In this document: positions 1 through 64,000 of the stretch, one piece after another
Layout: the number at the start of each line of letters is the position of its first letter
Position numbering within the stretch: position 1 is the first letter of the stretch
Source of the DNA: a virus
DNA: 64,000 bases
IMG/VR virus record: IMGVR_UViG_3300005537_000002
Location: 96,001-160,000 of that record
Reading direction: 5' to 3' (one strand)
Notes under the pieces: model-generated
What the model was told of the DNA's origin: nothing
The model's input: the letters and a program-made list of their open reading frames with translations, nothing else
Database searches by the model: none
Translations under genes and position numbers: made by a program

Positions 1-2
1 AA

Positions 3-569
3 CGCGCCCTACGAACAGTCCGAAGCTTACTCGCCGACGAAATCGAGTTCTTGCAGAAAGGCTGTCGGGTCGAGCAGGACCTAAGATCAGGCAAGACCGT
101 TAAACGTCTTATACATCAGTTGGATTGTATCGAGAGTATAGAAGAAGCAGAGGGAATAGATAGTACGTTCGTACAAGACGTACTAGAGGAGTTGACGATT
201 GCCGACTTTAGCACGCAGTGTACGACGTACGTGAGTTCGCTCACGCCGGATGTGGAGTATGACTTTACTATGTCCCTAGAGACTCACACGCCGATGCTGG
301 TCTTTCTGTCGACAAGTACGGAAGAACGTATTCCCCTGGGGATGTTGAAAGTGCGTAGACACGATAGGCTACCGGAAGACCGTCTAGCACAGCTGGGCGC
401 GTACTTGGAGCTGTTCCGTCGGGACGAGCTCGCCTTTGTTAGGCGAGCTCGTTTAATTGGACAGCCTAACCTACCTGAAGAGGTACAGTTAAGGTGTAAA
501 AGAACGTGGGAAGAGGTGCTTGCACCGTTCTTTTACGAAGAGGGAGAAGAGCAAGCACAAGTAGTATAG
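3..569 (+). CDS. hypothetical protein, 5' truncated by window edge
   Basis: Frame open from base 3; shares an R-x-x-RLPED motif with 3160..3501. Confidence 0.8.
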   Translation, partial: RALRTVRSLLADEIEFLQKGCRVEQDLRSGKTVKRLIHQLDCIESIEEAEGIDSTFVQDVLEELTIADFSTQCTTYVSSLTPDVEYDFTMSLETHTPMLVFLSTSTEERIPLGMLKVRRHDRLPEDRLAQLGAYLELFRRDELAFVRRARLIGQPNLPEEVQLRCKRTWEEVLAPFFYEEGEEQAQVV

Positions 570-586
570 TTTTGGAGGTTGTCACT

Positions 587-1588
587 TTGGACGACAATGT
601 ATTCATGAGCGGTACCTTCAGTGTCGGTGGTTGGGTCGTGACGACTCTTTCGAACGGCACGGTAGCGTATGTAAGTTCCGGGGTATCAACGGTGTATGTT
701 ACACATAATGCAGTAGCTAGTACCTATACCCTCGAGTATAGAGACCCAACTAGGTTTCAGTCGAACCGACCACCGGACTTGCCGACATGCAAGTGTGCTA
801 GATCAGATGGTTGGGAGAATGACCTTACGTTAGACCGACCATCGGTATTGAATGAACATCAGTGGCAGCTATTCAAGGCAACTGGGTCCTTACGTGTGAA
901 TAGCAAGTTTACGGATGAACTACAACTACAAGTCCTAAAAGGGGAGCCTTGGATCCGACTCATCTCACGAGACGTAGCTGACCGTTACGAGGGTCACTAC
1001 CGAACCCTGTACGTCTGGAAGGACGAGTGGGTGTCCCGACTGTATAGCGAATATGAGCTAGCGTCAGTGATATTCGAGGCACTCGAGGACGAAGTTACGT
1101 TGATGACTGGAGACATTCGTACTACCGGTTGGAGTACTTCGGAGATTGACGGATATATGCCTTTGATGAGGTCGTTGCTGTTAGCACAGGAGACGCTGCC
1201 AGCTTCGGTGTCTCAAAAGCTGTTCGATGACTTACAGCGAGAGGATAGACATACGTTTGAGATAGTGATACCCAGTACGATCTGGCCTGACATTGAGTAT
1301 GCTATCGGTGGAGATGTGCTGCAGCATGCGTTTTCGGTCCGAGTACGCGAGCGAGGTATCATTGGGTTCCTCTGCATACAGCCGGAGGACTGTTACTTAC
1401 CACCTATCGATATGGTTGTGCTTCACTATGTGAGCCTAGCGACCGACGAACTGCGGCACGTATCTACGGGGGTATTCAGTACACATCATAGATATCCACT
1501 TGCAGAACACTACTGGAATAGTCTACTAAACGGCAACCTCAACGCTCCATTTCTGCTCATAGATCGGAAGGACTATTATGAGGAGTAA
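587..1588 (+). CDS. hypothetical protein
   Basis: Long ORF; start moved to TTG 587 (GGAGG at 574-578). Confidence 0.8.
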   Translation: MDDNVFMSGTFSVGGWVVTTLSNGTVAYVSSGVSTVYVTHNAVASTYTLEYRDPTRFQSNRPPDLPTCKCARSDGWENDLTLDRPSVLNEHQWQLFKATGSLRVNSKFTDELQLQVLKGEPWIRLISRDVADRYEGHYRTLYVWKDEWVSRLYSEYELASVIFEALEDEVTLMTGDIRTTGWSTSEIDGYMPLMRSLLLAQETLPASVSQKLFDDLQREDRHTFEIVIPSTIWPDIEYAIGGDVLQHAFSVRVRERGIIGFLCIQPEDCYLPPIDMVVLHYVSLATDELRHVSTGVFSTHHRYPLAEHYWNSLLNGNLNAPFLLIDRKDYYEE

Positions 1589-2036
1589 GCGAGCGACTTG
1601 CAGAGACTGTAGGAAACCACTAGACTCCGAGAACACCACCTACTGTAGAGAATGCGCTGCGAAACGAGCCGTAGAGCGACGTAGGAAAGGCCCCTTTGCT
1701 GAGCGGTGGCATGAAATACTCTACGTTATGGAGGATGTGTTACGTAGGGAGCAGTATAGTACGGGTTTAGTCTCTGGAGTTCGCTTCGTAAGATTGAGTC
1801 AGGTTAAGCGTATCGCACTTCTAAGTAGCGTAGCCCTACACTTATGGCCTAGGTCAAAATATGAAAGTCTGCTAGCAGAACTAGTAGATGCTCCAGTAGA
1901 CGGACTGTTGGGAGTCTATAACCATCGAGGACTCTCACGGGAGAGTATAGCTACTTACAGTGTAGGGTTCGAGCGGGACTTGAAGCGTGTCACTCGAGAC
2001 CGGTTAGGTTTCATCATAGTCGATGATACCGACTAG
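1578..2036 (+). CDS. N-terminal zinc-finger protein
   Basis: CRDC...YCREC followed by a basic helix. Confidence 0.75.
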   Translation: MRSKRATCRDCRKPLDSENTTYCRECAAKRAVERRRKGPFAERWHEILYVMEDVLRREQYSTGLVSGVRFVRLSQVKRIALLSSVALHLWPRSKYESLLAELVDAPVDGLLGVYNHRGLSRESIATYSVGFERDLKRVTRDRLGFIIVDDTD

Positions 2037-2068
2037 GCGGGCGAGTGCGCTTGTTTTTGAGATAGTTA

Positions 2069-2102
2069 CCTCTTGTTTTCAACCGGTGGAATTTATTATA
2101 AT
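2069..2102 (+). promoter_or_regulatory. phage early promoter (repeat family copy 1)
   Basis: CCTC-TTGTTT(2073-78)-N18-TATAAT(2097-2102), AT-rich leader, GGGAGG. Confidence 0.85.
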
Positions 2103-2144
2103 ATAAATAATAAATAAAATACTACACCACTAAAGGGAGGGAAA

Positions 2145-2678
2145 GTGCTTACTATTACTCAGTTGGGTGTGGAGACTGACAAACTCTACCTTAGGGAGTT
2201 CGAGACTCACGCTGTCCACTTGAGGAGGAAGTTTGCCGGAAGGGTACTACTTCGTACCGTAAACCTACTAGATCCGGTCGACGTAATAGATGCGTGGTCG
2301 AACGTGCAGAGTGCTGATATCGTCATAGCACACGTGAGTGCGGACTTTCTGTACGTGTTGGACTCATTGACCGATTATCAGTCCGGGCGTAACTTAGTCC
2401 GGGATGAGATTGTGAACAAGCGTAGTACGGGTGCTATGGTGATACTAGTAGCGCTTTCTCACTGCTCTTGGGATGAGGAAGCAGCCTTCGAAGGTTTGTA
2501 TCCCGTACCCAATCTTGCGGGAGTGAAGAAGTTCCCCGGTGGAAGGGATTCTGCTTGGAGAGCTGTCGTGACTGAAGTTGAGCGTACTATCAAGCACTAC
2601 TTGAGGATTTGCTCTAGGTGTGGTACTGATGTACCGACTGGCTTCAAATATTGCTCCGATTGTGGGGCTGAAGTCTAA
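2145..2678 (+). CDS. TIR-like domain protein with C-terminal double zinc ribbon
   Basis: D..L.E.E.H..L.R, ADIVIAHVSADFL, VILVALSHCSW, RDSAWRAV match the TIR_2 pattern; CSRC...CSDC tail. Confidence 0.75.
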   Translation: MLTITQLGVETDKLYLREFETHAVHLRRKFAGRVLLRTVNLLDPVDVIDAWSNVQSADIVIAHVSADFLYVLDSLTDYQSGRNLVRDEIVNKRSTGAMVILVALSHCSWDEEAAFEGLYPVPNLAGVKKFPGGRDSAWRAVVTEVERTIKHYLRICSRCGTDVPTGFKYCSDCGAEV

Positions 2679-2694
2679 AAGAAGGGGGTTACAT

Positions 2695-3156
2695 ATGCCA
2701 AAAATTGTGTCAGTGTTCTGTGCTGAGAAGCAGAAGGCAGACCGTAAACTAGCTGATGAGTTGGGGGTTAGTCTAGAGTTGTGTGGTATTCCGTATTACG
2801 ATATGAGTACGTCACTCATAGCAGGTACCGAGTTGCGGACGGAACTGGATCGCTTCTGGAAGGAGTCGACGTTAGGAATACTGATCATGTCAAGTAGCTT
2901 ACTCTCAGAGGCTTCCAGGGAGAGTACTGTCATTGGGAGAATGGTACGGAAGTGCTTTGCAGAGGCTATGCCTAGTGAGAAGGCTAGTGGGAGCTACGCT
3001 GTGATGGCGAGTGACTGTCTCCTGGACTTCTCGGAGCTTTCTTACCTGAGACGGGAACTTACCGCCAGCGGTGACTTTTGGTTGAATGCTAATACTCAAG
3101 AACGGGATGTGTCGTGGAACCTCTTTATGAGAAAGTTGCTATCCGATCTGAGGTAA
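2695..3156 (+). CDS. degenerate TIR-like domain protein
   Basis: VF...DRKLADEL..., IAGTE..ELD, ILIMSSSLL; start moved to ATG 2695 (SD GAAGGGGG). Confidence 0.65.
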   Translation: MPKIVSVFCAEKQKADRKLADELGVSLELCGIPYYDMSTSLIAGTELRTELDRFWKESTLGILIMSSSLLSEASRESTVIGRMVRKCFAEAMPSEKASGSYAVMASDCLLDFSELSYLRRELTASGDFWLNANTQERDVSWNLFMRKLLSDLR

Positions 3157-3159
3157 TAT

Positions 3160-3501
3160 ATGTGTAACAATGGGGTAACTAATACTCACCCAACAGCAGG
3201 ACTAACGACAACCGGTTGGTTGTTTCAGTTCGGCCCTATCGATGTAGACTTGACAGAAAGGCCGTTTCTACATGAGGTTATGTGGCTATACGCGGTCAAG
3301 TCAAGAGACCGTAGACTGCCGGAAGACGTAAGACTGGCATGTTGCGAAGTTGTAGCTGTCTGTCAGTCAAAAACTATGCAGAATCACGGCCATCACAGAC
3401 GACGTGCTTTTACAGACAGAATGGTACGACCTGAGCTAACGCAAGCACAGTTAGCAGTGTTTACTGAGGCGAACGAGTGGATGCAACTAGTACGAAACTA
3501 A
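3160..3501 (+). CDS. hypothetical protein
   Basis: Co-oriented ORF; RLPED motif shared with the first ORF. Confidence 0.75.
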   Translation: MCNNGVTNTHPTAGLTTTGWLFQFGPIDVDLTERPFLHEVMWLYAVKSRDRRLPEDVRLACCEVVAVCQSKTMQNHGHHRRRAFTDRMVRPELTQAQLAVFTEANEWMQLVRN

Positions 3502-3511
3502 GGAGAAATAT

Positions 3512-4270
3512 ATGTCGGATAACCCTACTAGCGCGACATTTAGACGACTTAAAGCGTTAATGGCTTTAAGAGACCACCCGGGTACGCCAGAAGAAGCTGC
3601 ATCCGCCGCAGCTAAAGTACAGGAGTTACTAGCTAAGTACAATCTAGAGGTAGCACAGGTGGAGCAGTTCGGTTCTACGGATGACTACACAGAAACACCC
3701 GTAGACCTGGGTGTTCCTTTCGGTGTACCTACCGCTTGGCGTAGACAGCTACTAGCCGAGATAGCCGGCTGTAACTTCTGCCAGACTGTCGGTATTAAGT
3801 ACGCTGCTAGTGCTATGCATCAACCTGCGACTAAGCAACCCCCACAGATCTCTATGCTAGTAGGTCAACCTCATAACATAGAGGTCGTTAAGTACCTCTT
3901 TACGTACTTAACTGGAGCTATCTCCTCTTTGGGGGAAGCGAGTTGGTTAGGCAATAGATATCGTGTCCGCATGCCGAAAATGCAGTACATGGACAGCTTC
4001 TACAAAGGAGCTGTATTAACTGTTGCGCGTCGGTTGAGGAGTCAGCAGTCAGTTACTAGCTCTGCTGACAGAAACATGCAAGCGTTGATGGTCGTGAAGG
4101 ACCAAGCTCTTGCGACCGCAGTCAAAAAGTTTCACCCGAAATTGGTTGCTGGACCAATAACTAATGCAACCAGTGCGGACGCTTTCAATGCCGGTGTACA
4201 GGCCGGCAACCGTATACAGATTAACAAAGGCCTAAGCGGAGCTACTCCGAAACCAAAGCAACTGAATTAA
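3512..4270 (+). CDS. DUF2786 domain protein
   Basis: RLKALMAL...TPEEAASAAAKVQELLAKYNL; later VEVVKYLFTYL and SFYKGAV motifs. Confidence 0.85.
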   Translation: MSDNPTSATFRRLKALMALRDHPGTPEEAASAAAKVQELLAKYNLEVAQVEQFGSTDDYTETPVDLGVPFGVPTAWRRQLLAEIAGCNFCQTVGIKYAASAMHQPATKQPPQISMLVGQPHNIEVVKYLFTYLTGAISSLGEASWLGNRYRVRMPKMQYMDSFYKGAVLTVARRLRSQQSVTSSADRNMQALMVVKDQALATAVKKFHPKLVAGPITNATSADAFNAGVQAGNRIQINKGLSGATPKPKQLN

Positions 4271-4284
4271 GGAGTGGGTAAAGT

Positions 4285-4485
4285 ATGAAGTGGCAGTACT
4301 GGGTCGGCCAACTCGTAATAGGTGTAGCATCTGCGTCTGCAGGAGGTTTGCTAGGTTGGACGTTCTGGTACATCGGTATAGATTGGGTGATGTTACTAGT
4401 AGTAGCCGTTTGTACCATACTGGTATCTGCCAGTAACATCGTTTGGATAGAACTTTGCAAGCGAAAGGGGTGGTATAGTGTTTAA
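4285..4485 (+). CDS. small membrane protein
   Basis: Two hydrophobic segments; SD AAGGAG. Confidence 0.75.
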   Translation: MKWQYWVGQLVIGVASASAGGLLGWTFWYIGIDWVMLLVVAVCTILVSASNIVWIELCKRKGWYSV

Positions 4486-4705
4486 GGGTAGGCATTTGCC
4501 TAAGAACTGGCGTTTTTGGTTAGGAGTTGTAGTTCTTACAACGCTAGTAGTATGGCTTACGTATACTAGTAGAGACCTCCTAACGGTGGGTTTGTACCCA
4601 GCGACGTGGCACACTTTTTTACGCTGTGCTTGTCGGTGTACTTGTATGATGTGTGGTCTTCGTGTGCTGGACTATCGTTTGTGGATTGATGAGGTGGTAT
4701 CGTGA
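4478..4705 (+). CDS. small membrane protein
   Basis: One TM segment; overlaps both neighbours. Confidence 0.6.
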   Translation: MFKGRHLPKNWRFWLGVVVLTTLVVWLTYTSRDLLTVGLYPATWHTFLRCACRCTCMMCGLRVLDYRLWIDEVVS

Positions 4706-5115
4706 CTAAAGACCCTATCGGTAGTAGGCTGGTTGGAGATGGTGCGTCCTCGGTCAGGACGTATACGCCGCCAGACGAGAGTAGGAAGACCGAACGTGAG
4801 TTATTGGAAGACGTTATTGAGTCGACCGGTGCAAAGTCAGCGGTTGCTGACAATCATTCAGGACATGGTTTGGTATGGGATACAGGCTATACGATGTCAC
4901 CCGCTCCTAAGTCTGGGGTAGGAACGTTAGCGTTTCGGCTGTACTACCACGGTCTAGGAGAAACTGAACGTCTCGCTTGGTTCTATCAAGTGCAAGCGGA
5001 GCTAGAGCGAGTAGGCTACTGTGCTAAACTAGTCGCAAATACGCGGGCGAATGCCGAGCTCGGTAGTCAAGAGTTGTTGGTGTGGATACCAACAAGAAAG
5101 AAGGAGAACGTATGA
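4702..5115 (+). CDS. hypothetical protein
   Basis: GTGA overlap; LYY...L...GY motif like 11253..11519. Confidence 0.8.
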   Translation: MTKDPIGSRLVGDGASSVRTYTPPDESRKTERELLEDVIESTGAKSAVADNHSGHGLVWDTGYTMSPAPKSGVGTLAFRLYYHGLGETERLAWFYQVQAELERVGYCAKLVANTRANAELGSQELLVWIPTRKKENV

Positions 5116-5360
5116 GTCTACTAATAGTTGGTCTAGTCTGCTTAACTACAGTACTTATAACGTACATGACACTTTTGGCCACAAAGTTGGTGGCAGAAGC
5201 CTTTGTAAGCGTAAGTCAGGAACGTACTAAACAGCTGCCGTACGCAGTACAAATAGCGGATGCTCTAGCTCGAAAGGCAGAGTACGAGTACGGTGAAGAA
5301 GACGAGGAAGAGTCAGAAGACGATGACGAGGGTCCCTTTAAGGATATGGGTATGCGTTAG
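5112..5360 (+). CDS. membrane-anchored protein with acidic tail
   Basis: N-terminal TM, poly-E/D C-terminus; start moved to ATG 5112 (SD AAGGAG). Confidence 0.8.
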   Translation: MSLLIVGLVCLTTVLITYMTLLATKLVAEAFVSVSQERTKQLPYAVQIADALARKAEYEYGEEDEEESEDDDEGPFKDMGMR

Positions 5361-5379
5361 GTTTCAAGACTAGAAAGGG

Positions 5380-5619
5380 TTGATGATGTCTCCGTACTAC
5401 ATCGATACATTTGTAGGGTTAATTATTGTTGTTGCTACTTTCACGATACCGTCTATCATCTCCCAACTTAAGAGTTGGCGAGTTGACATCGAGGTAGAGC
5501 ACACTAAACAGGAGGAGCTACGTCTAAAGCAACTCGAGTTAGAGGTGCAACTAAAGGGTCAGCCTAAAGAAGCCGTAGAAGAACAGGGTTGGCAGTACCT
5601 TCCCCCACAAGGGAGGTAG
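5380..5619 (+). CDS. membrane-anchored coiled-coil protein
   Basis: TM then KQEELRLKQLELE. Confidence 0.8.
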   Translation: MMMSPYYIDTFVGLIIVVATFTIPSIISQLKSWRVDIEVEHTKQEELRLKQLELEVQLKGQPKEAVEEQGWQYLPPQGR

Positions 5620-5622
5620 AGT

Positions 5623-6000
5623 ATGTCAGAAGGGGAGTCTGTACCAGTAGATGAAGAACTGTTAGATAAGCTGTGCGAGAACTTTCGGTTCTACCTTATT
5701 AGGGTAGCAGATATGTGGTGGAGAGCTCATAAGGATGCGTGGCCGGAGGATCCTAACCAGTTCAAGATACCCGAAGCTCTTGCGGAGGTGTTGCACTCTT
5801 CTATGGAAGGTTGGGTGGTAGCACACTGGGACGAGTGGAGAGCTGTAGTGGGTTCGGGTAGTGTACTAGTAGGTCACGACGTAAAGAAAGAGTACGTTCT
5901 TCAGGTAATGGGGGAAGACCTGAGAATGTTGCGTAATGAGGGCTACGTTAGCTCACCACATTGGGTGAGTACGGGACCTAGTGAAGATCAACCGGAGTAG
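5623..6000 (+). CDS. hypothetical protein
   Basis: SD GGGAGG; no family recognised. Confidence 0.8.
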   Translation: MSEGESVPVDEELLDKLCENFRFYLIRVADMWWRAHKDAWPEDPNQFKIPEALAEVLHSSMEGWVVAHWDEWRAVVGSGSVLVGHDVKKEYVLQVMGEDLRMLRNEGYVSSPHWVSTGPSEDQPE

Positions 6001-6011
6001 TTACGTAGTAG

Positions 6012-6041
6012 AGTAGGCGAATATGTTCGCCTACTTGTTTT
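6012..6041 (+). terminator. intrinsic terminator overlapping promoter -35
   Basis: AGTAGGCGAA-TATG-TTCGCCTACT then TGTTTT. Confidence 0.85.
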
Positions 6042-6064
6042 CAAACGTTTGTATATATTATAAT
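6031..6064 (+). promoter_or_regulatory. phage early promoter (copy 2)
   Basis: TTGTTT(6035-40)-N18-TATAAT(6059-64). Confidence 0.85.
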
Positions 6065-6103
6065 ATAAACGACCACAATTTATAAACAAAGGAGGTTACG
6101 GAC

Positions 6104-6427
6104 ATGTTGCTAGACAACTCTAATAGCACACCGTCAGCTGTGTACGCTCGTGCAGTGTCAGAAGCATTCGGCGAGATTGAGGAGATTTGTAATACGTATG
6201 TAGTAGGCCCGCGTATGTTAGGCATGATTGAAGTCGTATTACAGGATCTAATTGACAGAGTCGGTAGGGACATTGAGAGTAGGTGGCTAGATATGCGGTT
6301 GCGAGAGACGCAAGAGGCTCATAATACAATGATGCAAGCCTTATTCGCTGGCCTTGGTATGAGAGAACCCGTAGACGCTGTCGTTGTGCCAGTAGAGTAC
6401 GAAACTGCGGAGAACGGAGACGAGTGA
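6104..6427 (+). CDS. hypothetical protein
   Basis: SD AAAGGAGG after the promoter. Confidence 0.85.
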   Translation: MLLDNSNSTPSAVYARAVSEAFGEIEEICNTYVVGPRMLGMIEVVLQDLIDRVGRDIESRWLDMRLRETQEAHNTMMQALFAGLGMREPVDAVVVPVEYETAENGDE

Positions 6428-6717
6428 TGTCGGTCAAGCATGTTTCACATACAAGGGAGGAGTTACTAGAACTGATACCACTGAAGCTGAAGACGTATCC
6501 CGCTCTAGCGGCAGGACTTTTACTAAAGTTGTTTCAGGGTACACCAGCAGATAATGTCCACTATGCTTTAGAGCGACTTAGAGCGGATGGTATAGTTTTA
6601 CGGGCTGCTATACCAACTGGTAAGGATATCGTCGCAGTATACTACCATAGAACCTCTACTGTGTTTATAGAAGCGTTTTATAATGCCCAGTTCGGAGACC
6701 GATGGAGTAGATACTAG
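6424..6717 (+). CDS. putative winged-helix protein
   Basis: V.YAL.RL...G.V wing pattern; paralogue of 9246..9560. Confidence 0.6.
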   Translation: MMSVKHVSHTREELLELIPLKLKTYPALAAGLLLKLFQGTPADNVHYALERLRADGIVLRAAIPTGKDIVAVYYHRTSTVFIEAFYNAQFGDRWSRY

Positions 6718-7255
6718 AAGGGGTGTTGCTATAAAAATATGGACGCTTGACCGTAACTGGTGGGAGTGTTTTCGTGCGTTAGACACCCAACGGTTGCTGG
6801 CGCAACATTTTGAGCATCATACGATACTGTCGATGGTAGCTAGGGGTAGACGTTGGAAAGGCTGGGAGGAGCCTCAGTATAGGTTTGAGTTGGTAAGCTT
6901 GCATGATATGATAGTCGAGGAGCTACGAGTACGTAAGATGCCTTCTGGACTTAAGCATCTGACACCAGTCGAGCATGAAGTGTGCGTAGATGAGCAGCGA
7001 ACGTATCCTATCACCGATGACATGTTAGAGGACGAACGTTGGGCCTTAACATGTCGTTGGAATGGGGTGTATAAAGGTAGAGACGAACCTCCGTTTTGGT
7101 GGTTGGGGTATGAAGAGCGTTATCAAGCACAGGGAGGTGTCTGCCTTCATAACGGTGACGTAGAACGTATCGACAGCGACACCTACCTGTGCTTACTCTG
7201 CAAGCAGTTCACACGAGAAGCTGGAACTAAGTTATGGGAGCCAAAAAGAAAGTGA
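6683..7255 (+). CDS. hypothetical protein with C-terminal Cys cluster
   Basis: CLH...CLLC; start uncertain. Confidence 0.75.
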   Translation: MPSSETDGVDTRRGVAIKIWTLDRNWWECFRALDTQRLLAQHFEHHTILSMVARGRRWKGWEEPQYRFELVSLHDMIVEELRVRKMPSGLKHLTPVEHEVCVDEQRTYPITDDMLEDERWALTCRWNGVYKGRDEPPFWWLGYEERYQAQGGVCLHNGDVERIDSDTYLCLLCKQFTREAGTKLWEPKRK

Positions 7256-7617
7256 GTAAGCAGATGTTGACGACGTTGCAAAACTTCATTTGGGAACGAG
7301 TTCCTCCTGGCAGGATTGCTGCTAGATTCAAACATGAGTTGAGAGTACAGTTAGGGGTAAAGCCCTTTATGTCGGTCTCGTTAGATGAGGACGGTGTTAA
7401 GCAGTACGAAACGCTGCTGTCATCAGTGGTAGTAGCAGACTTTATACAACACATGCAAGAGCATGAAGCTGCTTACTGGTCGTCTTTAGGTTACGATCCA
7501 CCGCTAGTAACAGCGGCGACAGCATACGCGATAGCACTAGGCATACCGACTGTGCTATCAGAGATCTTCCAGAACAGCGTGTTGATGAGAGCCTGGACAA
7601 AGGAGACAGAAGAATGA
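7252..7617 (+). CDS. hypothetical protein
   Basis: GTGA overlap start; paralogue of 7614..7952. Confidence 0.75.
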   Translation: MSKQMLTTLQNFIWERVPPGRIAARFKHELRVQLGVKPFMSVSLDEDGVKQYETLLSSVVVADFIQHMQEHEAAYWSSLGYDPPLVTAATAYAIALGIPTVLSEIFQNSVLMRAWTKETEE

Positions 7618-7952
7618 TGACGCTACAAGAGTTTATACAGCAGTTTGTACCTTCGTTGTCTCTTCAACTTCGGTTTCTACACTCGTTGAAGTCCGAGTGG
7701 GGTATTAAGTCCGATCTTAACCTACAGCACACGTTGAACGCAGCTGACCTAGACGAGTGTAAAGATGTACTAGCTCAAGAGATAGCACACGAGTACGTAC
7801 GTGTTATGCAGGGAGCTGACGAGAACTATTGGAATAGTGTGAAGGACGATGAACTTCGAGGGATAGCTATTCAGCACATACTTGATGGCGTCGTAGGCGA
7901 TCTAGCGGAAGTAGTTTTCGGTAAGAGTAAGATCTTTAGCGATGAGGAGTAG
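7614..7952 (+). CDS. hypothetical protein
   Basis: TLQ.FI..., RF.H.L...G.K, YW.S shared with the previous gene. Confidence 0.8.
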   Translation: MMTLQEFIQQFVPSLSLQLRFLHSLKSEWGIKSDLNLQHTLNAADLDECKDVLAQEIAHEYVRVMQGADENYWNSVKDDELRGIAIQHILDGVVGDLAEVVFGKSKIFSDEE

Positions 7953-7954
7953 GG

Positions 7955-8287
7955 ATGGCTATGACTCTAGGGAATGAATTGGAACGTATGATTCACGACG
8001 TCTTGTTGAAGGGGGGGTTCAGCGACTTTGTGACCCGACAGGTGTACGGTCGTAGGGGTGTGATAGTGTTCTATTCCGACCCTACCGGCGTGCAGATGTC
8101 TTCGCTCGAGAGAAAGCACAAGGTCGGTGGGATCTGTGACAGACTCATCAAATATGGGTTACCTGCTGAATACGACTGGTACCTCGGGTCGTACGTCTGT
8201 GTAGTATCTTTTAGGGAGGAGATTCCACCGTATGTAACTGCAGCAGAGGAAGATTGCGAGGAAGAGCAGTATGAAGAGACTGCCTGA
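7955..8287 (+). CDS. hypothetical protein
   Basis: Co-oriented ORF with acidic tail. Confidence 0.8.
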   Translation: MAMTLGNELERMIHDVLLKGGFSDFVTRQVYGRRGVIVFYSDPTGVQMSSLERKHKVGGICDRLIKYGLPAEYDWYLGSYVCVVSFREEIPPYVTAAEEDCEEEQYEETA

Positions 8288-8312
8288 CGAGTAAGTGAGG
8301 TTAGCCTAGGGG

Positions 8313-8349
8313 TAGCCTCTTGTAAAAGCAGGAGGCTATATTTTATAAT
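8313..8349 (+). promoter_or_regulatory. phage early promoter (copy 3) with hairpin over -35
   Basis: TTGTAA(8320-25)-N18-TATAAT(8344-49); stem TAGCCTCTTG/CAGGAGGCTA. Confidence 0.85.
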
Positions 8350-8365
8350 TATAGTATAAACATCG

Positions 8366-8992
8366 TTGGCACGCGATAGGAGCACAGGTATGCAGACCGG
8401 TATCCCCGACTACGACCGTTGGTACGTGGAACAAGCCCCTTACATTCAGGTAAGCTGGGCACAGATCATCGACGCTGTGCTATGCCGGCTTAGGACTGGA
8501 GTAACAGCGACTGACTTAGCGGGTATTAGATGGAGTGTCGCAGTAGACTTTGTGACACTGACTAAATCTCCTGATCCGATTAAGTACGCAATAGCGTACG
8601 CAGCAGTAGAAGGGGAGGAGTTCCACGACAACCGGGGAGAGTTTCCACAAGCTACATGGAAGAAGTTACTATGGGATATAAGGGTATCCCATATGGAAGG
8701 TTGCGCGGTAGGAGAGCTGTATGAACGTCATTATACGTCTTGGAGGTATTTTGAGGAGCTTTGGTTCCTCGACCCTATTAAGTACTCTTACTTGCATGAC
8801 GGTATGCAGTTGGAGAACCCCTCAGACAGTCAGTTGCTTGAAATCACGCACTATTGGGCTAGTGCGATCATGACTCGAGTAGACTACGTCAGCTTTCCGG
8901 ATAGAGCGTATGACCAGTGGCTGACAGCTAAACTAAGGCAACCCGGAGCTATAAGTAGACTACAGGAGAAACTGTTGGAGTTTTTAGCATAA
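8366..8992 (+). CDS. hypothetical protein
   Basis: 208 aa aromatic-rich ORF after the promoter. Confidence 0.8.
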   Translation: MARDRSTGMQTGIPDYDRWYVEQAPYIQVSWAQIIDAVLCRLRTGVTATDLAGIRWSVAVDFVTLTKSPDPIKYAIAYAAVEGEEFHDNRGEFPQATWKKLLWDIRVSHMEGCAVGELYERHYTSWRYFEELWFLDPIKYSYLHDGMQLENPSDSQLLEITHYWASAIMTRVDYVSFPDRAYDQWLTAKLRQPGAISRLQEKLLEFLA

Positions 8993-9249
8993 TGGTACTA
9001 GTATCCGGTAGGGACGTAGACAGTATCTGTAGGTCGATCGACTTCATATGCGACGGGGTGCATAGCAACTGGTCGTTTTCAGCTAGTTTCCTGCTACCGT
9101 TTTCGTATGAACAGGTGGTAGCTATTCAGGAGTTTGTAGCTACCTTCTTACGTATACCGTCTGCGGCTACTGCAGGGCTTATCCAGATAGAGGTGAGGAT
9201 GCCGGGTAATCCTCATACAGTGACAGCGTATATAGGTAGAGTTGAGTGA
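8992..9249 (+). CDS. hypothetical protein
   Basis: Stop/start overlap. Confidence 0.75.
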   Translation: MVLVSGRDVDSICRSIDFICDGVHSNWSFSASFLLPFSYEQVVAIQEFVATFLRIPSAATAGLIQIEVRMPGNPHTVTAYIGRVE

Positions 9250-9560
9250 AGAAGAGCTACACGACAGACGACTTGAAGGTCGCCATACCAAAAACGTTGA
9301 AGATGCTACTAACTGCGACCGTTGGCAGCCTACGATCTCGTATGCCAAAGTCCAAAGTAGCTGATATAAGGTTTGTACTAAACCACTTAGTAAGTATAGG
9401 ACTTCTAAAGGCGGCACTTATACCTGCGGAGACGCATACAGGGTTAGAACTCGTCTTTTACCGTATAGAGTCCTCGGATGAAGTAGAAGCACTATACAAC
9501 TACTACTACGGTCAGTCTTGGGTCCCTTACAGGCTAGCAAGTATGGAGGAGGTAACGTAG
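9246..9560 (+). CDS. putative winged-helix protein
   Basis: IRFVL..L...GLL; paralogue of 6424..6717. Confidence 0.6.
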   Translation: MKKSYTTDDLKVAIPKTLKMLLTATVGSLRSRMPKSKVADIRFVLNHLVSIGLLKAALIPAETHTGLELVFYRIESSDEVEALYNYYYGQSWVPYRLASMEEVT

Positions 9561-10013
9561 TTGGCAAGTCAAACAGCACCTCGTTTAGCGGATACGGAGT
9601 TTGCAAATCGGTTACATCACGAGCTCTGGCCCTTTCACGGACATCCTAACGGTCCTAGGATGGCACAGATGGGTAACATTATGCAGGACCTGTCTAACTT
9701 AGCACAGGAGGGTGTGTACGTAGAACCCTCTTCCGTACGAGAGTACGTCTCGCTGAACCATCCTGAACTGAGTACGGGTAAGGATGTGGAGGAGTATGCA
9801 AAACTAGTGATGAAGGCTCACGTATTCTATCACCGGGAGATGCGAGACGTTGGTGAGACTCTAGCTAGGTCTAGCAAGCAGGAAGCTGTCAATGACAACG
9901 TTGCTACTACCAGGCCTAAGCTGCCTGTTAAGTCTATTGTACTGCATACGACTTGGATAGTTGTGTTTGTAGTCTGCATCGCAGTGATAGTGTTATACAT
10001 GCTACAGTCATAA
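9561..10013 (+). CDS. C-terminally membrane-anchored protein
   Basis: SD GGAGGAGG; hydrophobic C-terminus. Confidence 0.8.
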   Translation: MASQTAPRLADTEFANRLHHELWPFHGHPNGPRMAQMGNIMQDLSNLAQEGVYVEPSSVREYVSLNHPELSTGKDVEEYAKLVMKAHVFYHREMRDVGETLARSSKQEAVNDNVATTRPKLPVKSIVLHTTWIVVFVVCIAVIVLYMLQS

Positions 10014-10023
10014 GGGAGGTTTC

Positions 10024-10389
10024 GTGGACCACACACCATACGCACAGGAAGAGCTTCCGTATAGAGTCCCCAAACACGTGTGGGACAGAGCTAAGGAATT
10101 GTCGTACAAACTGCACGCTTTCGACTTAGAATCCGAGATGGATGCTGAAGATTGGTATCAGTGGGGCTTCATGTGGGCATGGGACTGCGTCCGTAGAGCA
10201 TACGCCGACTACTTACTAGAGGTCTGTACAGAGTCACTGGTCCAACTAATGCGAGGGCAACTCCAGTACGCTGTGCTATTCGACTCGCTGTTTAAGTCCG
10301 GCAACGATACACTATTCCCACTCGACATGGACGTCGGACTCGAACTCGCTAATTACGTGTGGTGTGAGCTGAAAGACTTGCCAAAGTAG
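10024..10389 (+). CDS. hypothetical protein
   Basis: SD GGGAGG. Confidence 0.8.
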   Translation: MDHTPYAQEELPYRVPKHVWDRAKELSYKLHAFDLESEMDAEDWYQWGFMWAWDCVRRAYADYLLEVCTESLVQLMRGQLQYAVLFDSLFKSGNDTLFPLDMDVGLELANYVWCELKDLPK

Positions 10390-10392
10390 GCT

Positions 10393-10434
10393 AACAAGAG
10401 GCCGAAAGCTATTATACTTTCGGCCTCTTGTTTT
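10393..10434 (+). terminator. intrinsic terminator whose 3' arm is the promoter -35
   Basis: 16-bp stem AACAAGAGGCCGAAAG/CTTTCGGCCTCTTGTT, 8-nt loop. Confidence 0.85.
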
Positions 10435-10460
10435 CGATTGGGTGAATATTTTATAATATA
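10394..10460 (+). repeat. 67-bp exact direct repeat, copy A
   Basis: Identical to 24911-24977. Confidence 0.95.
10424..10457 (+). promoter_or_regulatory. phage early promoter (copy 4)
   Basis: TTGTTT(10428-33)-N18-TATAAT(10452-57). Confidence 0.85.
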
Positions 10461-10498
10461 AATAGAAAATAAAATACTAGTTCCACAAGGAGGATACA

Positions 10499-10873
10499 TT
10501 GTCTAGGGAAGACCTTATTAGCAAACTACAACGTGCTTTAGAGTTTGCTATAGCAAACGATGCCGAAATCGCACAGTCTCTTGCTAACGTCCGTATATTG
10601 GGTGAGGCTTCTGAACCTGACTCTGCGGATGAGGGAATCATTACGCTACTAGAAAAAGTGGACCTTACGGAAGAGGCTCAAGAGATAGTCAACAAACACC
10701 CGTTGACTGACTCTATCGAGAGTGGGTACTTATACGACTTAGTCCTTAAGTACTACGGCAATCCGTATCAAAGGTCTGCCGGTGGTATGGTACGAGTATA
10801 CGGACTTGTACCGGGATCTGAAATACACTATCAAGTTTGGGACTATCCACCAGCTACAACAGAGGAGAACTAA
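10499..10873 (+). CDS. hypothetical protein
   Basis: SD AAGGAGG, TTG start. Confidence 0.85.
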   Translation: MSREDLISKLQRALEFAIANDAEIAQSLANVRILGEASEPDSADEGIITLLEKVDLTEEAQEIVNKHPLTDSIESGYLYDLVLKYYGNPYQRSAGGMVRVYGLVPGSEIHYQVWDYPPATTEEN

Positions 10874-10877
10874 CACA

Positions 10878-11237
10878 ATGACAACAGTAGACGACCTGAT
10901 CGACCAGTTACTGTCACTGCAAGAGGACGGGTACGGAGCTCAAGAAGTGAAGATTGTGTACCAACCGAGCTACCCGGTGATGACTCACCTTCGACAGGTA
11001 GTTAGCGAGGAGGAGTATACGGTCGCACTCATACAAAGAGACACTGAGGAGGAGATAGAGCACGTAGAGGGGGGTAAAGAAGAGGAAGCGATGAAGTATG
11101 AAGGTGACTCGGAGTTGGTGGCTACGCTCAAACGCTTACGAGCGATGGAGTTCGAGAGAGGTGATTGTGTCTATATTCTAGCCGGTGATGGTGGAGGATA
11201 TGCACCATCTCACATCTACGACTCTACGGGTTGGTAG
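10878..11237 (+). CDS. acidic hypothetical protein
   Basis: Start moved to ATG 10878; TV.DLI..L...QPSYP motif. Confidence 0.8.
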   Translation: MTTVDDLIDQLLSLQEDGYGAQEVKIVYQPSYPVMTHLRQVVSEEEYTVALIQRDTEEEIEHVEGGKEEEAMKYEGDSELVATLKRLRAMEFERGDCVYILAGDGGGYAPSHIYDSTGW

Positions 11238-11252
11238 AAAGGAATCTGTCCA

Positions 11253-11519
11253 ATGGATGAGATAAAAGAACTGCCAGCGTTCGAAGCTAGCATACACAGT
11301 ATACTGGTGAGAACTGGTCATAGACGTTTTGTAACGCTAGTACATAAGACGTTTGTAGCAGTCCTCTACTACAACATCGAGCATCTCGGTGACTATGATC
11401 GGGATGAGTATGTAGAGGGGCTTGAGCAGTATAGAGCCGTACTCGAAGCTAATGGATATAGAGTCATACTACAGGACTCTCCTCGGTCGAAACCGTGGCT
11501 GATGGTTGCTACCCTCTGA
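11253..11519 (+). CDS. hypothetical protein
   Basis: LEQYRAVLEANGYRV motif. Confidence 0.8.
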   Translation: MDEIKELPAFEASIHSILVRTGHRRFVTLVHKTFVAVLYYNIEHLGDYDRDEYVEGLEQYRAVLEANGYRVILQDSPRSKPWLMVATL

Positions 11520-11570
11520 GCTTAGTGAAGACGAAGTATATCGCAGTGATGACGCAGAGCCTTGATTGAG

Positions 11571-11616
11571 TATAAAGTATACCATCTTGTTTTCACCGGA
11601 TGGTATACTTTATAAT
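11571..11616 (+). promoter_or_regulatory. phage early promoter (copy 5) with -35 in the loop of a 16-bp hairpin
   Basis: TATAAAGTATACCATC/GATGGTATACTTTATA; TTGTTT(11587-92)-N18-TATAAT(11611-16). Confidence 0.9.
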
Positions 11617-11664
11617 ATATTATATAAATATAAAAATTCTTACACACCCAAAGGAGGTCCCCAT

Positions 11665-12321
11665 ATGTCACAACTTCAATTCCAACCAGATACGATACCA
11701 ACGAATCCAGACGACCTGACCTACGAAGCTAAGGGAGATGTGTTCCTTTTAGGTGAGGTGAAGAAAATGTCAACCTATTACGGTGGCGAATGCTTCAAGT
11801 GCGGTCGTAGCTTCAAGAAGGGGGATGAGATAGCGTTTGTGCCTAGGGGAAATGGTAGGGAAAGAGGTAGAGCGTATTGTCCAACGTTACTGTGCTTCTC
11901 TAACCCGGATACAGTACCGGAGACTCAGGAAGCACCGCTAACTGTGCCAGACGGGTACTACACAGTCGTCTTGAATGGTGATGAAACTGACTACGTTACC
12001 ATACGCATTTGGACCGGACTGTGGGGAGGAGATATACGTACAGTGTTGTCCCACTTGGTAGGACCGGATAACCAAGACCACTACTGCGGCTTTGCGTCTC
12101 TGGTCAATGGTAAAGTACGTATGTGGGCCAAATTTAAGGATAGCACGCGGCTACGCACCGCTGCTGAGTTCTTAATAGCAACGGACTCTCGTAAGGAAGC
12201 TAGTAAAACGTATGCTATGCAGTCTGGTCGTTGTGCTAGATGCAACCTGCCGCTGACAGTTCCGGCTAGCCTTCACGCAGGCTACGGTCCGATCTGCGCA
12301 GCAAAAGTAGGAGTATTGTAA
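11665..12321 (+). CDS. DUF6011 domain protein with N-terminal zinc-binding module
   Basis: CARCNLPLTVPASLHAGYGPICA; start moved to ATG 11665 (SD AAGGAGG). Confidence 0.8.
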   Translation: MSQLQFQPDTIPTNPDDLTYEAKGDVFLLGEVKKMSTYYGGECFKCGRSFKKGDEIAFVPRGNGRERGRAYCPTLLCFSNPDTVPETQEAPLTVPDGYYTVVLNGDETDYVTIRIWTGLWGGDIRTVLSHLVGPDNQDHYCGFASLVNGKVRMWAKFKDSTRLRTAAEFLIATDSRKEASKTYAMQSGRCARCNLPLTVPASLHAGYGPICAAKVGVL

Positions 12322-12645
12322 ATGAGGATGACTAAGTCGCGTCAAGCAGCTCAAACTGCTTGGGAGAAGTTAAAAGACCTAGCACGTGCTAGGTCTTATA
12401 CACAGACGTGGGAAGATAGGGCGTTCGTATTCGTGAGTGTGGGTCTTTACAACTTCCACATGTTTGACCTAACGTTTGCGGACCAGCAAATCTTGCAAAG
12501 CGACGCTGAGTTTGTAGAACTGGAAGATCAGCGACACGCGACATTGTATTGGGAGAGTGTAGACGACCGCAAGGCTATGGCAACCATATTGGGAGTTCTT
12601 ACACTGCCAGAGAAAGAGCTACCTAAAGAATGGCAGGTGGTATAA
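12322..12645 (+). CDS. hypothetical protein
   Basis: Abuts previous stop. Confidence 0.8.
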   Translation: MRMTKSRQAAQTAWEKLKDLARARSYTQTWEDRAFVFVSVGLYNFHMFDLTFADQQILQSDAEFVELEDQRHATLYWESVDDRKAMATILGVLTLPEKELPKEWQVV

Positions 12646-12646
12646 A

Positions 12647-12928
12647 ATGACTAGATACCTTTGGAAAGATGTCCGACGGGTGGTGATCTCCGACTGGGTG
12701 GAAGTCGACCAAGGACAACTTGAAGCGTTCGTAGAGAAGTGGAAGGAGGATCACCCGGAAGATCATAAGTACGCAGTTTACGCAGACAGACATTGGAAGT
12801 TACGTAGAGACGCGGTTAAGGCGTTCGTACAAGCACAGTTTGACGTGACGCACACGTTACCGGATTGGGTGATTGCTCAGGAAGAGTGGATAGTCATACA
12901 AGAAGTACTTATGGAAAGGGAGTTGTAA
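12647..12928 (+). CDS. hypothetical protein, 'H.LPDW' family
   Basis: Paralogue of 14066, 14374 and 52714. Confidence 0.8.
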   Translation: MTRYLWKDVRRVVISDWVEVDQGQLEAFVEKWKEDHPEDHKYAVYADRHWKLRRDAVKAFVQAQFDVTHTLPDWVIAQEEWIVIQEVLMEREL

Positions 12929-13402
12929 ATGACTTCCATATTCGACGATCGTGGAGGTAGTACTCCCATGTGGCCTACATTTAGGGGTGTAGACTTGAGC
13001 GAGGACGTAAAGGATGCAGTAGCTAGGGCGGTTAAGGGGTACATGTTTTTGACCGAAGGGATACAGGTCGGTAGTCACATGTTCGGTCTATCACATCACA
13101 AGTCCGTAATGTCGTTTGAGCTCTCTAAGATGTGCCGTCGGGCACATCTTAGCAGCGTAGGTCCGCTATACGTACTAGTAGCACTGTGTGAGTACGGTAA
13201 CGGACCTACGATTGGTATTGTACCTCATCTCTACCCTCAGTACCCACACGTACTGAGATTTGATGCTGTAGCGGTAGAACGCATCATGTTTGTATGCTAC
13301 CGACAGGTAGCATTAGCCGTATACGAAGCTAGTTCTTGTCCTACGCCAACGGAAGTGCTCAGCTTCCTACGCAAGGGGCAAGAGTTATATGGTACGAGGT
13401 GA
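12929..13402 (+). CDS. hypothetical protein
   Basis: SD AAGGGAG. Confidence 0.8.
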   Translation: MTSIFDDRGGSTPMWPTFRGVDLSEDVKDAVARAVKGYMFLTEGIQVGSHMFGLSHHKSVMSFELSKMCRRAHLSSVGPLYVLVALCEYGNGPTIGIVPHLYPQYPHVLRFDAVAVERIMFVCYRQVALAVYEASSCPTPTEVLSFLRKGQELYGTR

Positions 13403-13404
13403 GT

Positions 13405-13743
13405 ATGAAGAAAGTCGAAGTCACGCGTCAGCAGGTAGCGGAGTTTAGCACACTACTGTCGATGCGGATCCTGTACGGAATCGGAGATACTATGCGAGCG
13501 TATCACCGAGATATGGATGAGATGCCCCAAGAACTCCGCGAGTTGCTAGAGTACTTGTTGAGAGACGGGGATGCTCCACTCTCTCAACACTTCATCAATA
13601 AGAACATTGCTTCTGCCATCGAAGAAGCAATTCGGGAAGACATATACTTACACTGCGGTTTCGAGCACCACAACATCGAACTCGTCGGTGAAGAACCCGA
13701 CGACGTATTCTACGACCTAGAACAGAAAGGTAAGATGGCATGA
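13405..13743 (+). CDS. hypothetical protein
   Basis: Start moved to ATG 13405 (SD GAGGTG). Confidence 0.8.
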   Translation: MKKVEVTRQQVAEFSTLLSMRILYGIGDTMRAYHRDMDEMPQELRELLEYLLRDGDAPLSQHFINKNIASAIEEAIREDIYLHCGFEHHNIELVGEEPDDVFYDLEQKGKMA

Positions 13744-14063
13744 CTAACCAACGACCTAAAATCAAGCATGAAGGGAAACCTTCGGAACAACAAGAAGCCG
13801 TGTACGAAGCTATAGACGCTCACCTAGCAGACGAATGTAGGTATGAGTGGAGTCTACCTCTCTACAAACTGGATGGAACAGTACTCGTAGTACTCCATCC
13901 AGAACTGAACGCTCACGCGTACGAGTCCAAAGAACTAGTGTACTGCCTCGAGGGTCGCGTTATTAAGGTAATGGTTATAGACCTGGGTTCGATATCGCTA
14001 GAGGACGAGCGTAGAGTCCGTAGACAGCACGAGTTTGGCGATTGCGAAGACGAGGAGAACTAA
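13740..14063 (+). CDS. hypothetical protein
   Basis: ATGA overlap. Confidence 0.8.
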   Translation: MTNQRPKIKHEGKPSEQQEAVYEAIDAHLADECRYEWSLPLYKLDGTVLVVLHPELNAHAYESKELVYCLEGRVIKVMVIDLGSISLEDERRVRRQHEFGDCEDEEN

Positions 14064-14065
14064 CA

Positions 14066-14374
14066 ATGGCTGATAGGAAGTTATGGTTTGGCTACTACGC
14101 AAAAGTGGAGGGGACGATAGCTGATGAGTTCGTAGTAGACGAGACCGAGTTCGAGGACTTCTTAGCACAGTACAAAGCTCGCTCACGAGACGAGTGGCAG
14201 AGTCAGAATCCAACGGATGCCGAACTGAGAGAAGAAGCAGTCGAAGCGTTCATTGAAGAGTGGCTTAGAAAGAACCATGGAGCTGATACCGTACCGAATT
14301 GGCTTGACATCGACCTCACAACAGATGAGGAGTTCACGACTGCAGTCGTTGACGAAGATAAGGAGAACCAATAA
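14066..14374 (+). CDS. highly acidic protein, 'H.LPDW' family
   Basis: Start moved to ATG 14066 (SD GAGGAG). Confidence 0.85.
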   Translation: MADRKLWFGYYAKVEGTIADEFVVDETEFEDFLAQYKARSRDEWQSQNPTDAELREEAVEAFIEEWLRKNHGADTVPNWLDIDLTTDEEFTTAVVDEDKENQ

Positions 14375-14655
14375 TGAGTGGTAAGACGTTAAGGTTTAGC
14401 TACAGTGCGAGTATCGCAGTGGCAGTAGAGGATGAAGTAGAAGTCGATGAGGATGAATTGGAAGCCTTCGTTGCAGAGTATATAGAACAAAACAAACTTC
14501 GGCTAGAGGACGACACTGAGGAAGAGCTTAGAGACGAGGCGATAGCAGATTTCGTGGAGGAGAATTTCAAGGAAACCCACTACCTACCGGATTGGGCGTA
14601 CGAGTACGAGCAGAACGAGCGTACAGCAGAGCTTATCGAAGACGAAGGTGACTAA
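14374..14655 (+). CDS. highly acidic protein, 'H.LPDW' family
   Basis: About 32 D/E versus 7 K/R in 93 aa (hand count). Confidence 0.85.
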   Translation: MSGKTLRFSYSASIAVAVEDEVEVDEDELEAFVAEYIEQNKLRLEDDTEEELRDEAIADFVEENFKETHYLPDWAYEYEQNERTAELIEDEGD

Positions 14656-14660
14656 TCACT

Positions 14661-14930
14661 ATGCCGGAATACCTATTAGAAGCCCTTAAACAGTTGCTAG
14701 AGAGGCGGATTGAGTTTACGGAGAACTACTTAGGTGGAGGTGGAGGTGCTGAGTTAGCAAGGGACCTCTGTCGAATGGATCGACAGTTAGAGGTTGTGAA
14801 AGAACTTTTAGCAGACTACCCGAGCTTCGAATGGCTCAAGCAGATATGGAACGAGAACTTCTACGGTGGATACGACTCCTTAGAGGCGTACAAACTCGAC
14901 AACCCAGAAGAGAGGAGAACTAATGAGTAG
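14661..14930 (+). CDS. hypothetical protein
   Basis: Co-oriented ORF. Confidence 0.8.
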   Translation: MPEYLLEALKQLLERRIEFTENYLGGGGGAELARDLCRMDRQLEVVKELLADYPSFEWLKQIWNENFYGGYDSLEAYKLDNPEERRTNE

Positions 14931-15204
14931 CAAACTCGACACGGCTATGAACCGGGGTATGGCAATGGTTGTTAGGATGGACACTCAAGCTATGCTTGAA
15001 CGGGCTAGGCAACTGGAAGCACAGTACCCCGCGTACTGCTGGGTGTCAGATATCAGTTCAGAAAGGGACCCGTTGAACAGACCCCTGTTGCGACCGACCT
15101 TTTACTACTTTACCCAAAGAGGTGCTTATTGGGTAAATGAGGATTGGATACAGACCGGAAGGGGAACCCCTACTATAGACAGTAGCTTAAAAGAGGAGAT
15201 CTAA
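14923..15204 (+). CDS. hypothetical protein
   Basis: SD GAGGAG. Confidence 0.8.
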   Translation: MSSKLDTAMNRGMAMVVRMDTQAMLERARQLEAQYPAYCWVSDISSERDPLNRPLLRPTFYYFTQRGAYWVNEDWIQTGRGTPTIDSSLKEEI

Positions 15205-15794
15205 TGTCGTATAAACACCCAACCTTTTACCTTGGTACGTCGGAGAGGATCGAGCGTCGCGTATGGGATGCTATTGTAGATACCGTTATACACTTGCTAG
15301 AGTCCGGTATGACGACGTCTCAAGCCGACGAGGCGTTACCGACAGCTGAACTATACACGACAGACACTGAAGTACGTGAGGCTCACCGACAACTACAAGC
15401 TAAAGTTAGGCAGTCTTTTGGTACACGTTGGTGGACTTATACCGATGAGGACCCTATATGGTGGGCTGTTGACATACTGACCGATCGACTAGCACAGGAG
15501 GGTATCGTCACCCCACGAATAATCGATGACCGACCAGCGGATGATTGCGTTTGCTGGATGAACACCATTATAGAGAAGGGTGTAGAAAACGATAACTCCG
15601 GTTGGAAGATGTCGGTTGACCTGAAAGAGATACAAGAGTCTGCTTTGTGGGGCCGTAAGTGTGATACCTTACCAGAGTGGAACGGCGACAGCTCATACTA
15701 CGTTATGGGTAGTGAAAAGCGTATTATACGCGTGACCGTAGAGGATCTCGGCTGCATGCCAAGAGACTTCGCCGAAGACTACGATGAGGACTAA
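15204..15794 (+). CDS. hypothetical protein
   Basis: SD GAGGAG; 196 aa. Confidence 0.85.
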   Translation: MSYKHPTFYLGTSERIERRVWDAIVDTVIHLLESGMTTSQADEALPTAELYTTDTEVREAHRQLQAKVRQSFGTRWWTYTDEDPIWWAVDILTDRLAQEGIVTPRIIDDRPADDCVCWMNTIIEKGVENDNSGWKMSVDLKEIQESALWGRKCDTLPEWNGDSSYYVMGSEKRIIRVTVEDLGCMPRDFAEDYDED

Positions 15795-15796
15795 GT

Positions 15797-16000
15797 ATGC
15801 AACGTTGGTGTATTAAGGACGAACGTGTCGTAGTACTGTTGCTCCTGAACGGATTCGTCGTACAGGATTTGGTGGGTGTTACAGATGGTACGAATTGGAT
15901 GTACACTGACCTCCCTATAGAGGTGAACTGTCAGTACCTACTACCAGACGGACACGTTATCAGATCGGTTGGTACAGAACTAAAACTAGTAGGAGAGTAG
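15797..16000 (+). CDS. hypothetical protein
   Basis: Small beta-rich ORF; SD GAGG. Confidence 0.75.
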   Translation: MQRWCIKDERVVVLLLLNGFVVQDLVGVTDGTNWMYTDLPIEVNCQYLLPDGHVIRSVGTELKLVGE

Positions 16001-16003
16001 GCG

Positions 16004-16381
16004 ATGAGTCGGGGTGAAGGTTACTTGCTAGCTAGGGATTATGAGTTTGCCGAGATAGTACGGAGTATTGGGGAGGATTGGTTAGGAGTGAGTATAAAGC
16101 CTCAGTACTCCGGTGGGATACGAGGGCCGATAATACGATATGCTATCGGTGCTAGGGGCAATGGTATGTGGTTTCTCGGAGCTGACTGTGCTCGAACGTA
16201 CTTGCAATGGAGTAGATTTGGTAGCTACTACGGACCAAACGGTACGATGACGTTGCGAAAGCGTATTCTGAGTAATCCTAACTGCCGTAGACTAGCGAAA
16301 ACACTACTAGTTGAGGTGTATTACTCGCACGTGTCCGAAGATATAGTAGCGGAAGCACACAGTCTAGTCGGAGGTAATTAA
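16004..16381 (+). CDS. hypothetical protein
   Basis: SD AGGAG. Confidence 0.8.
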   Translation: MSRGEGYLLARDYEFAEIVRSIGEDWLGVSIKPQYSGGIRGPIIRYAIGARGNGMWFLGADCARTYLQWSRFGSYYGPNGTMTLRKRILSNPNCRRLAKTLLVEVYYSHVSEDIVAEAHSLVGGN

Positions 16382-16383
16382 CA

Positions 16384-16827
16384 ATGACAGGCACCGATTA
16401 CAGCCAGGTGTTCAATCCTGTGCTAGATGGAGACGGTCTGGAAGTAGAAGGTCATAGACACGACCTTTATTGGGAGGTTGAACGTCGCACCGAAAATTGG
16501 TGGCAGTGGTATTGGATTGTACCAGTTCGACGTAGCGAGTTTGTCTACAAGGTGAGTATAGATAACTGCATGGGTAGGTTCATCGCACTCAGACGAGGTT
16601 TAACTGAGGAGTTGGTTGACAGCACTCGCCTGCGGAAGAAAGAAGACCTAGCGAACTCACTCAAACTGACTGTAGAAGCCTATGAGGGTGACTACATTGT
16701 ACTCACTGACGGTTGGCATCTAGCAGGCAGGTGGCAAGTCGAGCACGGCAAGCTCGTAGCAGTTAGCGTTCCGGATGACGTTAAGTGGAGGCAAGGACCA
16801 CCGAGACTGTACGGAATGGCCTCATAG
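16384..16827 (+). CDS. hypothetical protein
   Basis: SD GGAGG. Confidence 0.8.
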   Translation: MTGTDYSQVFNPVLDGDGLEVEGHRHDLYWEVERRTENWWQWYWIVPVRRSEFVYKVSIDNCMGRFIALRRGLTEELVDSTRLRKKEDLANSLKLTVEAYEGDYIVLTDGWHLAGRWQVEHGKLVAVSVPDDVKWRQGPPRLYGMAS

Positions 16828-16842
16828 AAAAGGACTAAGCAA

Positions 16843-17076
16843 ATGACTTTAGACCCACACGGTCGCAGTGACATTGAGACCGCGATACTGTACTACACCG
16901 AACTGCTGCGACGTATACCTGAGCTACAGGAGAACACCCTCCGTATACAGCAGATTTCGTTTAAGATTGCTGTGCTGAACTCTATACCGAGTATGGACAG
17001 TATACGAGACCAGCTAGCGTATTGGGAGCAGTTCGGAGCACCCAAAGAGGGCCTACTTGGAGATGAGCCTGAATGA
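16843..17076 (+). CDS. hypothetical protein
   Basis: SD AAAGGA. Confidence 0.75.
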   Translation: MTLDPHGRSDIETAILYYTELLRRIPELQENTLRIQQISFKIAVLNSIPSMDSIRDQLAYWEQFGAPKEGLLGDEPE

Positions 17077-17540
17077 GTCGTAGGACGCATATGCTGTCAC
17101 TGGTGTTCGTCGGCATGGCATTGTGTACTGTGCTAATATTATTATGGCAAGCTATTACTAATCCTACCAACTACTTCCATGTCAGTTTTGATGCCTCAAC
17201 TCCGGTAGTGATGTACGACTTGCCCCCGGGTTCTCCTCATAGTTTCGAACGCTTTAGAGCACAGTACAAAGTGGTAGTACCCTACTGTGCTATGCCTCAA
17301 ATCGAACCTTGGCTTAACAACCGGCAGGGTACAGTTACTGCCAGTGATCAGAACGGCAACGGCTGTTTAGTAAGTGTGAACTCGAAACCCGTATGGATGC
17401 CGCCTACACAGTCGCAGTACTGGATTTGGTACGGATACACCTCGTGGAGAGACTGCAACCTCAGAACTCCAATTAGAGCGGCGTGCGACTTTTGGAATGC
17501 AAACGGTACCGAGTTGCTCGCTCGGTACAACAAATTATAG
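17073..17540 (+). CDS. exported or membrane-anchored protein
   Basis: N-terminal signal/TM segment; four Cys in the soluble part. Confidence 0.75.
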   Translation: MSRRTHMLSLVFVGMALCTVLILLWQAITNPTNYFHVSFDASTPVVMYDLPPGSPHSFERFRAQYKVVVPYCAMPQIEPWLNNRQGTVTASDQNGNGCLVSVNSKPVWMPPTQSQYWIWYGYTSWRDCNLRTPIRAACDFWNANGTELLARYNKL

Positions 17541-17547
17541 GTTTGCC

Positions 17548-17580
17548 ATCTTGTAAAACACCCGTAAGATTTATTATAAT
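17548..17580 (+). promoter_or_regulatory. phage early promoter (copy 6)
   Basis: CATC-TTGTAA(17551-56)-N18-TATAAT(17575-80). Confidence 0.85.
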
Positions 17581-17630
17581 ATAAATAGTAATAAATTATT
17601 ACTACATACCACCACTTAGGAGGTTAACGC

Positions 17631-18284
17631 ATGTCAGACGACGTAACACTCACGCAGGTAGAGTTGGAAAAAGCTAATGCATACATGTACTCACGGAAGA
17701 CCATTATGCACGACGATGGAGAGTTCTACTTCTATCACGGACTAAAAGGTGCACTACATCATGCTTTGCGTGTGGCAATTAACGATTACCACGAAGAGCA
17801 CAGGATGGACTACGAACGCTTTATGAGTATGCCAACAGCTAAGGAAGGCCGGCGTAAGACTATTCTGTACGCCGAACTAGACTCGGAAGGGCTTATGCCT
17901 ATCTGTGCTGACTGGCAGACGACTCACCAGGAGTTGGAAGACGTAGTTAGACGATGTCTAGAGACAAAGCCTTTCACTGACGATGACTTAGCAGACGCTC
18001 TCGTTTGGGGACTTCGCGCTCGTATGGTACTAGCTGTGCAGAGAGTGATAGCCGAATGGAGACCAAAGCTAGAGGCGTTGACGTATACTGTTTGGCTTGC
18101 TAACCAGATTGACCTAGCTTGCCAACACATACCGACAGACAGCGAACGGACGTTGGACATCGAGATCGTTGTAGAATGGATGCTATCGCAAGACAAGGCC
18201 AAAGTAATGGACCACTGTCTGCGTGGAGTACAGCCATACTACGACACAGACGTTTGCGATCTGTGGTTTGCCTATTACAACTAA
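17631..18284 (+). CDS. hypothetical protein
   Basis: SD AGGAGG; 217 aa. Confidence 0.85.
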   Translation: MSDDVTLTQVELEKANAYMYSRKTIMHDDGEFYFYHGLKGALHHALRVAINDYHEEHRMDYERFMSMPTAKEGRRKTILYAELDSEGLMPICADWQTTHQELEDVVRRCLETKPFTDDDLADALVWGLRARMVLAVQRVIAEWRPKLEALTYTVWLANQIDLACQHIPTDSERTLDIEIVVEWMLSQDKAKVMDHCLRGVQPYYDTDVCDLWFAYYN

Positions 18285-18297
18285 GTACAGTTAGTTT

Positions 18298-18330
18298 ACA
18301 GTGTAGAGTACGTAAAGTACTCTACACTGT
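18298..18330. repeat. perfect 14-bp inverted repeat, no U-tract
   Basis: ACAGTGTAGAGTAC-GTAAA-GTACTCTACACTGT. Confidence 0.9.
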
Positions 18331-18350
18331 GCTATGAAGGGGGTATAAAC

Positions 18351-18572
18351 ATGCCTTTATGGAAAGTCTCTGATTTCAAGTTGTATCGTGGGACATTTAC
18401 AGACTCTGAAGGGTTTCACGCGGTTGTGTTCCATGCGCTTGACGAGCTCAACGAGGTATATGTTCTTGGGGATGAGTACACTGACGCCAAGGATATAGAG
18501 GTCGAGTTGCATAAACAGCCTTCACTCTACGCCGACCTGGAAATCGGTATCATTATTAAGGAGAGGGAGTAA
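18351..18572 (+). CDS. hypothetical protein
   Basis: SD AAGGGGG. Confidence 0.8.
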   Translation: MPLWKVSDFKLYRGTFTDSEGFHAVVFHALDELNEVYVLGDEYTDAKDIEVELHKQPSLYADLEIGIIIKERE

Positions 18573-18574
18573 TT

Positions 18575-18868
18575 ATGCCGAATACAGCACTAGGCAATGA
18601 GTATTGGGATAAAGCTATCCCCTTTCCAGATGCAAGTCCGGAAGTGGACGTGTACACCAATATCCGAGGTATTGCGGACATGCACAACGGAGACGTAACC
18701 AAAGTTGTAGAGCACCTGAAAGTGCATATACTTGACCGGTGGCGAAAAGTGGCAAAGATTCCAGGCTTTGACCAGCAGTATTACGACAACTGGAACCGTC
18801 GAGTACAGTTGTTAGAGACTGAGATACAACATCTCGAACAGCGACAGAAAGGGCACGCGAATGCCTAA
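18575..18868 (+). CDS. hypothetical protein
   Basis: SD GAGGGAG. Confidence 0.8.
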   Translation: MPNTALGNEYWDKAIPFPDASPEVDVYTNIRGIADMHNGDVTKVVEHLKVHILDRWRKVAKIPGFDQQYYDNWNRRVQLLETEIQHLEQRQKGHANA

Positions 18869-19316
18869 AACCGTAGAGCAGTTAGCGTTGGAGTTGGATG
18901 ACGAAGAAGTACTGGCTGCGTATGCGTACTTGCAGTTCAACTCAGCCGTAGACAACGACTGTTGGTTGAGAGTCATTCTATCATGCGGTAACGAAGAGGA
19001 CCGTACTTCGATTGAAGCCTATCTAGCGAAGCTATGGCCTAGCATACGACTGCCTTCAACTGACGACATGAGAGAGTTCGTCAAGCAGCAGTGGACTAAG
19101 TACCCACCGAAGGTACGGGAGACTCCTAGGTTCGTGCAAGCACAGTTGTATGTGGAGCTTATCAAAGAGGCTCAACAAGGTATCAAGATAGAACGTAACC
19201 TCAAACCTAACCCAAATCTAGAGCGCACGACACAACAGTATACGGATGCCATTGATAGATACCTGTGGTGGTTACGAGTCAATGGCTATGAAGTGGCTGA
19301 CAGAGCTCATACTTAG
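18861..19316 (+). CDS. hypothetical protein
   Basis: Overlapping start. Confidence 0.8.
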   Translation: MPKTVEQLALELDDEEVLAAYAYLQFNSAVDNDCWLRVILSCGNEEDRTSIEAYLAKLWPSIRLPSTDDMREFVKQQWTKYPPKVRETPRFVQAQLYVELIKEAQQGIKIERNLKPNPNLERTTQQYTDAIDRYLWWLRVNGYEVADRAHT

Positions 19317-19346
19317 GACTCTGTCAGTAAGAAATGGAGGTCAACT

Positions 19347-19682
19347 ATGGGAGCGCTATTTGAGCGCCGACCGGAAAACGCTATTCCGAGGCACGTGAGA
19401 ACTATGCTGCAAATGTTGTTAGACAACCAGCCGGAGTTTGCTGGTCGAACGTATCCTGGTATGCCAGATGAGATGTTAGGACCTCACTCGGCAAGCTTCG
19501 TAATGGAGTACCATGGACAGGCACTAGTTGTTACTGTCACTGACGTGGACTCTGTCGCACTAGCGAGGGAGGACGAAAGTGACATGCCCGAGTTTGTGGA
19601 GGCTCAGTTGTATCGTATGTGGGAGAACGGACCAACCGACGAACCCGTCGTACAACCACCACTCTGGTATGAGGAGGACTAA
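19347..19682 (+). CDS. hypothetical protein
   Basis: SD GGAGG. Confidence 0.8.
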   Translation: MGALFERRPENAIPRHVRTMLQMLLDNQPEFAGRTYPGMPDEMLGPHSASFVMEYHGQALVVTVTDVDSVALAREDESDMPEFVEAQLYRMWENGPTDEPVVQPPLWYEED

Positions 19683-19685
19683 ACT

Positions 19686-20078
19686 ATGTCTAAGATCTCT
19701 TGGTACACACTACTAAGCCGTCTGAACGAATCTTGGTTAGAAGAGAATGACATGTTAGGAGAAGTAACTGAGATATACTTGCAAGAACCCGAACACAAGG
19801 TAGGAGATATGGTAGCACTCTTCTACCACCTACTCGACTGTGGTGATGACTTTTTCTGCCACTCGGATAGACATAACCCAGCTTATGCTGCTGAGAACGC
19901 TCTTACCAGCGACGGAGACGAAGTTATCCGATTCACATTCCCCAACGGTAGCGAGTTTTACCTGACAGTAAGTAAAACTCCACCGGAAGGAGTCTCTACT
20001 GCATTCGAAAACACGTTCGACAGAGGTTCTAGCTACCGTACCGAGGAGTTGCTAGAACGACTCGGTTGGGAGGACTAA
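19686..20078 (+). CDS. hypothetical protein
   Basis: IRFTFPNGSEFYLTV hairpin-like motif. Confidence 0.8.
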   Translation: MSKISWYTLLSRLNESWLEENDMLGEVTEIYLQEPEHKVGDMVALFYHLLDCGDDFFCHSDRHNPAYAAENALTSDGDEVIRFTFPNGSEFYLTVSKTPPEGVSTAFENTFDRGSSYRTEELLERLGWED

Positions 20079-20081
20079 GCT

Positions 20082-20357
20082 ATGTCTAGACGAAGTTGGA
20101 AACGTATACCACTCCGACAACGCTTGGAGGAAGCTTGGCAGTCGAACCCATGGTACGAACAATCGCTGTACACGTACAGGCTGTATACGAGTGAGGACGA
20201 TACTTGGAGCTTCCAACAGCACCCGTTGCCGGAACGTTGCGGTCAGTGTCAGGAACTCTCCGGTTGGTGGGATCCGAGAATCGGTACATACCACTGTGCT
20301 AATTGCGGGTCGTACCGAACTCAACTTGCTATACAGGGCATCGTTTGGGTGCTATAG
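20082..20357 (+). CDS. zinc-ribbon protein
   Basis: CGQC...YHCANCG. Confidence 0.75.
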   Translation: MSRRSWKRIPLRQRLEEAWQSNPWYEQSLYTYRLYTSEDDTWSFQQHPLPERCGQCQELSGWWDPRIGTYHCANCGSYRTQLAIQGIVWVL

Positions 20358-20397
20358 TATAGGCCTCTTGTTTTCAGTGGGAGGTTTATATTATAAT
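20358..20397 (+). promoter_or_regulatory. phage early promoter (copy 7) with hairpin around -35
   Basis: TTGTTT(20368-73)-N18-TATAAT(20392-97); stem TATAGGCCTC/GAGGTTTATA with G-U pairs. Confidence 0.85.
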
Positions 20398-20437
20398 ATA
20401 ATATATAAATGAACTTACAATACACGAAGGAGGGATC

Positions 20438-21088
20438 ATGCTACTACTACGCATACACGTACCAAGTAAAGAGGAGGGGGATCGGTTTCACCATACGGGG
20501 CCTACTGACAAGATGGTGGAAGGTGTACGACTATATGGCACGTTTGGTGTCATTACTAGAGAAGACAAACCCACTTCAGTGGGGTATCGCGGTGGTGGGA
20601 GTTACGAGTCTGACGATAGTTATGTAGGATCTGCAGACATCACTTGCGACGACGACCAGATAGAGGCTACCTTCCAGTGGTTGCACTCCAACGGCTTTTG
20701 GAACGTAACGATAGAAGATGCTGGCTTCTATGTCGAACATGATCAACGAGAGGCCGACCGGAAAGCACAATTGCAATGGAAGAAGGACCACGCAACTGAA
20801 CTGTTGGACCAGATCGTTACGATAGCCGTAGCAGAAGAACACCAAGCAGTATACAGACTTCCTTACCGGTGCATCTACGAAGTTATGTTGAGAGCATCAG
20901 TTAACTTCTCGATTCCAGACGATGAGGACGATCCGAACAGTTCAACACACCCACTTACTCCCGCGGAGTTCTTTGAGATGCTCGACGAAGTCGGTTTGTG
21001 TAACCGGTGGTTCCGACTAAGTAACGCATTGTACGAAGCCGACTGGCAACAGTATAAAGTAGCTGACATTAACCACTGGGTTGTATAG
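20438..21088 (+). CDS. hypothetical protein
   Basis: SD AAGGAGGG. Confidence 0.85.
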   Translation: MLLLRIHVPSKEEGDRFHHTGPTDKMVEGVRLYGTFGVITREDKPTSVGYRGGGSYESDDSYVGSADITCDDDQIEATFQWLHSNGFWNVTIEDAGFYVEHDQREADRKAQLQWKKDHATELLDQIVTIAVAEEHQAVYRLPYRCIYEVMLRASVNFSIPDDEDDPNSSTHPLTPAEFFEMLDEVGLCNRWFRLSNALYEADWQQYKVADINHWVV

Positions 21089-21103
21089 ATATGGAGTCTA
21101 GCC

Positions 21104-21445
21104 GTGATGAGTGAACGCGAAGATGCCCGATCAGAGGAGTACGTAGAGTTACCCCTACCGAAGCGTATCTACTATCAAATGTTGGATGCTGTTTCTCGTG
21201 TTTTGAAAAGAGATATGACTGACACCGAGTGGTATGCAGCCGGTAGACCTATGCTTGCAGCAGAAGTCCCACCCAGACGTACTCGCAAGGTGTATAACAC
21301 ATCGTACTGCAGACATTGCAACCGAAATAAAGTTGCAAGTTGGTCAAAGACCAAACTCTGTAGGTCTTGTAGGCAGCTACACTACACCCGGGGTTGGCCT
21401 ACCGAAGCTCCGAATACTGTAGAGGAGTCCAACGATGTTCAGTAG
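21104..21445 (+). CDS. zinc-finger protein
   Basis: YCRHC...LCRSC. Confidence 0.75.
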   Translation: MMSEREDARSEEYVELPLPKRIYYQMLDAVSRVLKRDMTDTEWYAAGRPMLAAEVPPRRTRKVYNTSYCRHCNRNKVASWSKTKLCRSCRQLHYTRGWPTEAPNTVEESNDVQ

Positions 21446-21842
21446 TAGGGATAACCGGTTGCACGCACGTTATATCAACGGTATACCCGTGGGTGAGTGG
21501 TTGATGCAACAGCCAGAGTGGGTAGAGGTGTTTGAGCGTATTAAGCCGACCTACTTAGGTATGACAGTGACTTGCCGCTATAATGGGTACGACGAGTCGA
21601 CAAGTACTTACTACACTCGTAGGTCTACTGTCGTGGATGTGGATATGGGGGCTCACGGTAATGGAGTCTGGTTGGTCGTTGCAAGTAGGGAGTTTGGTAA
21701 GTTAGTACGATTGCCGGGATATGCAATCGTCGTAAGGAATAGACTTATTAAGACTTACCTCGACGATTTGGATCGAGAGCGTAGAGCTAGGTACTTACTA
21801 CGTTCGCAATTACATGTAGCTGTCGATGTACCAATGGACTAG
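21435..21842 (+). CDS. hypothetical protein
   Basis: SD GAGGAG. Confidence 0.8.
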   Translation: MFSSRDNRLHARYINGIPVGEWLMQQPEWVEVFERIKPTYLGMTVTCRYNGYDESTSTYYTRRSTVVDVDMGAHGNGVWLVVASREFGKLVRLPGYAIVVRNRLIKTYLDDLDRERRARYLLRSQLHVAVDVPMD

Positions 21843-21866
21843 TCACTGTGCTAGAGGAGGTCAACT

Positions 21867-22271
21867 ATGACACTGGAAGAACTGAACGAACGGTTACCGG
21901 AAGAGTTGAGAAGCCGTACGTTAGAGGGAATCAACGAACGCATCATCAACCATCCAGCGTTGGGGGTTACATATTGTATCTCGCAAGGGCAATTGGACCG
22001 TACAATTGCGGGAGATGAGTGGTCAGAGTACGCGAGTAACTTAGTCTTAGCCGACATTCAGCAGGAGGTTGTGGCAGCTCGAATGCGTCTGTTCTTAGGA
22101 GACATCTTCTCGAAGATGGTTGAGTTCGGTGCCGAACTTATCGAACTGGAAGCTGATAGATGGCGTCGGCTACTAGACTACAACGGAGACTGGACGAGTT
22201 CTCTCAACTATGATAACGATTGGTTTGCTGTGAGACTTAGTAAAGAGCTTGAAAAGAAGGGGTTACTATGA
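21867..22271 (+). CDS. hypothetical protein
   Basis: SD GAGGAGG. Confidence 0.85.
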   Translation: MTLEELNERLPEELRSRTLEGINERIINHPALGVTYCISQGQLDRTIAGDEWSEYASNLVLADIQQEVVAARMRLFLGDIFSKMVEFGAELIELEADRWRRLLDYNGDWTSSLNYDNDWFAVRLSKELEKKGLL

Positions 22272-22600
22272 GTGACAATCCGTATGAGTTGCGTAGTTTT
22301 GATCGAGAAGCACTGATAAAGGCAGTGCAACCCGAACATCCGGATGAGTTTAGCGCGTATTACTACTTGATGGAGCAGGCAGGCTTGTTCCGATGGCTGG
22401 CATTCGAGACAGATGAAATGTCTACCGCAGCTCAGGAGCAGGTCGCGGAGACATTTGAGAGCGTTGCCGCAGCAAAAATCTGCTGCTTTGACTTTGACTC
22501 TGTGTCAACAGACTGCAACCTGCTACTAGTTTATACTGACACCCAGTTACATAGCGTACTAACGCACGCGTGTCAGTACTACGAAGAGGAGGTCGAGTAG
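22268..22600 (+). CDS. hypothetical protein
   Basis: ATGA overlap. Confidence 0.8.
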   Translation: MSDNPYELRSFDREALIKAVQPEHPDEFSAYYYLMEQAGLFRWLAFETDEMSTAAQEQVAETFESVAAAKICCFDFDSVSTDCNLLLVYTDTQLHSVLTHACQYYEEEVE

Positions 22601-22606
22601 ACTACT

Positions 22607-22930
22607 ATGCAGACCGGCGGATATGAAGGGTACACGCTACGCAAGTTCGATTACGTCGACGTACGTGAGATCACTGGCAGATACGAGATGAGCCTTGAGG
22701 ATTGCCAAGCATATGTACAAGGGCATATACAAGTAGACGTCACCATACCTTTTAGTGCAGAAGTCGTAGGTAAGGTAGGGGTAGTAAGAAAGGTTGCAGA
22801 AGTAATAGAGTACCTAAGGCCGGACCTTATATGCTTTCAGTACGTCGTAGTAGGAGGTGCCTTGTTAGTAATCGCCCATCGCAACGGATCGTTCGCTAGA
22901 CAACTGCTACAAAGGTGTACGTATGAGTGA
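22607..22930 (+). CDS. hypothetical protein
   Basis: Co-oriented ORF. Confidence 0.8.
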   Translation: MQTGGYEGYTLRKFDYVDVREITGRYEMSLEDCQAYVQGHIQVDVTIPFSAEVVGKVGVVRKVAEVIEYLRPDLICFQYVVVGGALLVIAHRNGSFARQLLQRCTYE

Positions 22931-23318
22931 CAGGCTAGACGACGAGTATGCTAAGGCTGTAGAAGACCTAGCCCGATCGGAGTTGCGAGGAGAGGTTACT
23001 GCAGAGGAGTTGGTGTGGCTGTACTCTAACCTACAGTGGTGGCGAGATGCTCTCCAACGCATTTACGAAGACCAAATGAGGTTTATCGAGTCGATGGCTC
23101 GATCGATGGAGTCCATCGGCAAGATAAAGAAGGGAAGTGACACGCAACGGACGTCACAGGAAGCTAGAGAACGGAAGTCTGCTCTCTTCAACCGTATTAA
23201 AAGTCGTAAGCGTTACCTGGAGTGTATCAAAGCACGTAAGTTGACGGTAGACAACTACATCTACATACGAAACCGACAAGCACAGATCTCGGACGCAGAA
23301 GGGGACGACAATGGGTAG
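22923..23318 (+). CDS. coiled-coil hypothetical protein
   Basis: Helical, basic C-terminal half. Confidence 0.8.
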   Translation: MSDRLDDEYAKAVEDLARSELRGEVTAEELVWLYSNLQWWRDALQRIYEDQMRFIESMARSMESIGKIKKGSDTQRTSQEARERKSALFNRIKSRKRYLECIKARKLTVDNYIYIRNRQAQISDAEGDDNG

Positions 23319-23631
23319 AGAAGACCCTAGAACAGATCCTTATGAATCATATTATGGAGAAGAACCGTTTGACAAGACTCCCTATACTCGATCAGAGGAG
23401 TTTCAGTCGGCTCTGGATAGCTCTGACTGTAAGGGGGTTGAAGAGGCACACGCTTTAGGTTTAGCACAGTTGTATGAGCTGCAGGACGAAGTTAACGACG
23501 CTATTAGGATAGCTATTGCAAAGAAGGTGATGAAAGTACTCGGTCGTATGTTGACTGAGGACGAGCAGGAAGATCTTAGAGACTGGTACGTGTCCGAGAC
23601 TAGATGGCTGATAGGAGTTATAGAAAGCTAG
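23311..23631 (+). CDS. hypothetical protein
   Basis: Paralogue of the next gene. Confidence 0.8.
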   Translation: MGREDPRTDPYESYYGEEPFDKTPYTRSEEFQSALDSSDCKGVEEAHALGLAQLYELQDEVNDAIRIAIAKKVMKVLGRMLTEDEQEDLRDWYVSETRWLIGVIES

Positions 23632-23645
23632 GAGGGAAATCGACA

Positions 23646-23945
23646 ATGGGTAGAGACATTGATCCGGACGAGTATGAGTACGAGCGACCTACGGATTTGG
23701 ATGAGGCGTTAAAGACCGTAGGAGATCTACCGACAGTTAAGGATGCTGAAGAAGTGGCATTCGGTCGCCTAGCGGAAGCAGCTGGAGTAGCAGATGAGTA
23801 TATAAGGGACGTAATAGTACGCGAACTGTCCGCCATGTTGCAACGTACACTGAGTAGGGAGGAGGTTGACGACGTAATGGAGTGGGTGCAGTCTAGTCTC
23901 CCGTCAGTTGGTTGGAGCATAGTTAGCAGAAGAGACGGAGTATAG
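23646..23945 (+). CDS. hypothetical protein
   Basis: Start moved to ATG 23646 (SD GGAGGG). Confidence 0.8.
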   Translation: MGRDIDPDEYEYERPTDLDEALKTVGDLPTVKDAEEVAFGRLAEAAGVADEYIRDVIVRELSAMLQRTLSREEVDDVMEWVQSSLPSVGWSIVSRRDGV

Positions 23946-23947
23946 CC

Positions 23948-24475
23948 ATGATGAGGGTGAGTGAGTTGTTACACTCACTACAAGCTCTAAAAGAGGACGA
24001 ACAGTTCTCTACGCTATATCCACTTATGTTAGGTATTAGCGGACCGTATAGCTTCCAGACTAGAAGAGGGCGACGACAGTACTACACGACACTGCAGGGC
24101 ATAGCTGACATAGCAGACGACGACACTGTGCTAGGCCACAAAACTGGAGATTTCTTTAGCGAGGCAGATAGAGAGTCCGCCGGCGAGTACGAGATCGGCA
24201 TCGAGCGGTTGGTGTATATTATAGGTAATATGGTACCCAACGCTGAAGATGCTATGACCGTGTCTGAAGCCGAGCGTAAGTTAGCACAGCTGTGTAAGTA
24301 CGGTTTAGGGAACGCTGGCGTGGTATTGATACTGGACTGTGACGAGGACGTACCTTGTACGGAGGTTGCGTCAGTGGCAGTAAGTAATGGTCGAGTAGAG
24401 CTAGTTTCGACTGGAGCTACCAGTTGGTGTCACATCGGCTTACAGAACTGGTCGAGGTTTCAGAGGAGGATGTAA
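23948..24475 (+). CDS. hypothetical protein
   Basis: SD GGAG. Confidence 0.8.
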   Translation: MMRVSELLHSLQALKEDEQFSTLYPLMLGISGPYSFQTRRGRRQYYTTLQGIADIADDDTVLGHKTGDFFSEADRESAGEYEIGIERLVYIIGNMVPNAEDAMTVSEAERKLAQLCKYGLGNAGVVLILDCDEDVPCTEVASVAVSNGRVELVSTGATSWCHIGLQNWSRFQRRM

Positions 24476-24510
24476 GAGTATATGTCACACTACGATGATT
24501 AAGGAGAAGT

Positions 24511-24906
24511 ATGTCGTATAATAACAGTCGAGGACCTAGGAGAATACCTCTGACATGGTTTGAGTTGAAATCAATCACTCCTCAACCTCTATTACATAAG
24601 GGTACAGTATATGCACAACAGTTAACTGGTACACACTTCGATCCTGAGAGATGCTCAACTCAAGCATGGCGTGAGTGGGCTTATGATGCCATGCTTGTCG
24701 GCATTCGAAGAGCCTTTTGCGAGGAGCTGATTGAACGCTTACAGAAAGTTGCACTAGAGTACACTACTCAAACACACCAGCACATTAGTGCTTTCCAAGT
24801 ACTGTATAGTGTCGGGAACGACAACTTGTTCCCGGATAACTTAGGAGTCGACCTAGATAGGGACATTGGCGACAACATCTGGCGTCGAGTATCCCGACCT
24901 GACTAG
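24511..24906 (+). CDS. hypothetical protein
   Basis: SD AAGGAG. Confidence 0.8.
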   Translation: MSYNNSRGPRRIPLTWFELKSITPQPLLHKGTVYAQQLTGTHFDPERCSTQAWREWAYDAMLVGIRRAFCEELIERLQKVALEYTTQTHQHISAFQVLYSVGNDNLFPDNLGVDLDRDIGDNIWRRVSRPD

Positions 24907-24910
24907 GTCC

Positions 24911-24977
24911 ACAAGAGGCCGAAAGCTATTATACTTTCGGCCTCTTGTTTTCGATTGGGTGAATATTTTATAATATA
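24911..24977 (+). repeat. 67-bp exact direct repeat, copy B (terminator + promoter copy 8)
   Basis: Identical to 10394-10460; TTGTTT(24945-50)-N18-TATAAT(24969-74). Confidence 0.95.
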
Positions 24978-25021
24978 TTATATAAATATAATTCTTTCAC
25001 ACCTAACGAAAGGGGTAGCTA

Positions 25022-25333
25022 ATGAATACACTAGTTGGTACAGTTACGGACATCTCTCCGCGGAGGCTTAGGCTTTCACTCATTCGCGGCGGTGGACCTA
25101 TCGGTACGCCATTGGTTGTAGTCGAGATGTCCGTAGAGGACCCCTACCGATCTTACTTTGGAGTGAGTTCACGGCAGGAGTTCTGGGGTAGCCGATGGGA
25201 TGAGATTGCAGCCCCACAAGATATTCAGGTCGGTACGCGAGTGCGTATCGGTCTCAACCCCATCGGTATCCCGATGGACATTCGAAAGGAGGCACTGAGT
25301 GAGACAAACACCATCGACCCCCGAGTTCTTTGA
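25022..25333 (+). CDS. hypothetical protein
   Basis: SD AAGGGG; beta-rich. Confidence 0.8.
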   Translation: MNTLVGTVTDISPRRLRLSLIRGGGPIGTPLVVVEMSVEDPYRSYFGVSSRQEFWGSRWDEIAAPQDIQVGTRVRIGLNPIGIPMDIRKEALSETNTIDPRVL

Positions 25334-25664
25334 TCAGTGGGTACAGAGCTTTGCTAGGCGTGGAGAGCGGCCACGACACTGGAACGTTCCACCGGAGCAT
25401 CCGCGTCTAGTAGAGTTATGCACTCTGCTCGGAACAGAGGTGAGTGATATAGCGGTCATTCACAGTATACAGTCAGAACCACCGGAGGAGTGTCGCACAT
25501 CAAAAAGTGGGCGGAGGTACTCAATGCAAATTGGGTCTCGTGTGACATGGAAGATGGGGTATGACTTCCGAACGGCTGCTCCATACGCCTTCGTATGGCT
25601 TGATGGAGAGCAGGTCGTCTACAGATGGCCACAACAAGGCCAGTCATCACACTGGCTAGATTAA
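25299..25664 (+). CDS. hypothetical protein
   Basis: SD AAGGAGG, GTG start. Confidence 0.8.
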   Translation: MRQTPSTPEFFDQWVQSFARRGERPRHWNVPPEHPRLVELCTLLGTEVSDIAVIHSIQSEPPEECRTSKSGRRYSMQIGSRVTWKMGYDFRTAAPYAFVWLDGEQVVYRWPQQGQSSHWLD

Positions 25665-26293
25665 ATGCTAGTTTATGTTGTTTAGTAGGGAGAACCAACT
25701 TGAGAGAGGACGAGCTAAAAGCTCTATACGACGAACTGGTAGGCGTCGCTAAGTTCTCAGTCATGAGAGCGTTGCTAGACGTAGCGGATAACAACGGAAG
25801 TAGATGGAGTGAGGACCTAGCAGACACCTGCTACTCGATGACGGAGCAAGAGGCTGAAGGATTAGCACAGGTGTTTGTCGAGGATCCGGTTGGTGACATG
25901 CTAGTCTACTTCACGGACGAGCTTAGACACCTGATAAGGAAATATACCCACAAACCAGTCGAGGTAGTTGAGCGTGAAGGCTTTACTATCGGAGACCACA
26001 TGGCAGTGGACGGTAGCGTAGAGGTACGCTACTATACCATTGCTGGACCAGGGGTGTACACGAAGTCTTCAGCTGGTTTACAGCACTGCCTCGACGTGTT
26101 ACGAGCACAGCCAGACCTCACTGTGCTACCAAACCGAAATGGGATTTATCAGGCCTATGTCAGTTGCAGTCTGATACAACGACCCTCACTAGACGCCCTG
26201 CGGAGCTATATCGGAGGCATACTTGTTGAGGCGGGCATCCAGCCACTACAGACAAGTATCGTCTTGCAGTTTGGAGGAGAGCCGTATGAATAA
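25625..26293 (+). CDS. hypothetical protein
   Basis: 222-aa ORF; start uncertain. Confidence 0.8.
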   Translation: MATTRPVITLARLNASLCCLVGRTNLREDELKALYDELVGVAKFSVMRALLDVADNNGSRWSEDLADTCYSMTEQEAEGLAQVFVEDPVGDMLVYFTDELRHLIRKYTHKPVEVVEREGFTIGDHMAVDGSVEVRYYTIAGPGVYTKSSAGLQHCLDVLRAQPDLTVLPNRNGIYQAYVSCSLIQRPSLDALRSYIGGILVEAGIQPLQTSIVLQFGGEPYE

Positions 26294-26765
26294 AGACCAG
26301 TTTACAGCATACGTTGAGTCGTTACCTGGGAAGTTTGTACTCGCAGTTGCAGAGCGTATTACAAACGGCGAGTGCGGTCTTTATGAGAGATTCGAGGTGC
26401 ACAAGACGCTAACGTACGCCATCGTGTGTAATGACTTACCTCATTGGGTGGATAAGTATATATTGGACTCCGAGCATCCCATCGAGTTTCCATACACTGG
26501 CGTCCACGAAGACTGGTGGTTGGTGCTCTACAACGCCTTTAACCGAGAGGCTCAAGTAGTTATAGCGGACAAAGCGATAGAGCACATGGGAGATGTGCTT
26601 AAGGAGTTCATGGAGGCTGTGCGTAACAATCTAGCGCCTCACTTCGAAGGGGAGTTCTACGAAGACCCGAACGATTTCTACAACATACTAGAGAAGTCGA
26701 TGGATAGTAAAGCGTTCCAAGTGTACATGCCGAACATCGCGGCTAAGAAGGAATTCACGATATGA
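26286..26765 (+). CDS. hypothetical protein
   Basis: Start moved to ATG 26286 (SD GGAGGAG). Confidence 0.85.
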   Translation: MNKDQFTAYVESLPGKFVLAVAERITNGECGLYERFEVHKTLTYAIVCNDLPHWVDKYILDSEHPIEFPYTGVHEDWWLVLYNAFNREAQVVIADKAIEHMGDVLKEFMEAVRNNLAPHFEGEFYEDPNDFYNILEKSMDSKAFQVYMPNIAAKKEFTI

Positions 26766-27568
26766 GTACGTGGTCTGGACTAACGGTACTCGATGAGGAG
26801 ACGCAATACCTCATCGAGTACGTAGAAGCGTTACTAGGGGAGCTGCGGTATACTCGTAGTCAGGTTGAGTACGTAACTGAAGCTGGTTTCTCAGTCCGTA
26901 GGGTACTATTAGAAGGGGAGCACTACCCTAGAGGCTCTTGGTGCTATGAGATACGGTACGAGATTCCTGAAGCGGACGTAGTAGCACACCCCAGCCGTAT
27001 TGGATTCCGTCGAGGTACTAAGTTGTGGAAAGTCCAGTTGGATCATCACACCGACCAGCAAATGATCAAGCAGCATTATGTCAGTCGGTATGCGAGAACC
27101 ATTAACCTATGGCTCTCTCACTATAAAGCGTATGAGTTCGTCGCCATAGACGACGTTAGTAGCTTACCAGAACCCGTATGTAGAGTTGAGTTCGTGGACG
27201 ACTACCCAAAACTGGAGACGTATTGGGGGGTTACTAACGAACGTCTGAAGTCTTACTGGCTGCGGTTCGCATTTAGTCATTGGAAGCTCATTAGAACACA
27301 GTTACATGAGTCCGAGGGGTTTACCATTTGCAAGACGCTAGTCGGTACTGTACCCGGATACGTTATTGGAGTAGATTATCCATCGTCCGCTAAGGATACT
27401 AGCATCTCTCTATACTATTATGATCCGAACGCGGACGTAGACGAGATTCAAGCGGAATCTGCTAAGTTAGCCAGAAGTTTACACGAGGTAGGAGAGGGTA
27501 TCTACGTCCGTACGAACTTGATGGGCATATCTCCGTATGCCCATATTCGAGTCTTCTTAACCGACTGA
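26762..27568 (+). CDS. hypothetical protein
   Basis: 268 aa; ATGA overlap. Confidence 0.85.
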   Translation: MSTWSGLTVLDEETQYLIEYVEALLGELRYTRSQVEYVTEAGFSVRRVLLEGEHYPRGSWCYEIRYEIPEADVVAHPSRIGFRRGTKLWKVQLDHHTDQQMIKQHYVSRYARTINLWLSHYKAYEFVAIDDVSSLPEPVCRVEFVDDYPKLETYWGVTNERLKSYWLRFAFSHWKLIRTQLHESEGFTICKTLVGTVPGYVIGVDYPSSAKDTSISLYYYDPNADVDEIQAESAKLARSLHEVGEGIYVRTNLMGISPYAHIRVFLTD

Positions 27569-27580
27569 CAAGGAGGATCT

Positions 27581-27958
27581 ATGACAGTAGACCCAGATCG
27601 AGAGTGGGACGACGAGTTCGATCCACGCAACCTACATCAAGTACGAGAGGTGATCTTAGACGCACTGTCGTTTAGAGTCACTCAGAACTCTGCCCGTAAG
27701 TTATACCCTAATGTATACAACTGGCTGTGTACGTATGCTTCGTCCATGAGTAACGTCCAGCACTCACCCGACGATAGGATTCAGTCCTTTGACTTGTACA
27801 ACAGAGTCCGTTGGTACGGAGAGGAAGATTTGAGCTCTCCGACGCGGGCTGTCACTGACAACGGACTACAACCTGTGCTACCTGGATTCGAACCTCCACA
27901 GTCAAGCCCAAGACGTTATCATATTACTATCGAAGTATTAGACAACTGGAAGGATTAG
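27581..27958 (+). CDS. hypothetical protein
   Basis: SD AAGGAGG. Confidence 0.85.
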   Translation: MTVDPDREWDDEFDPRNLHQVREVILDALSFRVTQNSARKLYPNVYNWLCTYASSMSNVQHSPDDRIQSFDLYNRVRWYGEEDLSSPTRAVTDNGLQPVLPGFEPPQSSPRRYHITIEVLDNWKD

Positions 27959-27962
27959 GTAT

Positions 27963-28193
27963 ATGTATAGAGCAGAGTGGGATAGGAGACTGCGAGAGAG
28001 CAAACGTCAGTTGGAGGAGATAGCTGAAGAGTTCTATCCGACGTGGCTCACAGAACTCGCCTCACTAACTGGAGAGAGTGTAGAGACGATAGACCGTAAG
28101 GTGATGTACATTGCAGAGCACACGACGTTAGGAGACAAGTACATAGTCATCAATACCTTGCTTATGTACTACCGACTCCCGTGGAAAGGCTAA
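27963..28193 (+). CDS. hypothetical protein
   Basis: Co-oriented ORF. Confidence 0.75.
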   Translation: MYRAEWDRRLRESKRQLEEIAEEFYPTWLTELASLTGESVETIDRKVMYIAEHTTLGDKYIVINTLLMYYRLPWKG

Positions 28194-28209
28194 ACGAGCA
28201 ACTACAAGT

Positions 28210-28242
28210 AGAGGTGCAAACGTAGTTTGCACCTCTTGTTTT
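28210..28242 (+). terminator. intrinsic terminator overlapping promoter -35
   Basis: AGAGGTGCAAAC-GTA-GTTTGCACCTCT then TGTTTT. Confidence 0.85.
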
Positions 28243-28265
28243 CAACCGGTAGAATTATTTATAAT
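28232..28265 (+). promoter_or_regulatory. phage early promoter (copy 9)
   Basis: TTGTTT(28236-41)-N18-TATAAT(28260-65). Confidence 0.85.
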
Positions 28266-28309
28266 ATATTATATAAATATAATCTTACACACCACATGGA
28301 GGACTAGTC

Positions 28310-28621
28310 ATGGATATGCGTACTTGGACCCGAACGATGTCCTTACAGGAGTACATCGCGTATGAGTGGAATGAGGGTGATTTGAAACTGGTTACAGATT
28401 TCATGCGTAAGTATACAGAAAAGTCGTGGACTGAAGTGTGCAGGCTCCGATTCGTCACGTTCTTTGCAGACCCTACGATGGAACTCCCCATACAACCGAA
28501 TGGGGAGTGCACTTTAATGGCGTACCAGTTCGGTATTTGGCATGAGGAAAGGCGGCCAACTCTAACCGTAGGCAACGATGTGTACATTTGTTGGGATATA
28601 GAAGAAGGTAAGGAGAACTAA
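28310..28621 (+). CDS. hypothetical protein
   Basis: SD GGAGG. Confidence 0.85.
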   Translation: MDMRTWTRTMSLQEYIAYEWNEGDLKLVTDFMRKYTEKSWTEVCRLRFVTFFADPTMELPIQPNGECTLMAYQFGIWHEERRPTLTVGNDVYICWDIEEGKEN

Positions 28622-28622
28622 T

Positions 28623-28946
28623 ATGACGCTAGAAGAGTTACGAGCAAGAGTCGGAGAACGAGACTGGGAAGCGTTCGAGTCAGTGTATGACGTAGCTAGC
28701 ATGCTTGCAGACGACGAGTTCGAGCTAGATTGGATTGACACCTGGGTCCGAGGTATGAACGACATGCACTGTGCTAGAGCTTTGCCTCGAGTACTAGCTA
28801 TGTGGACTATCGACTATATTCGCCGTTGCGATGCGAATATAGAAGTTGTACTCTCGGCAACTTCTTTTGCTAACCAAGCGTCGCCGAATTTCGGTGATGC
28901 CTTTATAGCGGCGGTACGACAGGAACTTCACAAAGAGGAGTCGTAA
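28623..28946 (+). CDS. hypothetical protein (module A1)
   Basis: MTLE..R..VGE..WEAF; paralogue of 29385. Confidence 0.85.
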   Translation: MTLEELRARVGERDWEAFESVYDVASMLADDEFELDWIDTWVRGMNDMHCARALPRVLAMWTIDYIRRCDANIEVVLSATSFANQASPNFGDAFIAAVRQELHKEES

Positions 28947-28950
28947 GCAC

Positions 28951-29388
28951 ATGTCAAACGTCATTGTGCTACGTCACCAAAAGACGTATATCGTGATAGG
29001 AACTCCGCTCGACGACTTAGACAAAATTCGAGCGGAGATACCAAATCTAAAACAGGGTGAGTGGAAGCTGTCCAGTCTAGACGACCTCTATCGAGCGTAT
29101 CAGGCACCGAGGGTGGGTCAAGTCTATGTAGGCGTAGAACTAGCGAAGGAGTTGCGTAGACTGACCGGCTGGATCGAACATGAGTACAGTGACGACACCG
29201 AGTACAAGCTCGTCACTAACGGTGAGGTCGGTAGAGTACTCATGTTCTACGCCTGTCACTTACGTAAGTGGAAGCACAGGTACTGGCCCATCAACCGTAA
29301 TACACTAGGTCAATGTGCTACGTGCTACAACTATGCACAAGCTGTTGGTGTACGTCCAGTTAAACTTAAGAAGGAGACAAGCAAATGA
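28951..29388 (+). CDS. hypothetical protein (module B1)
   Basis: LRH..YIV.G, W.LS.LD.L, VYVG; paralogue of 29722. Confidence 0.85.
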   Translation: MSNVIVLRHQKTYIVIGTPLDDLDKIRAEIPNLKQGEWKLSSLDDLYRAYQAPRVGQVYVGVELAKELRRLTGWIEHEYSDDTEYKLVTNGEVGRVLMFYACHLRKWKHRYWPINRNTLGQCATCYNYAQAVGVRPVKLKKETSK

Positions 29389-29705
29389 TGACACTCGAAC
29401 GTGTACGTGAACTCGTCGGAGAGAAGCACTGGGAGGCTTTTCAGCAAGAGATGGATATGTCCGTGGTGCTCGAGTCTGAAGAGGAAGAACTCTCGTTTTT
29501 GGATGCGTGGAAGTACCAACGCGACACTGCTGCGTGCGCAAGTGACATCTACGAGCAACTCGCTAAGTATGCGGTAGACTACATACTAGGTTGTGGAGTC
29601 TCCGTAGAGGACTACCTCGACTTCACTGACATGATCTATCGACCAGACTTCGCAGAACAAATGCTAGTAGCTATAGACAAAGAGGGCAGCTCTCGTAAAC
29701 AGTAA
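29385..29705 (+). CDS. hypothetical protein (module A2)
   Basis: Paralogue of 28623. Confidence 0.85.
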   Translation: MMTLERVRELVGEKHWEAFQQEMDMSVVLESEEEELSFLDAWKYQRDTAACASDIYEQLAKYAVDYILGCGVSVEDYLDFTDMIYRPDFAEQMLVAIDKEGSSRKQ

Positions 29706-29721
29706 GACTAAAGGAGGAACT

Positions 29722-30207
29722 ATGCCAATCACACTCATATTAAGACATTGGAAGCACGCTAAATATATCGTGCTTGGGGTAGCAGAGACAGCTAACGAGG
29801 ATGGGCTAGCTGAATACGACTCGATAGATGCCATCATGAACGAGTCTAAGTATCTAGACTCACATAGATGGATTCTATCAGGCTTAGACGAACTTGCCTA
29901 CGAGTTCGGGGAACAAGCTGTAGCAAGTGTGTATGTAGGCTCCGTTGTAGCAGCTGAGTGTATAGAACGTGTCGGTTGGCCGTACTACCAACTGAGAATG
30001 GCTCTAGAACATGCCTTAGAAGATGAAGGAGATGGTATAGCACGTCGGTCTCACACAAGTGGAATCTTCGGTAGGGATCTCATATACGCTGTGTTACACC
30101 TGAATAGCACAGGTCACTTGTACAACCCGGTCAATCCAGAGGAAGGTGTTCCTTCTGGTAACTGTTGCTTTTGTATAGCAGAAAACGTAAACAAAGAAGA
30201 GTCGTAA
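29722..30207 (+). CDS. hypothetical protein (module B2)
   Basis: Paralogue of 28951; C-terminal H/CC cluster. Confidence 0.85.
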   Translation: MPITLILRHWKHAKYIVLGVAETANEDGLAEYDSIDAIMNESKYLDSHRWILSGLDELAYEFGEQAVASVYVGSVVAAECIERVGWPYYQLRMALEHALEDEGDGIARRSHTSGIFGRDLIYAVLHLNSTGHLYNPVNPEEGVPSGNCCFCIAENVNKEES

Positions 30208-30252
30208 GTGGATGAGCGAGCGTATATGGAACGTATGATGGAGTAGGAGTTA

Positions 30253-30561
30253 ATGTTGCGTAGTAGAAGGATTATTACTAGTGTCGTTGCTCTCGCGGTC
30301 TGTGCAGTCGCTGGCACAGCAAGCGGAGCGTTAGTGGAGCTAACTTGGCCTACCGGTCAAGCACAGTGTGTTGTGTTGTTAGCAGGTATGGTCGGACTAG
30401 TACTTGGAGGTATGTCCGTACACTACTGGACCCTAACCGAACCCAAGTACAAGCAGGTCGCAGTAGTGGAGGAAGATAACTTGCCAACGGCAAGTGCAAC
30501 TGTGCTAGCGTTAGAGGACTATACGAACGACGAGTTAGTTCTAGAGGAGGATGCCGTATGA
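30253..30561 (+). CDS. membrane protein
   Basis: Two TM segments and an acidic tail. Confidence 0.8.
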   Translation: MLRSRRIITSVVALAVCAVAGTASGALVELTWPTGQAQCVVLLAGMVGLVLGGMSVHYWTLTEPKYKQVAVVEEDNLPTASATVLALEDYTNDELVLEEDAV

Positions 30562-30959
30562 GCCTACTACACGATTACTTTGCGATTAGAGTGTTTGGTA
30601 CTCATAAACAGGCTAGGTGGTTTCATAGTTGGGGTATACGAGAACCCCTTACGGTACACGTCGTGCACAGATGGACATACTCCTTAATGCTAGGTGAGAG
30701 AGGAGAAGTTGGATTTAGACCTACAGAACTGGACGAGCTACTGCCAGTGGTAGGCCTTCCAAGGCCGAAGATGTATCGGGCAGAGGGTGCAGCTGCTAAA
30801 GAGCTAGGGATACTAGTCTCATGCGTGGAGTGGAAGAGTATATCGCCTCAGACACCGCATGCTGATGAAGTTGGATATTGGAGGGTACTCAATGGAGTAT
30901 GGACGTTTTACCTCCGACATGATTGGCTCTGGTTTATGTACTCACCCGTAAAGGAATAA
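30558..30959 (+). CDS. hypothetical protein
   Basis: ATGA overlap; SD GAGGAGG. Confidence 0.8.
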   Translation: MSLLHDYFAIRVFGTHKQARWFHSWGIREPLTVHVVHRWTYSLMLGERGEVGFRPTELDELLPVVGLPRPKMYRAEGAAAKELGILVSCVEWKSISPQTPHADEVGYWRVLNGVWTFYLRHDWLWFMYSPVKE

Positions 30960-30970
30960 CGCCAACCCGA

Positions 30971-31033
30971 GTCGAAAACAAGGTACATTTACTCTATGTC
31001 CTCTTGTTTTCGACCGGGGTAATTATTTATAAT
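30971..31033 (+). promoter_or_regulatory. phage early promoter (copy 10) with hairpin over -35
   Basis: GTCGAAAACAAG/CTTGTTTTCGAC stem; TTGTTT(31004-09)-N18-TATAAT(31028-33). Confidence 0.88.
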
Positions 31034-31078
31034 ATAATTAATAAATAATATTAACTACACCCAAAGGAGGTTGGCATC

Positions 31079-31537
31079 ATGCGTACAGACAGCGGAGAAG
31101 AGTTAGTCGAGTTGGATATAGCTACACTAGAGCGTCATATCCAACAGTCGAAAGAATATAGACTTTGGTACAGTATATGGGAACTGACTGAGTGGCTCTT
31201 TAGCGAAGACGCAAACCATGTGTGGGTGAGGTACTCTAGAACTGCCGGTAGGTATAGCGTCCAAGTGAAGACAGTAGATGGAGTAGAGATACTCGCCCTA
31301 GATAGTCGTGTGAGAGAACTGATGGCTAAGGAAGAGAATGTGCGACTCTTCCCTACCGTAGACAACATCTACGAGTATGCACAGTTGTGCATAGAGATGT
31401 CGTACACGGACATCATCAAGGAGAAGGCTTGCGGAATCTCTCTCCCGAACGGATTCTGGAGGGATAAGCCCCCAATCGTAGAGTATGCCGTATACGGCTG
31501 GCGTATACCACAACTAGAAGAGGACCAAGAAGTATGA
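31079..31537 (+). CDS. hypothetical protein
   Basis: SD AAGGAGG. Confidence 0.85.
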   Translation: MRTDSGEELVELDIATLERHIQQSKEYRLWYSIWELTEWLFSEDANHVWVRYSRTAGRYSVQVKTVDGVEILALDSRVRELMAKEENVRLFPTVDNIYEYAQLCIEMSYTDIIKEKACGISLPNGFWRDKPPIVEYAVYGWRIPQLEEDQEV

Positions 31538-32082
31538 GAGCAGAAGAACTGCTGTACAGGCTATTGAAGTTACGGTCGGGGTCAATCATCAACTTCGTAG
31601 GAGACCCTAACGACATGACGTTCCCGACCGTATATGCGATCCGGTCATTGCAACCGGGTCTCTTTACGGATACTAGCACAGCTACGCTGCCAGCTGTGCC
31701 AATGGGTTTCGTATTCGGAGACCCAACAGACTACAAGCCGAATACGAACAGCGGAGGCTACCCCGTAGGCAACGGCTGGACCGTATGGGATCCGTACGCG
31801 GGTAGACCAAACTTGGCGAGAACTGCAGAAGAGTCCCTGATAACACAGACCTCATATGGTTGGAGTACGTTTCTGCAAGGTCTGCTACAACACCCAAAAC
31901 CACCGAAGTACGAGACCTACTACACGTACTTCGACTTTACAGCTCACTTACCTCAGGATGCAAGTCCAGACTCGAGCGTAGTCATACTGGCTGCGTTTGT
32001 CGACGATGAGCACAGTGCCATTACGTTCGCGAACGTAGTGTTTATGCGAGAAGAGTCCTTACAATTTGGAGATTGGAGCTAG
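31534..32082 (+). CDS. hypothetical protein
   Basis: ATGA overlap. Confidence 0.8.
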   Translation: MRAEELLYRLLKLRSGSIINFVGDPNDMTFPTVYAIRSLQPGLFTDTSTATLPAVPMGFVFGDPTDYKPNTNSGGYPVGNGWTVWDPYAGRPNLARTAEESLITQTSYGWSTFLQGLLQHPKPPKYETYYTYFDFTAHLPQDASPDSSVVILAAFVDDEHSAITFANVVFMREESLQFGDWS

Positions 32083-32084
32083 AT

Positions 32085-32783
32085 ATGCCTCAGTACGACT
32101 ATCCAGTTAAGGCAGTACCGGTATACAGACTACGTAAGAGGTTAGGGGAGCTACCGTCGTGGGATGATGACAACTGGGTTGACGTCGAACCATTAGCACA
32201 GGTGATTGTTGGCCCATACGATGAAGAGACAGCCGACTGTGATATCACAGTCACTATTCAGATAGCCATGAACGGTGACACACTTACGACTGTCGGTAGA
32301 CTAGAGGGCCACAAAGCTATACTCCTTCGACTGTCAGGTATGTTAACCAACGACGGTCGCATGCAGATACTACCGCTAGTCCACATCGACTGGCAGTCAG
32401 CTGGCGAGTGGGATACTTGCCAGTATGATCTAACCGTCGTCACGACGTACGAAGACTGCGGTCGAACTGAACAACTACTCACTCACGCTAGAGTGGCAGA
32501 CGACGTATTCTATACTCTGTCGTTTAACAGGATGCTTGAAGACGAGGCAGAACGTCTACGACAGAGGGACCTTAAACAAATTGAGGTACACAAAGGTCTA
32601 CTGGAAGAGTTCATACGAGCGCTCGAAGAAGACCTCCCGAGTAAAAAGAGTTCGTACGTCAACCGAGCTGAAGTGCAGGAGATGTTCTCTAACGCTATTG
32701 CTAGAGAACGGGAGGAGTTAGCTAAGTATTGTGAGTACACAGTAGACGGCGGGGTAGTTACTATCACGAAGTCATTCGTATAG
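32085..32783 (+). CDS. hypothetical protein
   Basis: Start moved to ATG 32085 (SD GGAG). Confidence 0.8.
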   Translation: MPQYDYPVKAVPVYRLRKRLGELPSWDDDNWVDVEPLAQVIVGPYDEETADCDITVTIQIAMNGDTLTTVGRLEGHKAILLRLSGMLTNDGRMQILPLVHIDWQSAGEWDTCQYDLTVVTTYEDCGRTEQLLTHARVADDVFYTLSFNRMLEDEAERLRQRDLKQIEVHKGLLEEFIRALEEDLPSKKSSYVNRAEVQEMFSNAIAREREELAKYCEYTVDGGVVTITKSFV

Positions 32784-32792
32784 GAGTTTCGT

Positions 32793-32963
32793 ATGCGTAA
32801 GTTGTGGCCTATCTATGTAAGGTATTACCCATATTCCGTCTATAGGTGGCTAAGTATTCACTACCAATACTATAAGTACGAAGACACCTACGCTGGGATA
32901 GGCGACTTCGAGCACGAACTCTGGTTAGGCAAGTTATGCTTTACATTCGGAAAGTTCATATAA
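32793..32963 (+). CDS. small aromatic-rich protein (56 aa, absent from the ORF track)
   Basis: SD AGGAG, ATG 32793, TAA 32961-63; fills the gap between genes. Confidence 0.7.
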   Translation: MRKLWPIYVRYYPYSVYRWLSIHYQYYKYEDTYAGIGDFEHELWLGKLCFTFGKFI

Positions 32964-32975
32964 GGAGGGTCACTC

Positions 32976-33278
32976 ATGAAAACGATTACGCTAAACAAGT
33001 TAGAGCAGATCCTACACCATAAACCACCGACGGAGACTTGTTGGTCGCTGCAGAACTCCGTAAGAGAGTTGGAGGGAGTACTCACGACGTTAGGCATTCG
33101 AGTGGATAGGGATGAGTACTTCGTCTTCAGCGACATCGCTAACACTCTCAACGATATCCACAACACTCAATGGCAGGGTTCGGTAGCCATTATACTCATC
33201 AATACTCCAAACGCTATGGACTGGTACGTACTAGCGTTTGTGATACGAGGCTCGTCACTAGACAAGGAGGGAGTGTAA
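32976..33278 (+). CDS. hypothetical protein
   Basis: SD AAGGAGGG. Confidence 0.8.
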   Translation: MKTITLNKLEQILHHKPPTETCWSLQNSVRELEGVLTTLGIRVDRDEYFVFSDIANTLNDIHNTQWQGSVAIILINTPNAMDWYVLAFVIRGSSLDKEGV

Positions 33279-33280
33279 AC

Positions 33281-33652
33281 ATGACAAAGCAAGCTGAGTA
33301 TGGCACACGTATTACGTCGGAGGAAGTACGGCTGTTAGCTGTGCTATTGACCGAAAAGTTTGTGACAGCTTACGTAGCGGCAGCAGACCCTACGCAAGGA
33401 GTCGGACAACCGAGTGGCTGGGAGCATCTTTGGACTAACAGCCTACCGACTGAGGTGGTACAGGTGTTAGAGTTGGTATCGTTGGTGGATATATGGAGAG
33501 TGGTGGTAGTACAACTCGCTCGTACGGGACTCGAGGGGTATGACCTTGTAGTAGGTGAGGTGATTGCGTACTTACGACATATTATACTAGGCTCGGGTAA
33601 GTTCACGATTGTAACGCGTACGGAGGATACGTATCTTGAGGAGAAGGAGTAG
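33281..33652 (+). CDS. hypothetical protein
   Basis: Start moved to ATG 33281. Confidence 0.8.
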   Translation: MTKQAEYGTRITSEEVRLLAVLLTEKFVTAYVAAADPTQGVGQPSGWEHLWTNSLPTEVVQVLELVSLVDIWRVVVVQLARTGLEGYDLVVGEVIAYLRHIILGSGKFTIVTRTEDTYLEEKE

Positions 33653-33655
33653 GCA

Positions 33656-34111
33656 TTGGTATACAAAAGGACGTCGGCAGTGCATATGAGTATGGAACGT
33701 CAGTTAGAGATAGCATGTCAACAGGCAACTTCTAAACAGGCGATGATAGAGGTGTTGGAGGAGTTGAACTCACAACTCCCGTTAGGGGACCCGACTATTG
33801 AAGACGGACGTTCGACAGCTAAGGCTTTGCAGTATGCCGGGAGTGTAATCTCAGACCTAATCGAGCGGGCGTGTGCATTGCATCAAGTGCCGTTGAAGAC
33901 CGCTACGATCCAGTCAGACACAGCTACATTCGTCTGGATACAAACTGACAGTAACGGTGCCGCCGTAGACGTAACCTGGACTATTAAAAAGCATTGGAGC
34001 TCCCGCCTAATGCTCGCACTTAAAGTGCACCTCGTAGCGAATCCGGAGTATCTCTTCCGACTAACCGCGGGCAGAACGTACGAGGCACTACAAGACTACT
34101 TGGAGGACTAG
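33656..34111 (+). CDS. hypothetical protein
   Basis: SD AAGGAG, TTG start. Confidence 0.8.
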   Translation: MVYKRTSAVHMSMERQLEIACQQATSKQAMIEVLEELNSQLPLGDPTIEDGRSTAKALQYAGSVISDLIERACALHQVPLKTATIQSDTATFVWIQTDSNGAAVDVTWTIKKHWSSRLMLALKVHLVANPEYLFRLTAGRTYEALQDYLED

Positions 34112-34116
34112 TAGTA

Positions 34117-34437
34117 ATGGTACCGAGCGTAATATACATCATATCGGTGTGCTCAATAGCAGTGGTGCTATTCGTTGCACTGTGGAGCTTAATGCCAGTT
34201 GAAATGTCATCTGACAGTAAGTTCAAACGGGTGTCAGTTCTTGTAGTTATTATTGGGTGGTTGTTCCACGTACTCGTTCCGACAGGTCCGCTAGAAGAGC
34301 TAGTAACTGATATAGTCGCGCTACTAGCTGTAGTCGCCGTCGTAGCGTGTATGATAAGCTTAACTATCACTCACAAAATGGAGCCGTTCTTACACTGGTG
34401 GCGTACAGGTGAAGACCTTACTGAACCAAAGGAGTAA
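34117..34437 (+). CDS. small multi-pass membrane protein (paralogue 1 of 3)
   Basis: Three hydrophobic segments, F..WW tail. Confidence 0.8.
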   Translation: MVPSVIYIISVCSIAVVLFVALWSLMPVEMSSDSKFKRVSVLVVIIGWLFHVLVPTGPLEELVTDIVALLAVVAVVACMISLTITHKMEPFLHWWRTGEDLTEPKE

Positions 34438-34441
34438 GCTT

Positions 34442-34735
34442 ATGTTGACTGGTCTCGAGTACTGGTTGTTACTAGGAGCGTTAGACGTTATTATCGGTAC
34501 CGTCATGTTTCTCGCGCTAGTAGGTCGTATGTCTCGATCAGCCGCGTTCCGTAGGGTAGGTATCGTCGTACTAGTTATCGCTGCAGGTATCGTCGTTTGG
34601 GGTATAGGCATAGAGTCGGTACGTGAAGCCCTCGTCGGTACAGCTGTTACAGTCTTGTTCGTAGGTACATTCGCAATCCTAGCCACTGACAATTGGGGGG
34701 ACTTCTGGAGTTGGTGGATAGAGGACGAAGACTAG
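34442..34735 (+). CDS. small multi-pass membrane protein (paralogue 2 of 3)
   Basis: MFLAL..RMS...RRVGIVVLV, FWSWW; start moved to ATG 34442. Confidence 0.85.
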   Translation: MLTGLEYWLLLGALDVIIGTVMFLALVGRMSRSAAFRRVGIVVLVIAAGIVVWGIGIESVREALVGTAVTVLFVGTFAILATDNWGDFWSWWIEDED

Positions 34736-34752
34736 AAAGGACTAGCCGTAAG

Positions 34753-35061
34753 ATGATATACGATGCTTCATATTGGGCTGTTGCCCTAGCGTTAGTAGGT
34801 CTTGTAAGTATCACGATGTTCCTTGCACTCCCTTGGCGTATGTCACTGACGTCTAAAGCTCGCCGGGTGGGTATAGTAGTGTTGGTAGCACTATCATACG
34901 TACTAGTGATAGGAAGTGGTATCACAAACCTCCAAAACTCAGTAGTTGCGTTTACTATACTGGCTATCATTGGAGGAATAGTCGCTTTGATCATAGTCGG
35001 CGACTCATCTCGCTTCTTCCGTTGGTGGGTCTCCGACGATGACAACAGTAGACCTGACTAG
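34753..35061 (+). CDS. small multi-pass membrane protein (paralogue 3 of 3)
   Basis: MFLAL..RMS...RRVGIVVLV, FFRWW; start moved to ATG 34753. Confidence 0.85.
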   Translation: MIYDASYWAVALALVGLVSITMFLALPWRMSLTSKARRVGIVVLVALSYVLVIGSGITNLQNSVVAFTILAIIGGIVALIIVGDSSRFFRWWVSDDDNSRPD

Positions 35062-35122
35062 CACAGGGTCTTACGCATATGAGGTGAGCGAGAGCTCACC
35101 TTGTAGCATGTTTAACTGACGT

Positions 35123-35161
35123 AATTACCTCTTGTTTTCAACCGGGGTAATTCTTTATAAT
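35123..35161 (+). promoter_or_regulatory. phage early promoter (copy 11)
   Basis: TTGTTT(35132-37)-N18-TATAAT(35156-61); AATTACC/GGTAATT arms flank -35. Confidence 0.85.
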
Positions 35162-35243
35162 ATAATTAATAAATATAAAATTTATTACCCCATGGAATGG
35201 TCCAAAGGGGTTACACACTACATACACACAAGGGAGTACAACA

Positions 35244-35471
35244 ATGGAGTCTAACTTAGAGAGCATCCTACAATCTCTAACATCTACTACACATTACGGT
35301 ACTGTACACTCTCAGGCAAGTCAGGCGTACCAAGTACTCATAGCTAACTACACCAATAGTACAGTACGTCTAGTACTACAGTTGGTTAACAGGGAACTCT
35401 CACCGGAAGAGGTCAACACTATCCGTAGATGGGCAGAAGAGGGTATACGTACATCTCTAGCGGACATCTAA
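35244..35471 (+). CDS. hypothetical protein
   Basis: SD AAGGGAG. Confidence 0.8.
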   Translation: MESNLESILQSLTSTTHYGTVHSQASQAYQVLIANYTNSTVRLVLQLVNRELSPEEVNTIRRWAEEGIRTSLADI

Positions 35472-35474
35472 GTT

Positions 35475-35513
35475 TATAAGGGTTACTATTACGGTATAAT
35501 AGTAACCCTTATA
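35475..35513. repeat. perfect 17-bp inverted repeat, no U-tract
   Basis: TATAAGGGTTACTATTA-CGGTA-TAATAGTAACCCTTATA. Confidence 0.9.
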
Positions 35514-35530
35514 CAAAGGGAGAACCAATC

Positions 35531-35911
35531 ATGACAACCAACCAATCCCCATTGGAGCTAGCTAAGTTCTACTACACATACAACAGTACGTTACGTAGGG
35601 AGCAAGTGGAGTATTCAAGCTCAGACTACCAGAGTTACCTATTAGCCGTGCGGGAACTGCTATACTATACGGAGATAGCGTCTACACTACTCACTCTGGA
35701 GGACAGGTTTGGTGCAGTAGAGGACGCTATTGAGTACTACCGCTTACCAGAAAGTGCTACAGAAGACGTTGAGATGGGTGGAGGTGAAGTGGCTGGATTC
35801 TATGGACTCTGGCGAAGAAAGTACATCCTGTCTGTACTCAAAAGTCTGTCCAACAGCGCGGTAGTACAAGCTCTGCAAGAGTACTACGACCGCATGTATA
35901 AAGTGGCATAG
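35531..35911 (+). CDS. helical protein, 'SP.EL..YY' family
   Basis: SPLELAKFYY plus a second AIEYY repeat. Confidence 0.8.
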   Translation: MTTNQSPLELAKFYYTYNSTLRREQVEYSSSDYQSYLLAVRELLYYTEIASTLLTLEDRFGAVEDAIEYYRLPESATEDVEMGGGEVAGFYGLWRRKYILSVLKSLSNSAVVQALQEYYDRMYKVA

Positions 35912-35926
35912 AAAGGGGAACCAATC

Positions 35927-36313
35927 ATGATACCAGACACAAACGTTGTCATGCGTTTGACTAACACTGATAGTGATTCGATCACGCCTGAAGATGTTCG
36001 GGACATTATACTGAAGCTAAGGGAGGCAAGAGCTGAGCTTGCAAAGCACCCGAAGGATAACTCAACTCCCGTAGAGAAGATGTACTTTGAGTTGTTCTGG
36101 CTTGCAGGACCTTTCTTGCAAAAGGTAGTCAATGTCTGGAACGAGTTGCACGCAGAAGAACTCCAACGGATGTTGTTCAAAGCACCGGACGGTACTATAG
36201 GAGAGGGAGAGAGCTACTTGTTCGATGCACTCAGTAAGTTCTGCTTGTGCCCGGTAGGATTACCTAATAAGGCGTGCTACGAAGTTGTACGTGAGATGAC
36301 TGAAGAGCAGTAG
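35927..36313 (+). CDS. hypothetical protein
   Basis: SD AAGGGG. Confidence 0.8.
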   Translation: MIPDTNVVMRLTNTDSDSITPEDVRDIILKLREARAELAKHPKDNSTPVEKMYFELFWLAGPFLQKVVNVWNELHAEELQRMLFKAPDGTIGEGESYLFDALSKFCLCPVGLPNKACYEVVREMTEEQ

Positions 36314-36321
36314 ATAACTAC

Positions 36322-36355
36322 TTGCAACTGTGCTATATTATTAGCACAGTTGCAA
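36322..36355. repeat. perfect 14-bp inverted repeat
   Basis: TTGCAACTGTGCTA-TATTAT-TAGCACAGTTGCAA. Confidence 0.9.
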
Positions 36356-36379
36356 AACAGCTAGTAGAGGGAGCAGACT

Positions 36380-36808
36380 ATGTCACGGAAGAAAGATTCA
36401 CGAACGCTGACTACTATTATAAGTAGGTTGCCCTCGGTAGATGAACTGTTTAAGGGTATCTACCCACGCTACGACATTCCAGAGGGTGTAGACGTTACTC
36501 AGGGTAGGTACCTCGTATCACTTGACGACATACCATCCGCACCAGGTAAGGAAGTCGTAGTAGTGTATGTGCTGTATTATCAGTTTAAGGACTACGCGGC
36601 TACACTTACGTACTTCAATATGCAGGAGGCACTACAAATAGTAGAACTTGCACTCAAACAGTACGTACCCGGTCTAACTATCCACCGAGATAACGACACT
36701 ATGCAAGTTCCCGGTGTCGAGCACGAGATTAAGGCACCCGTGTTGGTAGTGCACTTCGGCAACTGCGACAATCGTAGTATACATACACAAGAAGGACACT
36801 TACACTAG
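36380..36808 (+). CDS. hypothetical protein
   Basis: SD GAGGGAG. Confidence 0.85.
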   Translation: MSRKKDSRTLTTIISRLPSVDELFKGIYPRYDIPEGVDVTQGRYLVSLDDIPSAPGKEVVVVYVLYYQFKDYAATLTYFNMQEALQIVELALKQYVPGLTIHRDNDTMQVPGVEHEIKAPVLVVHFGNCDNRSIHTQEGHLH

Positions 36809-36828
36809 CAAAGAAGGAGAACTAAGCT

Positions 36829-37185
36829 ATGACACAACTATATAGCACACACTTACATGACCTATTCAATTCGGCAGCAGTCGGTAGAGTGATAGAGCTT
36901 TGCGAAGGGGACGAAGCAGTTCGGTTCTTTGTGGTGAACTCAGACGACATGCAACTGCAGTATGTCTTTCGAGGGGATACGGAATGCCCTCCAGACGAGG
37001 ATAAAACGTTCTGGCACCCGATCGAGGCTCTGCGCAAAGCTCTGAACTCTGTCATTGACGATATACTGACACTCTGTCGGGAGTTTGATATAGACGCCGA
37101 TCGAGACACGATGTGGGATGAGTTTCTAGCACAAGACTATGTCGGTGTGCACTTGTTCACAACCCGTATAGTGCACAGCATCTAA
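36829..37185 (+). CDS. acidic hypothetical protein
   Basis: SD AAGGAG. Confidence 0.85.
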   Translation: MTQLYSTHLHDLFNSAAVGRVIELCEGDEAVRFFVVNSDDMQLQYVFRGDTECPPDEDKTFWHPIEALRKALNSVIDDILTLCREFDIDADRDTMWDEFLAQDYVGVHLFTTRIVHSI

Positions 37186-37211
37186 GTCGTAGTAAAGGGA
37201 GGTCAATAGCA

Positions 37212-37649
37212 ATGTCAGAAGAGCGTAGGAAGTCACCTAGACGCACGTGGGACGAGAAGGTGAATGCGTTGCTATATACGAGGACGTTGACTGAGCCACA
37301 GCGCGAGCGTGCTAGAAACTGGTTAGGGGCGACTCTGACGTCGCACTCGTATGATAAGGAGTTGCGTACCTTTCCTACGGGTATTGCCATTGACTTCTTA
37401 GAGTCCGAAAGTGGAGACGCAGTATGGCTCTTACTAGACGTAGAGGGAGACAATGGTGAACGTGGATATCACGCCTACCGCAAGATTCCACGCGAACCAA
37501 AACGGTCGTGGAAGAGATTCGGTCCAAGGAGACCTTATAGGAAGCGTGAAGCTCCGAAGCACAACGACACGTCACTAGTCGTACCGCACGACTTTGACGA
37601 TGAACAAGAAGAACGAACCGACCTGTTTGACGACGAACCTAGCGAATAA
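37212..37649 (+). CDS. hypothetical protein with basic patch and acidic tail
   Basis: SD GGGAGG. Confidence 0.85.
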   Translation: MSEERRKSPRRTWDEKVNALLYTRTLTEPQRERARNWLGATLTSHSYDKELRTFPTGIAIDFLESESGDAVWLLLDVEGDNGERGYHAYRKIPREPKRSWKRFGPRRPYRKREAPKHNDTSLVVPHDFDDEQEERTDLFDDEPSE

Positions 37650-37662
37650 GACTTTGTGTACC

Positions 37663-37695
37663 AACTTGTAAAACAATGGGGGTTTATATTATAAT
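37663..37695 (+). promoter_or_regulatory. phage early promoter (copy 12)
   Basis: TTGTAA(37666-71)-N18-TATAAT(37690-95). Confidence 0.85.
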
Positions 37696-37750
37696 ATATT
37701 ATATAAATATAAATTCTTACCACCACTACATACACACAAGGGGGTACACA

Positions 37751-38092
37751 ATGGTACACACTACCAACATTACATTCTCACACACAAGTATTACAGTGGC
37801 TTACCATAACTTACCGGAAGGTTATGTATCGGGCATGCAAAGGAAGTCTCTAGTAAGTCTACTAGGCCAAAACTTACTAGCACTGTGTGACTGGTACGGA
37901 GAGGTAAAGGACTCTGAGTGGGAGATAGTAGTACGTAACCACGAAAGCGACTTAGCGTATTACGAAAGCGGTATGGCGGACGGGATACAGTGGCCTATGA
38001 GGTACTTAGCACAGGAGAGTCGTGATGAGGAACGTGAGAACCGTAGGCGTAACCCACACCAGTACGACAACAGCTGGCTGTACGCTAGCTGA
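37751..38092 (+). CDS. hypothetical protein
   Basis: Start moved to ATG 37751, downstream of the promoter. Confidence 0.85.
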   Translation: MVHTTNITFSHTSITVAYHNLPEGYVSGMQRKSLVSLLGQNLLALCDWYGEVKDSEWEIVVRNHESDLAYYESGMADGIQWPMRYLAQESRDEERENRRRNPHQYDNSWLYAS

Positions 38093-38116
38093 ACTAGTAA
38101 GCAAAGGAGAACGGAC

Positions 38117-38365
38117 ATGACAAACAATACTAATCCAACCTACAACTCCAGGTTGAATGGGATAGTGCAAGAGCTAGTGCGCCATTTCGTACAAAGTGCA
38201 GCGCTGTCGATGGACACGGAAGAGGCTGACGCACTTACAGAAGGAGACCCACAAGCAGAAGCTATCCGTAGAGCTTTTGCAGAACAAGGCAGTTCCAGTC
38301 CAGTAGTAGACGCTCTTTGGGAGGTTATACGTAAGGTAGCACCCGAAGCTGAATCACCCAGCTAA
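38117..38365 (+). CDS. hypothetical protein
   Basis: SD AAAGGAG. Confidence 0.85.
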   Translation: MTNNTNPTYNSRLNGIVQELVRHFVQSAALSMDTEEADALTEGDPQAEAIRRAFAEQGSSSPVVDALWEVIRKVAPEAESPS

Positions 38366-38374
38366 TACTTCACG

Positions 38375-38399
38375 GTAGGGGTAGAACTTCTACCCCTAC
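38375..38399. repeat. perfect palindrome, 12-bp arms, 1-nt spacer
   Basis: GTAGGGGTAGAA-C-TTCTACCCCTAC. Confidence 0.9.
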
Positions 38400-38424
38400 A
38401 CCCAACAAACAAAGGAGAACTAAC

Positions 38425-38904
38425 ATGCCAGATCAGACTTACGTACAGCAGTTGCAAGCAATGTCACCTATCGAGTTGGTACGAGAGTACCACGAGCAAT
38501 GGTTGAGAGCCTGCCTAGAGCGCATTAGAGATGGTGACGCGGAGAATCTAGCTCGTACATGCGCTAATATCATAACACACACGAACGCCAATGCAGTACT
38601 AGATAGCATTGCGACTTGGAGGGAGGGTGGAGAATACGAGTGGCTGCTAGAACAGCACCCTGAAGTGAGCCGTATGACTACGGTTGACGCTATGCTACTA
38701 TTCTACAGGACAAAGGTAGAGTCAACCGAAGAGCGTATAGAAAACGGTGAGTACACTAGACTCTATGAGGTGCTAGAAGTAGCGGACTTCCTCAAAGAGT
38801 ACAACTACGCTATAATTGTACTAGAGTCGATATCGGACGAGAGTGAACTAGCTCCTATGCGTCATTGGCTGTGGCGCAACTTAGGCGAAACAGATCCAGA
38901 ATAG
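38425..38904 (+). CDS. helical two-repeat protein (module C1)
   Basis: Paralogue of 39353. Confidence 0.85.
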   Translation: MPDQTYVQQLQAMSPIELVREYHEQWLRACLERIRDGDAENLARTCANIITHTNANAVLDSIATWREGGEYEWLLEQHPEVSRMTTVDAMLLFYRTKVESTEERIENGEYTRLYEVLEVADFLKEYNYAIIVLESISDESELAPMRHWLWRNLGETDPE

Positions 38905-38925
38905 GTACACGCAAGGAGAACAGAC

Positions 38926-39351
38926 ATGACTAAAGGCCAATCGCAACTCACAACACTGCAGCTTGAGTACATTCAAGCGTGCAAAGCTAATATACAGCGT
39001 CTCTGTGAGGAGAAGCCGGAAGTAGCCGAATACATGAAGACACTCACACCGGACACGTTGCATGAGAGAGTAGTCCAATTCGACAGCATGTACGGTGAGG
39101 ATAACTACCTAAAGCCGGAGTATCAAGACTACTACATGTCGAGGGAACACGCTGAAGAGTGGGGAGTTTTAGTTGAGTTACACGTAAGTATGCACCAAAA
39201 CGTGCTGTCTAAAGGTACGTTCAGTGACAAGTTAGGGCCTTACGGAAGCGAGGAACGTCACCGTAACCTGCAAGAGTGCTATGCGGTAGCACTGCTAGAC
39301 GTCCGAGTAGCCGAACTTATGTGGGATTGGAACCCACGAGAGGCTGACTGA
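38926..39351 (+). CDS. hypothetical protein (module D1)
   Basis: LQLEYIQAC...PEVA.YM.TLTP; paralogue of 39854. Confidence 0.85.
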   Translation: MTKGQSQLTTLQLEYIQACKANIQRLCEEKPEVAEYMKTLTPDTLHERVVQFDSMYGEDNYLKPEYQDYYMSREHAEEWGVLVELHVSMHQNVLSKGTFSDKLGPYGSEERHRNLQECYAVALLDVRVAELMWDWNPREAD

Positions 39352-39352
39352 T

Positions 39353-39826
39353 ATGACTTACAGCCAGAGGTTGAAGCAGATGTCACCTACCGAGCTAGCG
39401 GTAGAGTACCATACTAAGCAGTTGGAGGAACGGGAGTCGAAATTACACGACCCGGATGAGGACCGACAAGTGCTGCTAGGTGACATGATGGACCACGAAC
39501 AAGCGCTAGAACTACTACATAGTCTAGACGATTGGAAGTCTAGTGGAGACTATGAGTGGCTATTAGAGACGTATGACGAGCGTGACGGAGTGACGGCTGA
39601 CATGCCAGTGCATAGAGCTATGCTAATCTACTACCAGAAAAAGACTGAGTCAGTAGAGGATCGCATAGAGAGTGGTGAGTACACAAGGGTTCACGACGTA
39701 CTCATGATTACAGACTACCTCACGGACAACTACAAAGCTATGGCAGTGCTGCAATCACTAGCGAACCCTCAAGAGCTACTTAATATGCGTCTGTGGCTGA
39801 TGAGAGACTTACTCAGCAAGATGTAG
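39353..39826 (+). CDS. helical two-repeat protein (module C2)
   Basis: Paralogue of 38425. Confidence 0.85.
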   Translation: MTYSQRLKQMSPTELAVEYHTKQLEERESKLHDPDEDRQVLLGDMMDHEQALELLHSLDDWKSSGDYEWLLETYDERDGVTADMPVHRAMLIYYQKKTESVEDRIESGEYTRVHDVLMITDYLTDNYKAMAVLQSLANPQELLNMRLWLMRDLLSKM

Positions 39827-39853
39827 TACAAGCACACCTAAAGGAGAACAGAC

Positions 39854-40267
39854 ATGACAAGCAACCTCACGAGGCTGCAGATAGAGTACATTCAAGCGTG
39901 TGAGGCTAGTATACGACAGCTCCTTACAGATAGACCGGAAGTAGCTGCGTATATGCAGACACTCACACCAGAAACCTTCTACCAGAAGGTTATACGCTTT
40001 GGTGACTACTTCGCCTCGGACGACCGACTGAAGCAGGAATATCACTTCTACATGACGAGAGAGTACGCGCAGGAGTGGAAAGCGTTAGTCAATCTAGCAG
40101 CCGCTGTAGATGTGGTACTGATGGGCGGAGAGTTCAGTGACAGCTTGGGCGAGCACGGTACTGTAGAAAGAATTGAGGGCTTAGTAGAGTGCCACAAGGT
40201 GGCGGACTTAGGACCAACTATAGCTGAACTCATGTGGGACTGGAACTCGCAGAAGGAGGAGTACTAG
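39854..40267 (+). CDS. hypothetical protein (module D2)
   Basis: Paralogue of 38926. Confidence 0.85.
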   Translation: MTSNLTRLQIEYIQACEASIRQLLTDRPEVAAYMQTLTPETFYQKVIRFGDYFASDDRLKQEYHFYMTREYAQEWKALVNLAAAVDVVLMGGEFSDSLGEHGTVERIEGLVECHKVADLGPTIAELMWDWNSQKEEY

Positions 40268-40268
40268 C

Positions 40269-40595
40269 ATGGAGTATCCAGAACTAACACCACCGACGGG
40301 TAAAGAGTGCTTTGACTGGGCTCGTAAGTACGGACTGGCTGAAGAGTTTCTAGCACGAATGTACGAGGAGTTCGGTAGCGACGTGAGGACTTGGTTCCCG
40401 ATGGCAGCATTGGGGTTGGTATTGAGATACCACTATCAAGCTAAGTTGCAAGAGGCAACTAAGGAGTACTTCAGTCAGTACAAAGGCTTGCACCCCGCTG
40501 TGCTGGAATGGATAGGATACCATCTAGACAAGGACTTCATGGAAGAAGTCTTTATTCCAAGTAGTATCGCAGAGCAGAAGGAGGAACACGACTAA
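40269..40595 (+). CDS. hypothetical protein
   Basis: SD GGAGGAG. Confidence 0.85.
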   Translation: MEYPELTPPTGKECFDWARKYGLAEEFLARMYEEFGSDVRTWFPMAALGLVLRYHYQAKLQEATKEYFSQYKGLHPAVLEWIGYHLDKDFMEEVFIPSSIAEQKEEHD

Positions 40596-40966
40596 TGAGA
40601 GCACATTATTGGTACGAAGGCGAGAACACGTCCGGTGTAGAACGACAGCAGAGCATCGAAAACGGGAGTTGGCTTCCGACAGAGACGGAACTGGGGACTA
40701 TCAGAGTGTTGAAGACGATAGTACGTAGTCGAGTGCGTAGAGTGATAGCAGAAATGAGGCAAGAGTTTCCTGACTTAATAGACCAAGTCCGTTGGGCAGC
40801 GTATACCCAGTTTGAGGAGGCTGACGCTCATTGTTCAGACACGGACATGCATAAAGATCCTGGTGAGATCATCGAGGGTGACACGAGAGACGTCTTTCAG
40901 GCGCTAGACTTTGATCCTTTGTACAACGATTGGCCATCACTCTTCCGAGAAGACACCACACTGTGA
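40595..40966 (+). CDS. hypothetical protein
   Basis: Paralogue of 54959 (VIA.MR..., VRW.AY, WPSLF). Confidence 0.85.
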   Translation: MRAHYWYEGENTSGVERQQSIENGSWLPTETELGTIRVLKTIVRSRVRRVIAEMRQEFPDLIDQVRWAAYTQFEEADAHCSDTDMHKDPGEIIEGDTRDVFQALDFDPLYNDWPSLFREDTTL

Positions 40967-40979
40967 AGGAGGTCTCCCA

Positions 40980-41132
40980 ATGCCTACCCCAAACGACATA
41001 CTAGCATTCTTATACGTACTGGCAGCTATATTCGCGGTCATCGTGACAATAGGTAGTGGCTTTGCAGCCATATACGTCATAACCACATTGGCAATGCGTT
41101 GGATGGACCGACTTGACGAAAGGGAGAAGTAG
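40980..41132 (+). CDS. small membrane protein
   Basis: Start moved to ATG 40980 (SD AAGGAGG); hydrophobic. Confidence 0.75.
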   Translation: MPTPNDILAFLYVLAAIFAVIVTIGSGFAAIYVITTLAMRWMDRLDEREK

Positions 41133-41135
41133 CTC

Positions 41136-41432
41136 ATGTGTGACGTTATAGAACAGGTACACGGAGCTGTAGAAGAGGTGCTAGACTATACCTTGACATC
41201 GCCGTATGCAGACGGTATGTTTGCTGGTAGTCCAGTAGAGCTGCTCTACTACGACGGAGTCTATGTTGGGTACGAACTCACCATTAAGCAGTCTCCTCAA
41301 TGCGTCAACGGACCGAACTGTCAAGAGTGTAAGAGCGCTATTGGTACGAGAGTGAGAGTCTACATTGACTTCCCGGACATTGACACGTTCGGCGATAGTC
41401 CGAACCCGTTCGCAGAGTTGAGAAAGGGGTAG
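41136..41432 (+). CDS. hypothetical protein
   Basis: Internal C...C..C. Confidence 0.8.
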   Translation: MCDVIEQVHGAVEEVLDYTLTSPYADGMFAGSPVELLYYDGVYVGYELTIKQSPQCVNGPNCQECKSAIGTRVRVYIDFPDIDTFGDSPNPFAELRKG

Positions 41433-41436
41433 TACT

Positions 41437-41751
41437 GTGAGTAGTAGTTCAGAGAGGTTGTCCCGGGAGGAACTTGATACGTATTGGGACACTGATCAAG
41501 AGGACTGCCGAGAGGCTATCGACCTCATGTACGGTAAGGAGACTTGGACATCCGGTTCGATACTCAACGTACTGGAAGGTTGGCAACACTTCGTACTCGG
41601 GTACGGTAACCCGATGGTAGAAGACGGAGAGGTCAATGGAAACCTAGGTATGCAACTAGAGGGTGTAGGTGACCCGACGCTGAAGAAGGTGATCTGCATC
41701 ACTGGCCAAGTGTTTTGGCTGAAGGTGTCTTATGAAAGGCCTGAAGGATAG
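41437..41751 (+). CDS. hypothetical protein
   Basis: SD AAGGGG, GTG start. Confidence 0.8.
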   Translation: MSSSSERLSREELDTYWDTDQEDCREAIDLMYGKETWTSGSILNVLEGWQHFVLGYGNPMVEDGEVNGNLGMQLEGVGDPTLKKVICITGQVFWLKVSYERPEG

Positions 41752-41757
41752 AACTAC

Positions 41758-42075
41758 ATGTACTCATTTCAAGTAGATGCTGTACGAGAGGCTGTACTCC
41801 CGAGTAAGGTCACGAGTATCGGTTCATATCACGTATGGGTTGACAGAATAGACGAGTCGCTAGATGAGGTTCTAAGCAGAGTAGTATCCAGTCTCCACTT
41901 GGGGGATGGTAGTGGAGGAGATTACAGCCCGAACTACAGTGGGTGGTGCTGGAGATGTTGGCGTAGAACCAACTGGGAGTACTACACTTCCGAGGTCTAC
42001 GGAAGGTCTTGGTGGACTGCTAGCAGATGCCAAAGATGTCTTCGCACTAAAATCGAGTACCTATATGGTATCTGA
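41758..42075 (+). CDS. zinc-binding hypothetical protein
   Basis: CWRC...CQRC. Confidence 0.75.
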   Translation: MYSFQVDAVREAVLPSKVTSIGSYHVWVDRIDESLDEVLSRVVSSLHLGDGSGGDYSPNYSGWCWRCWRRTNWEYYTSEVYGRSWWTASRCQRCLRTKIEYLYGI

Positions 42076-42086
42076 AAGGAGAAGTA

Positions 42087-42419
42087 ATGACCAAGCACCT
42101 GCTGTCATTAACGGAGTTGGAGGCTGCCGTAGAAGAGTGGCAGTATCTCAATGCGTGGTATGCCATACAAAAGGTAGTTGAAGGAAGGAGCATAGACTTA
42201 GTAAAGTTCGACTTCTCCTACTGTACCGATCAGTACGATCCGGAGTACGTACAAGTTAGCTATTCCGGAAGTCGACTTGAAGTAAGCGAAGAACTGCGGG
42301 AGAGTCTACACAAGACAGTATCGGATCATATGACACTAGAAGGTTACTTTGATGTGTCTTTCGACATGACTACACAACCGAAACTGGGATATGACGAGAT
42401 TTGGGGGAGTAACTCTTGA
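42087..42419 (+). CDS. hypothetical protein
   Basis: SD AAAGGAG. Confidence 0.85.
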   Translation: MTKHLLSLTELEAAVEEWQYLNAWYAIQKVVEGRSIDLVKFDFSYCTDQYDPEYVQVSYSGSRLEVSEELRESLHKTVSDHMTLEGYFDVSFDMTTQPKLGYDEIWGSNS

Positions 42420-42434
42420 TAGAGAGGAGCAGTA

Positions 42435-42959
42435 ATGTACAACGGTGGCGAAGAAGTCAAAGTCGTAGGATATGCTGACGAGCCTAGCGGGTACATTCCG
42501 CTGTATGTACCTGAACGACTGTATGATAAGATGTGTAGGTTCTTAGCGAGGTTGTTAGCTAGGGAAGCTGGTGAAGACGATGGTGTGTTCGATCCGGAAC
42601 GGTTGGGGAATCCGTCTAGACTCTGGAGAGAACCGGACTTAATGAGACTAGCTAGAGACTACGATCAACTTGCGGTAGGTGTACAGATGCTGCTGACACT
42701 TACATCGGAGAGCCCTGGCGAGTGGGTAAGCTTTGCAGAGTTGATGGAAGCTTCCGGACGAACGAAACGTCAGTTAATGGGGGAGTTAGGAGGTTTCACT
42801 CAATACTTGAAGAAGCTCTTTAACCTGCAGTCGGAGTACGGGACTAAGGCAGAGTTGTTTCCCGTAAGACTTAGTTATAGAGATGGTCAACGCTATTACA
42901 CCATGCCACAAGACATTGCGAACTTGTGGATCATCGCAAGGAGAGAAGTCGATGGCTAA
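42435..42959 (+). CDS. winged-helix-like protein (DUF6416-like)
   Basis: PGEWVSFAEL..ASG....L.G.LG, then YYTM....LW. Confidence 0.55.
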   Translation: MYNGGEEVKVVGYADEPSGYIPLYVPERLYDKMCRFLARLLAREAGEDDGVFDPERLGNPSRLWREPDLMRLARDYDQLAVGVQMLLTLTSESPGEWVSFAELMEASGRTKRQLMGELGGFTQYLKKLFNLQSEYGTKAELFPVRLSYRDGQRYYTMPQDIANLWIIARREVDG

Positions 42960-43209
42960 CGTCAAGCACAACGGAGCATACAGACGTAGGGTAAGACCTC
43001 TGTGGAGAGACAACTTTTGGCTGAAGAATGCGGACCTGACACAACTCAATGACGCTGTGCTAACCGAGTTTGAACAGCACCCAACGTCGATGGAGTGTCC
43101 GAGGTGCGATGGCATCGTATGGTGGAACGCATTCATTAGCATGCACCAGTGTGCTAAGTGTAAAGTGGCGAAGTATGCACTAGGATGGATGGTACCTATC
43201 CATGGCTAA
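42952..43209 (+). CDS. zinc-ribbon protein
   Basis: CPRC...CAKC; start moved to ATG 42952. Confidence 0.75.
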   Translation: MANVKHNGAYRRRVRPLWRDNFWLKNADLTQLNDAVLTEFEQHPTSMECPRCDGIVWWNAFISMHQCAKCKVAKYALGWMVPIHG

Positions 43210-43429
43210 GCACAAGTTTACTTCCGAAAACGCGGCCACCTATGGTGCGAAAGGTGGCCGTAAAGCCGTCGAGAACGGTACGCTACATAAGCTGACGAAA
43301 GAAGAGAGTAGTCGTGGAGGCAAAGCTTGCTTCGAGCGGCTTATGCAAACCAAGCCGCAAACGTTACTGTCACTGAAGCCAAAGATTCGAGGCTTCTACA
43401 ACAAGAAAGGTCAACCTACAGATGAGTAA
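43202..43429 (+). CDS. KGG-motif basic protein
   Basis: GAKGGRK and SRGGK repeats. Confidence 0.65.
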   Translation: MAKHKFTSENAATYGAKGGRKAVENGTLHKLTKEESSRGGKACFERLMQTKPQTLLSLKPKIRGFYNKKGQPTDE

Positions 43430-43784
43430 TGGTAGTTTCTTTACTAATATGCGGGGTGTGCTCAGTACAACGAACGGTGATGTCACTGTACTAGTTGTGC
43501 TTGCAGTTGGAGACCGTATACTGGATAGCACAGACGACTTAACTCGCTTACACGAGATACCCGACGAGAAGGTGCGGGATGTAGTAGAGGGAGTAGAGAC
43601 TGGACAGCAGCAGTATAAGGTGCGAGTGACTAACCTTGCACTCACAGTTATGTTCCGCTTACTCGAGCGCGGCGATCTGGAGTCGGAAGTCTCTAGTATA
43701 CCCGCACATATCGTAGAAGCGTTGAGGACCGAGTACACTAGGGATCCAGGAGCAGCATACTACACGTTAGTACCAGTAGAGTAG
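43422..43784 (+). CDS. hypothetical protein
   Basis: Overlapping start. Confidence 0.8.
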   Translation: MSNGSFFTNMRGVLSTTNGDVTVLVVLAVGDRILDSTDDLTRLHEIPDEKVRDVVEGVETGQQQYKVRVTNLALTVMFRLLERGDLESEVSSIPAHIVEALRTEYTRDPGAAYYTLVPVE

Positions 43785-43786
43785 GA

Positions 43787-44152
43787 GTGAAGTACATGCA
43801 AGAGTTACTACAAGCGAAAGCGATTCGTAAGTCTCCTACCGGGGACAAGGTTGTACTAGTGCATCATCTAGCGAGTGAGGACTTATCAGATGTATTAGAC
43901 GGTCTTACGGATATTACTTACGTAAGCGTCCGAGAGATGAGTACACTGTCCCACGCGCTAGGGGATGCTGGTACTGCATACTACATTCGAATAACTCGAG
44001 GAGCTTACTACGATATACGCGCAAAGTTTCGCGTAGTAGAAGAGTTAGACACTAGTAGTACACCCGCACTAGCAGCCCAAGGTATATATGCTATGGGTAG
44101 AGAGTTCGAGGAGCACCCAGACCTAACTTTCGTCGAACTCTCGGTAGTGTAG
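43787..44152 (+). CDS. hypothetical protein
   Basis: GTG start. Confidence 0.8.
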   Translation: MKYMQELLQAKAIRKSPTGDKVVLVHHLASEDLSDVLDGLTDITYVSVREMSTLSHALGDAGTAYYIRITRGAYYDIRAKFRVVEELDTSSTPALAAQGIYAMGREFEEHPDLTFVELSVV

Positions 44153-44184
44153 TAGACTATTCCTTCTCTCCTTTGTGTGTGTGG

Positions 44185-44217
44185 AGGCCTAGCTACAATT
44201 GTAGCTAGGCCTTTTTG
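44185..44217 (+). terminator. intrinsic terminator
   Basis: AGGCCTAGCTAC-AATT-GTAGCTAGGCCT followed by a T-run. Confidence 0.9.
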
Positions 44218-44237
44218 CATGTCTTTATGGCTGTGTC

Positions 44238-44270
44238 ATCTTGTAAACAATAGGGGGTTTATATTATAAT
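44238..44270 (+). promoter_or_regulatory. phage early promoter (copy 13)
   Basis: TTGTAA(44241-46)-N18-TATAAT(44265-70). Confidence 0.85.
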
Positions 44271-44329
44271 ATTATTAATAAATATACATTCTTACTACCA
44301 ACCCACATACACACAAGGAGGTACCAACT

Positions 44330-44707
44330 ATGGCAACCAACAGTACTATCACTAACATCTTACACGTACAGATACAAGAAGGGGGAAAGGCAGACTATCC
44401 ACCGGAGGTGGTAGTAGAGATAGCTAGGGAGTTGCATCAACACGAACAGCGGTTAGTACGACACGGTAAGAACCCTACGGAAGCAAGGTTCGGTGCGTAC
44501 TTACGAGTACTGCATAGCTTTGCGGAGATGGTGGAGAGCATATGGTTTAGCGCGTATGAAGGTGACTTAAGAGCACTATCAGAAGAAGACTACAGGAGTC
44601 AGAGAGCGAAAGTCTACCAAATGATGGTAGAGACTGTGCATCCTATATGGATATCCGGTGAGTGTGAAGCAGCTATACAGTCGGCCTACAACCAAGAGGA
44701 GAACTAG
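44330..44707 (+). CDS. hypothetical protein
   Basis: SD AAGGAGG. Confidence 0.85.
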   Translation: MATNSTITNILHVQIQEGGKADYPPEVVVEIARELHQHEQRLVRHGKNPTEARFGAYLRVLHSFAEMVESIWFSAYEGDLRALSEEDYRSQRAKVYQMMVETVHPIWISGECEAAIQSAYNQEEN

Positions 44708-44708
44708 T

Positions 44709-45125
44709 ATGTCAACCAACCAATCACTTACACCACTTGAGAAGGCATTACGCTACTATGAAGTTTGTTTCCAACTGGAGGTAGATGAAACCAAGGCGGA
44801 GGAGTTCCTCAACGACAATGACATGCTGCGTAGTCTAGGCTTCCATACGGACATTATACCTATGCTACGTAGTCTGGTTGAGTTGGGTCGTGAGGGTATG
44901 CTGACAGCACTACTAAAGATGCAGGGCACGTTTACGGAGTCACCAGCTGAGTGGTCGGACTTACGATTGGCAAATGTGTACGCAATGTCTTCGTACACAT
45001 ACCTGATGGGGATGGTACGTCAGGGATACGACCACGATGACCTACCGCTAGCGCTGGAAGACATACTCCGCACCATACATGCGATGTACTTCGTGACCAG
45101 AGACGAACACCTTTGGAACATCTAG
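44709..45125 (+). CDS. helical protein, paralogue of 54249
   Basis: LEKA..YY, EWSDL; start moved to ATG 44709. Confidence 0.85.
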   Translation: MSTNQSLTPLEKALRYYEVCFQLEVDETKAEEFLNDNDMLRSLGFHTDIIPMLRSLVELGREGMLTALLKMQGTFTESPAEWSDLRLANVYAMSSYTYLMGMVRQGYDHDDLPLALEDILRTIHAMYFVTRDEHLWNI

Positions 45126-45132
45126 TTAGCAC

Positions 45133-45160
45133 CGTAGTGGGTATACCTATACCCACTACG
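45133..45160. repeat. perfect palindrome, 13-bp arms, 2-nt spacer
   Basis: CGTAGTGGGTATA-CC-TATACCCACTACG. Confidence 0.9.
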
Positions 45161-45180
45161 CACAAAGAAGGAGAACAGAC

Positions 45181-45693
45181 ATGTTAGACTATGATAGCAG
45201 GTATGAAGAAGGTTACGACAGTATTGAGGAGATAGTGTGGGAGTACTATACACGACGGGCTTCCGCATTGAACAAGGAGTTAGCAGAAGCTACTCCCAAC
45301 AGAGATCTAAGGCACGTTGTAGAGGAACTAGCACAAGTGATGACTGCTGTAGACGTACTAGAAGAAGGTAACTGTATACCGAGGTTGGTAGAGATGCAAG
45401 AGTGGCTGAATACGACGTACGGGTACAAGTATGACGTGCTAGCAGATATAGAGCGCCTAGCGGAAGTGGATCCGAATGAAGATGTGCAACTAGTATACTA
45501 CCAAAAGAAAGTACAGGCGGTAGCGGAGAACTTTACGTATGGAGCGTATACAACGCCAGACGAAATAGCAGCCGCCGGCAAGAGACTAGCGGAGTATCAA
45601 GCGGCTGTAGCTGTGCTAGAGGAACTGAACGATCCAGAACGCATACTAGGTATGGAACGTTGGTTGTGTGATTGCACAGATTGGAGGTCGTAG
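45181..45693 (+). CDS. helical two-repeat protein
   Basis: EYY...; YYQKK...EY..A.AVLE.L..P.....M..WL as in 39353. Confidence 0.85.
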   Translation: MLDYDSRYEEGYDSIEEIVWEYYTRRASALNKELAEATPNRDLRHVVEELAQVMTAVDVLEEGNCIPRLVEMQEWLNTTYGYKYDVLADIERLAEVDPNEDVQLVYYQKKVQAVAENFTYGAYTTPDEIAAAGKRLAEYQAAVAVLEELNDPERILGMERWLCDCTDWRS

Positions 45694-45695
45694 AC

Positions 45696-46154
45696 ATGAC
45701 AATAGAAGAGTTTGTACGTGCTATGCCATTGGACTTTCTGTTGGAAGCGGCTGCTCAAGAGTATATTGGTAGTCCAGTACCTACTACGGTGGATGAACTG
45801 TTGAGCACGTGGGAGGGAGCTGTAGAGGGTATAGCGCCACCGTATAGCCACTTAACGCAGTTGGTAGCTACAGACTGGGTGTACGGCGCATTAGGTGCGA
45901 TAGAAGAGGCAGATCGTACGTGGATTCCACGACACAAGTTAGTATTCGACTTGCTAAAGCAAGCAAAGGAGGAGTACCTACAAGCGAACGTAGCAGATGA
46001 TATTGAATCGGACGCACCTTGGGATGTACAAGGGCGTATTGAGTTTGACACTGACAACAATAGCAGTTGGGGTGAGTACTGGCCGAGTGTAGTACTATGG
46101 AAGTGGCTTGAAGCTGCAGGTTGTGAGTATAGGGAAGAGACTGCGCTAGAGTAG
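45696..46154 (+). CDS. hypothetical protein
   Basis: Start moved to ATG 45696 (SD GGAGG). Confidence 0.8.
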   Translation: MTIEEFVRAMPLDFLLEAAAQEYIGSPVPTTVDELLSTWEGAVEGIAPPYSHLTQLVATDWVYGALGAIEEADRTWIPRHKLVFDLLKQAKEEYLQANVADDIESDAPWDVQGRIEFDTDNNSSWGEYWPSVVLWKWLEAAGCEYREETALE

Positions 46155-46165
46155 AGGAGATAGAC

Positions 46166-46645
46166 ATGAGATTAGACCCAATGGAACTGCTACAACCTTT
46201 ACATGATGAGTGGAGGGAAGCTATTCAAGCCTATGTAGACGAGCACAAAACAGAACTGGCCCGATTGAAGTTATTGGACTGGAACGTGTTGACTGATGGT
46301 ACCATTGGTGGGCTAGACTTTCTAGAGGATCACGTCTTTGATGGTACAGGAGCTATAGAGAAACTAAAGACTGTAGAGGATTCAGTCGTGGAGAGCTATT
46401 ACGACGAAGACCCGAGTAGGTGCTATACAGGAGTTGGCAAGGACTTCGTTAGCTTCTGGGATGGGGTATACGACATTCGTGAGGTTTGTAGGTTAGCGTA
46501 TGACAAGTTCACTACAGAACACCCGGATGCCGTAGCTGAGATGCTTTCGCAAGAGCTGTCAGATAGACGTTACCTGTATGAGTACTACGACGAGAGTTGG
46601 GGTACACTAGCAGATATATTAATAGAGGTGCACGCAACTATATAG
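46166..46645 (+). CDS. acidic hypothetical protein
   Basis: SD GAGGAG. Confidence 0.85.
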   Translation: MRLDPMELLQPLHDEWREAIQAYVDEHKTELARLKLLDWNVLTDGTIGGLDFLEDHVFDGTGAIEKLKTVEDSVVESYYDEDPSRCYTGVGKDFVSFWDGVYDIREVCRLAYDKFTTEHPDAVAEMLSQELSDRRYLYEYYDESWGTLADILIEVHATI

Positions 46646-46659
46646 AAGGAGTAGAGAGC

Positions 46660-46941
46660 ATGAAACTGACGGAACTAGGGTTGGTATCAGAGTTTAAGCA
46701 GCCTTGTGGTTGTTGCGAGACTTCAGCTGTTTGCGAGGACGGACAGCAGCTGAAGGAGGCTGCAAATAAAGCGTTAGCTGCGTACTTCGATGTGCTAGAC
46801 CTAATCGACGTTGCAGAAGAAGGTGTACGTGGTGATCCGATGGACGCGGAAGTGTTAGCAGACCTTAGGGAGCTGAAGGCGAAGTATTCAGCGCTTGAGA
46901 GTGCAACGGCAACAGCTTGGCAGGAGCATTTGGGTGCGTGA
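46660..46941 (+). CDS. hypothetical protein
   Basis: Start moved to ATG 46660; PCGCC motif. Confidence 0.8.
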   Translation: MKLTELGLVSEFKQPCGCCETSAVCEDGQQLKEAANKALAAYFDVLDLIDVAEEGVRGDPMDAEVLADLRELKAKYSALESATATAWQEHLGA

Positions 46942-46950
46942 GTTTGATAG

Positions 46951-46989
46951 TAGTACCTCTTGTTTTTGGCAGGAGGTACTAGTTATAAT
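46951..46989 (+). promoter_or_regulatory. phage early promoter (copy 14) with hairpin over -35
   Basis: TAGTACCTCTTG/CAGGAGGTACTA; TTGTTT(46960-65)-N18-TATAAT(46984-89). Confidence 0.88.
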
Positions 46990-47032
46990 AATAGTATATA
47001 AAGTAGTTACTAGTTCAAAGAAGGAGTAGGGC

Positions 47033-47371
47033 ATGTTTCCAGTAGACTATAGAGAGCAAAGGTTGTTAGCTTGTCGGAATAGCACAGCTGACTCAGCTCC
47101 GTTCGAGGTTGACGGGTCGTTATTGGTTGGTACTTGTTATGTGCTGAAGTACCATGATAACTTTTCTCAGTATGGGAACGATGTAGTGTACTTGTATCCA
47201 GCGTTCCATAAGGGGGAGAGGTGTTGGCTACGTAGGTTTGTGTGGAGTGCGGACTCGCCGTATACAGCATACGGTACGATGGAAGAGATCATCTCGTTCG
47301 AGGACGGTGTACAACTGTTTCTGGAGCAAGGTGTGTTCGAATTCCCCGTTCCGGTTGAGTCCGATCGTTAG
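47033..47371 (+). CDS. hypothetical protein
   Basis: SD AAGGAG. Confidence 0.85.
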   Translation: MFPVDYREQRLLACRNSTADSAPFEVDGSLLVGTCYVLKYHDNFSQYGNDVVYLYPAFHKGERCWLRRFVWSADSPYTAYGTMEEIISFEDGVQLFLEQGVFEFPVPVESDR

Positions 47372-47389
47372 TGAGAAAGAAGGTTACTT

Positions 47390-48046
47390 ATGTCGACTGG
47401 TCGTCCGTATGCAAGAGTCGAGGTAGTAGAGATAATGACACTATTACCTATCGAGGAGGCACTGTCTACACTTATAGGGAAGGTTGGTGAGTGGGAACCC
47501 GAGTTCGACTACGAATTGATGCAGCAAATCTACGAAGACGGAGAGAGGAAGTTTCAAATCGTGCGTGCGTGGGTTGACCTCACTTATGATGAAGAACAGT
47601 TTCCGCGAGGATATGTCCTCGTAGATACTGTACCAGTAGTTGACGAGCAGCGAGAACCAGTACAGAAGCTTGTGGACTACGCAACTTCTTTAGGGCTAGA
47701 CTCGATAGACTTATCGTGGCTAGAGGACTACATTAAGGAGTTGCAAGCAGTTACTGACGAACAGCGAGAACTCGAAAGGGAAGTTGAGTCAGTTACGGAT
47801 ACTCAGCAAGAGTCTTTTGGGGCCCTTGAGGACTACATTAGGGAGTTGCAGGCTGGTGCAGTAGATTTACCACCAGTTAAGCACACGTCACTGCCTTGCT
47901 CTCACTGTCAGAGTAGACATCCTGGATACGCGTGCTCTCCAAGCGTATTGTACAGTCCACATACGCTGTATCCGACTGCTAACAAAGGAGAGTGGTTATA
48001 TCAGTGTGAGGGTTGCGGCCACTTAGGCCGTTGTTACGATCGCTAG
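47390..48046 (+). CDS. protein with internal repeat and C-terminal zinc finger
   Basis: LEDYI(K/R)ELQA twice; CSHC...CEGC. Confidence 0.8.
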   Translation: MSTGRPYARVEVVEIMTLLPIEEALSTLIGKVGEWEPEFDYELMQQIYEDGERKFQIVRAWVDLTYDEEQFPRGYVLVDTVPVVDEQREPVQKLVDYATSLGLDSIDLSWLEDYIKELQAVTDEQRELEREVESVTDTQQESFGALEDYIRELQAGAVDLPPVKHTSLPCSHCQSRHPGYACSPSVLYSPHTLYPTANKGEWLYQCEGCGHLGRCYDR

Positions 48047-48065
48047 TTGGTAAGAAAGGTAAGAT

Positions 48066-48464
48066 ATGTCTGATTTGCATGAGATTGTACAGAATAGTAC
48101 GGTGACTAGTTCCGCTGCTACCGAGCTTGCCAGTGAGTTGTTACTGGCTGTATCCCGTATACGTAACAGAGGCTATGATCCACTTCCCGAGGATCAGGTA
48201 CTGTTTGCTGCACTTGCCGAGGTGTCAGCTAAGATGACTTCGGCGGTGTATAGTGTGTGGTTTGAGTTGTTAGGGGAACAAGTTATGCAGTTAGCGACCT
48301 CCGAGGAGCGTCGAGAACTGTTTGCGTACTATATGAGGACCCGTATGGTAAGCTCCCTGCAGGTATGGCGTTTAGACTGGGAAGCACAGGACTCAGTCAA
48401 ACAGTCCGCTCGTATTATTGGTGGAGTTACGCCAACCCTAGAGGAGGGAGAAACGGATGCTTGA
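48066..48464 (+). CDS. hypothetical protein
   Basis: SD AAAGG. Confidence 0.8.
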   Translation: MSDLHEIVQNSTVTSSAATELASELLLAVSRIRNRGYDPLPEDQVLFAALAEVSAKMTSAVYSVWFELLGEQVMQLATSEERRELFAYYMRTRMVSSLQVWRLDWEAQDSVKQSARIIGGVTPTLEEGETDA

Positions 48465-48663
48465 CTTACAGGAATTAGTGAGAATACAAGGCATCCGACG
48501 TGATGCCGTAGGTAATCTCTTTCATGAAAGCGGAAGGGACCTTACTCAAGAAGACTGGGAAGCACTGTACAGTACATTCCTAGCAAACCATCCGGATTGG
48601 ACGCGAGACGAGCTAGAGGAAGTAGATATTGCCTCACTTACGGAACTTGGAGAAGGCGTATGA
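48457..48663 (+). CDS. small acidic protein
   Basis: SD GGAGGGAG. Confidence 0.8.
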   Translation: MLDLQELVRIQGIRRDAVGNLFHESGRDLTQEDWEALYSTFLANHPDWTRDELEEVDIASLTELGEGV

Positions 48664-48971
48664 AGAGTATGACGATGTTAGAAGCAGCTAGTATATGTGA
48701 ACTTAGCGAGAAGTTCGAGCATTGTCTGTGGCAGGCGCAGTTTACGTTGTTGTGGGAGGCGCTTAGTAAGGATGACGATGTACTACAAGTGGTAATCATT
48801 CCGACACGTTGTGAGATCTATGAGGTCGCATCGCTTATAAGCGATGCGATAAGTAGCTTGGAGGAGTGGGTACCCTTTCATATTGTAGAAGTGCGTACAA
48901 AGGGTGAGCAACCGTACATGTACTTGTTGGTACGAGCCAATAGTAGATTCGATGCAGGAGTGGAAGCATGA
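48660..48971 (+). CDS. hypothetical protein (tandem paralogue 1 of 3)
   Basis: A..ICEL..E...F.IVE; ATGA start. Confidence 0.85.
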   Translation: MKSMTMLEAASICELSEKFEHCLWQAQFTLLWEALSKDDDVLQVVIIPTRCEIYEVASLISDAISSLEEWVPFHIVEVRTKGEQPYMYLLVRANSRFDAGVEA

Positions 48972-49267
48972 AACGTATGCCTATGAGAACCGCTATTCGT
49001 ATATGTGAACTAGATTCAGAAGTCTCGATTTGGCCAGCGAGAGAGCAGTTTGAGGCGTTGAGGGATGCATTACGGCGTCGTTCTGATGTGTTTCAGGTGT
49101 TAGTTATGCCTGAGGAGTACACTGTCTCGCAGACAGTGTCTGTTATCAATGACGCTTTAGAGGAGGTGCAAACGACTCGATTGTGGTTCAGTATAGTGGA
49201 GATTGACACGAGTAACGACTTACCGTACTTGTTTATTGTAGTGGGTACGACTAGCGACTTTATGTGA
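48968..49267 (+). CDS. hypothetical protein (tandem paralogue 2 of 3)
   Basis: AIRICELDSE...FSIVEI. Confidence 0.85.
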   Translation: MKRMPMRTAIRICELDSEVSIWPAREQFEALRDALRRRSDVFQVLVMPEEYTVSQTVSVINDALEEVQTTRLWFSIVEIDTSNDLPYLFIVVGTTSDFM

Positions 49268-49282
49268 TAGGGGTACAGTGAT

Positions 49283-49594
49283 ATGAGGCGTGTTACGATG
49301 TTGACGGCCGCTCGTATATGCGAACTAGAGTCTGAGCTAGATGAGCTTACGCTTGAGGACGTGATTGAGTTGTTCAACTTGTTGTTAGCACAGTTGAGTA
49401 CGCACAAGGTTGTGATAAGCGTAGTAACGGTACCGGTAGGTGCCACTCCGGATGAGGTCATGGACGCTTTGGACGCTAAGTTGCGGTTTACGACCAAAGG
49501 CGATTTAGTACCCTTCCATATTGTGGAAGTGGTAACTCCCATACAGTTACCTTACGTCTTTGTGTTAGTTCGTCAGGATAGTGAGTTTGAGTGA
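49283..49594 (+). CDS. hypothetical protein (tandem paralogue 3 of 3)
   Basis: AARICELESE...PFHIVEV. Confidence 0.85.
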   Translation: MRRVTMLTAARICELESELDELTLEDVIELFNLLLAQLSTHKVVISVVTVPVGATPDEVMDALDAKLRFTTKGDLVPFHIVEVVTPIQLPYVFVLVRQDSEFE

Positions 49595-49979
49595 CAGGAG
49601 GCTAACTATGTCCGTAGGTACATCACGTAGTTGGACTGAGGCGTACTTTCAAAGCGAGCACGGTACCCGTAGGTATACGATGGTTACGCTGCCTTTGGAG
49701 GGTAAGGCTATCATTGGTAGGTTAGGTCATCCAGGAGGGCAGGCGGTAGCTGTAGTAGGTCTACAGTTCTCTAGGGAGGCGTTTGACATTCTATCAGGTG
49801 GAGAAAAGGTGTTTGTCATGCGGGGGCAAGCCATACTTTTCAACTCATCTGGTTGGATGAGTCCGGAAGAGTGTATGCTGTTTGCGTCACGATGCGGTGA
49901 GAAGAACGACCTAGTAGGCACAGTTGACTTTTACGGTGACTGTGCCGAAAGCAACTTAGCTGCGTTTTGGGAGTCGTAA
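49581..49979 (+). CDS. hypothetical protein
   Basis: Start GTG 49581 or ATG 49608. Confidence 0.75.
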   Translation: MSLSDRRLTMSVGTSRSWTEAYFQSEHGTRRYTMVTLPLEGKAIIGRLGHPGGQAVAVVGLQFSREAFDILSGGEKVFVMRGQAILFNSSGWMSPEECMLFASRCGEKNDLVGTVDFYGDCAESNLAAFWES

Positions 49980-50000
49980 CGAATAAAGGAGGAGTACAGT

Positions 50001-50564
50001 ATGGCGACGACGTATCCACCCAAGGTGCTTGATTTGAGTTTTAGGGCCGAGATTGAGGGTAGGCATTATAACCGCCCTACGCAGTATGTAGCTGTTGATC
50101 CACCGGTTGGGTTTCGTATGAGTATGCAAGAGTTGAGGGACGTAGTCTGGTACTACACGCATGGTGGCGTTGAGTCGATGCACGTGGATGACGTAGCTGC
50201 GTCACTACAGTGTGAGTGGGTAGCGGTTCAGCGTAACTACCAGTCGTATCCGTCAGGAGGGGAGAGTCACTACGCTTCGTATGCGTACTGGGATGGTGAA
50301 AAGTTGCACAGCGCGCAGGGAAATGGTCAGATTAAGTGGATGGAGGTCGATGTCTATCGTGTGGAACGTTCCTACGAGGAACTCGAGATGCCCTCGAAAG
50401 CACAGCAGCAACTGGCACTCGACAACATCGACTGGAGTATAGAGGCATTTAACTCGCCAGACTATGAGAGACGGTATACAGAGTTGCGTAGTTTGCGAGA
50501 GTCAATGCAGCAACAGACTGCTACGAAAGCTCAGTGGTGGCATTGGGTATATCATCTCGCATAG
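50001..50564 (+). CDS. hypothetical protein
   Basis: SD AAGGAGGAG. Confidence 0.85.
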   Translation: MATTYPPKVLDLSFRAEIEGRHYNRPTQYVAVDPPVGFRMSMQELRDVVWYYTHGGVESMHVDDVAASLQCEWVAVQRNYQSYPSGGESHYASYAYWDGEKLHSAQGNGQIKWMEVDVYRVERSYEELEMPSKAQQQLALDNIDWSIEAFNSPDYERRYTELRSLRESMQQQTATKAQWWHWVYHLA

Positions 50565-50583
50565 CATTGGAGGTTAGGCAGAT

Positions 50584-50838
50584 ATGGAATTACATGTAGT
50601 AGACGTTACGATGACAGACCCTATTACGAAAGGGGCGCTTAGAGCGGCTCACGTTACGAGTAAGGTGGAGTTTGCAAGCCTAGTCGGCCGACTAGTAGCA
50701 CGGGACACTCGTAGACCGGTAACAGGTGTGTTGATCGATGGGTATGTACACTTATTGATAGAGGAGCAACACCTTCGGCATGTCTCGGACTACCTTAAGG
50801 CTTGTACACTGCCGCATTGTTGGGAGAGTGAGGAGTGA
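50584..50838 (+). CDS. hypothetical protein
   Basis: SD GGAGG. Confidence 0.8.
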   Translation: MELHVVDVTMTDPITKGALRAAHVTSKVEFASLVGRLVARDTRRPVTGVLIDGYVHLLIEEQHLRHVSDYLKACTLPHCWESEE

Positions 50839-51134
50839 AGACGATCACGGTTAAGATGCGTCGGACTTCGTCTGGTAGGAAGGTAGTGACAGCTTACATT
50901 GGTGGGCCGGAGTATATACTACTCACGGTTAAGCGTGGGCCTAGGGTAGCAGAGGTATTAGCTGTACTGTCAGAGCAGTTTGGAGTACACGGAGTATGCG
51001 GATGGCCAATAGATTGGCTTGCCTCTGACAACTTCGAAGAGTTAAGACTTAATGAGGCTGTCGGTGCTGTAGGTATCTACGTGCCAGCCCACATGTATGA
51101 GAGCCTATTACAGTCCGGTTATAACTGGGGTTAG
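50835..51134 (+). CDS. hypothetical protein
   Basis: GTGA overlap. Confidence 0.8.
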   Translation: MKTITVKMRRTSSGRKVVTAYIGGPEYILLTVKRGPRVAEVLAVLSEQFGVHGVCGWPIDWLASDNFEELRLNEAVGAVGIYVPAHMYESLLQSGYNWG

Positions 51135-51276
51135 GGCTGATTAGGGGGAGGACTTAAACGCTTACCGAAGATCCGGGTTGAGGTCGGTGTTAGCGTGTGA
51201 ATTTTAGGGGACAGTGGTACTATTATGTGCCGCCGTCTTTGTATGTTTGGCTAGAACGAAAGGAGTTCCGGAAAGT

Positions 51277-51654
51277 ATGGAGGATATCACGAGTTTAGTC
51301 GAGAGCGTAGTCCTTTTGCTCGGTACGAAGGCTGTGTCTCAACCGTTGATGCATGAAGTACCCCCAGACCTTAGCACAGGTTTTGCTGTCGTGCGGGATC
51401 CCTCAGGAGGGTGTAGGATTTTCTGGAAGGTAGCCCGTACGCAGGAGGACAGTGATGAGGTTCGGATAGCACAGTTGGATTGGTGCCTAGCCTTTTTCAA
51501 AGAGCTGAAATGCGGGGTAAAACGGGAGATTTGGAGGCATCAAGATTGCGTCATGGTGACCATGACCCCCAGTGTTAGGTCGGCAATTAGGGGGAGAGTA
51601 CAGTCGGTCACCATGTCGAGTAAACAAGCAAAACCTGTAGATTTCCCCAGCTAA
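51277..51654 (+). CDS. hypothetical protein
   Basis: Probable start ATG 51277; resembles 61797..62210. Confidence 0.7.
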   Translation: MEDITSLVESVVLLLGTKAVSQPLMHEVPPDLSTGFAVVRDPSGGCRIFWKVARTQEDSDEVRIAQLDWCLAFFKELKCGVKREIWRHQDCVMVTMTPSVRSAIRGRVQSVTMSSKQAKPVDFPS

Positions 51655-51667
51655 CCACGTCTACTAG

Positions 51668-51769
51668 AAATCCAGTTCTAGTTAGTTTTTACACGGACTG
51701 ATTCGATACGCAGCATAAATCATACACACTCAAGTTAAGTCCGTGTAAAAACTAACTATAGCTGGATTT
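51668..51769. repeat. long inverted-repeat element, copy 1
   Basis: About 32-bp arms with 2 mismatches; core TAGTTAGTTTTTAC...GTAAAAACTAACTA. Confidence 0.9.
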
Positions 51770-52000
51770 AACATGTATTACGCGTGTATCTAGTTCAGTA
51801 CTATATACTCTCCCAAGTAATGTACACCCACACAGAGTTCGTCTACAGTCCTAAAAGACTTCCCCCTGGAGGACAGTCAACGATAAGGTGTGTATTGGTA
51901 CTTTGCTCCTATGGAAAGGTTCTTCGAGCGAGGAGAGCACGGACTTTTTTTTAGATCCCCCCCATATATATTGATAAAGGCGGTCGGCTTGAAAATATAT

Positions 52001-52179
52001 CCGTGCTATCGAAGATCTGGTAAACGCTAAACCTAAGCTATAAGTACGTTTGCCCGGGATTTGAATAAAAACGCAAGCTCATCTATATCCCAGCAGGCAG
52101 GCAGGAGGATTTTTGGGCACTGGTTTTTTTACCCGTGCTATCGAAGCTCTAAATTTGGCCCAGCAGGTAGGCAGGAGGA
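52001..52179 (+). repeat. cluster of short direct repeats
   Basis: CCGTGCTATCGAAG at 52001 and 52133; CCCAGCAGGYAGGCAGGAGGA at 52089 and 52159. Confidence 0.9.
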
Positions 52180-52225
52180 CCAAATGCTACTCGCTTGCTT
52201 ACTACGTATTATGCGAGTCAGCACG

Positions 52226-52257
52226 CTCTTGTATTCACCGACAGGATACACTATAAT
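52226..52257 (+). promoter_or_regulatory. phage early promoter (copy 15)
   Basis: CTC-TTGTAT(52229-34)-N17-TATAAT(52252-57). Confidence 0.75.
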
Positions 52258-52291
52258 TGACGTAACTACTACATATAAGGAGTTCACGACA

Positions 52292-52564
52292 TTGGGAGAA
52301 CGGACTAGAGAAGACATCGAAACTGCCGTTGAGTATTATCGCATGAAACATGCATATTTGTGGGGATTAGTCGTCGGAAACCAAATAAAGCCCACGCATA
52401 TTGAAGCAACCATCCGGAATCTTCAAAAGTACGCTGCAGCGAGGGCAGCACTTGACGCTGTGCTAGACGACGTCCTACTTAACCGTATGCGTAGGTTTGT
52501 ACTGAAGACCACTCAAGTCGACCCCGACGTAGAGTTTGAGGGAGAGACCGTAGAAGAAGGCTAG
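52292..52564 (+). CDS. helical protein, 'EYY' family
   Basis: Start moved to TTG 52292 (SD AAGGAG, downstream of the promoter). Confidence 0.75.
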   Translation: MGERTREDIETAVEYYRMKHAYLWGLVVGNQIKPTHIEATIRNLQKYAAARAALDAVLDDVLLNRMRRFVLKTTQVDPDVEFEGETVEEG

Positions 52565-52590
52565 TCACCTGTGCTAACCTAGACCGCTTG

Positions 52591-52639
52591 GCCCGGTTGT
52601 TTGTACATCTTGTAAACAACCGGGCGTTTATATTATAAT
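52591..52639 (+). promoter_or_regulatory. phage early promoter (copy 16) with hairpin over -35
   Basis: GCCCGGTTGTTT/AAACAACCGGGC; TTGTAA(52610-15)-N18-TATAAT(52634-39). Confidence 0.88.
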
Positions 52640-52713
52640 ATTATTAATAAATATAAAATTTATTACCCCCACGGACGTTCCGGAAGGGTACTAGCACACG
52701 AGGAGATACCACA

Positions 52714-53259
52714 ATGGCTAAGGCAACCAAGACTACCACATACCACTACTACGCCGTTAGGGACTATGTTGAGTCCGATGACGTGACTGTGGACAATGAA
52801 CTTATGGAGACGTTCGTGCAGAGAGTTCTTAATGGAGAGGATAAGGACTACCAACTGTATGAGTGGCAGACTGATCCGGAGGAGCGTCGAGAGCAAGCCA
52901 TCCAGTACTACGTAGCTGACCAGTTCCGGAAAGGTCATCCGTTGCAGGACTGGCAGTACTGCGAGAACTGCTTCGACATAGGAGCTAAGCCGGTAGAGAC
53001 TCCAGCACAGTACGCGGAAGAGGCTAAGTTGGATACGGATGAGCAAGGTACGCTCTACGGTAGGGAGTTGCGAGAACGCTTGCTGGATACGATTGCGGTT
53101 TGGTTCGAGGAGAACTACGGACGTATGGTGGCTGCAGACGCGCACGTAGAAGGGACAGAGATCTTCAACTGGATGGATGCGGTGATAAAGGAAGGTGTAA
53201 GTATCCAAGCTATGCTGGAACGGGAACACGCTCGTATACAGAGCCGCAAGTCGGAGTAG
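52714..53259 (+). CDS. acidic protein, 'H.LPDW' family with C-terminal extension
   Basis: VTVD....E.FV...E.R..A...V...F...HPLQDW. Confidence 0.85.
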   Translation: MAKATKTTTYHYYAVRDYVESDDVTVDNELMETFVQRVLNGEDKDYQLYEWQTDPEERREQAIQYYVADQFRKGHPLQDWQYCENCFDIGAKPVETPAQYAEEAKLDTDEQGTLYGRELRERLLDTIAVWFEENYGRMVAADAHVEGTEIFNWMDAVIKEGVSIQAMLEREHARIQSRKSE

Positions 53260-53267
53260 TTGATTAG

Positions 53268-53297
53268 CCGGTAGGTAGTAGCGCTACTACCTACCGG
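53268..53297. repeat. perfect 30-bp palindrome
   Basis: CCGGTAGGTAGTAGC-GCTACTACCTACCGG. Confidence 0.9.
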
Positions 53298-53317
53298 GCA
53301 CAAAGGAGATACCAATT

Positions 53318-53851
53318 ATGGCAAGCAAGCGACGGATGGTTGCCACTATTGACCAAGTATACAAGTGGTATATACTAGAGGGCTTGACTCTAGAAGAGAT
53401 GGCTAGTAAGTTTGGAATAAAACTGCCTTCTATGTATGAATGGGTCGTTCGTTGGGGTCTTGATAAGTCTCATTGGAGTCTCCTTCCTAGGCTGGAGCAA
53501 GACACACTTGCGTCTATGCCTACTAGACAACTAGTACTGGAGTACTACAAGGTCTTGCGAGTGGAGGAGCTCTTCGCTAGTAAGAATCCGAATAGCAAGC
53601 ATGTATTAGAGTTGAATAGTGCCCTAGAGTTGATATTCACGACTGTGGCAACGAAAGGTCTCTCGAGTCTGTCTCAAGTCGAGATGGATAACGGGGGTTA
53701 CTTGGTAGGAGACCTAAACAGTTACGAACTGGCGTGGCTGAGGCACAAGACGAGATGCTTCTACAGTGAACATGCCGGTTGGTCAATCACGACTGATGCA
53801 GCTGTGCAAGACTCGGGTGACGCATTCGAGTACTACTTACGGAACCAATAG
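53318..53851 (+). CDS. helix-turn-helix protein
   Basis: WYILEGLTLEEMASKFGIKLPSMYEWVVRWGL. Confidence 0.7.
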   Translation: MASKRRMVATIDQVYKWYILEGLTLEEMASKFGIKLPSMYEWVVRWGLDKSHWSLLPRLEQDTLASMPTRQLVLEYYKVLRVEELFASKNPNSKHVLELNSALELIFTTVATKGLSSLSQVEMDNGGYLVGDLNSYELAWLRHKTRCFYSEHAGWSITTDAAVQDSGDAFEYYLRNQ

Positions 53852-53873
53852 TACACAACCAGGAGATACCACT

Positions 53874-54239
53874 ATGACAATGACGATGGAGGAACTGAAG
53901 CTGATAGTCACCAATGACTACGATGCTGAGATACTTGTACAGGCGTTTGTACCTAGCGCTCACGGTACTTCGCTAGAGGAAGATGTATGGCCGTTGCTGT
54001 ACGAGGGCGTTAAGGACTTCTATCCACAGGTGTTAGTGCAGTACCTTGCAGGTCACCACCACACTACCGCACGACTAGAACTGCAGGACGAACTGACTGT
54101 AGCCGTTGGTGAGACCGTAGACAAGTTCGTACAGGAGCACTTTCCGGGAGAGGACTCTGAAGCGATTGCAGAACGTTGGGGGCCTCGATTGAGAGGTCTG
54201 ATTGAAGACTGGATGTTGGAGCTTATGCCAGACCGATAG
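53874..54239 (+). CDS. acidic hypothetical protein
   Basis: Start moved to ATG 53874 (SD AGGAG). Confidence 0.85.
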   Translation: MTMTMEELKLIVTNDYDAEILVQAFVPSAHGTSLEEDVWPLLYEGVKDFYPQVLVQYLAGHHHTTARLELQDELTVAVGETVDKFVQEHFPGEDSEAIAERWGPRLRGLIEDWMLELMPDR

Positions 54240-54248
54240 GAGGTAGAC

Positions 54249-54635
54249 ATGCTAGAGAAGGCGGTTGGGTATTACCAAGACAAGTTGCTAGGACGCTTAA
54301 TGGATATACCCCTACAGATGTGGTTGACTGACGAGGATCTGCTTAACGAGTTGTCTGATGTGACAGACGTTATACGCACGTTGAAGAAACTGTCGGATAG
54401 GGACGGCTTGCTAGCGACTATAGCTGAGATACCCGGAGACTACGTAACGGATCCGACTGAATGGTCAGATTTGGACGTAGCGATTACGTTCGCGACCGTG
54501 AGTTACCAAATTATACTAACCAGTATACAAGTTGGTGAAGACCCTTCCGACACTCACGAACTGATGCTAGAGGTACTACGTAGTATGTATGCGCTGTGTA
54601 TTGTCGAACATGACAGACTCGAATGGGACGTATAG
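54249..54635 (+). CDS. helical protein, paralogue of 44709
   Basis: LEKAVGYY, EWSDL, LRSMYA. Confidence 0.85.
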   Translation: MLEKAVGYYQDKLLGRLMDIPLQMWLTDEDLLNELSDVTDVIRTLKKLSDRDGLLATIAEIPGDYVTDPTEWSDLDVAITFATVSYQIILTSIQVGEDPSDTHELMLEVLRSMYALCIVEHDRLEWDV

Positions 54636-54645
54636 GAGGGTACCC

Positions 54646-54969
54646 ATGCCACCACTTGACGTTGCCCAAACGTTCCCCGTAGAAGGCAGCAAGGTCTGTA
54701 GACCTTATGGAGCACCTAGACGCCTGCTATACCGACGTACAGATCTTGGACCTGAGTACGTGATAGCGGGAGTGCAGTTTAGCACAGTTGACATTGTGCT
54801 CATGCTATCCCGGTATAGCGGACGTTGTCACTGTTGTGGAACCGAGTTTAGTGTAGGCGACCCTATCGCTTACGTCCCGAAGGAGGATGGAGTTCGTGAT
54901 AGAGGCAGAGCGTATTGTGTAGACATGCATTGCTGTACAAGGCAGAAAGGGTACGAACATGAGTGCTAG
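54646..54969 (+). CDS. zinc-binding protein
   Basis: YSGRCHCCG.F..GD.IAYVP...RGRAYC shared with the N-terminus of 11665; start moved to ATG 54646. Confidence 0.8.
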   Translation: MPPLDVAQTFPVEGSKVCRPYGAPRRLLYRRTDLGPEYVIAGVQFSTVDIVLMLSRYSGRCHCCGTEFSVGDPIAYVPKEDGVRDRGRAYCVDMHCCTRQKGYEHEC

Positions 54970-55285
54970 TTACAACATCGAGAATAACAGTGGGCAAGCA
55001 CGAAAACAGCTCGACAACGGTACGTATGAAGCTACTCCGTACGAGCTTGCTGTGATACAGACGTTGCAAGCTGAGGCGAGAGCTCGTATACATGGGGTGA
55101 TAGCACAGATGCGTAAGGACTATGCGGACTCTATCGCAAGGGTACGTTGGGTTGCGTACGACCAGTACAGGCAGTCGGGTAACGAAGATGTCGATCCGTA
55201 TGAGGATGAGGCTGACGTTTGGGGTGCGTTCTACTACGGAGGAGAATGGCCGTCACTCTTCCACGAACCGGAGGATAAGTCGTGA
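54959..55285 (+). CDS. hypothetical protein
   Basis: Paralogue of 40595. Confidence 0.85.
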   Translation: MSASYNIENNSGQARKQLDNGTYEATPYELAVIQTLQAEARARIHGVIAQMRKDYADSIARVRWVAYDQYRQSGNEDVDPYEDEADVWGAFYYGGEWPSLFHEPEDKS

Positions 55286-55572
55286 TGGAAGGTGTACCGG
55301 AACCGTTAGGGTTCACTGTCTATGACGACTTCGAGATGTACGCATACCAATTGGGTGTGTCTCAGTTGTTCTTCGAAGCGTTAGCGATAGAGTTAGATGC
55401 CGCTCGACTAGTCGGGCATATACCAGACGGGTGTACAGTGTCGGACTTAGTTGCCGGTTCGGATTGGTCCACCGAGAACGGGGTGGTAGTTTGCTGTGAA
55501 CGTGCGATGTCGACTGCCCGTAGACGGTCTCGGGGCGATTGGTCGGCCGAAATAGTATCCGGGGATGCTTGA
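55282..55572 (+). CDS. hypothetical protein
   Basis: Overlapping start. Confidence 0.75.
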   Translation: MMEGVPEPLGFTVYDDFEMYAYQLGVSQLFFEALAIELDAARLVGHIPDGCTVSDLVAGSDWSTENGVVVCCERAMSTARRRSRGDWSAEIVSGDA

Positions 55573-55653
55573 CGGGGGGAGATAGTCCCCGGCGTTAGTT
55601 CCCCCGAAACGTGATAGCGGTAGACATACAACGACTGTAGAAGGAGATATGCA

Positions 55654-56073
55654 ATGCCAGAACGGACTGATGAGCACTTAGGTAACTACGTGTGGAGAAG
55701 GGCGAACGGTACGTACTATCGTAAACCAGGCGGCAGTCAAGAATCTAGAGAACTCAACTCAAGCCAAGCACTTTTCCTAGCGAGCGATGACTACGAAGCA
55801 AGACTAGAGATGTGGAAGCGAGTTGGCGGACAGAAGTTGTTGCTCTACTACCTGATGAGACTTGTAGAGGTACACGAAGAGTTCCGTATACAGTATAAGT
55901 ACTCTGTTAAGAAACTAGAAGATGCTACTGGATACTCGTTTGACTCTCCACTCGTACTAGTACTGCGAAACGGTGATCGAGAAGTCTGGCTCGGAGATCT
56001 CTCAGACTTCACCGAAGAAGGTTGGCAGTCTGAACTCAAGGGGTACGTCGATGAGACCTTCCCGATCGAGTAA
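55654..56073 (+). CDS. hypothetical protein
   Basis: SD AAGGAG; last gene of the long + run. Confidence 0.85.
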   Translation: MPERTDEHLGNYVWRRANGTYYRKPGGSQESRELNSSQALFLASDDYEARLEMWKRVGGQKLLLYYLMRLVEVHEEFRIQYKYSVKKLEDATGYSFDSPLVLVLRNGDREVWLGDLSDFTEEGWQSELKGYVDETFPIE

Positions 56074-56181
56074 CCGACAGTAGACATGAGTATGTATACT
56101 GTCGAAGCTAGTTAGGTAGAACGCAGACTCTAGCAAGTTCGTGATAGCATAGTAGAGTGCATACCTCTCTATACTTGCGTA

Positions 56182-56218
56182 GAACGGTCGAGTACGACAT
56201 GTACTCGACCGTTTGTGT
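56182..56218 (+). terminator. intrinsic terminator
   Basis: AACGGTCGAGTAC-GACAT-GTACTCGACCGTT then TGTGTT. Confidence 0.75.
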
Positions 56219-56247
56219 TGGTCAGATCGCACGGTAGAACGTGATAG

Positions 56248-56422
56248 CCGTAGACTGTTGGAGGTTGCATGGCCGTAGTCCCGTAGACCGAACGGATGCG
56301 TGTTGCCCGTAGTCCGTTCCCGGTTGGGGGTGGCCGGTCGTACGTACGTGACGGTCAGGTCGGTAAGGGGGTCACCGGGGACGCCCGTAGGCAGTAACGG
56401 CCGTAGACGAACTGGCCCGTAG
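56248..56422 (+). repeat. seven copies of CCGTAG
   Basis: At 56248, 56273, 56281, 56307, 56385, 56401 and 56417. Confidence 0.85.
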
Positions 56423-56476
56423 GACTTTCCAAGGGGGCCTTGTCCATGGGGGTAAGGGGGTGTTTAGCCCAGGGGG
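56326..56476 (+). other. G5-tract cluster, putative G-quadruplex
   Basis: GGGGG at 56326, 56367, 56433, 56448, 56456 and 56472. Confidence 0.7.
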
Positions 56477-56640
56477 TCAAATTTCACCCTTCACAAACTA
56501 AAAATTCACACCGCCGCCCCCACTAAATCCCACCTTCACAAAAATAAACTTCAGGTTTCACAACCCTAAAACTTTACCTTCGCCAACCACAAATTTACAC
56601 TCAGTCAACTCAAATTTTACCAACCTAAAACTTTTATCGC
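56477..56640 (+). repeat. G-poor A/C-rich block with short repeats
   Basis: TTCAC x5, CCTAAAACTTT at 56565 and 56624, several AAATTT tracts. Confidence 0.8.
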
Positions 56641-56865
56641 TTGTTGCCTGGTTAGGTCGCTGTTTTGTGGCTTATAAGGAACTGCTTCCAGTGAACACGT
56701 TCACTAGTGGCTGTACTGCGGGCCAGCTTCCTGGCAGAAGGCCAGCTTACGCTAGCATTCAGGCGTCGTAGCTCGTTACGGAGAGGGTAGTAACGAAACG
56801 TTAGCGCTAGCCCACGAACTTCTACGAAGTGTTAGCAAATTGGGCAAAACTGTAACGTATTTTCC

Positions 56866-56894
56866 TTGACATCCGTGTATTGGCATGGTATACT
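56866..56894 (+). promoter_or_regulatory. consensus sigma70 promoter with extended -10
   Basis: TTGACA-N17-TATACT, with TG at 56886-87. Confidence 0.9.
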
Positions 56895-56923
56895 CCTTGT
56901 GTAGGGTGAGGGAGTGAGGAAAC

Positions 56924-56942
56924 GGGTTACACAGTGTAACCC
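56924..56942. repeat. palindrome, 9-bp arms
   Basis: GGGTTACAC-A-GTGTAACCC in the 5' leader. Confidence 0.85.
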
Positions 56943-56977
56943 TCCTACAATCCAGGTACACCCACAAAGGAGATTTC

Positions 56978-57478
56978 ATGGCTAGCTTAAACATCACTGC
57001 ACAAAATGTTGACTCACAAGCACGCGACAAAGCGTTAAAGCTCGCGCAACAGTTGAACGTCACACTACACGGCTTTCCAACAGGGAAGGCACCTATGCTG
57101 GCAGTCATTGAGCGTGCTGGAGAAAAGCAGTGTGATGTGTACTACTCTGAGAGCCAATCACCACAAGGCATGTGTCACATCGCCGCAAGGTCAACGGGCA
57201 AGGGACCGTCAAGCAGCAACGCAAACGCAAACGGCCCATTCAACGCCCGTGAAGTGTCGGAGCAAGTAGCTTTCCTGTTCACACGACACTATATGAACTT
57301 GCGCGTCGGAACGCCAGGACACATTACTAACCCACAAGAGACGGTAGCCAATGCCGATGGTACGGTTACGTTGAGACTGCACAACGGTCAAGCCTTTACG
57401 ATCTCTGTCACTGCTGTTAAGCCTGTTACTGTCACTGAGGTTAGCCCGCTTCTTGCCAAGACTGCCAACGCTAAGTAA
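56978..57478 (+). CDS. hypothetical protein
   Basis: SD AAAGGAG; first gene after the consensus promoter. Confidence 0.85.
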   Translation: MASLNITAQNVDSQARDKALKLAQQLNVTLHGFPTGKAPMLAVIERAGEKQCDVYYSESQSPQGMCHIAARSTGKGPSSSNANANGPFNAREVSEQVAFLFTRHYMNLRVGTPGHITNPQETVANADGTVTLRLHNGQAFTISVTAVKPVTVTEVSPLLAKTANAK

Positions 57479-57492
57479 CTCACCTGAGACAG

Positions 57493-57508
57493 TGTTTCAC
57501 ATGAAACA
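57493..57508. promoter_or_regulatory. parS-like site 1 (inside a 32-bp palindrome, 57485-57516)
   Basis: TGTTTCACATGAAACA, 15/16 match to the parS consensus TGTTTCACGTGAAACA. Confidence 0.7.
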
Positions 57509-57540
57509 CTGTCTCATACTTCAAAGAAGGAGATTTCACC

Positions 57541-57915
57541 ATGTCAAGGCTGTCTAAGCTCATGGCGCAAGAGGCATTGCTCTCTGACGACGTACTGTTG
57601 ACTTCGCTCGTTGCGCTTGCCGACCTATGTATGCCTATGCCTATCGCAAAGCTTACCGACGTGCAGCAGAAAAGACTGCTCAAGATTGGCTGTACCTTTG
57701 ACTTGACCGTACAGTTGACACCGTACAAGGTACACGCTCGTCTAGCGTTCGATAACTCTGAGTGCGCGTACACGCTGTATCGTTGCTCTCATCGTCAAGA
57801 GTGCAAGTTTGAACAGGTTGAACTAGCTTCAACGAGCTACCACTTGGCTGAACTGATACAGGACAACATCGATCTAGTACGACTCATGCACTTGACTGTA
57901 CTCACTATCCGCTAG
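57541..57915 (+). CDS. hypothetical protein
   Basis: SD AAGGAG. Confidence 0.85.
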   Translation: MSRLSKLMAQEALLSDDVLLTSLVALADLCMPMPIAKLTDVQQKRLLKIGCTFDLTVQLTPYKVHARLAFDNSECAYTLYRCSHRQECKFEQVELASTSYHLAELIQDNIDLVRLMHLTVLTIR

Positions 57916-57918
57916 TTA

Positions 57919-57934
57919 TGTTTCACATGAAACA
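57919..57934. promoter_or_regulatory. parS-like site 2
   Basis: Identical TGTTTCACATGAAACA, intergenic. Confidence 0.7.
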
Positions 57935-57964
57935 CCCAATACTTAGAAAGAAGGATCTACCATC

Positions 57965-58417
57965 GTGACTACTACAACCAACCAACCTGCTACCCGTTCA
58001 CTGATGTCAATCTTGCGCTCGTACGGCTACACGCGTGAGACAGCGTGTGACATCCCTACTGAGACGTTACGCGGTATAGTCGATGTACACATGTACCCAT
58101 GTGAGTACCTTGTAGAAATGGCTGATACGCCGTTTCCAGTTGTCGAGTCCCTTCTGTATATGGGCTATGCCTTACAGTGTACGATTGAGCGCTACATCGA
58201 CACGGTACACTGTGAGCGTATAGTCGCGCTTGACGGTCAGGTACACGTATTGGGAGTCGAACAGTCTCGACACTCCTTTACAGAGATAGTAGACCTTGCG
58301 TACAGCTTCCCTACACTGTCAGACCTTGCACTAGAGTACAGTACCGACCCCATAGTATGCGGTATCCTGATCGACTCAACCACTTATCCGTACAGTGAGG
58401 TGCAACCATGCGCATAG
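57965..58417 (+). CDS. hypothetical protein
   Basis: SD AAGGA, GTG start. Confidence 0.8.
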   Translation: MTTTTNQPATRSLMSILRSYGYTRETACDIPTETLRGIVDVHMYPCEYLVEMADTPFPVVESLLYMGYALQCTIERYIDTVHCERIVALDGQVHVLGVEQSRHSFTEIVDLAYSFPTLSDLALEYSTDPIVCGILIDSTTYPYSEVQPCA

Positions 58418-58587
58418 TTGCCCAACGACCAACTGACACGCCTTCTAAGTTGAGACAGGCGCACATCACACTACGACGCCTGTACCTGACATCGCTCGTC
58501 GTGTGTCGTGTGTCTGGCGCTATCGTAGAGGTACTACGACTAGCACGCTACCGTATTGTTACAGCGTGGATCGACTCAGCAGAATAA
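58408..58587 (+). CDS. small basic protein (59 aa, absent from the ORF track)
   Basis: SD GAGGTG, ATG 58408, TAA 58585-87. Confidence 0.7.
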   Translation: MRIVAQRPTDTPSKLRQAHITLRRLYLTSLVVCRVSGAIVEVLRLARYRIVTAWIDSAE

Positions 58588-58599
58588 GGAGTTACCTCA

Positions 58600-58935
58600 A
58601 TGGAGAGACGATTTTCACTATGGCCCGTTGGCGTAGACATGCATACCCTTGTACCTATGATTGCGCTATTCTTTGTACTACTGGCATACGCCCTACACCC
58701 ACGTACAGACGAGCGTTACAGTTTTGATGCGTTCTACAATCGGTTGACCCCTACAACTCAGGATCAAGTAGGCTATTGCCCACCTGAGAATGTGCCTACT
58801 GGTATGGTTGTACACTGTGCCAACACTGGCGCTAACCCTACTGTACAACAAAGTGACTTGTGGTCTATGTGGGATGAGTGGAAACTGTGTACACACTATC
58901 AGGACAGTTTCGCGTGTGCATCGTTGCAGCAATAG
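58600..58935 (+). CDS. membrane-anchored or exported protein
   Basis: N-terminal TM; four Cys. Confidence 0.8.
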   Translation: MERRFSLWPVGVDMHTLVPMIALFFVLLAYALHPRTDERYSFDAFYNRLTPTTQDQVGYCPPENVPTGMVVHCANTGANPTVQQSDLWSMWDEWKLCTHYQDSFACASLQQ

Positions 58936-58979
58936 TAGAATGGCCCTCCCTATGGCTGAGGTGGTGGTATGGTAGAGGT

Positions 58980-59130
58980 CTGAGTCGATCAGTAGTGCAA
59001 TGGCTGATCGACTCAGCGTACAGGAGCCACTAGCAGAGTGTTTCGTATAGCCAAGCCAAGATGAACTGGTGCGACCCTGGATAGTTTCTAGCCCTAGTGC
59101 AATCGCTTAAACAGCGTTGCACTAGGGCTA
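58980..59130. repeat. two long intergenic hairpins
   Basis: 13-bp stem 58980-59016; 14-bp stem 59089-59130. Confidence 0.85.
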
Positions 59131-59296
59131 CAGGCGTTTTAAGTTTTAGTTGAGTAAGGGAGCGGCGATGAAATGGTCCCGAAGCGCCCCCTGGGCAAAA
59201 CGCAGCATGACTCTCACTCCACTCCGCCTTTTGTAGCTAGCGATTTCCCCTGCCAATGTGTAAGCCAACGTTGCTGACGTAAGGGTCACCAGCCGC

Positions 59297-59328
59297 CTCT
59301 TGATTTCTGAGACGACATCATGTATAAT
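59297..59328 (+). promoter_or_regulatory. phage promoter (copy 17)
   Basis: CCTC-TTGATT(59300-05)-N17-TATAAT(59323-28). Confidence 0.8.
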
Positions 59329-59464
59329 ATAATTACTTAATCACATGCGGATACTGGTACCGCAGACTCCCGCCGTCAGGAAATTGCACCCGTACGGATC
59401 GCGATGGAGTCAGCTCTACACCGGCCACGGTATTTCCGCACCATACAATAAGAAGGAGAACGCG

Positions 59465-59812
59465 ATGTCAGACTCTACATTCCTCACGGGGAACGAACCA
59501 AGCGGCAACGATGGTGGTACTAGGCTCGACTTCACCGGCAGTAACCGCATGTCCACACATTCAGGCAACGGTCTCGATCAAGTCGCCCTCAATCGTCTAC
59601 TGCCTGTGCTCGTAGAGGCACGTACTAGAGGACGAATGATGCCCGCGGACCTATCACGAACAGCGCAGGAATGGTTGGCCGAGTACGCCAACGAGAACTA
59701 TGCCACTGTGCTAACCGGAACGGCAAGGGTGGAATGGCGTATTCATCACCTAGCAGTCGTGATGGAGCAAATGAAAGCACAGGAAGACACGCTCAAAGCG
59801 ATGTCGAAGTAA
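59465..59812 (+). CDS. hypothetical protein
   Basis: Start moved to ATG 59465 (SD AAGAAGGAG). Confidence 0.8.
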   Translation: MSDSTFLTGNEPSGNDGGTRLDFTGSNRMSTHSGNGLDQVALNRLLPVLVEARTRGRMMPADLSRTAQEWLAEYANENYATVLTGTARVEWRIHHLAVVMEQMKAQEDTLKAMSK

Positions 59813-59827
59813 AGGAGGAAGACTCGG

Positions 59828-60577
59828 ATGCGTTTGTTTATGCTACCTTCGAGTGGCGACTTTTGCTCTAAGCACCTAGTTATCGAACACGCTAGTACGC
59901 ACTTGTGTAGCAGACTGTTTCAACGCGGTAAGAGGTTTGACACCTACCGTGGTCGCAACTTACTACAACTACACGGTTTGGAGGACTACCACGACACGCT
60001 AGTAGCAGAAATGGAACGTCGTGGTATGCGACATCGCAGTCCTTTCCCTGAAGGGCTGCAGTACCCAAACGTTGGAACTGTCGATACTAAGCAGTCTAGT
60101 ATCGAACTAGGTGTGATGTGCGATGAGTGTCGTGTACGACTGGAACTGAACATGAACACAGGTGAGTTATTAACTGCGTTTCGACGCCTGCTAGAGGAAC
60201 GTAACTCACTGGCTGATGAGCACACGTTAGTATTGTGGCAGTTGGATCAAGCGTTACAAAGCGTTGAACCGATTGTCCGTCAGTACGACCCAACTGAACT
60301 TGAGACTATGGTCCGTTGGGCCGAACACATTCACCTGAAAGAGACCACAGAGCGAATTCAGCTAACTAACAAGTCTGAAGAGGTTCGGTGGCTCGCTGCT
60401 AACATCGCTGCCATTTACGGTATGCTGTCAACTCGAGCGACTCAAGGCTTGAAACTCGCTGAAAGTACAGGTAGAGACTACGTAGACACCGTAGTTGAAG
60501 ACCTGCAGGTTATGTTCGGGCCAGAAGAAGACGACAGTGACGGCGACGGTAACACAGGCAACCCCAAGACGAACTAA
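59828..60577 (+). CDS. pyrimidine-dimer DNA glycosylase/endonuclease V-like domain fused to a helical domain
   Basis: C..HL..EH, HD.LV.EM.RRG..H.SP, C..C..RL. Confidence 0.65.
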   Translation: MRLFMLPSSGDFCSKHLVIEHASTHLCSRLFQRGKRFDTYRGRNLLQLHGLEDYHDTLVAEMERRGMRHRSPFPEGLQYPNVGTVDTKQSSIELGVMCDECRVRLELNMNTGELLTAFRRLLEERNSLADEHTLVLWQLDQALQSVEPIVRQYDPTELETMVRWAEHIHLKETTERIQLTNKSEEVRWLAANIAAIYGMLSTRATQGLKLAESTGRDYVDTVVEDLQVMFGPEEDDSDGDGNTGNPKTN

Positions 60578-60580
60578 TCA

Positions 60581-60620
60581 TAGTATCAGTGGCTGTCCTA
60601 CTCCATAGCCACTGATACTA
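60581..60620 (+). terminator. hairpin, probable terminator
   Basis: 14-bp stem TAGTATCAGTGGCT/AGCCACTGATACTA right after the stop codon. Confidence 0.7.
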
Positions 60621-60660
60621 TAGTTTGAGAGTGTCCCTACTACTAAACGTCAAACGGTTA

Positions 60661-60693
60661 CTCTTGATTTGGGTTTCGGTTTACGATTATAAT
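60661..60693 (+). promoter_or_regulatory. phage promoter (copy 18)
   Basis: CTC-TTGATT(60664-69)-N18-TATAAT(60688-93). Confidence 0.8.
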
Positions 60694-60790
60694 ATAAACA
60701 TATAGGTACTCTTCGCTACAGTGGTGCCTATTTTACTTAGTAGAAGGCCAACATTTCTCAACAAAGGAATGTGGGAGGAAGGAAGAAGTT

Positions 60791-61822
60791 ATGAAGAATA
60801 CTTGCGCCCGTGAAGGTTGCAACAACGATGCAGTTAATAAGTACTGCAGCATGAGGTGCTTCGGCTTGGATAGGTCAGCTAAACAAGCACTTGCACCAGT
60901 TCCTGTAAACACCTGTGCTTTACCGACATGCAACGCACCCCTGCCAAAGGGTCATACCGGTAAGTACTGCCCTAAGACGGATCACTTCCCGCAGCATATG
61001 GCACTGAAGCGAGCAGTCTCTGCTGAAGAGCGTGAAGAGCAGTCTGTGTCGATCGCTTCACGCACAACCACTACGGAGACTGTGTTCGCTGCACAGTACA
61101 AAGTGGAACGGTCGAGAGCGTTTTTTGAGAAGACACAGGAAGAGTTGCGACAGACTCGAGAGGATAGCGAAAGGGAGGATAAGTGGTCCGCTTTTGAACA
61201 CAGGTTTTCAGAGGTTGGAGCAGCTCTTATCCCAGTCATCATGGCTATCGCCATTGGTGCTGACATCGCCGTGTTTCTGTGGAAACACAGTGGTGAGACC
61301 AATCCGTTTCTCAACCTACCCCTGCTGTTCCTGTCGATTGGTTTTGAGATTGCACTCGCGGCTCTCACGTATCATATTAGGGGCTTACTGAAGGACAAGA
61401 CTCTAGCACCTGAGTCGATGAAGGAGTCGGTAGAGCAGCGTTTTCGATCAGCTAGGACCGGTTGGTTCTTCCTAGCTATAGTATCATCACTAGCACAGTT
61501 TGCTGCTATCACCGGTGCAGACCTTACTGGACTAAACTTACTAGTTGGGACTGTCATCGCAGTACGTGTATTGGGAACAACTGGCGTAGATGGAGTCATT
61601 GCGCTGTGCTTTGCACCGCGAGTCAAGACTCCTGCGATGAGGGTCGCAGAACTGCGACAGGAAGCTGATGACTTACTCCAGTTGGCTGGAGCAATGAGGG
61701 AACGGCTTATCGCTGAGGGTGCTGTACGGTTGCAGTTCTTAGAGCTAGATCGACCTGCAGTGGGGTCTGTTAACGGGATCACGGAAGTACCTGACGCTAA
61801 CGATTCCCAAGCTTCCGCGTGA
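60791..61822 (+). CDS. membrane protein with two N-terminal Cys-finger motifs
   Basis: C..C...YCS..C and C..C...YC; about 4 TM segments; helical flanks. Confidence 0.8.
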   Translation: MKNTCAREGCNNDAVNKYCSMRCFGLDRSAKQALAPVPVNTCALPTCNAPLPKGHTGKYCPKTDHFPQHMALKRAVSAEEREEQSVSIASRTTTTETVFAAQYKVERSRAFFEKTQEELRQTREDSEREDKWSAFEHRFSEVGAALIPVIMAIAIGADIAVFLWKHSGETNPFLNLPLLFLSIGFEIALAALTYHIRGLLKDKTLAPESMKESVEQRFRSARTGWFFLAIVSSLAQFAAITGADLTGLNLLVGTVIAVRVLGTTGVDGVIALCFAPRVKTPAMRVAELRQEADDLLQLAGAMRERLIAEGAVRLQFLELDRPAVGSVNGITEVPDANDSQASA

Positions 61823-62210
61823 TACGATCGAAGATGCTAGTAACGTTCGATGGTGGAGCTGCTGTTTGCTGTCGAACGTTCAGTTCCAATACTGTGGAGT
61901 GGTAGTAGCAGTGGATGAAATAACGTCCTTCATCGTGGAGTTTGAGGTCACAGGCAATGCCTCCACGATGAAGGACGTCTAAACAATCAACTAGTTGTTC
62001 GTATTCCGCTTGGTAACCGTCCTCAGTGGTTTCGTCGTCTTCCATGAAACGAGTCCATACTACGCAGACTGCACCGGTTTGAGGATCAATGTACAGTTCG
62101 TAGCCCGAACTTAGTAACGGACGGTTATCATCAACTTCTGGACCGTATTTGCATCTTACTACACTACGCAAAGCTAAGTGTGCTTGTAGCGCAGTACGAG
62201 ATGCATACAT
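61797..62210 (-). CDS. hypothetical protein
   Basis: Convergent with the + block; GYEL...V.V.W...L...G motif. Confidence 0.8.
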   Translation of the reverse strand: MYASRTALQAHLALRSVVRCKYGPEVDDNRPLLSSGYELYIDPQTGAVCVVWTRFMEDDETTEDGYQAEYEQLVDCLDVLHRGGIACDLKLHDEGRYFIHCYYHSTVLELNVRQQTAAPPSNVTSIFDRITRKLGNR

Positions 62211-62216
62211 AACAGA

Positions 62217-62468
62217 TTACACCTTTCCAGCTTTGACGGCTACGCAATACAGACGTCGTGCTTGGTTGTAGCTGAATAACGTGTCAGTGTTTAAACCTCT
62301 CCAGAAGTTGATGAACGCAACATCCGCCTCTATACGACGTGCTAGTTCCTCACGTGTACAGACAGTTGCGTTACCGCAGTTCGCACACTTAGTACGTGTA
62401 CGTTCGTTACGCTCAAACCCACACTCCAGACAGACTCGATGAGGTTCCTCAGTCCCGTACTCGATCAT
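62217..62468 (-). CDS. zinc-ribbon protein
   Basis: CLECG...CANCG; start moved to ATG 62468. Confidence 0.75.
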   Translation of the reverse strand: MIEYGTEEPHRVCLECGFERNERTRTKCANCGNATVCTREELARRIEADVAFINFWRGLNTDTLFSYNQARRLYCVAVKAGKV

Positions 62469-62492
62469 ATATTCGACCTGACTTACTATAAC

Positions 62493-62575
62493 GCTATAGT
62501 TAGTTTTTACTGGGTGTATATACATAGATATATAAATCATACGTATACGTTTGCAGCCCGAGTAAAAACTAACTA
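62493..62575. repeat. inverted-repeat element, copy 2
   Basis: TAGTTAGTTTTTAC-N51-GTAAAAACTAACTA with internal ATAAATCATAC, as at 51.7 kb. Confidence 0.9.
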
Positions 62576-62588
62576 CAACCGTTTCTAA

Positions 62589-63173
62589 TTATGGTTGCTT
62601 GTAAATGGGTCTTCCAGTTTCAGTGCTTTTCCCAACAGGCTGTTGTGCTCGCCTTGCAGCAGCGATGTTATCCTTTACTGTTTGGCTAAGCGTCTTTCCC
62701 TTCATGGGATGGTCATTATGTTTGTAGTACTCTGTCACAGCCACTCGCAGCTTCTCCTTCTGTTCCGGGGGCATAGGTGGACGTTTACCCGCAGTCGTTG
62801 GTGTAGTAGTTGGCTGCACTATCTGCGTTTGAGTCACGACTACAACCGGTGTCTCTTCCGTGACGGGTTCAGCAATCTCGGATGGCTCAGCTACTACTGT
62901 AGTTGCATCGTCTAGCACAGACGGGTGTTCTTGCACCTCAACAACTGGCAGTTCAGTCTCAGTGTCAGGACCTTCTTCTACGTCAGGTTTAGGACTAGCG
63001 TCAACTACTTCCTCGACGGGTTTGACTACGACAGCATCTAGCTGTGCTTCTGTAGTTGGCTCGACAGAGCCTAATTCTGGTTCGCCCAACTCAAGCTCGA
63101 GTGTGGCGGTCTCAACGTTAGCGACTGCCTTACGACGACGTGATGTTCCTTCGGATGTCTTCTTACGTGGCAT
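62589..63173 (-). CDS. NUMOD3-motif protein with disordered acidic linker
   Basis: MPPEQKEKLR and HPMKGKTLSQTVKDNI; no nuclease motif seen. Confidence 0.7.
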   Translation of the reverse strand: MPRKKTSEGTSRRRKAVANVETATLELELGEPELGSVEPTTEAQLDAVVVKPVEEVVDASPKPDVEEGPDTETELPVVEVQEHPSVLDDATTVVAEPSEIAEPVTEETPVVVVTQTQIVQPTTTPTTAGKRPPMPPEQKEKLRVAVTEYYKHNDHPMKGKTLSQTVKDNIAAARRAQQPVGKSTETGRPIYKQP

Positions 63174-63234
63174 GGGGATCCAACTCCTTTTCGGTACAAT
63201 GGAGCGTTTGCTCCTTGTTTTATTATATATGTAT

Positions 63235-63267
63235 ATTATAAACGAAGTACCGACAGAAAATCAAGAG
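63235..63267 (-). promoter_or_regulatory. phage promoter (copy 19, - strand)
   Basis: CTC-TTGATT(63264-59)-N18-TATAAT(63240-35). Confidence 0.82.
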
Positions 63268-63304
63268 TGTCCCCTACAGTTATGACTGCAATTTTTCTCA
63301 GGCG

Positions 63305-63739
63305 TTACCTGCTTAGGTTGTGGAGGCCCACTAAAACCTCTAGCGATAGATGCTGATAACTACCTACTGTGGAGTGCAAGTACCGCAATAAGTGAGCACA
63401 GGCGTCAATGTGATGTGCGAGCACCTTATGAGGTTTCAACAGTAAGGTTGCGTCATCTAAGAACGCTGTCCGAGACGAGGGTGTTTGCTGCACCAACAGT
63501 AGGTGGTGCAATTCTGAGAAGGCTTCGATGGCACCGATGACTTTGACTGTACGTAGCATCGGTCCATGAGACACATTACCTGAGTTGAACGACTCGCACA
63601 CGATAACCCCAGAGGGTCCGATGTGCTGCAGATACAGATGTAAGTCTGTATACGTCTTTAGCACATCGGTGTAGAGCGTTAGCTCCCTTAGGTACGCGAT
63701 CCCGATACTGACTCCAGGATCGACACAGAAAACTTCCAA
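63305..63739 (-). CDS. RuvC-like Holliday junction resolvase (phage type)
   Basis: VDPG..G.A, V.CE.F, IGAI, Q.P, H..DA..H. Confidence 0.8.
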   Translation of the reverse strand: MEVFCVDPGVSIGIAYLRELTLYTDVLKTYTDLHLYLQHIGPSGVIVCESFNSGNVSHGPMLRTVKVIGAIEAFSELHHLLLVQQTPSSRTAFLDDATLLLKPHKVLAHHIDACAHLLRYLHSTVGSYQHLSLEVLVGLHNLSR

Positions 63740-63758
63740 CTGACTACCACTCCAACTG

Positions 63759-63998
63759 TTACGCTACCGCTTCCTCCTCAGCAACGTAGTACGTCTTCAC
63801 GGACCGTTCTCCGTGAAGGAACTTAGGTCTGCTGTAGATGCGGCCTTCTTGTTCCAATCGTGCAAGAGCCTCTTCCACAATACTTCTCTTGAATGAGGTC
63901 ATCAGACAATTCGATCCTGGTTGCCCTGGATTGGTTCTGATCCATCGATAGACTTTGTCCGCGACTTCATCCTCCTTTGTACGTAAGAGCTCGGATTC
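63759..63998 (-). CDS. C-terminal winged-helix part of a larger protein, truncated by window edge
   Basis: Open frame ...VYRWIRTNPG...VEEALARLEQEGRI...TYY*; not in the ORF track. Confidence 0.7.
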   Translation of the reverse strand, partial: ESELLRTKEDEVADKVYRWIRTNPGQPGSNCLMTSFKRSIVEEALARLEQEGRIYSRPKFLHGERSVKTYYVAEEEAVA

Positions 63999-64000
63999 AG

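Follow-up and report, generated by a model that had tools for sequence, protein, structure and literature searches.

Two small genes, here called ORF A (P0001) and ORF B (P0002), lie next to each other on the plus strand of a large, uncultured tailed phage from soil, directly behind a sigma-70-like promoter and a terminator-like hairpin that closes the preceding unit (Table 1). They belong to a stretch of 64,000 nucleotides—the window, in what follows—that covers bases 96001-160000 of an IMG/VR virus record; the record is 177,637 bp long and has direct terminal repeats. The genome encodes a large terminase, a portal protein and a family A DNA polymerase, together with helicases of the SNF2 and DEAD types and a Gat-QueC fusion; a comparison with deposited phages found no DNA similarity. 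Over its first 30 kb, the window is densely filled with small plus-strand ORFs. That the two ORFs are real neighbouring genes, as the initial annotation had it, is borne out: they are separated by 16 nt, and each has its own start codon and ribosome-binding site. The G+C content of ORF B is that of its surroundings. The 152-aa ORF upstream of ORF A also carries a C4 motif.

We considered whether ORF A and ORF B might be joined into one protein by a frameshift, given that the frame of ORF B is open from position 2620 and overlaps the zinc-ribbon codons of ORF A. This is unlikely, because ORF B owns a good ribosome-binding site and an ATG and because short forms of the protein elsewhere also end right after the ribbon.

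Table 1. Features of the ORF A/ORF B locus. Nucleotide positions refer to the window, and domain positions to residues of ORF A.
Feature	Position	Strand	Details
Upstream ORF	1578-2036		152 aa; ends upstream unit
Terminator-like hairpin and T-run	2034-2053	+	6-bp stem with 3 GC pairs, tail TTTTTGAGAT; closes upstream unit
Sigma-70-like promoter	2070-2108	+	CTCTTGTTT; -35 TTGTTT at 2073-2078, -10 TATAAT at 2097-2102; 18-nt spacer, extended -10 TTATTATAATATAAAT
ORF A (P0001)	2145-2678	+	GTG start, AGGGAGG ribosome-binding site, 177 aa
ORF A, degenerate TIR_2-type domain	residues 1-152		
ORF A, single C4 zinc ribbon	residues 156-177		CSRC-N11-CSDC
ORF B (P0002)	2695-3156	+	ATG start, AAGGGGG ribosome-binding site, 153 aa

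ORF A and ORF B head a promoter-defined transcription unit

The predicted promoter of ORF A and ORF B is of host type and sigma-70-like. Its pattern, CTTG-N20-23-TATAAT, occurs in 45 copies on the plus strand and 9 on the minus strand of the genome, against a mean of 1.4 in shuffled sequences; 18 plus-strand copies fall within the window. Because the next copy after that of ORF A lies at ~6034, the transcription unit comprises about nine small genes, and ORF A and ORF B come first, so that their description as the first genes of their unit is upheld by their promoter-proximal position. The same description had called the promoter strong and early. The promoter is real, but it is not special, being one of many copies in the genome, and since the element is spread over the whole genome, "early" timing cannot be read from it. 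In domain searches, the remaining genes of the operon yielded one DUF2786/DUF7168 protein and, for the rest, no functional clue; an effector-like gene was sought in the operon and not found.

ORF A combines a TIR_2-type domain with a single zinc ribbon

Residues 1-152 of ORF A are a TIR_2-type domain. The Pfam TIR_2 model (PF13676, gathering score 28 bits) gave no match to ORF A, and the only significant Pfam feature of the protein is Zn_Ribbon_1 at 27.9 bits (threshold 25). The nearest relative of cellular type is P0009, a 1674-aa LRR-Roc-COR protein with four TIR repeats, encoded on a metagenome contig: ORF A aligns to its residues 1543-1673, the last of the four repeats, at 30% identity (phmmer, E=3.8e-11), and this repeat scores 36.5 bits against Pfam TIR_2, above the 28-bit threshold. 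With a profile built from seven ORF-A-like N-domains, hhalign matches the four P0009 repeats at a probability of 99.0% (E=8.9e-18). As to the fold, the ESM Atlas model of P0001 (pTM 0.80) has TIR_2 clusters only as structural neighbours: the ten nearest align at TM 0.75-0.80 over 136-139 residues, and in eight of these ten at least 93% of the members carry TIR_2. Single-sequence AF2 models of ORF A and ORF B reached pLDDT values of 41 and 45, and Foldseek results on them are noise, so that for ORF B the evidence on the fold is indirect. The PADLOC model ThsB1 matched ORF A and not ORF B, weakly (E=1e-4, 19.5 bits).

The ribbon at the C terminus had been read as a double zinc ribbon. It is a single one, with the pattern CxxC-N11-CxxC, because the ribbon has four cysteines and DZR needs eight; the DZR model (PF12773) covers only model positions 1-20 of 45 and stays below its threshold (21 bits against 27.3).

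Other searches with single proteins gave little. A word-indexed homologue search with ORF A returned the query itself only, sequence searches of the PDB returned zinc-ribbon matches (L40e) or none, and NCBIfam and PHROGs gave no useful match to ORF A or ORF B.

ORF A and ORF B are very probably the split counterpart of a fused two-TIR family

An exhaustive HMMER search of 1.84 billion representatives recovered about 12 homologues over residues 1-150 of ORF A. Five of them (P0004, P0005, P0007, P0011 and P0052; 349-375 aa) are fused proteins in which an ORF-A-like TIR domain is followed by a linker, a zinc ribbon, a second linker and a TIR_2 domain, that is, in the same order as ORF A and then ORF B. 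The C-terminal domains of three of the five exceed the Pfam TIR_2 threshold (33.0, 37.6 and 33.5 bits). When compared with the PDB, a profile of all five C-domains matched TIR structures only, and those weakly (AbTIR, PdTIR, Cat1 and SEFIR); against the P0009 repeats, the C-domain family reached an hhalign probability of 96.7% (E=4.3e-10). The N-domain and C-domain families are distantly related to each other (hhalign probability 88.7%).

This second domain is what ORF B corresponds to. On its own, ORF B scores 16.7 bits against Pfam TIR_2 (E=0.011; 16.2 bits in the genome scan), below the 28-bit threshold. With the five-C-domain profile, which was built without ORF B, it is the sole match among the 754 ORFs of the phage (hmmsearch, E=1.7e-6, the next best ORF being at 2.5). 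ORF B aligns with the C-domain family end to end over 131 columns (hhalign, E=2.4e-5 to 3.9e-5), with a score of 34.5 compared to a maximum of 19.1 in 30 shuffles, and the two have landmarks in common, including GSYAVMASDCLLD versus KSYxVVxxxCxxD and a C-terminal SW-x6-L helix. Judged by language-model features, too, ORF B falls among TIR_2 clusters (0.94). Pairwise BLASTP found no similarity between ORF A and ORF B, which are linked at the profile level only, and nothing significant between ORF B and each fusion; word-indexed searches with ORF B, and with ORF B plus the C-domain profile, returned no other stand-alone ORF B-like protein. ORF B thus appears to be a TIR_2-like domain that has diverged much further than that of ORF A and is a homologue of the second domain of the fused proteins. 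The TIR_2 pattern that the initial annotation had noticed in both ORFs therefore stands as profile-level homology, but neither ORF reaches the Pfam TIR_2 threshold.

Because the match of ORF B sits exactly at the second domain of the fused proteins, we take ORF A and ORF B to be their split counterpart. We hold it to be very probable that the pair—a TIR_2-type domain with one ribbon and a diverged TIR_2-like domain—is the split version of a small, phage-only fused family expressed from a host-type promoter. As a split fused protein, the pair would form one functional module and not merely a set of tandem paralogues.

The family lies on phage-like contigs wherever context is available

All homologues for which genomic context is available are on phage-like contigs. 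Fused forms are encoded by a 46-kb vOTU with its relatives (L011, L012, L020 and L014), by the 19.8-kb contig L013 and by short contigs; contigs with fused genes carry many small unannotated genes and phage-type replication genes. The closest relative of ORF A, P0003 (47% identity), is encoded on a 1.4-kb soil contig, L008. A counterpart of the 152-aa upstream gene (51% identity) is also present on L008, and the promoter is kept there upstream of the ORF A homologue. The gene next after P0003 is a homologue of window positions 3160-3501 (65% identity) and follows it directly, from which we conclude that ORF B is precisely absent in L008. Such presence and absence between close relatives is typical of accessory arms-race genes. 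In L012, L013 and L014, a sequence matching the sigma-70 consensus at 10-11 of 12 positions lies 40-95 nt upstream of the fused gene. Together with the window and L008, this makes four contexts in which a sigma-70-like promoter immediately precedes the gene. This is the usual place of first-expressed anti-defence genes, such as gene 0.3 of T7.

One further neighbour bears on function. In L011/L012 and L014, a gene matching the Acb2/Tad1 hairpin model (60.1 bits) lies ~1 kb downstream of the fused gene, two to three genes past it and behind a terminator-like hairpin and a second promoter. It is thus in a separate transcription unit, and it is found in one phage lineage only.

Pattern scans detected no relatives in IMG/VR beyond the record of the window itself and none in 185,579 GTDB species genomes, and a scan of JGI metagenomes recovered the same contigs again and no further ones; the alignment that includes the P0009 repeats is too diverse for pattern scanning.

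The predicted catalytic glutamate is variable across the family

The initial annotation could not place the catalytic glutamate with confidence in either ORF, and this caution was justified, the alignments being of low confidence and the columns variable. In ORF A, a conserved family-specific insert of 6-12 residues (LTDxQSGNNL) replaces the segment of TIR_2 that holds the canonical tryptophan and catalytic glutamate. HMMER and HH-suite place the canonical glutamate column at N83 with low alignment confidence. In the family alignments, which hold 6 to 12 sequences, the N83 column is asparagine in 8 of 12 members; D87-E88 of ORF A lies one helical turn further on, and the column of E88 is glutamate in 8 and alanine in 4 of the 12. 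In ORF B, E76 aligns with the canonical glutamate, in a column that is glutamate in only three of six sequences and otherwise N, P or N. The tryptophan that precedes the catalytic glutamate is missing in both domain families. The residues that are invariant in the ORF A family are D58, S65, C107, W109 and W138, as well as D135 except for a glutamate in P0006. Since these invariant residues are structural and the glutamate columns are variable, catalysis is not what unites the family as a whole. The copies in this particular phage may still be active, with D87-E88 of ORF A and E76 of ORF B retained close to the predicted catalytic position.

The phage carries no recognizable partner for a TIR enzyme

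SIR2_2, Macro and ThsB_TIR (PF08937) had no match in the 177-kb genome, nor did Tad1/Acb2, Tad2, RyR or NAPRTase, leaving the phage without a known sponge. Membership in Thoeris was considered and rejected because the phage has no effector. The architecture of the family is limited to TIR and zinc ribbon, which makes it a phage copy of an immune assembly domain without sensor or effector.

Discussion

In this study, we used sequence profiles, structural neighbours and genomic context to characterize two adjacent phage genes, and what they suggest is that the pair most likely interferes with TIR-based bacterial immunity. Bacterial TIR effectors and sensors act only after head-to-tail oligomerization, which builds composite active sites; this is the case for ThsB, TIR-STING, SPARTA, TIR-STAND and TIR-Roc-COR, the last two being of the TIR_2 subtype of ORF A. 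If a phage TIR is of the same subtype as those of the host but has no intact catalytic center, it could join or cap such host assemblies, and NAD+ cleavage or signal synthesis would then stop. The two asymmetric TIR interfaces could each be taken up by one of the two different TIR modules, tied to each other covalently in the fused forms and presumably noncovalently in the split pair, with the zinc ribbon as a possible dimerization or docking element. The fused forms suggest, by analogy, that both modules would act jointly.

We consider it possible, if short of probable, that the module is such a TIR mimic, with weak enzymatic activity or none, and that it keeps host TIRs from assembling. A two-subunit decoy or poison had already been put forward for these genes, and it is the best-supported reading of our data: both genes are TIR-like and lie close behind the promoter, while the support as a whole is circumstantial. 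In its favor we count that there is no invariant catalytic glutamate and no effector partner, that the family occurs on phage-like contigs only, that its genes always come immediately after a promoter and that an Acb2/Tad1 gene is found near two fused forms. The location of that gene in a separate transcription unit and in a single phage lineage counts against it, as do the lack of a known sponge in this phage, the acidic residues that ORF A and ORF B retain and the low confidence of the alignment around the catalytic helix. That the family represents the first phage TIR-domain mimic directed against bacterial immunity—a degenerate two-TIR module, fused or split, that caps both interfaces of a filament or tetramer and so blocks NAD+ cleavage or signaling—is a rather doubtful proposition at present. 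Capping of this kind would target the TIR filaments or tetramers of STAND, Roc-COR or Thoeris systems.

The main rival to a TIR mimic is an active phage TIR enzyme, in which ORF A, ORF B or both cleave NAD+ or else synthesize or break down a nucleotide derived from ADPR; such an enzyme could serve to shut down host metabolism, to pre-empt or jam TIR signaling with the wrong isomer or to process nucleic acids, and the zinc ribbon would then be a module that binds nucleic acids or a partner. Bacterial TIR domains are usually enzymes, and acidic residues are kept near the catalytic helix, with D87-E88 in ORF A and E76 in the canonical glutamate column of ORF B. Glutamate is retained in half of the C-domains and in two-thirds of the N-domains (3/6 and 8/12), and the structural motifs of the TIR_2 subtype (ADI, S65, C107-x-W109 and D135-x-x-W138) are strictly conserved. 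However, the glutamate columns are variable, and the members with alanine, asparagine or proline there would be inactive as enzymes and maintained by purifying selection for another role. The missing tryptophan in both families, the LTDxQSGNNL insert in place of the catalytic segment of ORF A and the lack of a sensor or effector partner in the phage also argue against an enzyme, which we regard as somewhat unlikely. If the domains were instead signal-producing sensors, the pair could be a defense or exclusion module carried by the phage, with tandem TIRs comparable to multiple ThsB sensors that guard the infected cell against rival phages. Thoeris loci often have several TIR genes in tandem, and the weak match of ORF A to PADLOC ThsB1 (E=1e-4) points in the same direction, but a ThsA-type effector is lacking from the 177-kb genome (no match to SIR2_2, Macro or ThsB_TIR), the operon has no effector-like gene, the phage of the closest relative has ORF A only and the catalytic residues that would produce the signal are not conserved. 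This makes a defense module very unlikely.

The module might also have nothing to do with immunity, the TIR fold being a generic protein-protein scaffold tethered by the ribbon, for instance, in the regulation of host transcription or replication. This would fit with the operon partners, all of which lack an assigned function, with the zinc ribbon as the sole Pfam-significant feature of ORF A and with the recurrence of a C4 motif in the upstream 152-aa ORF. Yet, to our knowledge, the prokaryotic TIR_2 domains characterized so far act in conflict systems, the closest relative outside the family is a TIR repeat of an NLR-like LRR-Roc-COR protein, and two of the fused forms lie close to an Acb2/Tad1 gene. 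A non-immune scaffold is for these reasons quite unlikely.

The TIR mimic, which remains our preferred reading, can be placed among known systems. ORF A shares with the TIR_2 domains of STAND, NLR-like and Roc-COR proteins, such as P0009, motifs that run through the entire domain: sADIVv-lS-FL, the strand vIPViLRpC-W, LP and D-AW. Unlike these, it is encoded by a phage and stands alone, with no NTPase or sensor, carries the LTDxQSGNNL insert and a C-terminal zinc ribbon and scores below the Pfam threshold. Thoeris ThsB (types I, II and IV) resembles the pair in that both are small TIR proteins and ThsB sometimes occurs as two in tandem. In contrast to ThsB, the genes described here are on a large phage of lytic type, behind a phage promoter and without ThsA or another effector, and the proteins have no PF08937 match and no conserved catalytic glutamate.

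Among proteins that act against immunity, phages defeat TIR signaling by sponging or degrading the signal, as do Tad1, Tad2, RyR and others. The sponges Tad1, Tad2, Acb2 and those with RyR domains share with the pair the presumed target pathway, that of TIR-derived signals, but they have no relation to it in sequence or fold, and none of these families is present in this phage. In the literature, we found no described phage TIR decoy, no TIR-zinc-ribbon-TIR family and no phage-bacterium example of TIR mimicry; a giant-virus TIR-nuclease has been floated, without tests, as a possible anti-defense protein (bioRxiv 10.64898/2026.10.11.758280). The published parallel is pCARD of Acinetobacter phage 133, a CARD-only protein that weakens CARD-dependent gasdermin defense (PMC10312443). 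Like pCARD, the pair is an effector-less, phage-encoded copy of a host immune assembly domain; unlike pCARD, it has a TIR instead of a death fold and comprises two domains and a zinc ribbon, and inhibition is shown for pCARD and proposed for the pair. Animal pathogens and viruses have TIR mimics of their own, namely, BtpA/TcpB of Brucella, TcpC of E. coli and A46 of vaccinia (PMC2213104). The proposed likeness is that a protein made by the pathogen blocks signaling at host TIR-TIR interfaces, whereas their targets are eukaryotic TLR adaptors and some of the bacterial ones are active NADases. As far as we know, vaccinia A46 does not have a TIR fold.

TIR domains form an enzymatic and assembly core that the immune systems of bacteria, plants and animals have in common. 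The series of fused, split and single-domain forms is a natural set of constructs for testing TIR poisoning, and even if the proteins turn out to be enzymes, a phage-only TIR-zinc-ribbon-TIR family without a Pfam or PHROGs entry is a defined new target. If the TIR mimic holds true, phages would have a third escape route beside the sponging or degrading of signals and the copying of CARD, namely, the poisoning of TIR assembly by a TIR of their own, with a parallel in the TIR mimics of animal pathogens.

Transcription units and reading frames

The phage carries a promoter family with the consensus CCTCTTGt(t/a)..-N-TTATAATATAAA, which occurs genome-wide in 45 copies on the + strand and 9 on the − strand, against 1.4 in shuffles. 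These copies divide the small-gene region into units of 2 to 7 kb, and some are identical to each other over ~40 nt, as is the case for the copy at window position 2070 and that at genome position 92835. The 152-aa ORF upstream of ORF A (TIR_2-type domain plus zinc ribbon) belongs to a separate transcription unit and gives a weak PHROG match to endonuclease VII (E=8e-4); a counterpart with 51% identity also lies upstream of the closest ORF A homologue, on a soil contig (L008).

The frame of ORF B, the diverged TIR_2-like gene that follows ORF A, is open from a GTG at window position 2620 (2620-2694, +), overlapping the part of ORF A that encodes the zinc ribbon. An extended ORF B, or a product of frameshifting, is formally possible but unlikely, because ORF B has an ATG at 2695 with its own ribosome-binding site.

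Features of the phage genome and of contigs that carry relatives of the TIR genes
Feature	Location	Strand	Evidence or remark
152-aa ORF	window 1578-2036	+	N-terminal CxxC-N11-CxxC motif
DUF2786 + DUF7168 protein, fourth gene of ORF A/ORF B operon	window 3512-4270	+	phrog_421, E=4e-35
Promoter copies, first nine in window	2072, 6034, 8319, 10427, 11586, 17550, 20367, 24944, 28235	+	
Promoter copies, remaining nine in window	31003, 35131, 37665, 44240, 46959, 52228, 52609, 59299, 60663	+	
Glutamine amidotransferase-QueC fusion	L005:4474-6048 (genome 64474-66048)		QueC, 171.5 bits
420-aa protein, glycosyl hydrolase family 18 (chitinase-like) domain	L005:8922-10184 (genome 68922-70184)		52.6 bits
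Acb2/Tad1-hairpin sponge-like genes	L011:12009-12269; L012:12009-12269; L014:5266-5508		PF24729, 60.1 bits in L011
LRR-Roc-COR protein, 1674 aa	L016:4275-9299		four tandem TIR_2 repeats at its end

Elsewhere in the same genome (region L005), the amidotransferase-QueC fusion suggests that the phage DNA carries a 7-deazaguanine modification. The glycosyl hydrolase family 18 gene sits in the central region of the phage.

Relatives of the TIR genes

For the TIR domain of ORF A, the top-ranked feature-space match in the ESM Atlas (score 0.95) is an unnamed cluster of 58 proteins of ~155 aa each. This nearest cluster is all-viral (Uroviricota), a hint that phages encode more TIR-like proteins than those linked by sequence searches. 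Among cellular-type proteins, the LRR-Roc-COR protein is the closest to ORF A; its gene follows that of an AAA ATPase on a metagenome contig (L016).

In a soil phage lineage different from that of the window (contigs L011, L012, and L014), the gene for the fused TIR-zinc-ribbon-TIR form, of which ORF A and ORF B are the split version, lies ~1 kb upstream of the Acb2/Tad1-hairpin genes, with two genes of 135 to 149 aa in between.

What the first reader, a model, noticed from the sequence alone, without database searches (positions are those of the whole stretch)
56326..56476. Six exact G5 tracts: candidate G-quadruplex at the suspected genome junction
Seen: GGGGG-N10-GGGGG-N3-GGGGG-N11-GGGGG (56433-56476) plus two more G5 and one G4 just upstream, all on one strand in non-coding DNA. 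Established: G4 elements act as cis signals at Neisseria pilE and in herpesvirus packaging signals. Inference: a structural signal for end processing, packaging initiation, ejection pausing or replication start.
Basis: partly seen in the sequence, partly recalled or inferred. Interest (0 to 1): 0.7.

Follow-up and report, generated by a model that had tools for sequence, protein, structure and literature searches.

The report
G-tract cluster at probable phage end
Six runs of exactly five Gs form the strongest G-run cluster in a novel 177-kb soil phage genome and end at its sharpest base-composition switch. This most likely marks a genome end or packaging cut site, as in distantly related Thermus phages, but nothing shows that it folds into a G-quadruplex.

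Summary
Six G5 tracts and one G4 lie at 56326-56476 on the + strand, in a 904-nt gap without genes. Genome shuffles never produce such a cluster. It is the top G4Hunter window of the 177-kb genome and one of only two G3+N1-12 motifs.

New here: the last tract ends at the genome's sharpest G-content step. The most G-depleted window starts at 56477, and the genome's only perfect host-type promoter lies 390 nt downstream.

The phage's large terminase is closest to Thermus phages P23-45 and phiFa, which have mapped long terminal repeats. In both, I found that the repeat boundaries coincide with the genome's strongest G/C-run clusters. phiFa also has its most G-depleted window there.

My best reading (about 0.45) is a terminal-repeat boundary or terminase site. 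A replication origin is the main rival (about 0.2).

G-quadruplex folding is possible on paper. Against it are the 10- and 11-nt loops, the duplex context and the phage's complete 7-deazaguanine DNA-modification pathway, which would remove the N7 that G-tetrads need.

No relative carrying the region was found, so conservation could not be tested. The true ends remain unmapped.

The parts
56075..56104 (+). Hairpin (13-nt arms, 12 of 13 paired, 4-nt loop) directly after the stop of the last gene of the 56-kb small-gene block
   Evidence: (I3)
56183..56213 (+). Perfect 13-bp stem with a 5-nt loop, followed by TGTGTT. It is terminator-like but failed the strict T-run rule of the scan
   Evidence: (I1)
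56116..56240 (+). Three GTAGAAC copies (56116, 56179, 56234). Two of the four exact CGTGATAGC copies in the window also lie here (56140, 56240)
56247..56423 (+). Seven direct (G/C)CCGTAG repeats, all on one strand. This is the second densest 6-mer array in the genome
56326..56476 (+). Six G5 tracts and one G4, interleaved with the CCGTAG repeats. Five tracts read GGGGGT, and the exact 11-mer GGTAAGGGGGT occurs twice (56362, 56451)
   Evidence: (D15)
56433..56476 (+). G5-N10-G5-N3-G5-N11-G5, the extended-loop G-quadruplex candidate. G4Hunter is 1.5 at w=44, the top window of the genome. The ViennaRNA G4 model gives -34.9 kcal/mol against -6.8 (DNA) or -15.0 (RNA) for hairpins
56477..56645 (+). 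G-depleted A/C-rich array (8 G in 169 nt) with CTAAAA/TTCACA repeats, one C5, and A-runs spaced about 21-23 nt in its second half. It is the most G-poor window of the genome and begins one base after the last G5
   Evidence: (D1, D2)
56866..56894 (+). TTGACA-17-TATACT promoter with TG before the -10. It is the only perfect -35 / 17-nt-spacer site in the 177-kb genome
56978..57478 (+). First gene after the gap (166 aa). It has no homologue in PHROGs, IMG/VR or the 5.8-billion-protein set

Best explanation
The G5 cluster and the G-free A/C-rich array that follows it form one cis element at a physical end of the virion DNA. Most likely this is the left boundary of a direct terminal repeat, where the terminase complex recognises and cuts the concatemer. 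On this reading the GGGGG(T) tracts and the CCGTAG repeats are reiterated binding or positioning sites on one side of the cut. The rigid G/C tracts, followed by a strand-asymmetric array with partly phased A-runs, give the structural discontinuity that marks the site. The DNA to the right, carrying the strong host-type promoter and a five-gene orphan operon, would be the first to enter the cell.

Shown: the anatomy, its uniqueness in the genome, and the same signature at the mapped repeat boundaries of two TerL-related phages.

Inferred: that this phage has fixed ends at all, that one lies here, and which protein reads the tracts. Whether the tracts act as B-form duplex, as an A-like G/C tract or as a transient G-quadruplex is open. 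I rate a working G-quadruplex at about 0.2.
For: (1) Uniqueness. This is the only place in 177 kb with 4 or more G5 runs in 150 nt. It is the top G4Hunter window at w=44, 60 and 150. The largest G-content step of the genome is at 56476 (59, against 38 for the next), and the most G-poor window starts at 56477.

(2) Position. The cluster lies after the hairpins that close a 56-kb one-strand gene block and 390 nt before the only perfect TTGACA-17-TG-TATACT promoter of the genome. The layout of end, then repeats, then host promoter, then orphan early genes resembles the left ends of T7, T5 and P23-45 (T7 and T5 from my own knowledge; P23-45 from PMC10770324).

(3) Terminase kinship. TerL (G000 170033-171394) is closest to Tunturiibacter phage Tunturi_4 (40%), Halorubrum phage Hardycor1 (38%), Thermus phiFa (35%, E 1e-61) and the P23-45 group (32%, E about 1e-43). 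T4-like headful packagers follow far behind at 27%. P23-45 has 2.7-kb and phiFa 6.6-kb direct terminal repeats (PMC10770324; PMC11437467).

(4) The same signature in those phages, computed here. In P23-45 the densest C/G-run cluster of the genome (5 runs of >=4 per 100 nt) starts at 83601 and straddles the left boundary at 83631. The top |G4Hunter| windows are the two boundaries. The cut lies inside a C6 tract, and the tract core is conserved in the stolb1, stolb3 and TSP4 phages while the flanks diverge. In phiFa the top |G4Hunter| window (-1.72) and the most G-poor window both sit at the right boundary, 6638. Its left boundary reads G4, G3, G5, G3 | cut | C6, A7, C5, the same polarity relative to the early genes as here.

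(5) A related G5 cluster (GGGGGTAAGGGGGT...GGGGG) lies at the classical cos position between an HNH endonuclease gene and terS in L037. In L040 it lies 370 nt before terL. It occurs once per genome in every record checked.
Against: The ends of this phage are not mapped. The assembly is circular and no reads were available. The terminase argument rests on 32-40% identity and on two characterised lineages. The element lies 17.5 kb upstream of terL, and the rest of the genome is unrelated to the Thermus phages. No second boundary with a matching motif was found. The best secondary match is a 14/15 inverted copy at 59187-59201, which is not significant. Relatives with 66% TerL identity (G001, G002) show no such cluster in the 6-15 kb upstream of terL that their fragments cover. 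In one IMG/VR family a similar cluster sits beside iterons in or next to a replication-initiator gene, which points to an origin rather than an end. Four of the IMG/VR hits lie at contig ends, which could equally be assembly breaks at G-runs; one contig has a poly-G artefact at its other end.
Confidence: 0.45

Rival explanations
1. The element is a replication origin. The CCGTAG direct repeats would be iterons for an initiator. The G-tract cluster on the non-template strand would promote an R-loop or hybrid G-quadruplex that supplies a primer, as at mitochondrial CSB II or ColE1. The A-rich array would unwind.
For: There are seven same-strand direct repeats next to a 62% A+T array with partly phased A-runs. 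In the L036/L042/L045/L048 family a very similar G-tract cluster abuts a GTTACG repeat array inside or next to a gene matching replication-initiation/primosomal PHROGs, much as lambda ori lies inside gene O (my own knowledge). The strand composition flips at this point.
Against: No initiator, helicase or primase gene is nearby. The replication module lies at 45-85 kb of the record, about 70-100 kb away, and the cumulative GC-skew minimum is at about 45 kb beside the helicase gene, not here. There is no DnaA box with <=1 mismatch in 56000-57000. The array is A/C-rich rather than strongly AT-rich. No promoter was found that would drive a primer transcript through the tracts.
Confidence: 0.2
2. 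The element is a transcriptional insulator between the end of the long middle/late block and the pre-early operon. G-tracts on the sense strand would stall or terminate read-through RNA polymerase, through an RNA G-quadruplex or an R-loop, backing up the two hairpins.
For: The tracts lie on the coding strand, directly downstream of two hairpins that lack a good U-run, and upstream of a promoter that must be host-controlled. As RNA, the four 3' tracts are predicted to prefer a G4 (-34.9 kcal/mol) over hairpins (-15.0). RNA is not subject to DpdA modification.
Against: This does not explain the seven CCGTAG repeats, the 165-nt G-free array or the exact tract length. Other operon boundaries in this genome use hairpins without G-tracts. 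It also does not explain the parallel with terminal-repeat boundaries in P23-45 and phiFa.
Confidence: 0.1
3. The element is an array of binding sites for some other DNA-binding protein, for example an ejection-stop signal like T5 iss, a partition or anchoring site, or a host nucleoid protein. It would have no role in end formation, and non-B DNA would play no part.
For: The element consists of reiterated short motifs (GGGGGT x5, CCGTAG x7, GTAGAAC x3, an exact 11-mer x2). Host-type parS sites were reported by an earlier agent just downstream (e1-5812538; not tested here). Four exact CGTGATAGC copies are confined to the last 1.5 kb before the tracts.
Against: No candidate protein was identified. 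This does not account for the extreme strand asymmetry or for the match to terminal-repeat boundaries.
Confidence: 0.15
4. The cluster has no function. It would be a chance or mutational by-product in a non-coding spacer.
For: G5 is not enriched in the window overall. No relative is available to show conservation.
Against: Shuffles exclude it genome-wide (0 of 200) and locally (P about 0.001). The uniform tract length, the repeated GGGGGT and 11-mer, and the coincidence with the genome's sharpest composition step all argue for selection.
Confidence: 0.05

Closest known systems
Direct-terminal-repeat boundaries of Thermus phages P23-45 (Oshimavirus) and phiFa
   Same: TerL belongs to the same broad clade (32-35% identity). 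The boundaries coincide with each genome's strongest G/C-run clusters and, in phiFa, with its most G-depleted window. Early or pre-early genes start a few hundred nt inside the left boundary. A non-B-DNA element (the R-Y triplex) is annotated 33 nt from the P23-45 boundary.
   Different: The rest of the genome is unrelated: 177 kb against 77-86 kb, a soil mesophile against thermophiles, and no TMP-fused RNA polymerase seen. Tract sequences are not alignable. Here the tracts are exactly G5 and interleaved with CCGTAG repeats. The ends of this phage are unmapped, and the Thermus phages are not known to carry deazaguanine genes.
Herpesvirus pac1 packaging signal (T-rich core flanked by G tracts; conserved G4 motif: Biswas et al. 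2018, cited in PMC13595911)
   Same: G tracts flank a short T-containing core (GGGGGTGTTTAGCCCAGGGGG at 56456-56476), there is G4 potential, a terminase of the same superfamily is involved, and the proposed role is in cleavage and packaging.
   Different: There is no sequence homology. The T-rich core is weak (TGTTT), no pac2 partner was found, the host domain differs, and cleavage is not mapped. This is a resemblance only.
T7 concatemer junction (160-bp terminal repeat flanked by short repeat arrays, followed by the strong host promoters A1-A3)
   Same: The layout is similar: arrays of short direct repeats and C5/G5 runs at the end, then host-type promoters and early genes on one strand (my own knowledge).
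   Different: The virus family differs (siphovirus with a 1577-aa tape measure protein) and so does the terminase clade. No T7-type RNA polymerase or class II pause site was identified.
Iteron-type phage origins such as lambda ori inside gene O
   Same: Same-strand direct repeats lie next to an A-rich region. A similar G-tract cluster sits beside iterons in the initiator gene of the L048 family.
   Different: There is no adjacent initiator gene, no DnaA box, and the element is far from the replication module.
Neisseria pilE G4
   Same: A G-rich element on one strand upstream of a gene.
   Different: The pilE G4 is a compact canonical G3 motif that needs a dedicated sRNA promoter and drives recombination with silent copies. 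None of this was seen here.

Membership tests
Canonical G-quadruplex motif (four G>=3 tracts, loops 1-7 nt) | Four G>=3 tracts with all loops <=7 nt | tested here: not met
   The loops are 10, 3 and 11 nt. The N1-7 regex finds only one site in the genome (14911), not this one.
Extended G-quadruplex candidates (loops <=12 nt; G4Hunter) | G3+N1-12 motif and G4Hunter above 1.2-1.5 | tested here: met
   It is one of only two N1-12 motifs in 177 kb. G4Hunter is 1.64 at w=25 and 1.5 at w=44, the top window of the genome. The ViennaRNA G4 model gives -34.9 kcal/mol; that model is crude for long loops and uses RNA parameters.
Functional G-quadruplex | K+-dependent folding of the native, possibly modified, DNA or RNA | not testable with these tools
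   This needs CD, UV melting or DMS footprinting. The predicted 7-deazaguanine pathway could abolish folding if the tracts are modified.
Terminal-repeat boundary / terminase site of the P23-45-phiFa type | TerL of the clade whose characterised members package long direct terminal repeats | tested here: met
   tblastn gives phiFa 34.8% (E 1e-61) and P23-45 32.3% (E 4e-43). The next characterised group, T4-like, is at 27% (E 1e-11 to 1e-15). The kinship is distant.
Terminal-repeat boundary / terminase site of the P23-45-phiFa type | The boundary coincides with the genome's top G/C-run cluster and a strand-asymmetric G-poor array | tested here: met
   The reference phages show it. This phage shows the top G4Hunter window, the largest G step at 56476 and the most G-poor window at 56477.
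Terminal-repeat boundary / terminase site of the P23-45-phiFa type | Physical DNA ends and terminal redundancy at this site | not testable with these tools
   No reads were available.
Terminal-repeat boundary / terminase site of the P23-45-phiFa type | A second boundary sharing a motif with the first (as the two P23-45 boundaries share GGTG.GG.AAA.CACCCCC) | tested here: inconclusive
   Only a non-significant 14/15 inverted match at 59187-59201 (E=12) was found.
Herpesvirus pac1 | T-rich core flanked by G tracts, paired with pac2, with cleavage at a fixed distance | tested here: inconclusive
   G5-TGTTTAGCCCA-G5 is present. The core is weakly T-rich, no pac2-like CGCGGCG motif was looked for, and cleavage is unmapped.
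Iteron-type replication origin | Iterons plus an AT-rich unwinding element plus a nearby initiator gene or DnaA boxes | tested here: inconclusive
   Direct repeats are present and the array is 62% A+T. No DnaA box was found. The neighbouring genes are orphans without replication-family matches.

The most novel reading that the evidence does not exclude
Clusters of G/C runs able to form non-B DNA (G-quadruplex, i-motif or triplex) might be the conserved physical signal that terminases of the P23-45/phiFa/this-phage clade use to set terminal-repeat boundaries. That would be a bacterial-virus counterpart of the herpesvirus pac1 G4. In this phage the signal would have to coexist with 7-deazaguanine DNA. 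Either the tracts are exempt from DpdA, or modification switches the signal off after replication and so times the cutting.
Probability: 0.12. Interest if true: 0.8.

Novelty: new variant of a known kind. Interest (0 to 1): 0.45.

Why it matters
If the G5 cluster marks a terminal-repeat boundary, it gives a sequence-only signature for locating the ends of uncultured phages of this terminase clade: the top G/C-run cluster abutting a G-free array. Circular assemblies hide those ends at present. It would also extend the link between G-tract packaging signals and terminases from herpesviruses to tailed phages. The phage also offers a natural test of whether 7-deazaguanine DNA modification, which removes N7, is compatible with G-tract cis signals. 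I found no paper in the searched library that raises this point. As things stand, these are predictions from analogy, not demonstrated functions.

Tried and rejected
- **Close relatives of the region.**
  - blastn of 55600-57400 against GenBank phages gave no match.
  - Protein-based scans of IMG/VR with the first gene, the last gene and the 343-aa gene found no relatives.
  - The 5.8-billion-protein search with the first gene found only itself.
  - The metagenome scan with a 23-mer from the A/C array found nothing.
- **Relatives found through TerL.** G001 and G002 (66% identity) are 18-21-kb fragments without the region or any G5 cluster. G003 shares only TerL.
- **A structured RNA.** There was no Rfam match at E<=1 and no tRNA in the gap.
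- **The record's own ends as the true ends.** Rejected, because the 110-bp overlap lies inside a long ORF.
- **A second C5 cluster at 51.86-51.96 kb.** Rejected, because it is one C5 plus one C7 counted several times.
- **GC skew as a marker of an end or origin here.** There is only a local plateau. The cumulative minimum is at about 45 kb.
- **SD-like reading of TAAGGGGGT.** No start codon follows at a usable distance.
- **Single-sequence fold of the DpdA-like protein.** It failed (pLDDT 36) and was replaced by an alignment-based model.
- **Pfam TGT search of the genome.** Negative. The family is too divergent for that model, but a profile hit to PDB 7ui4 and the fold search identify it.

Full report
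**What the window is.** The window is bases 96001-160000 of a 177,637-bp IMG/VR virus record.
- The record's ends share an exact 110-bp overlap that lies inside a >970-aa ORF. The assembly is therefore a closed circle, and the physical ends of the virion DNA are unknown.
- Nearly all genes are on the + strand.
- The virus is a siphovirus-type phage. It has a 1577-aa tape measure protein, two family A DNA polymerases and helicases, TerL at 170033-171394 and a portal gene at 172704, and an array of 10-11 tRNA genes at 165.3-168.1 kb.
- Most small genes around the finding have no PHROG match.

**The observation.**
- They lie in a 904-nt gap (56074-56977) between the stop of the last gene of a 56-kb block of small + strand genes and the next gene. 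The gap holds no convincing ORF, tRNA or Rfam family.
- G5 as a word is not enriched in the window (57 against 60 expected), but the cluster is far beyond chance. No other place in the genome has four G5 runs within 150 nt.
- In 200 dinucleotide shuffles of the genome the maximum was 4 runs per 151 nt, against 6 observed.
- Shuffles of the local 181 nt, which keep its 41% G, gave a mean of 2.2 runs, with P about 0.001.
- G runs in the stretch are 1-2 long or exactly 5, with one of 4. Five tracts read GGGGGT, and the 11-mer GGTAAGGGGGT occurs twice.

**Anatomy of the gap.** From left to right the gap contains:
- two hairpins (56075-56104 and 56183-56213, the second a perfect 13-bp stem);
- three GTAGAAC copies;
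- seven same-strand (G/C)CCGTAG repeats (56247-56423), interleaved with the G tracts;
- from 56477, a 169-nt array with only 8 G, built of CTAAAA/TTCACA-type repeats, with A-runs about 21-23 nt apart in its second half;
- at 56866-56894, a TTGACA-17-TATACT promoter with an upstream TG.

A scan of the genome finds three sites with 11 of 12 matches to the host-type promoter consensus, two of them on the + strand. This is the only one with a perfect -35 hexamer and a 17-nt spacer.

Two measures computed here sharpen the picture. The largest step in G content anywhere in the genome is at 56476 (65 G in the 150 nt to the left, 6 to the right; difference 59, next largest 38). The most G-depleted 100- and 150-nt windows of the genome both start at 56477. 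The last G5 tract therefore ends exactly at the sharpest composition switch of the genome.

**G-quadruplex potential.**
- The four 3' tracts miss the canonical N1-7 definition but fit N1-12. Only two such motifs exist in the genome.
- G4Hunter gives 1.64 at w=25 and 1.5 at w=44, and the region is the top window at w=44, 60 and 150.
- The ViennaRNA G4 model prefers a five-layer quadruplex (-34.9 kcal/mol) to hairpins (-15.0 as RNA, -6.8 as DNA) for the isolated strand. That model is crude for long loops and says nothing about competition with the duplex.

One fact cuts the other way. The phage encodes QueD, FolE, a QueE-like enzyme and Gat-QueC. It also encodes a 267-aa protein whose family profile hits the DNA-guanine transglycosylase DpdA (7ui4, E 3e-4). 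Its alignment-based model (pLDDT 94.8) matches archaeosine TGT, TGT and DpdA structures. This is the gene set of phages that replace G in DNA by 7-deazaguanines. Replacement ranges from under 0.1% to 100% depending on the DpdA type, and modification is post-replicative (PMC10516641). 7-Deazaguanine lacks N7, the Hoogsteen acceptor of G-tetrads (established chemistry). If the tracts are modified, mature DNA cannot form the G4. Which Gs are modified cannot be told from sequence.

**Is this a genome end?** Direct evidence is not obtainable here, so I looked at the terminase. TerL is closest to Tunturiibacter phage Tunturi_4 (40%), Halorubrum phage Hardycor1 (38%), Thermus phiFa (35%) and the P23-45 group (32%). 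T4-like headful packagers score far lower. P23-45 has 2.7-kb and phiFa 6.6-kb direct terminal repeats that carry pre-early or early genes (PMC10770324; PMC11437467). I fetched both genomes and ran the same measures.

P23-45:
- The densest cluster of C/G runs in the genome starts at 83601 and straddles the left boundary (83631).
- The top |G4Hunter| windows (w=50) are the annotated triplex element next to the right boundary and the left boundary, tied at -1.44.
- The left end lies inside a C6 tract.
- The tract core is the conserved part of the region in stolb1, stolb3 and TSP4.
- The two boundaries share a G-rich/A-run/C-tract motif.

phiFa:
- The top |G4Hunter| window (-1.72) and the most G-poor window of the genome sit at the right boundary, 6638.
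- The left boundary reads G4, G3, G5, G3, then the cut, then C6, A7, C5.
- A G-free CACTACCCC-type array follows the right boundary.

The element in the window has the same three properties: the top G/C-run cluster, an abutting G-depleted array, and early genes a few hundred nt beyond on the same strand. This is an analogy across 32-35% TerL identity and two lineages, not proof.

**A wider look.** The pattern GGGGGTAAGGGGGT-N9-13-GGGGG hit 13 loci on 12 IMG/VR contigs with GC from 33 to 70%.
- In nearly all of them it is part of a larger G5-G7 cluster in spacer DNA beside short repeat arrays.
- Apart from one contig end that looks like a poly-G artefact and the two copies in an end overlap, the cluster occurs at one locus in each of the five records checked.
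- In L037 it lies between an HNH endonuclease gene and terS, the classical cos position. In L040 it lies 370 nt before terL.
- L038 resembles this phage: a repeat array, then the G cluster, then a TTGACA promoter and small genes.
- In the L036/L042/L045/L048 family, whose TerL is distantly related to this phage's, the cluster abuts GTTACG repeats inside or next to a replication-initiator gene. That fits an origin.
- Four contigs end at or near the cluster, which could mean physical ends or assembly breaks at G runs.

The chance expectation for this pattern is only roughly a few hits. I therefore treat this as a lead that single-copy G-tract clusters are a recurrent phage cis element, found at both packaging and replication positions.

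**Weighing the readings.**

| Reading | Confidence | Main points |
|---|---|---|
| Terminal-repeat boundary / terminase site | about 0.45 | Best fits the position, the uniqueness and the terminase-clade parallel |
| Replication origin | about 0.2 | Favoured by the iteron-like repeats and the L048 case. Weakened by the distance from the replication module, the GC-skew minimum at about 45 kb and the absence of DnaA boxes |
| Other protein-binding array | about 0.15 | Reiterated short motifs, but no candidate protein |
| Transcriptional insulator | about 0.1 | Tracts on the sense strand after weak hairpins, but does not explain the repeats or the G-free array |
| No function | about 0.05 | Excluded by the shuffles and the motif regularity |

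Whether a folded G4 is the working form is a separate question, which I rate at about 0.2. P23-45 does carry a proven triplex-forming element at its boundary, according to its record and the literature cited there. The long loops and the deazaguanine pathway argue against a G4 here.

**What could not be done.**
- No relative carrying the region was found, so conservation of tract number is untested.
- No second boundary was identified.

Noticed in passing
L006:9695-10689 (G000 87694-88688, outside the window): A 1-kb stretch without ORFs that is strikingly G+T-rich and C-poor on the + strand, with GGTATG x6 and many GGTAAGG/GGTTTGG units. It ranks among the top G4Hunter windows at w=150 (0.67-0.70). 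Its function is unknown.
   Followed up: partly
L036-L048 (IMG/VR contigs): GGGGGTAAGGGGGT plus further G5-G7 tracts recurs as a single locus per genome in unrelated viral contigs (GC 33-70%). It lies beside short repeat arrays: at the HNH|terS position (L037), just before terL (L040), and beside iterons in a replication-initiator gene (L048 family). Four contigs end at or near it.
   Followed up: partly
OP542242 (L053/L054) and MH673672 (L050/L055/L056): In Thermus phages P23-45 and phiFa the mapped terminal-repeat boundaries coincide with the genome-wide top G/C-run clusters. In phiFa they also coincide with the most G-depleted window. The two P23-45 boundaries share a GGTG.GG.AAA.CACCCCC-like motif. 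I did not find this stated in the papers I read.
   Followed up: yes
G000 63548-64351 (L005:3549-4352): A 267-aa protein with no Pfam or PHROG name is a TGT-fold, DpdA-like enzyme (pLDDT 94.8; Foldseek hits to ArcTGT, TGT and DpdA; profile hit to 7ui4). It sits between FolE and Gat-QueC, completing a 7-deazaguanine DNA-modification cluster.
   Followed up: yes
window 54759, 55610, 56140, 56240: The four exact copies of CGTGATAGC in the window all fall in the last 1.7 kb before the G tracts. Two lie in coding DNA and two in the gap, and 55608-55625 and 56238-56255 match at 17 of 18 bases.
   Followed up: no
window 59187-59201: An inverted 14/15 copy of GTTTAGCCCAGGGGG (the last G5 tract and its left flank). 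It lies in the next non-coding gap, 2.7 kb downstream, between two strong hairpins and a TTGATT-17-TATAAT promoter. The match is not statistically significant (E=12).
   Followed up: partly
window 51679-51758 and 62497-62575: Two copies of an ~80-bp element with TAGTTAGTTTTTAC inverted arms and a shared ATAAATCATAC core flank the finding at -4.7 and +6.0 kb. Another first-stage note proposed them as terminal-repeat limits. I did not test this.
   Followed up: no
G000 about 7150-7400 (L002): TACACC occurs 11 times within 250 nt, inside ORF 6717-7508. This is the densest 6-mer array of the genome and is probably a coding tandem repeat.
   Followed up: no
G000 165.3-168.1 kb (L007:6350-9143): An array of 10-11 tRNA genes lies 2-5 kb upstream of terL. 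It accounts for the large ORF-free gaps there.
   Followed up: yes

Follow-up and report, generated by a model that had tools for sequence, protein, structure and literature searches.

Two identical 16-mers in a large soil phage are probably functional parS sites of the host type, bound by host ParB and kept by selection in a phage that lacks a ParB of its own. The window, a stretch of 64,000 nucleotides, comprises bases 96001-160000 of a 177,637-bp virus record that has terminal repeats and is rated complete. Exact copies of TGTTTCACATGAAACA lie at 57493-57508 (parS-1) and 57919-57934 (parS-2). No third copy exists across the 177,637-bp genome, in which all other matches to the motif have three or more mismatches. 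Both copies match canonical parS, TGTTNCACGTGAAACA, at 15 of 16 positions, the sole change being a central G to A. Base composition predicts 0.0023 sites per genome at one mismatch or fewer from canonical parS, and none of 100 shuffled windows equalled the observed number of sites. A literature search for the exact 16-mer gave no paper.

Under the obvious plus-strand gene calls, both 16-mers are intergenic and occupy consecutive gaps of one operon. parS-1 lies between the TAA stop codon (57476-57478) of gene 1 (166 aa, 56978-57478, plus strand) and the ATG at 57541 that opens gene 2 (124 aa, 57541-57915, plus strand). parS-2 lies between the TAG (57913-57915) of gene 2 and the GTG at 57965 that opens gene 3 (150 aa, 57965-58417, plus strand). 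The next start codon is 30-32 nt downstream of each site, and shortly after each 16-mer comes a ribosome-binding site, AAGAAGGA, on the plus strand (57524-57531 for gene 2, 57948-57955 for gene 3). The first site is extended by 8 bp into a 32-bp palindrome at 57485-57516 (15-nt arms, 2-nt centre; GAGACAG-parS-CTGTCTC), while parS-2 has no flanking palindrome. Folded as RNA, the palindrome reaches −24.4 kcal/mol (z −3.95) and site 2 stays at the level of shuffled sequence (z −0.02), so that a significant hairpin is found in gap 1 only. The original prediction, which described two identical intergenic 16-mers at 57493 and 57919, one mismatch from the conserved chromosomal parS and the first of them inside a 32-bp palindrome, agrees with these coordinates and gene calls, and the whole-genome scan that it proposed recovered the two known copies and nothing else.

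The phage is tailed and siphovirus-like, with nearly all genes on one strand. Its structural genes encode a 1577-aa tape-measure protein, a portal and a protease-capsid fusion, and it also carries two family-A DNA polymerases, helicases, a QueC fusion and ten tRNA genes. Searches of the genome for the ParB_N (E up to 1) and AAA_31 (E up to 0.1) domains gave no match, and neither did tblastn of the phage against host ParA and ParB. The absence of parA and parB that had been noted for the window therefore extends to the complete 177,637-bp genome, and the pair of partition genes that a self-encoded ParABS cassette would have beside its sites is missing. No tyrosine integrase or serine recombinase was found in the genome either. 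The QueC fusion belongs to the 7-deazaguanine pathway, and no member of the TGT/DpdA family was found in the phage; a 7-deazaguanine modification in the major groove, if present, could weaken recognition by ParB, which is a caveat to ParB binding. Among 50,697 phage records there were no close DNA relatives. The terL relatives were fragments without parS, and the nearest large one (106 kb, 76% complete) has no parS-like site, which counts against the ParB reading.

The host is probably a member of the Ktedonobacteria (Chloroflexota), as judged from PolA similarity and at class level only. A search with the full-length phage PolA against one genome per species (185,579 species) returned 45 relatives, 43 of them from Ktedonobacteria or Chloroflexota MAGs and isolates at 43-51% identity, among them Ktedonosporobacter rubrisoli and Thermosporothrix hazakensis. 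Terminase relatives (28-38% identity) are present in 20 of 169 Ktedonobacteria genomes. A 20-kb stretch of the phage compared with DNA of the host class gave tRNA matches only and no CRISPR spacer. Cultured Ktedonobacteria are filamentous, Gram-positive spore formers (PMC12901349). Spore formation is thus a known trait of the candidate class, to which the phage is linked by PolA alone.

We then compared the phage sites with the parS of this class. Canonical parS occurs in 124 of the 169 Ktedonobacteria genomes and the exact phage variant in 41, with 90 copies, while the reversed sequence used as a control was absent from all 169 (0 copies). When the unpublished genomes G087, G126 and G134 are left out, the counts become 121 and 40 of 166 genomes, with 88 copies of the variant. 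Five class genomes scanned at one mismatch or fewer contain dense clusters of TGTTTCACGTGAAACA, and the exact phage variant sits within the same clusters (3 of 8 sites in G014, 2 of 4 in G013 and 2 of ~40 in T. hazakensis). Several genomes have the variant and no canonical site (four copies each in G093 and G094, two each in G095 and G176, seven in G151), and two have mainly the variant (six variant to one canonical site in G138, four to one in G150). Lineages that carry the CA variant only or mainly also include G104, G075 and G103. The host clusters comprise 4 to ~40 sites among housekeeping genes, ~0.3 Mb from parAB in G010 and G014; many host genomes have just 2-10 sites, and host parS positions are mostly intergenic. 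A host parS unlike the phage sequence had been named in advance as evidence against the idea. The idea withstood this check: the candidate class uses canonical parS and, in 41 of 169 genomes, the exact CA-centred variant as well, and the proposed host identification and parS comparison could be carried to class level.

The longer palindrome around parS-1 has counterparts in the host class as well. Palindromic flanks of at least 4 bp accompany 14% of 115 host sites, against 0.4% expected. The extended host palindromes are perfect and add 4-16 bp per side with arms that vary from site to site, which is the architecture of phage site 1. Such palindromes were seen in loci L201-L213 (for example at 8927 in L201, 7295 in L203, 3395 in L204 and 6025 in L206), and they are not obvious terminators because no U tract follows them. 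The chromosomal clusters of Ktedonobacteria therefore resemble the phage sites in the 16-mer itself, including the CA-centred variant, in the preference for intergenic positions and in the longer palindromes with variable arms. They differ in that host sites are clustered, whereas the phage carries only a pair of them and lacks a cognate gene.

Genomes of the class encode parA-parB, and the ParB has ParB_N, HTH_ParB and ParB_C domains. A switch of ParB specificity in the variant-only lineages was considered and rejected, as 11 ParB sequences compared by eye had no consistent change in the recognition helix. As the helix-turn-helix region does not differ consistently between variant-only and canonical-only lineages, the central transition seems to be tolerated by an ordinary ParB; it is the change expected from CpG deamination. 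Restriction avoidance as the source of the CA centre was also rejected, since neither CACGTG (25 observed, 32 expected) nor ACGT (1102 observed, 1068 expected) is avoided in the phage. The parB of K. rubrisoli (L224, 4080-4943) departs from the other ParBs of the class just past the helix-turn-helix and ends at 287 aa; this short gene in a complete genome may reflect a frameshift or a sequencing error.

Are the sites conserved in other phages? An exhaustive HMMER search with gene 2 yielded P0005 (45% identical, E 2.4e-16), the only homologue of that gene and the entry to a sole relative, L246/L250, which lies on 1.1-1.6-kb soil-metagenome contigs from a sample series that also contains terL fragments 66% identical to ours. 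The gene order of the relative is that of the phage operon, with homologues of genes 1, 2 and 3 at 49, 45 and 40% identity and an additional 130-aa gene between the homologues of genes 2 and 3. Each of its three assembled gaps contains canonical TGTTTCACGTGAAACA, a 16/16 match, 25-31 nt ahead of the start codon that follows. The scan of relatives for the 16-mer thus gave one related phage, in which parS is conserved in position with the canonical centre. When the five gaps of the two phages are aligned, the ribosome-binding site and 15 of 16 parS positions do not vary and the remainder of the gaps differs; the core differs only at its centre, which is CG in the relative but CA in the two sites of our phage. 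The gap 1 palindrome of the relative reads GCGCAG-parS-CTGCGC, and relative to the arms of the phage it has three compensatory changes that keep complementarity. As the aligned downstream flank is 64% identical, a 16/16 identity would arise by chance with P ~8e-4. Judged from these alignments, the parS sequence is held by purifying selection, and its core behaves as a protein-recognition sequence more than as a hairpin.

Positional conservation together with the compensatory arms rules out chance and neutral carry-over as we read it, and the idea that the resemblance is accidental or a neutral remnant of captured host DNA is highly improbable. It can draw on the composition of the operon, which is slightly off that of the rest of the window (GC 0.50-0.51, GC skew ~0). 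Against it stand the very low expected number of sites given above, their conserved positions next to proteins only 40-49% identical, and the flanking genes, which have no homologue in the 169 host-class genomes. A host origin of the operon was rejected on the same ground for gene 1.

The same gaps bear on a different explanation, in which RNA hairpins, or mobile intergenic cassettes of the T4 type that shuffle small genes by recombination, are what is conserved and the resemblance to parS is secondary. In its favour, the long hairpin of gap 1 is maintained through the three compensatory arm changes, the extra 130-aa gene of the relative is flanked by gaps that share a 21-nt parS-distal stretch, and the assemblies of the relative break at repeats. 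We nevertheless regard it as improbable, because the 16-mer core shows identity only and no compensatory change, the fold of site 2 is that of shuffled sequence, neither a U-tract terminator nor a conserved promoter is present, and the identity with the host centromere would be left unexplained. A T4-type promoter-stem-loop cassette was rejected: the gaps have no promoter-like site, the ATACTT common to both phage gaps is not kept in the relative, and a significant hairpin occurs in gap 1 only. An internal promoter in the gaps was likewise rejected, with no sigma-70-like site present and a spacing from the 16-mer to ATACTT that differs by 3 nt between the gaps. A metagenome scan for a parS-ATACTT cassette returned only an unrelated low-GC sequence, L245 (metagenome contig Ga0129306_1006016, GC 32%), which has two CA-variant 16-mers 70 bp apart. 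In the relative, the assemblies (L246-L254) break at or beside its three parS repeats, and the stretch shared by gaps 2 and 3 is identical over 21 nt, GAAAGAAGGAAAACCGCTATG, which hints at recent duplication or recombination between those gaps.

A protein of the phage itself, for example one of the conserved orphans of the operon, might instead bind the 16-mers, which would then be ordinary operators or serve a competitor of ParB. Genes 1-3 have been conserved along with the 16-mers, and none of them belongs to a known fold or family: searches of all three against Pfam and PHROG gave no family, a word-based protein search returned the phage itself only, and ESM Atlas gave no lead for genes 1 and 2. 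Gene 3 had no homologue among 5.8 billion proteins beyond the syntenic gene of the relative, an IMG/VR search with gene 1, gene 2 and the 343-aa downstream gene found no relatives, and a scan of genome contigs with a Ubl partner protein gave no lead. No helix-turn-helix or ParB-like domain was detected, and a match to the host centromere of 16/16 in the relative and 15/16 here would have to be coincidence or mimicry. In addition, the single difference between the 16-mers of the two phages falls at a position that commonly varies among host sites too. We therefore consider a phage-encoded binder very unlikely, if a little less so than an RNA or cassette origin. The orphan proteins might also be ParB-interacting factors. 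Tandem paralogy of genes 1-3 as the cause of the repeated site was rejected, as the three have no mutual similarity. One weak similarity was seen outside the phages: P0006 (L249, GCA_002269645.1; 844 aa) has eight repeats weakly like residues 12-76 of gene 2 (E 4e-7). Its locus does not translate directly and may be a eukaryotic gene with introns.

Because the candidate host class has these sites and ParAB, the phage has no ParB and the sites are conserved in the relative, binding by host ParB is the best explanation of the 16-mers. After entry of the phage DNA, host ParB dimers would nucleate on the two parS sites and close as CTP clamps. ParB would then spread over the neighbouring kilobases, including the early promoter and the adjacent repeat region, and the ParB-parS complex could couple a quiescent phage genome to the ParA/SMC segregation machinery of the host. 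In a filamentous, sporulating host, the phage genome would in this way be carried into spores or daughter compartments. By analogy with phi29, such hitch-hiking on host segregation is our leading candidate for the role of the sites, one that we put forward tentatively. Three considerations count against the ParB reading. Transcription of the unit that contains the sites is strong, and RNA polymerase would tend to dislodge ParB there; a free DNA end in the adjacent region, if present, could let ParB clamps slide off; and segregation as the only role does not account for the regular placement of the sites, 25-32 nt before each start codon.

That placement leads to a second role for bound host ParB, in which it would gate or silence the first operon depending on the state of the host, and the sites would act as a sensor and not as a centromere. 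The predicted promoter of the parS operon is of sigma-70 type (56866-56894, plus strand; TTGACA-17-TATACT with TG upstream of the −10, 11 of 12 matches) and is the best sigma-70 match within 55.5-64 kb. From this promoter and the layout it is plausible that the parS operon is the first to be expressed. A regulatory role would fit the presence of parS in every assembled gap of both phages, 25-32 nt before a start codon and beside a Shine-Dalgarno sequence. It would also fit the distance of 0.6-1.05 kb from the sites back to the one strong sigma-70 promoter upstream of them, within reach of spreading ParB. ParB-family clamps are known as regulators, as in KorB of RK2 and in SopB of N15, which affects late genes. 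On the other hand, chromosomal ParB alone is a weak repressor, the gaps may be the sole places where a 16-bp palindrome fits without damage to coding, and host parS is itself mostly intergenic. On balance we think gating of the operon an unlikely primary role.

Bound host ParB could also serve to harm or re-use the host, either through titration of ParB that disturbs segregation or division, or through recruitment of SMC that organises the 177-kb genome. With only 2-10 sites in many hosts, a few hundred phage copies would outnumber them, and the sites are in the earliest operon. Yet the dose is low, at two sites per 177 kb compared with five per 19 kb in phi29, and the phage has no other sign of targeting segregation, so we judge this role somewhat less likely still than operon control.

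The closest precedent for the hitch-hiking role is phi29. In PMC2731898, in a passage that cites Meijer et al. 2005, five parS sites of phi29 are described as bound by host Spo0J and as helping, in spore entrapment, to segregate the infecting genome into the prespore. The phi29 genome (EU771092.1) contains four identical copies of TGTTTCACGTGGAACA, the B. subtilis form, and one degenerate site, with no ParB gene annotated. The present phage shares with it the combination of several identical host-type parS with no ParB and no integration genes, and its candidate host class forms spores as well. In contrast, phi29 is a 19-kb protein-primed podovirus of Bacillota whose sites are dispersed and mostly within genes, whereas ours is a 177-kb siphovirus-like phage, probably of Chloroflexota, whose two sites (three in the relative) occupy successive intergenic gaps of its first operon, one of them in a longer palindrome. 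The idea is less novel than first assumed, because by the account in that passage of PMC2731898 phi29 already does it. The hijacking of host parS by a phage without ParB is itself known, and what is new here is the host phylum, the type of phage and the arrangement of the sites.

Related arrangements are found among uncultured phages. At least 119 IMG/VR contigs contain the CA-variant 16-mer, compared with 13 for the reversed control, which is in line with a wider spread, and among the matches listed 15 of 119 loci have two or more parS-like sites. No ParB was found in five CA-variant contigs that were checked, four of them multi-site. L101 (11,968 bp, with inverted terminal repeats) and L119 are phi29-like genomes, both complete, that encode a protein-primed PolB, Gp16 ATPase, connector and Phi29 capsid. 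In each of them, parS-like sites lie in pairs ~200 bp from either end, with one more site in the centre; neither has a ParB, and the pairs include the CA variant. Phages of the L101 type are therefore like ours in lacking ParB and in having the same CA variant among their sites; they differ as small low-GC podoviruses with site pairs near the genome ends.

Phage-plasmids form a different group, in which P1 ParAB-parS, N15 SopAB with dispersed sopC, and mycobacteriophage parABS are self-encoded partition systems. These also place centromere-like repeats on a phage genome, and those of N15 are dispersed and influence expression as well. They use their own ParA/ParB-type proteins and their own site sequence, whereas the present phage encodes neither protein.

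To our knowledge, phage use of a host centromere has so far been shown only in the phi29 family. The sites described here would add a clear-cut case, kept by selection, from a large phage that is not related to phi29 and whose probable hosts, of another phylum, sporulate as well; if the reading is true, it would be the first case outside Bacillota. Host-type parS in an unrelated phage of a sporulating class suggests a convergent strategy that is more widespread than thought. In its broad form, this would make ParB hijack via parS arrays at the leading genome end a general, convergent strategy of phages of sporulating or mycelial bacteria, in which a non-integrating phage rides segregation into spores or hyphal compartments, or senses the state of its host from ParB occupancy and gates its first operon accordingly; we consider this generalisation possible but doubtful. 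A host-type parS may also serve as a sequence marker for assigning hosts to uncultured phages. As a by-product, the survey documents parS diversity in Ktedonobacteria, with lineages that have the CA variant only and sites embedded in longer palindromes.

The DNA around the operon has further repeats. Upstream of it, after a long run of plus-strand genes, lies a non-coding junction (56074-56865; 0.8-0.9 kb) with a terminator-like hairpin, seven CCGTAG-type repeats, G5 tracts and three 44-45-bp A/C-rich repeats. This junction is a candidate genome end, pac site or origin. A AACGTGATAGCGGTAGAC-like motif recurs ~30 nt upstream of start codons at 54757, 55608 and 56238 (also at 56140) and may be a phage-specific promoter or a processing signal. 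Downstream of the operon there are two perfect inverted repeats, one at 60580-60621 with 15-nt arms and a 12-nt spacer, the other at 61923-61978 with 18-nt arms and a 20-nt spacer.
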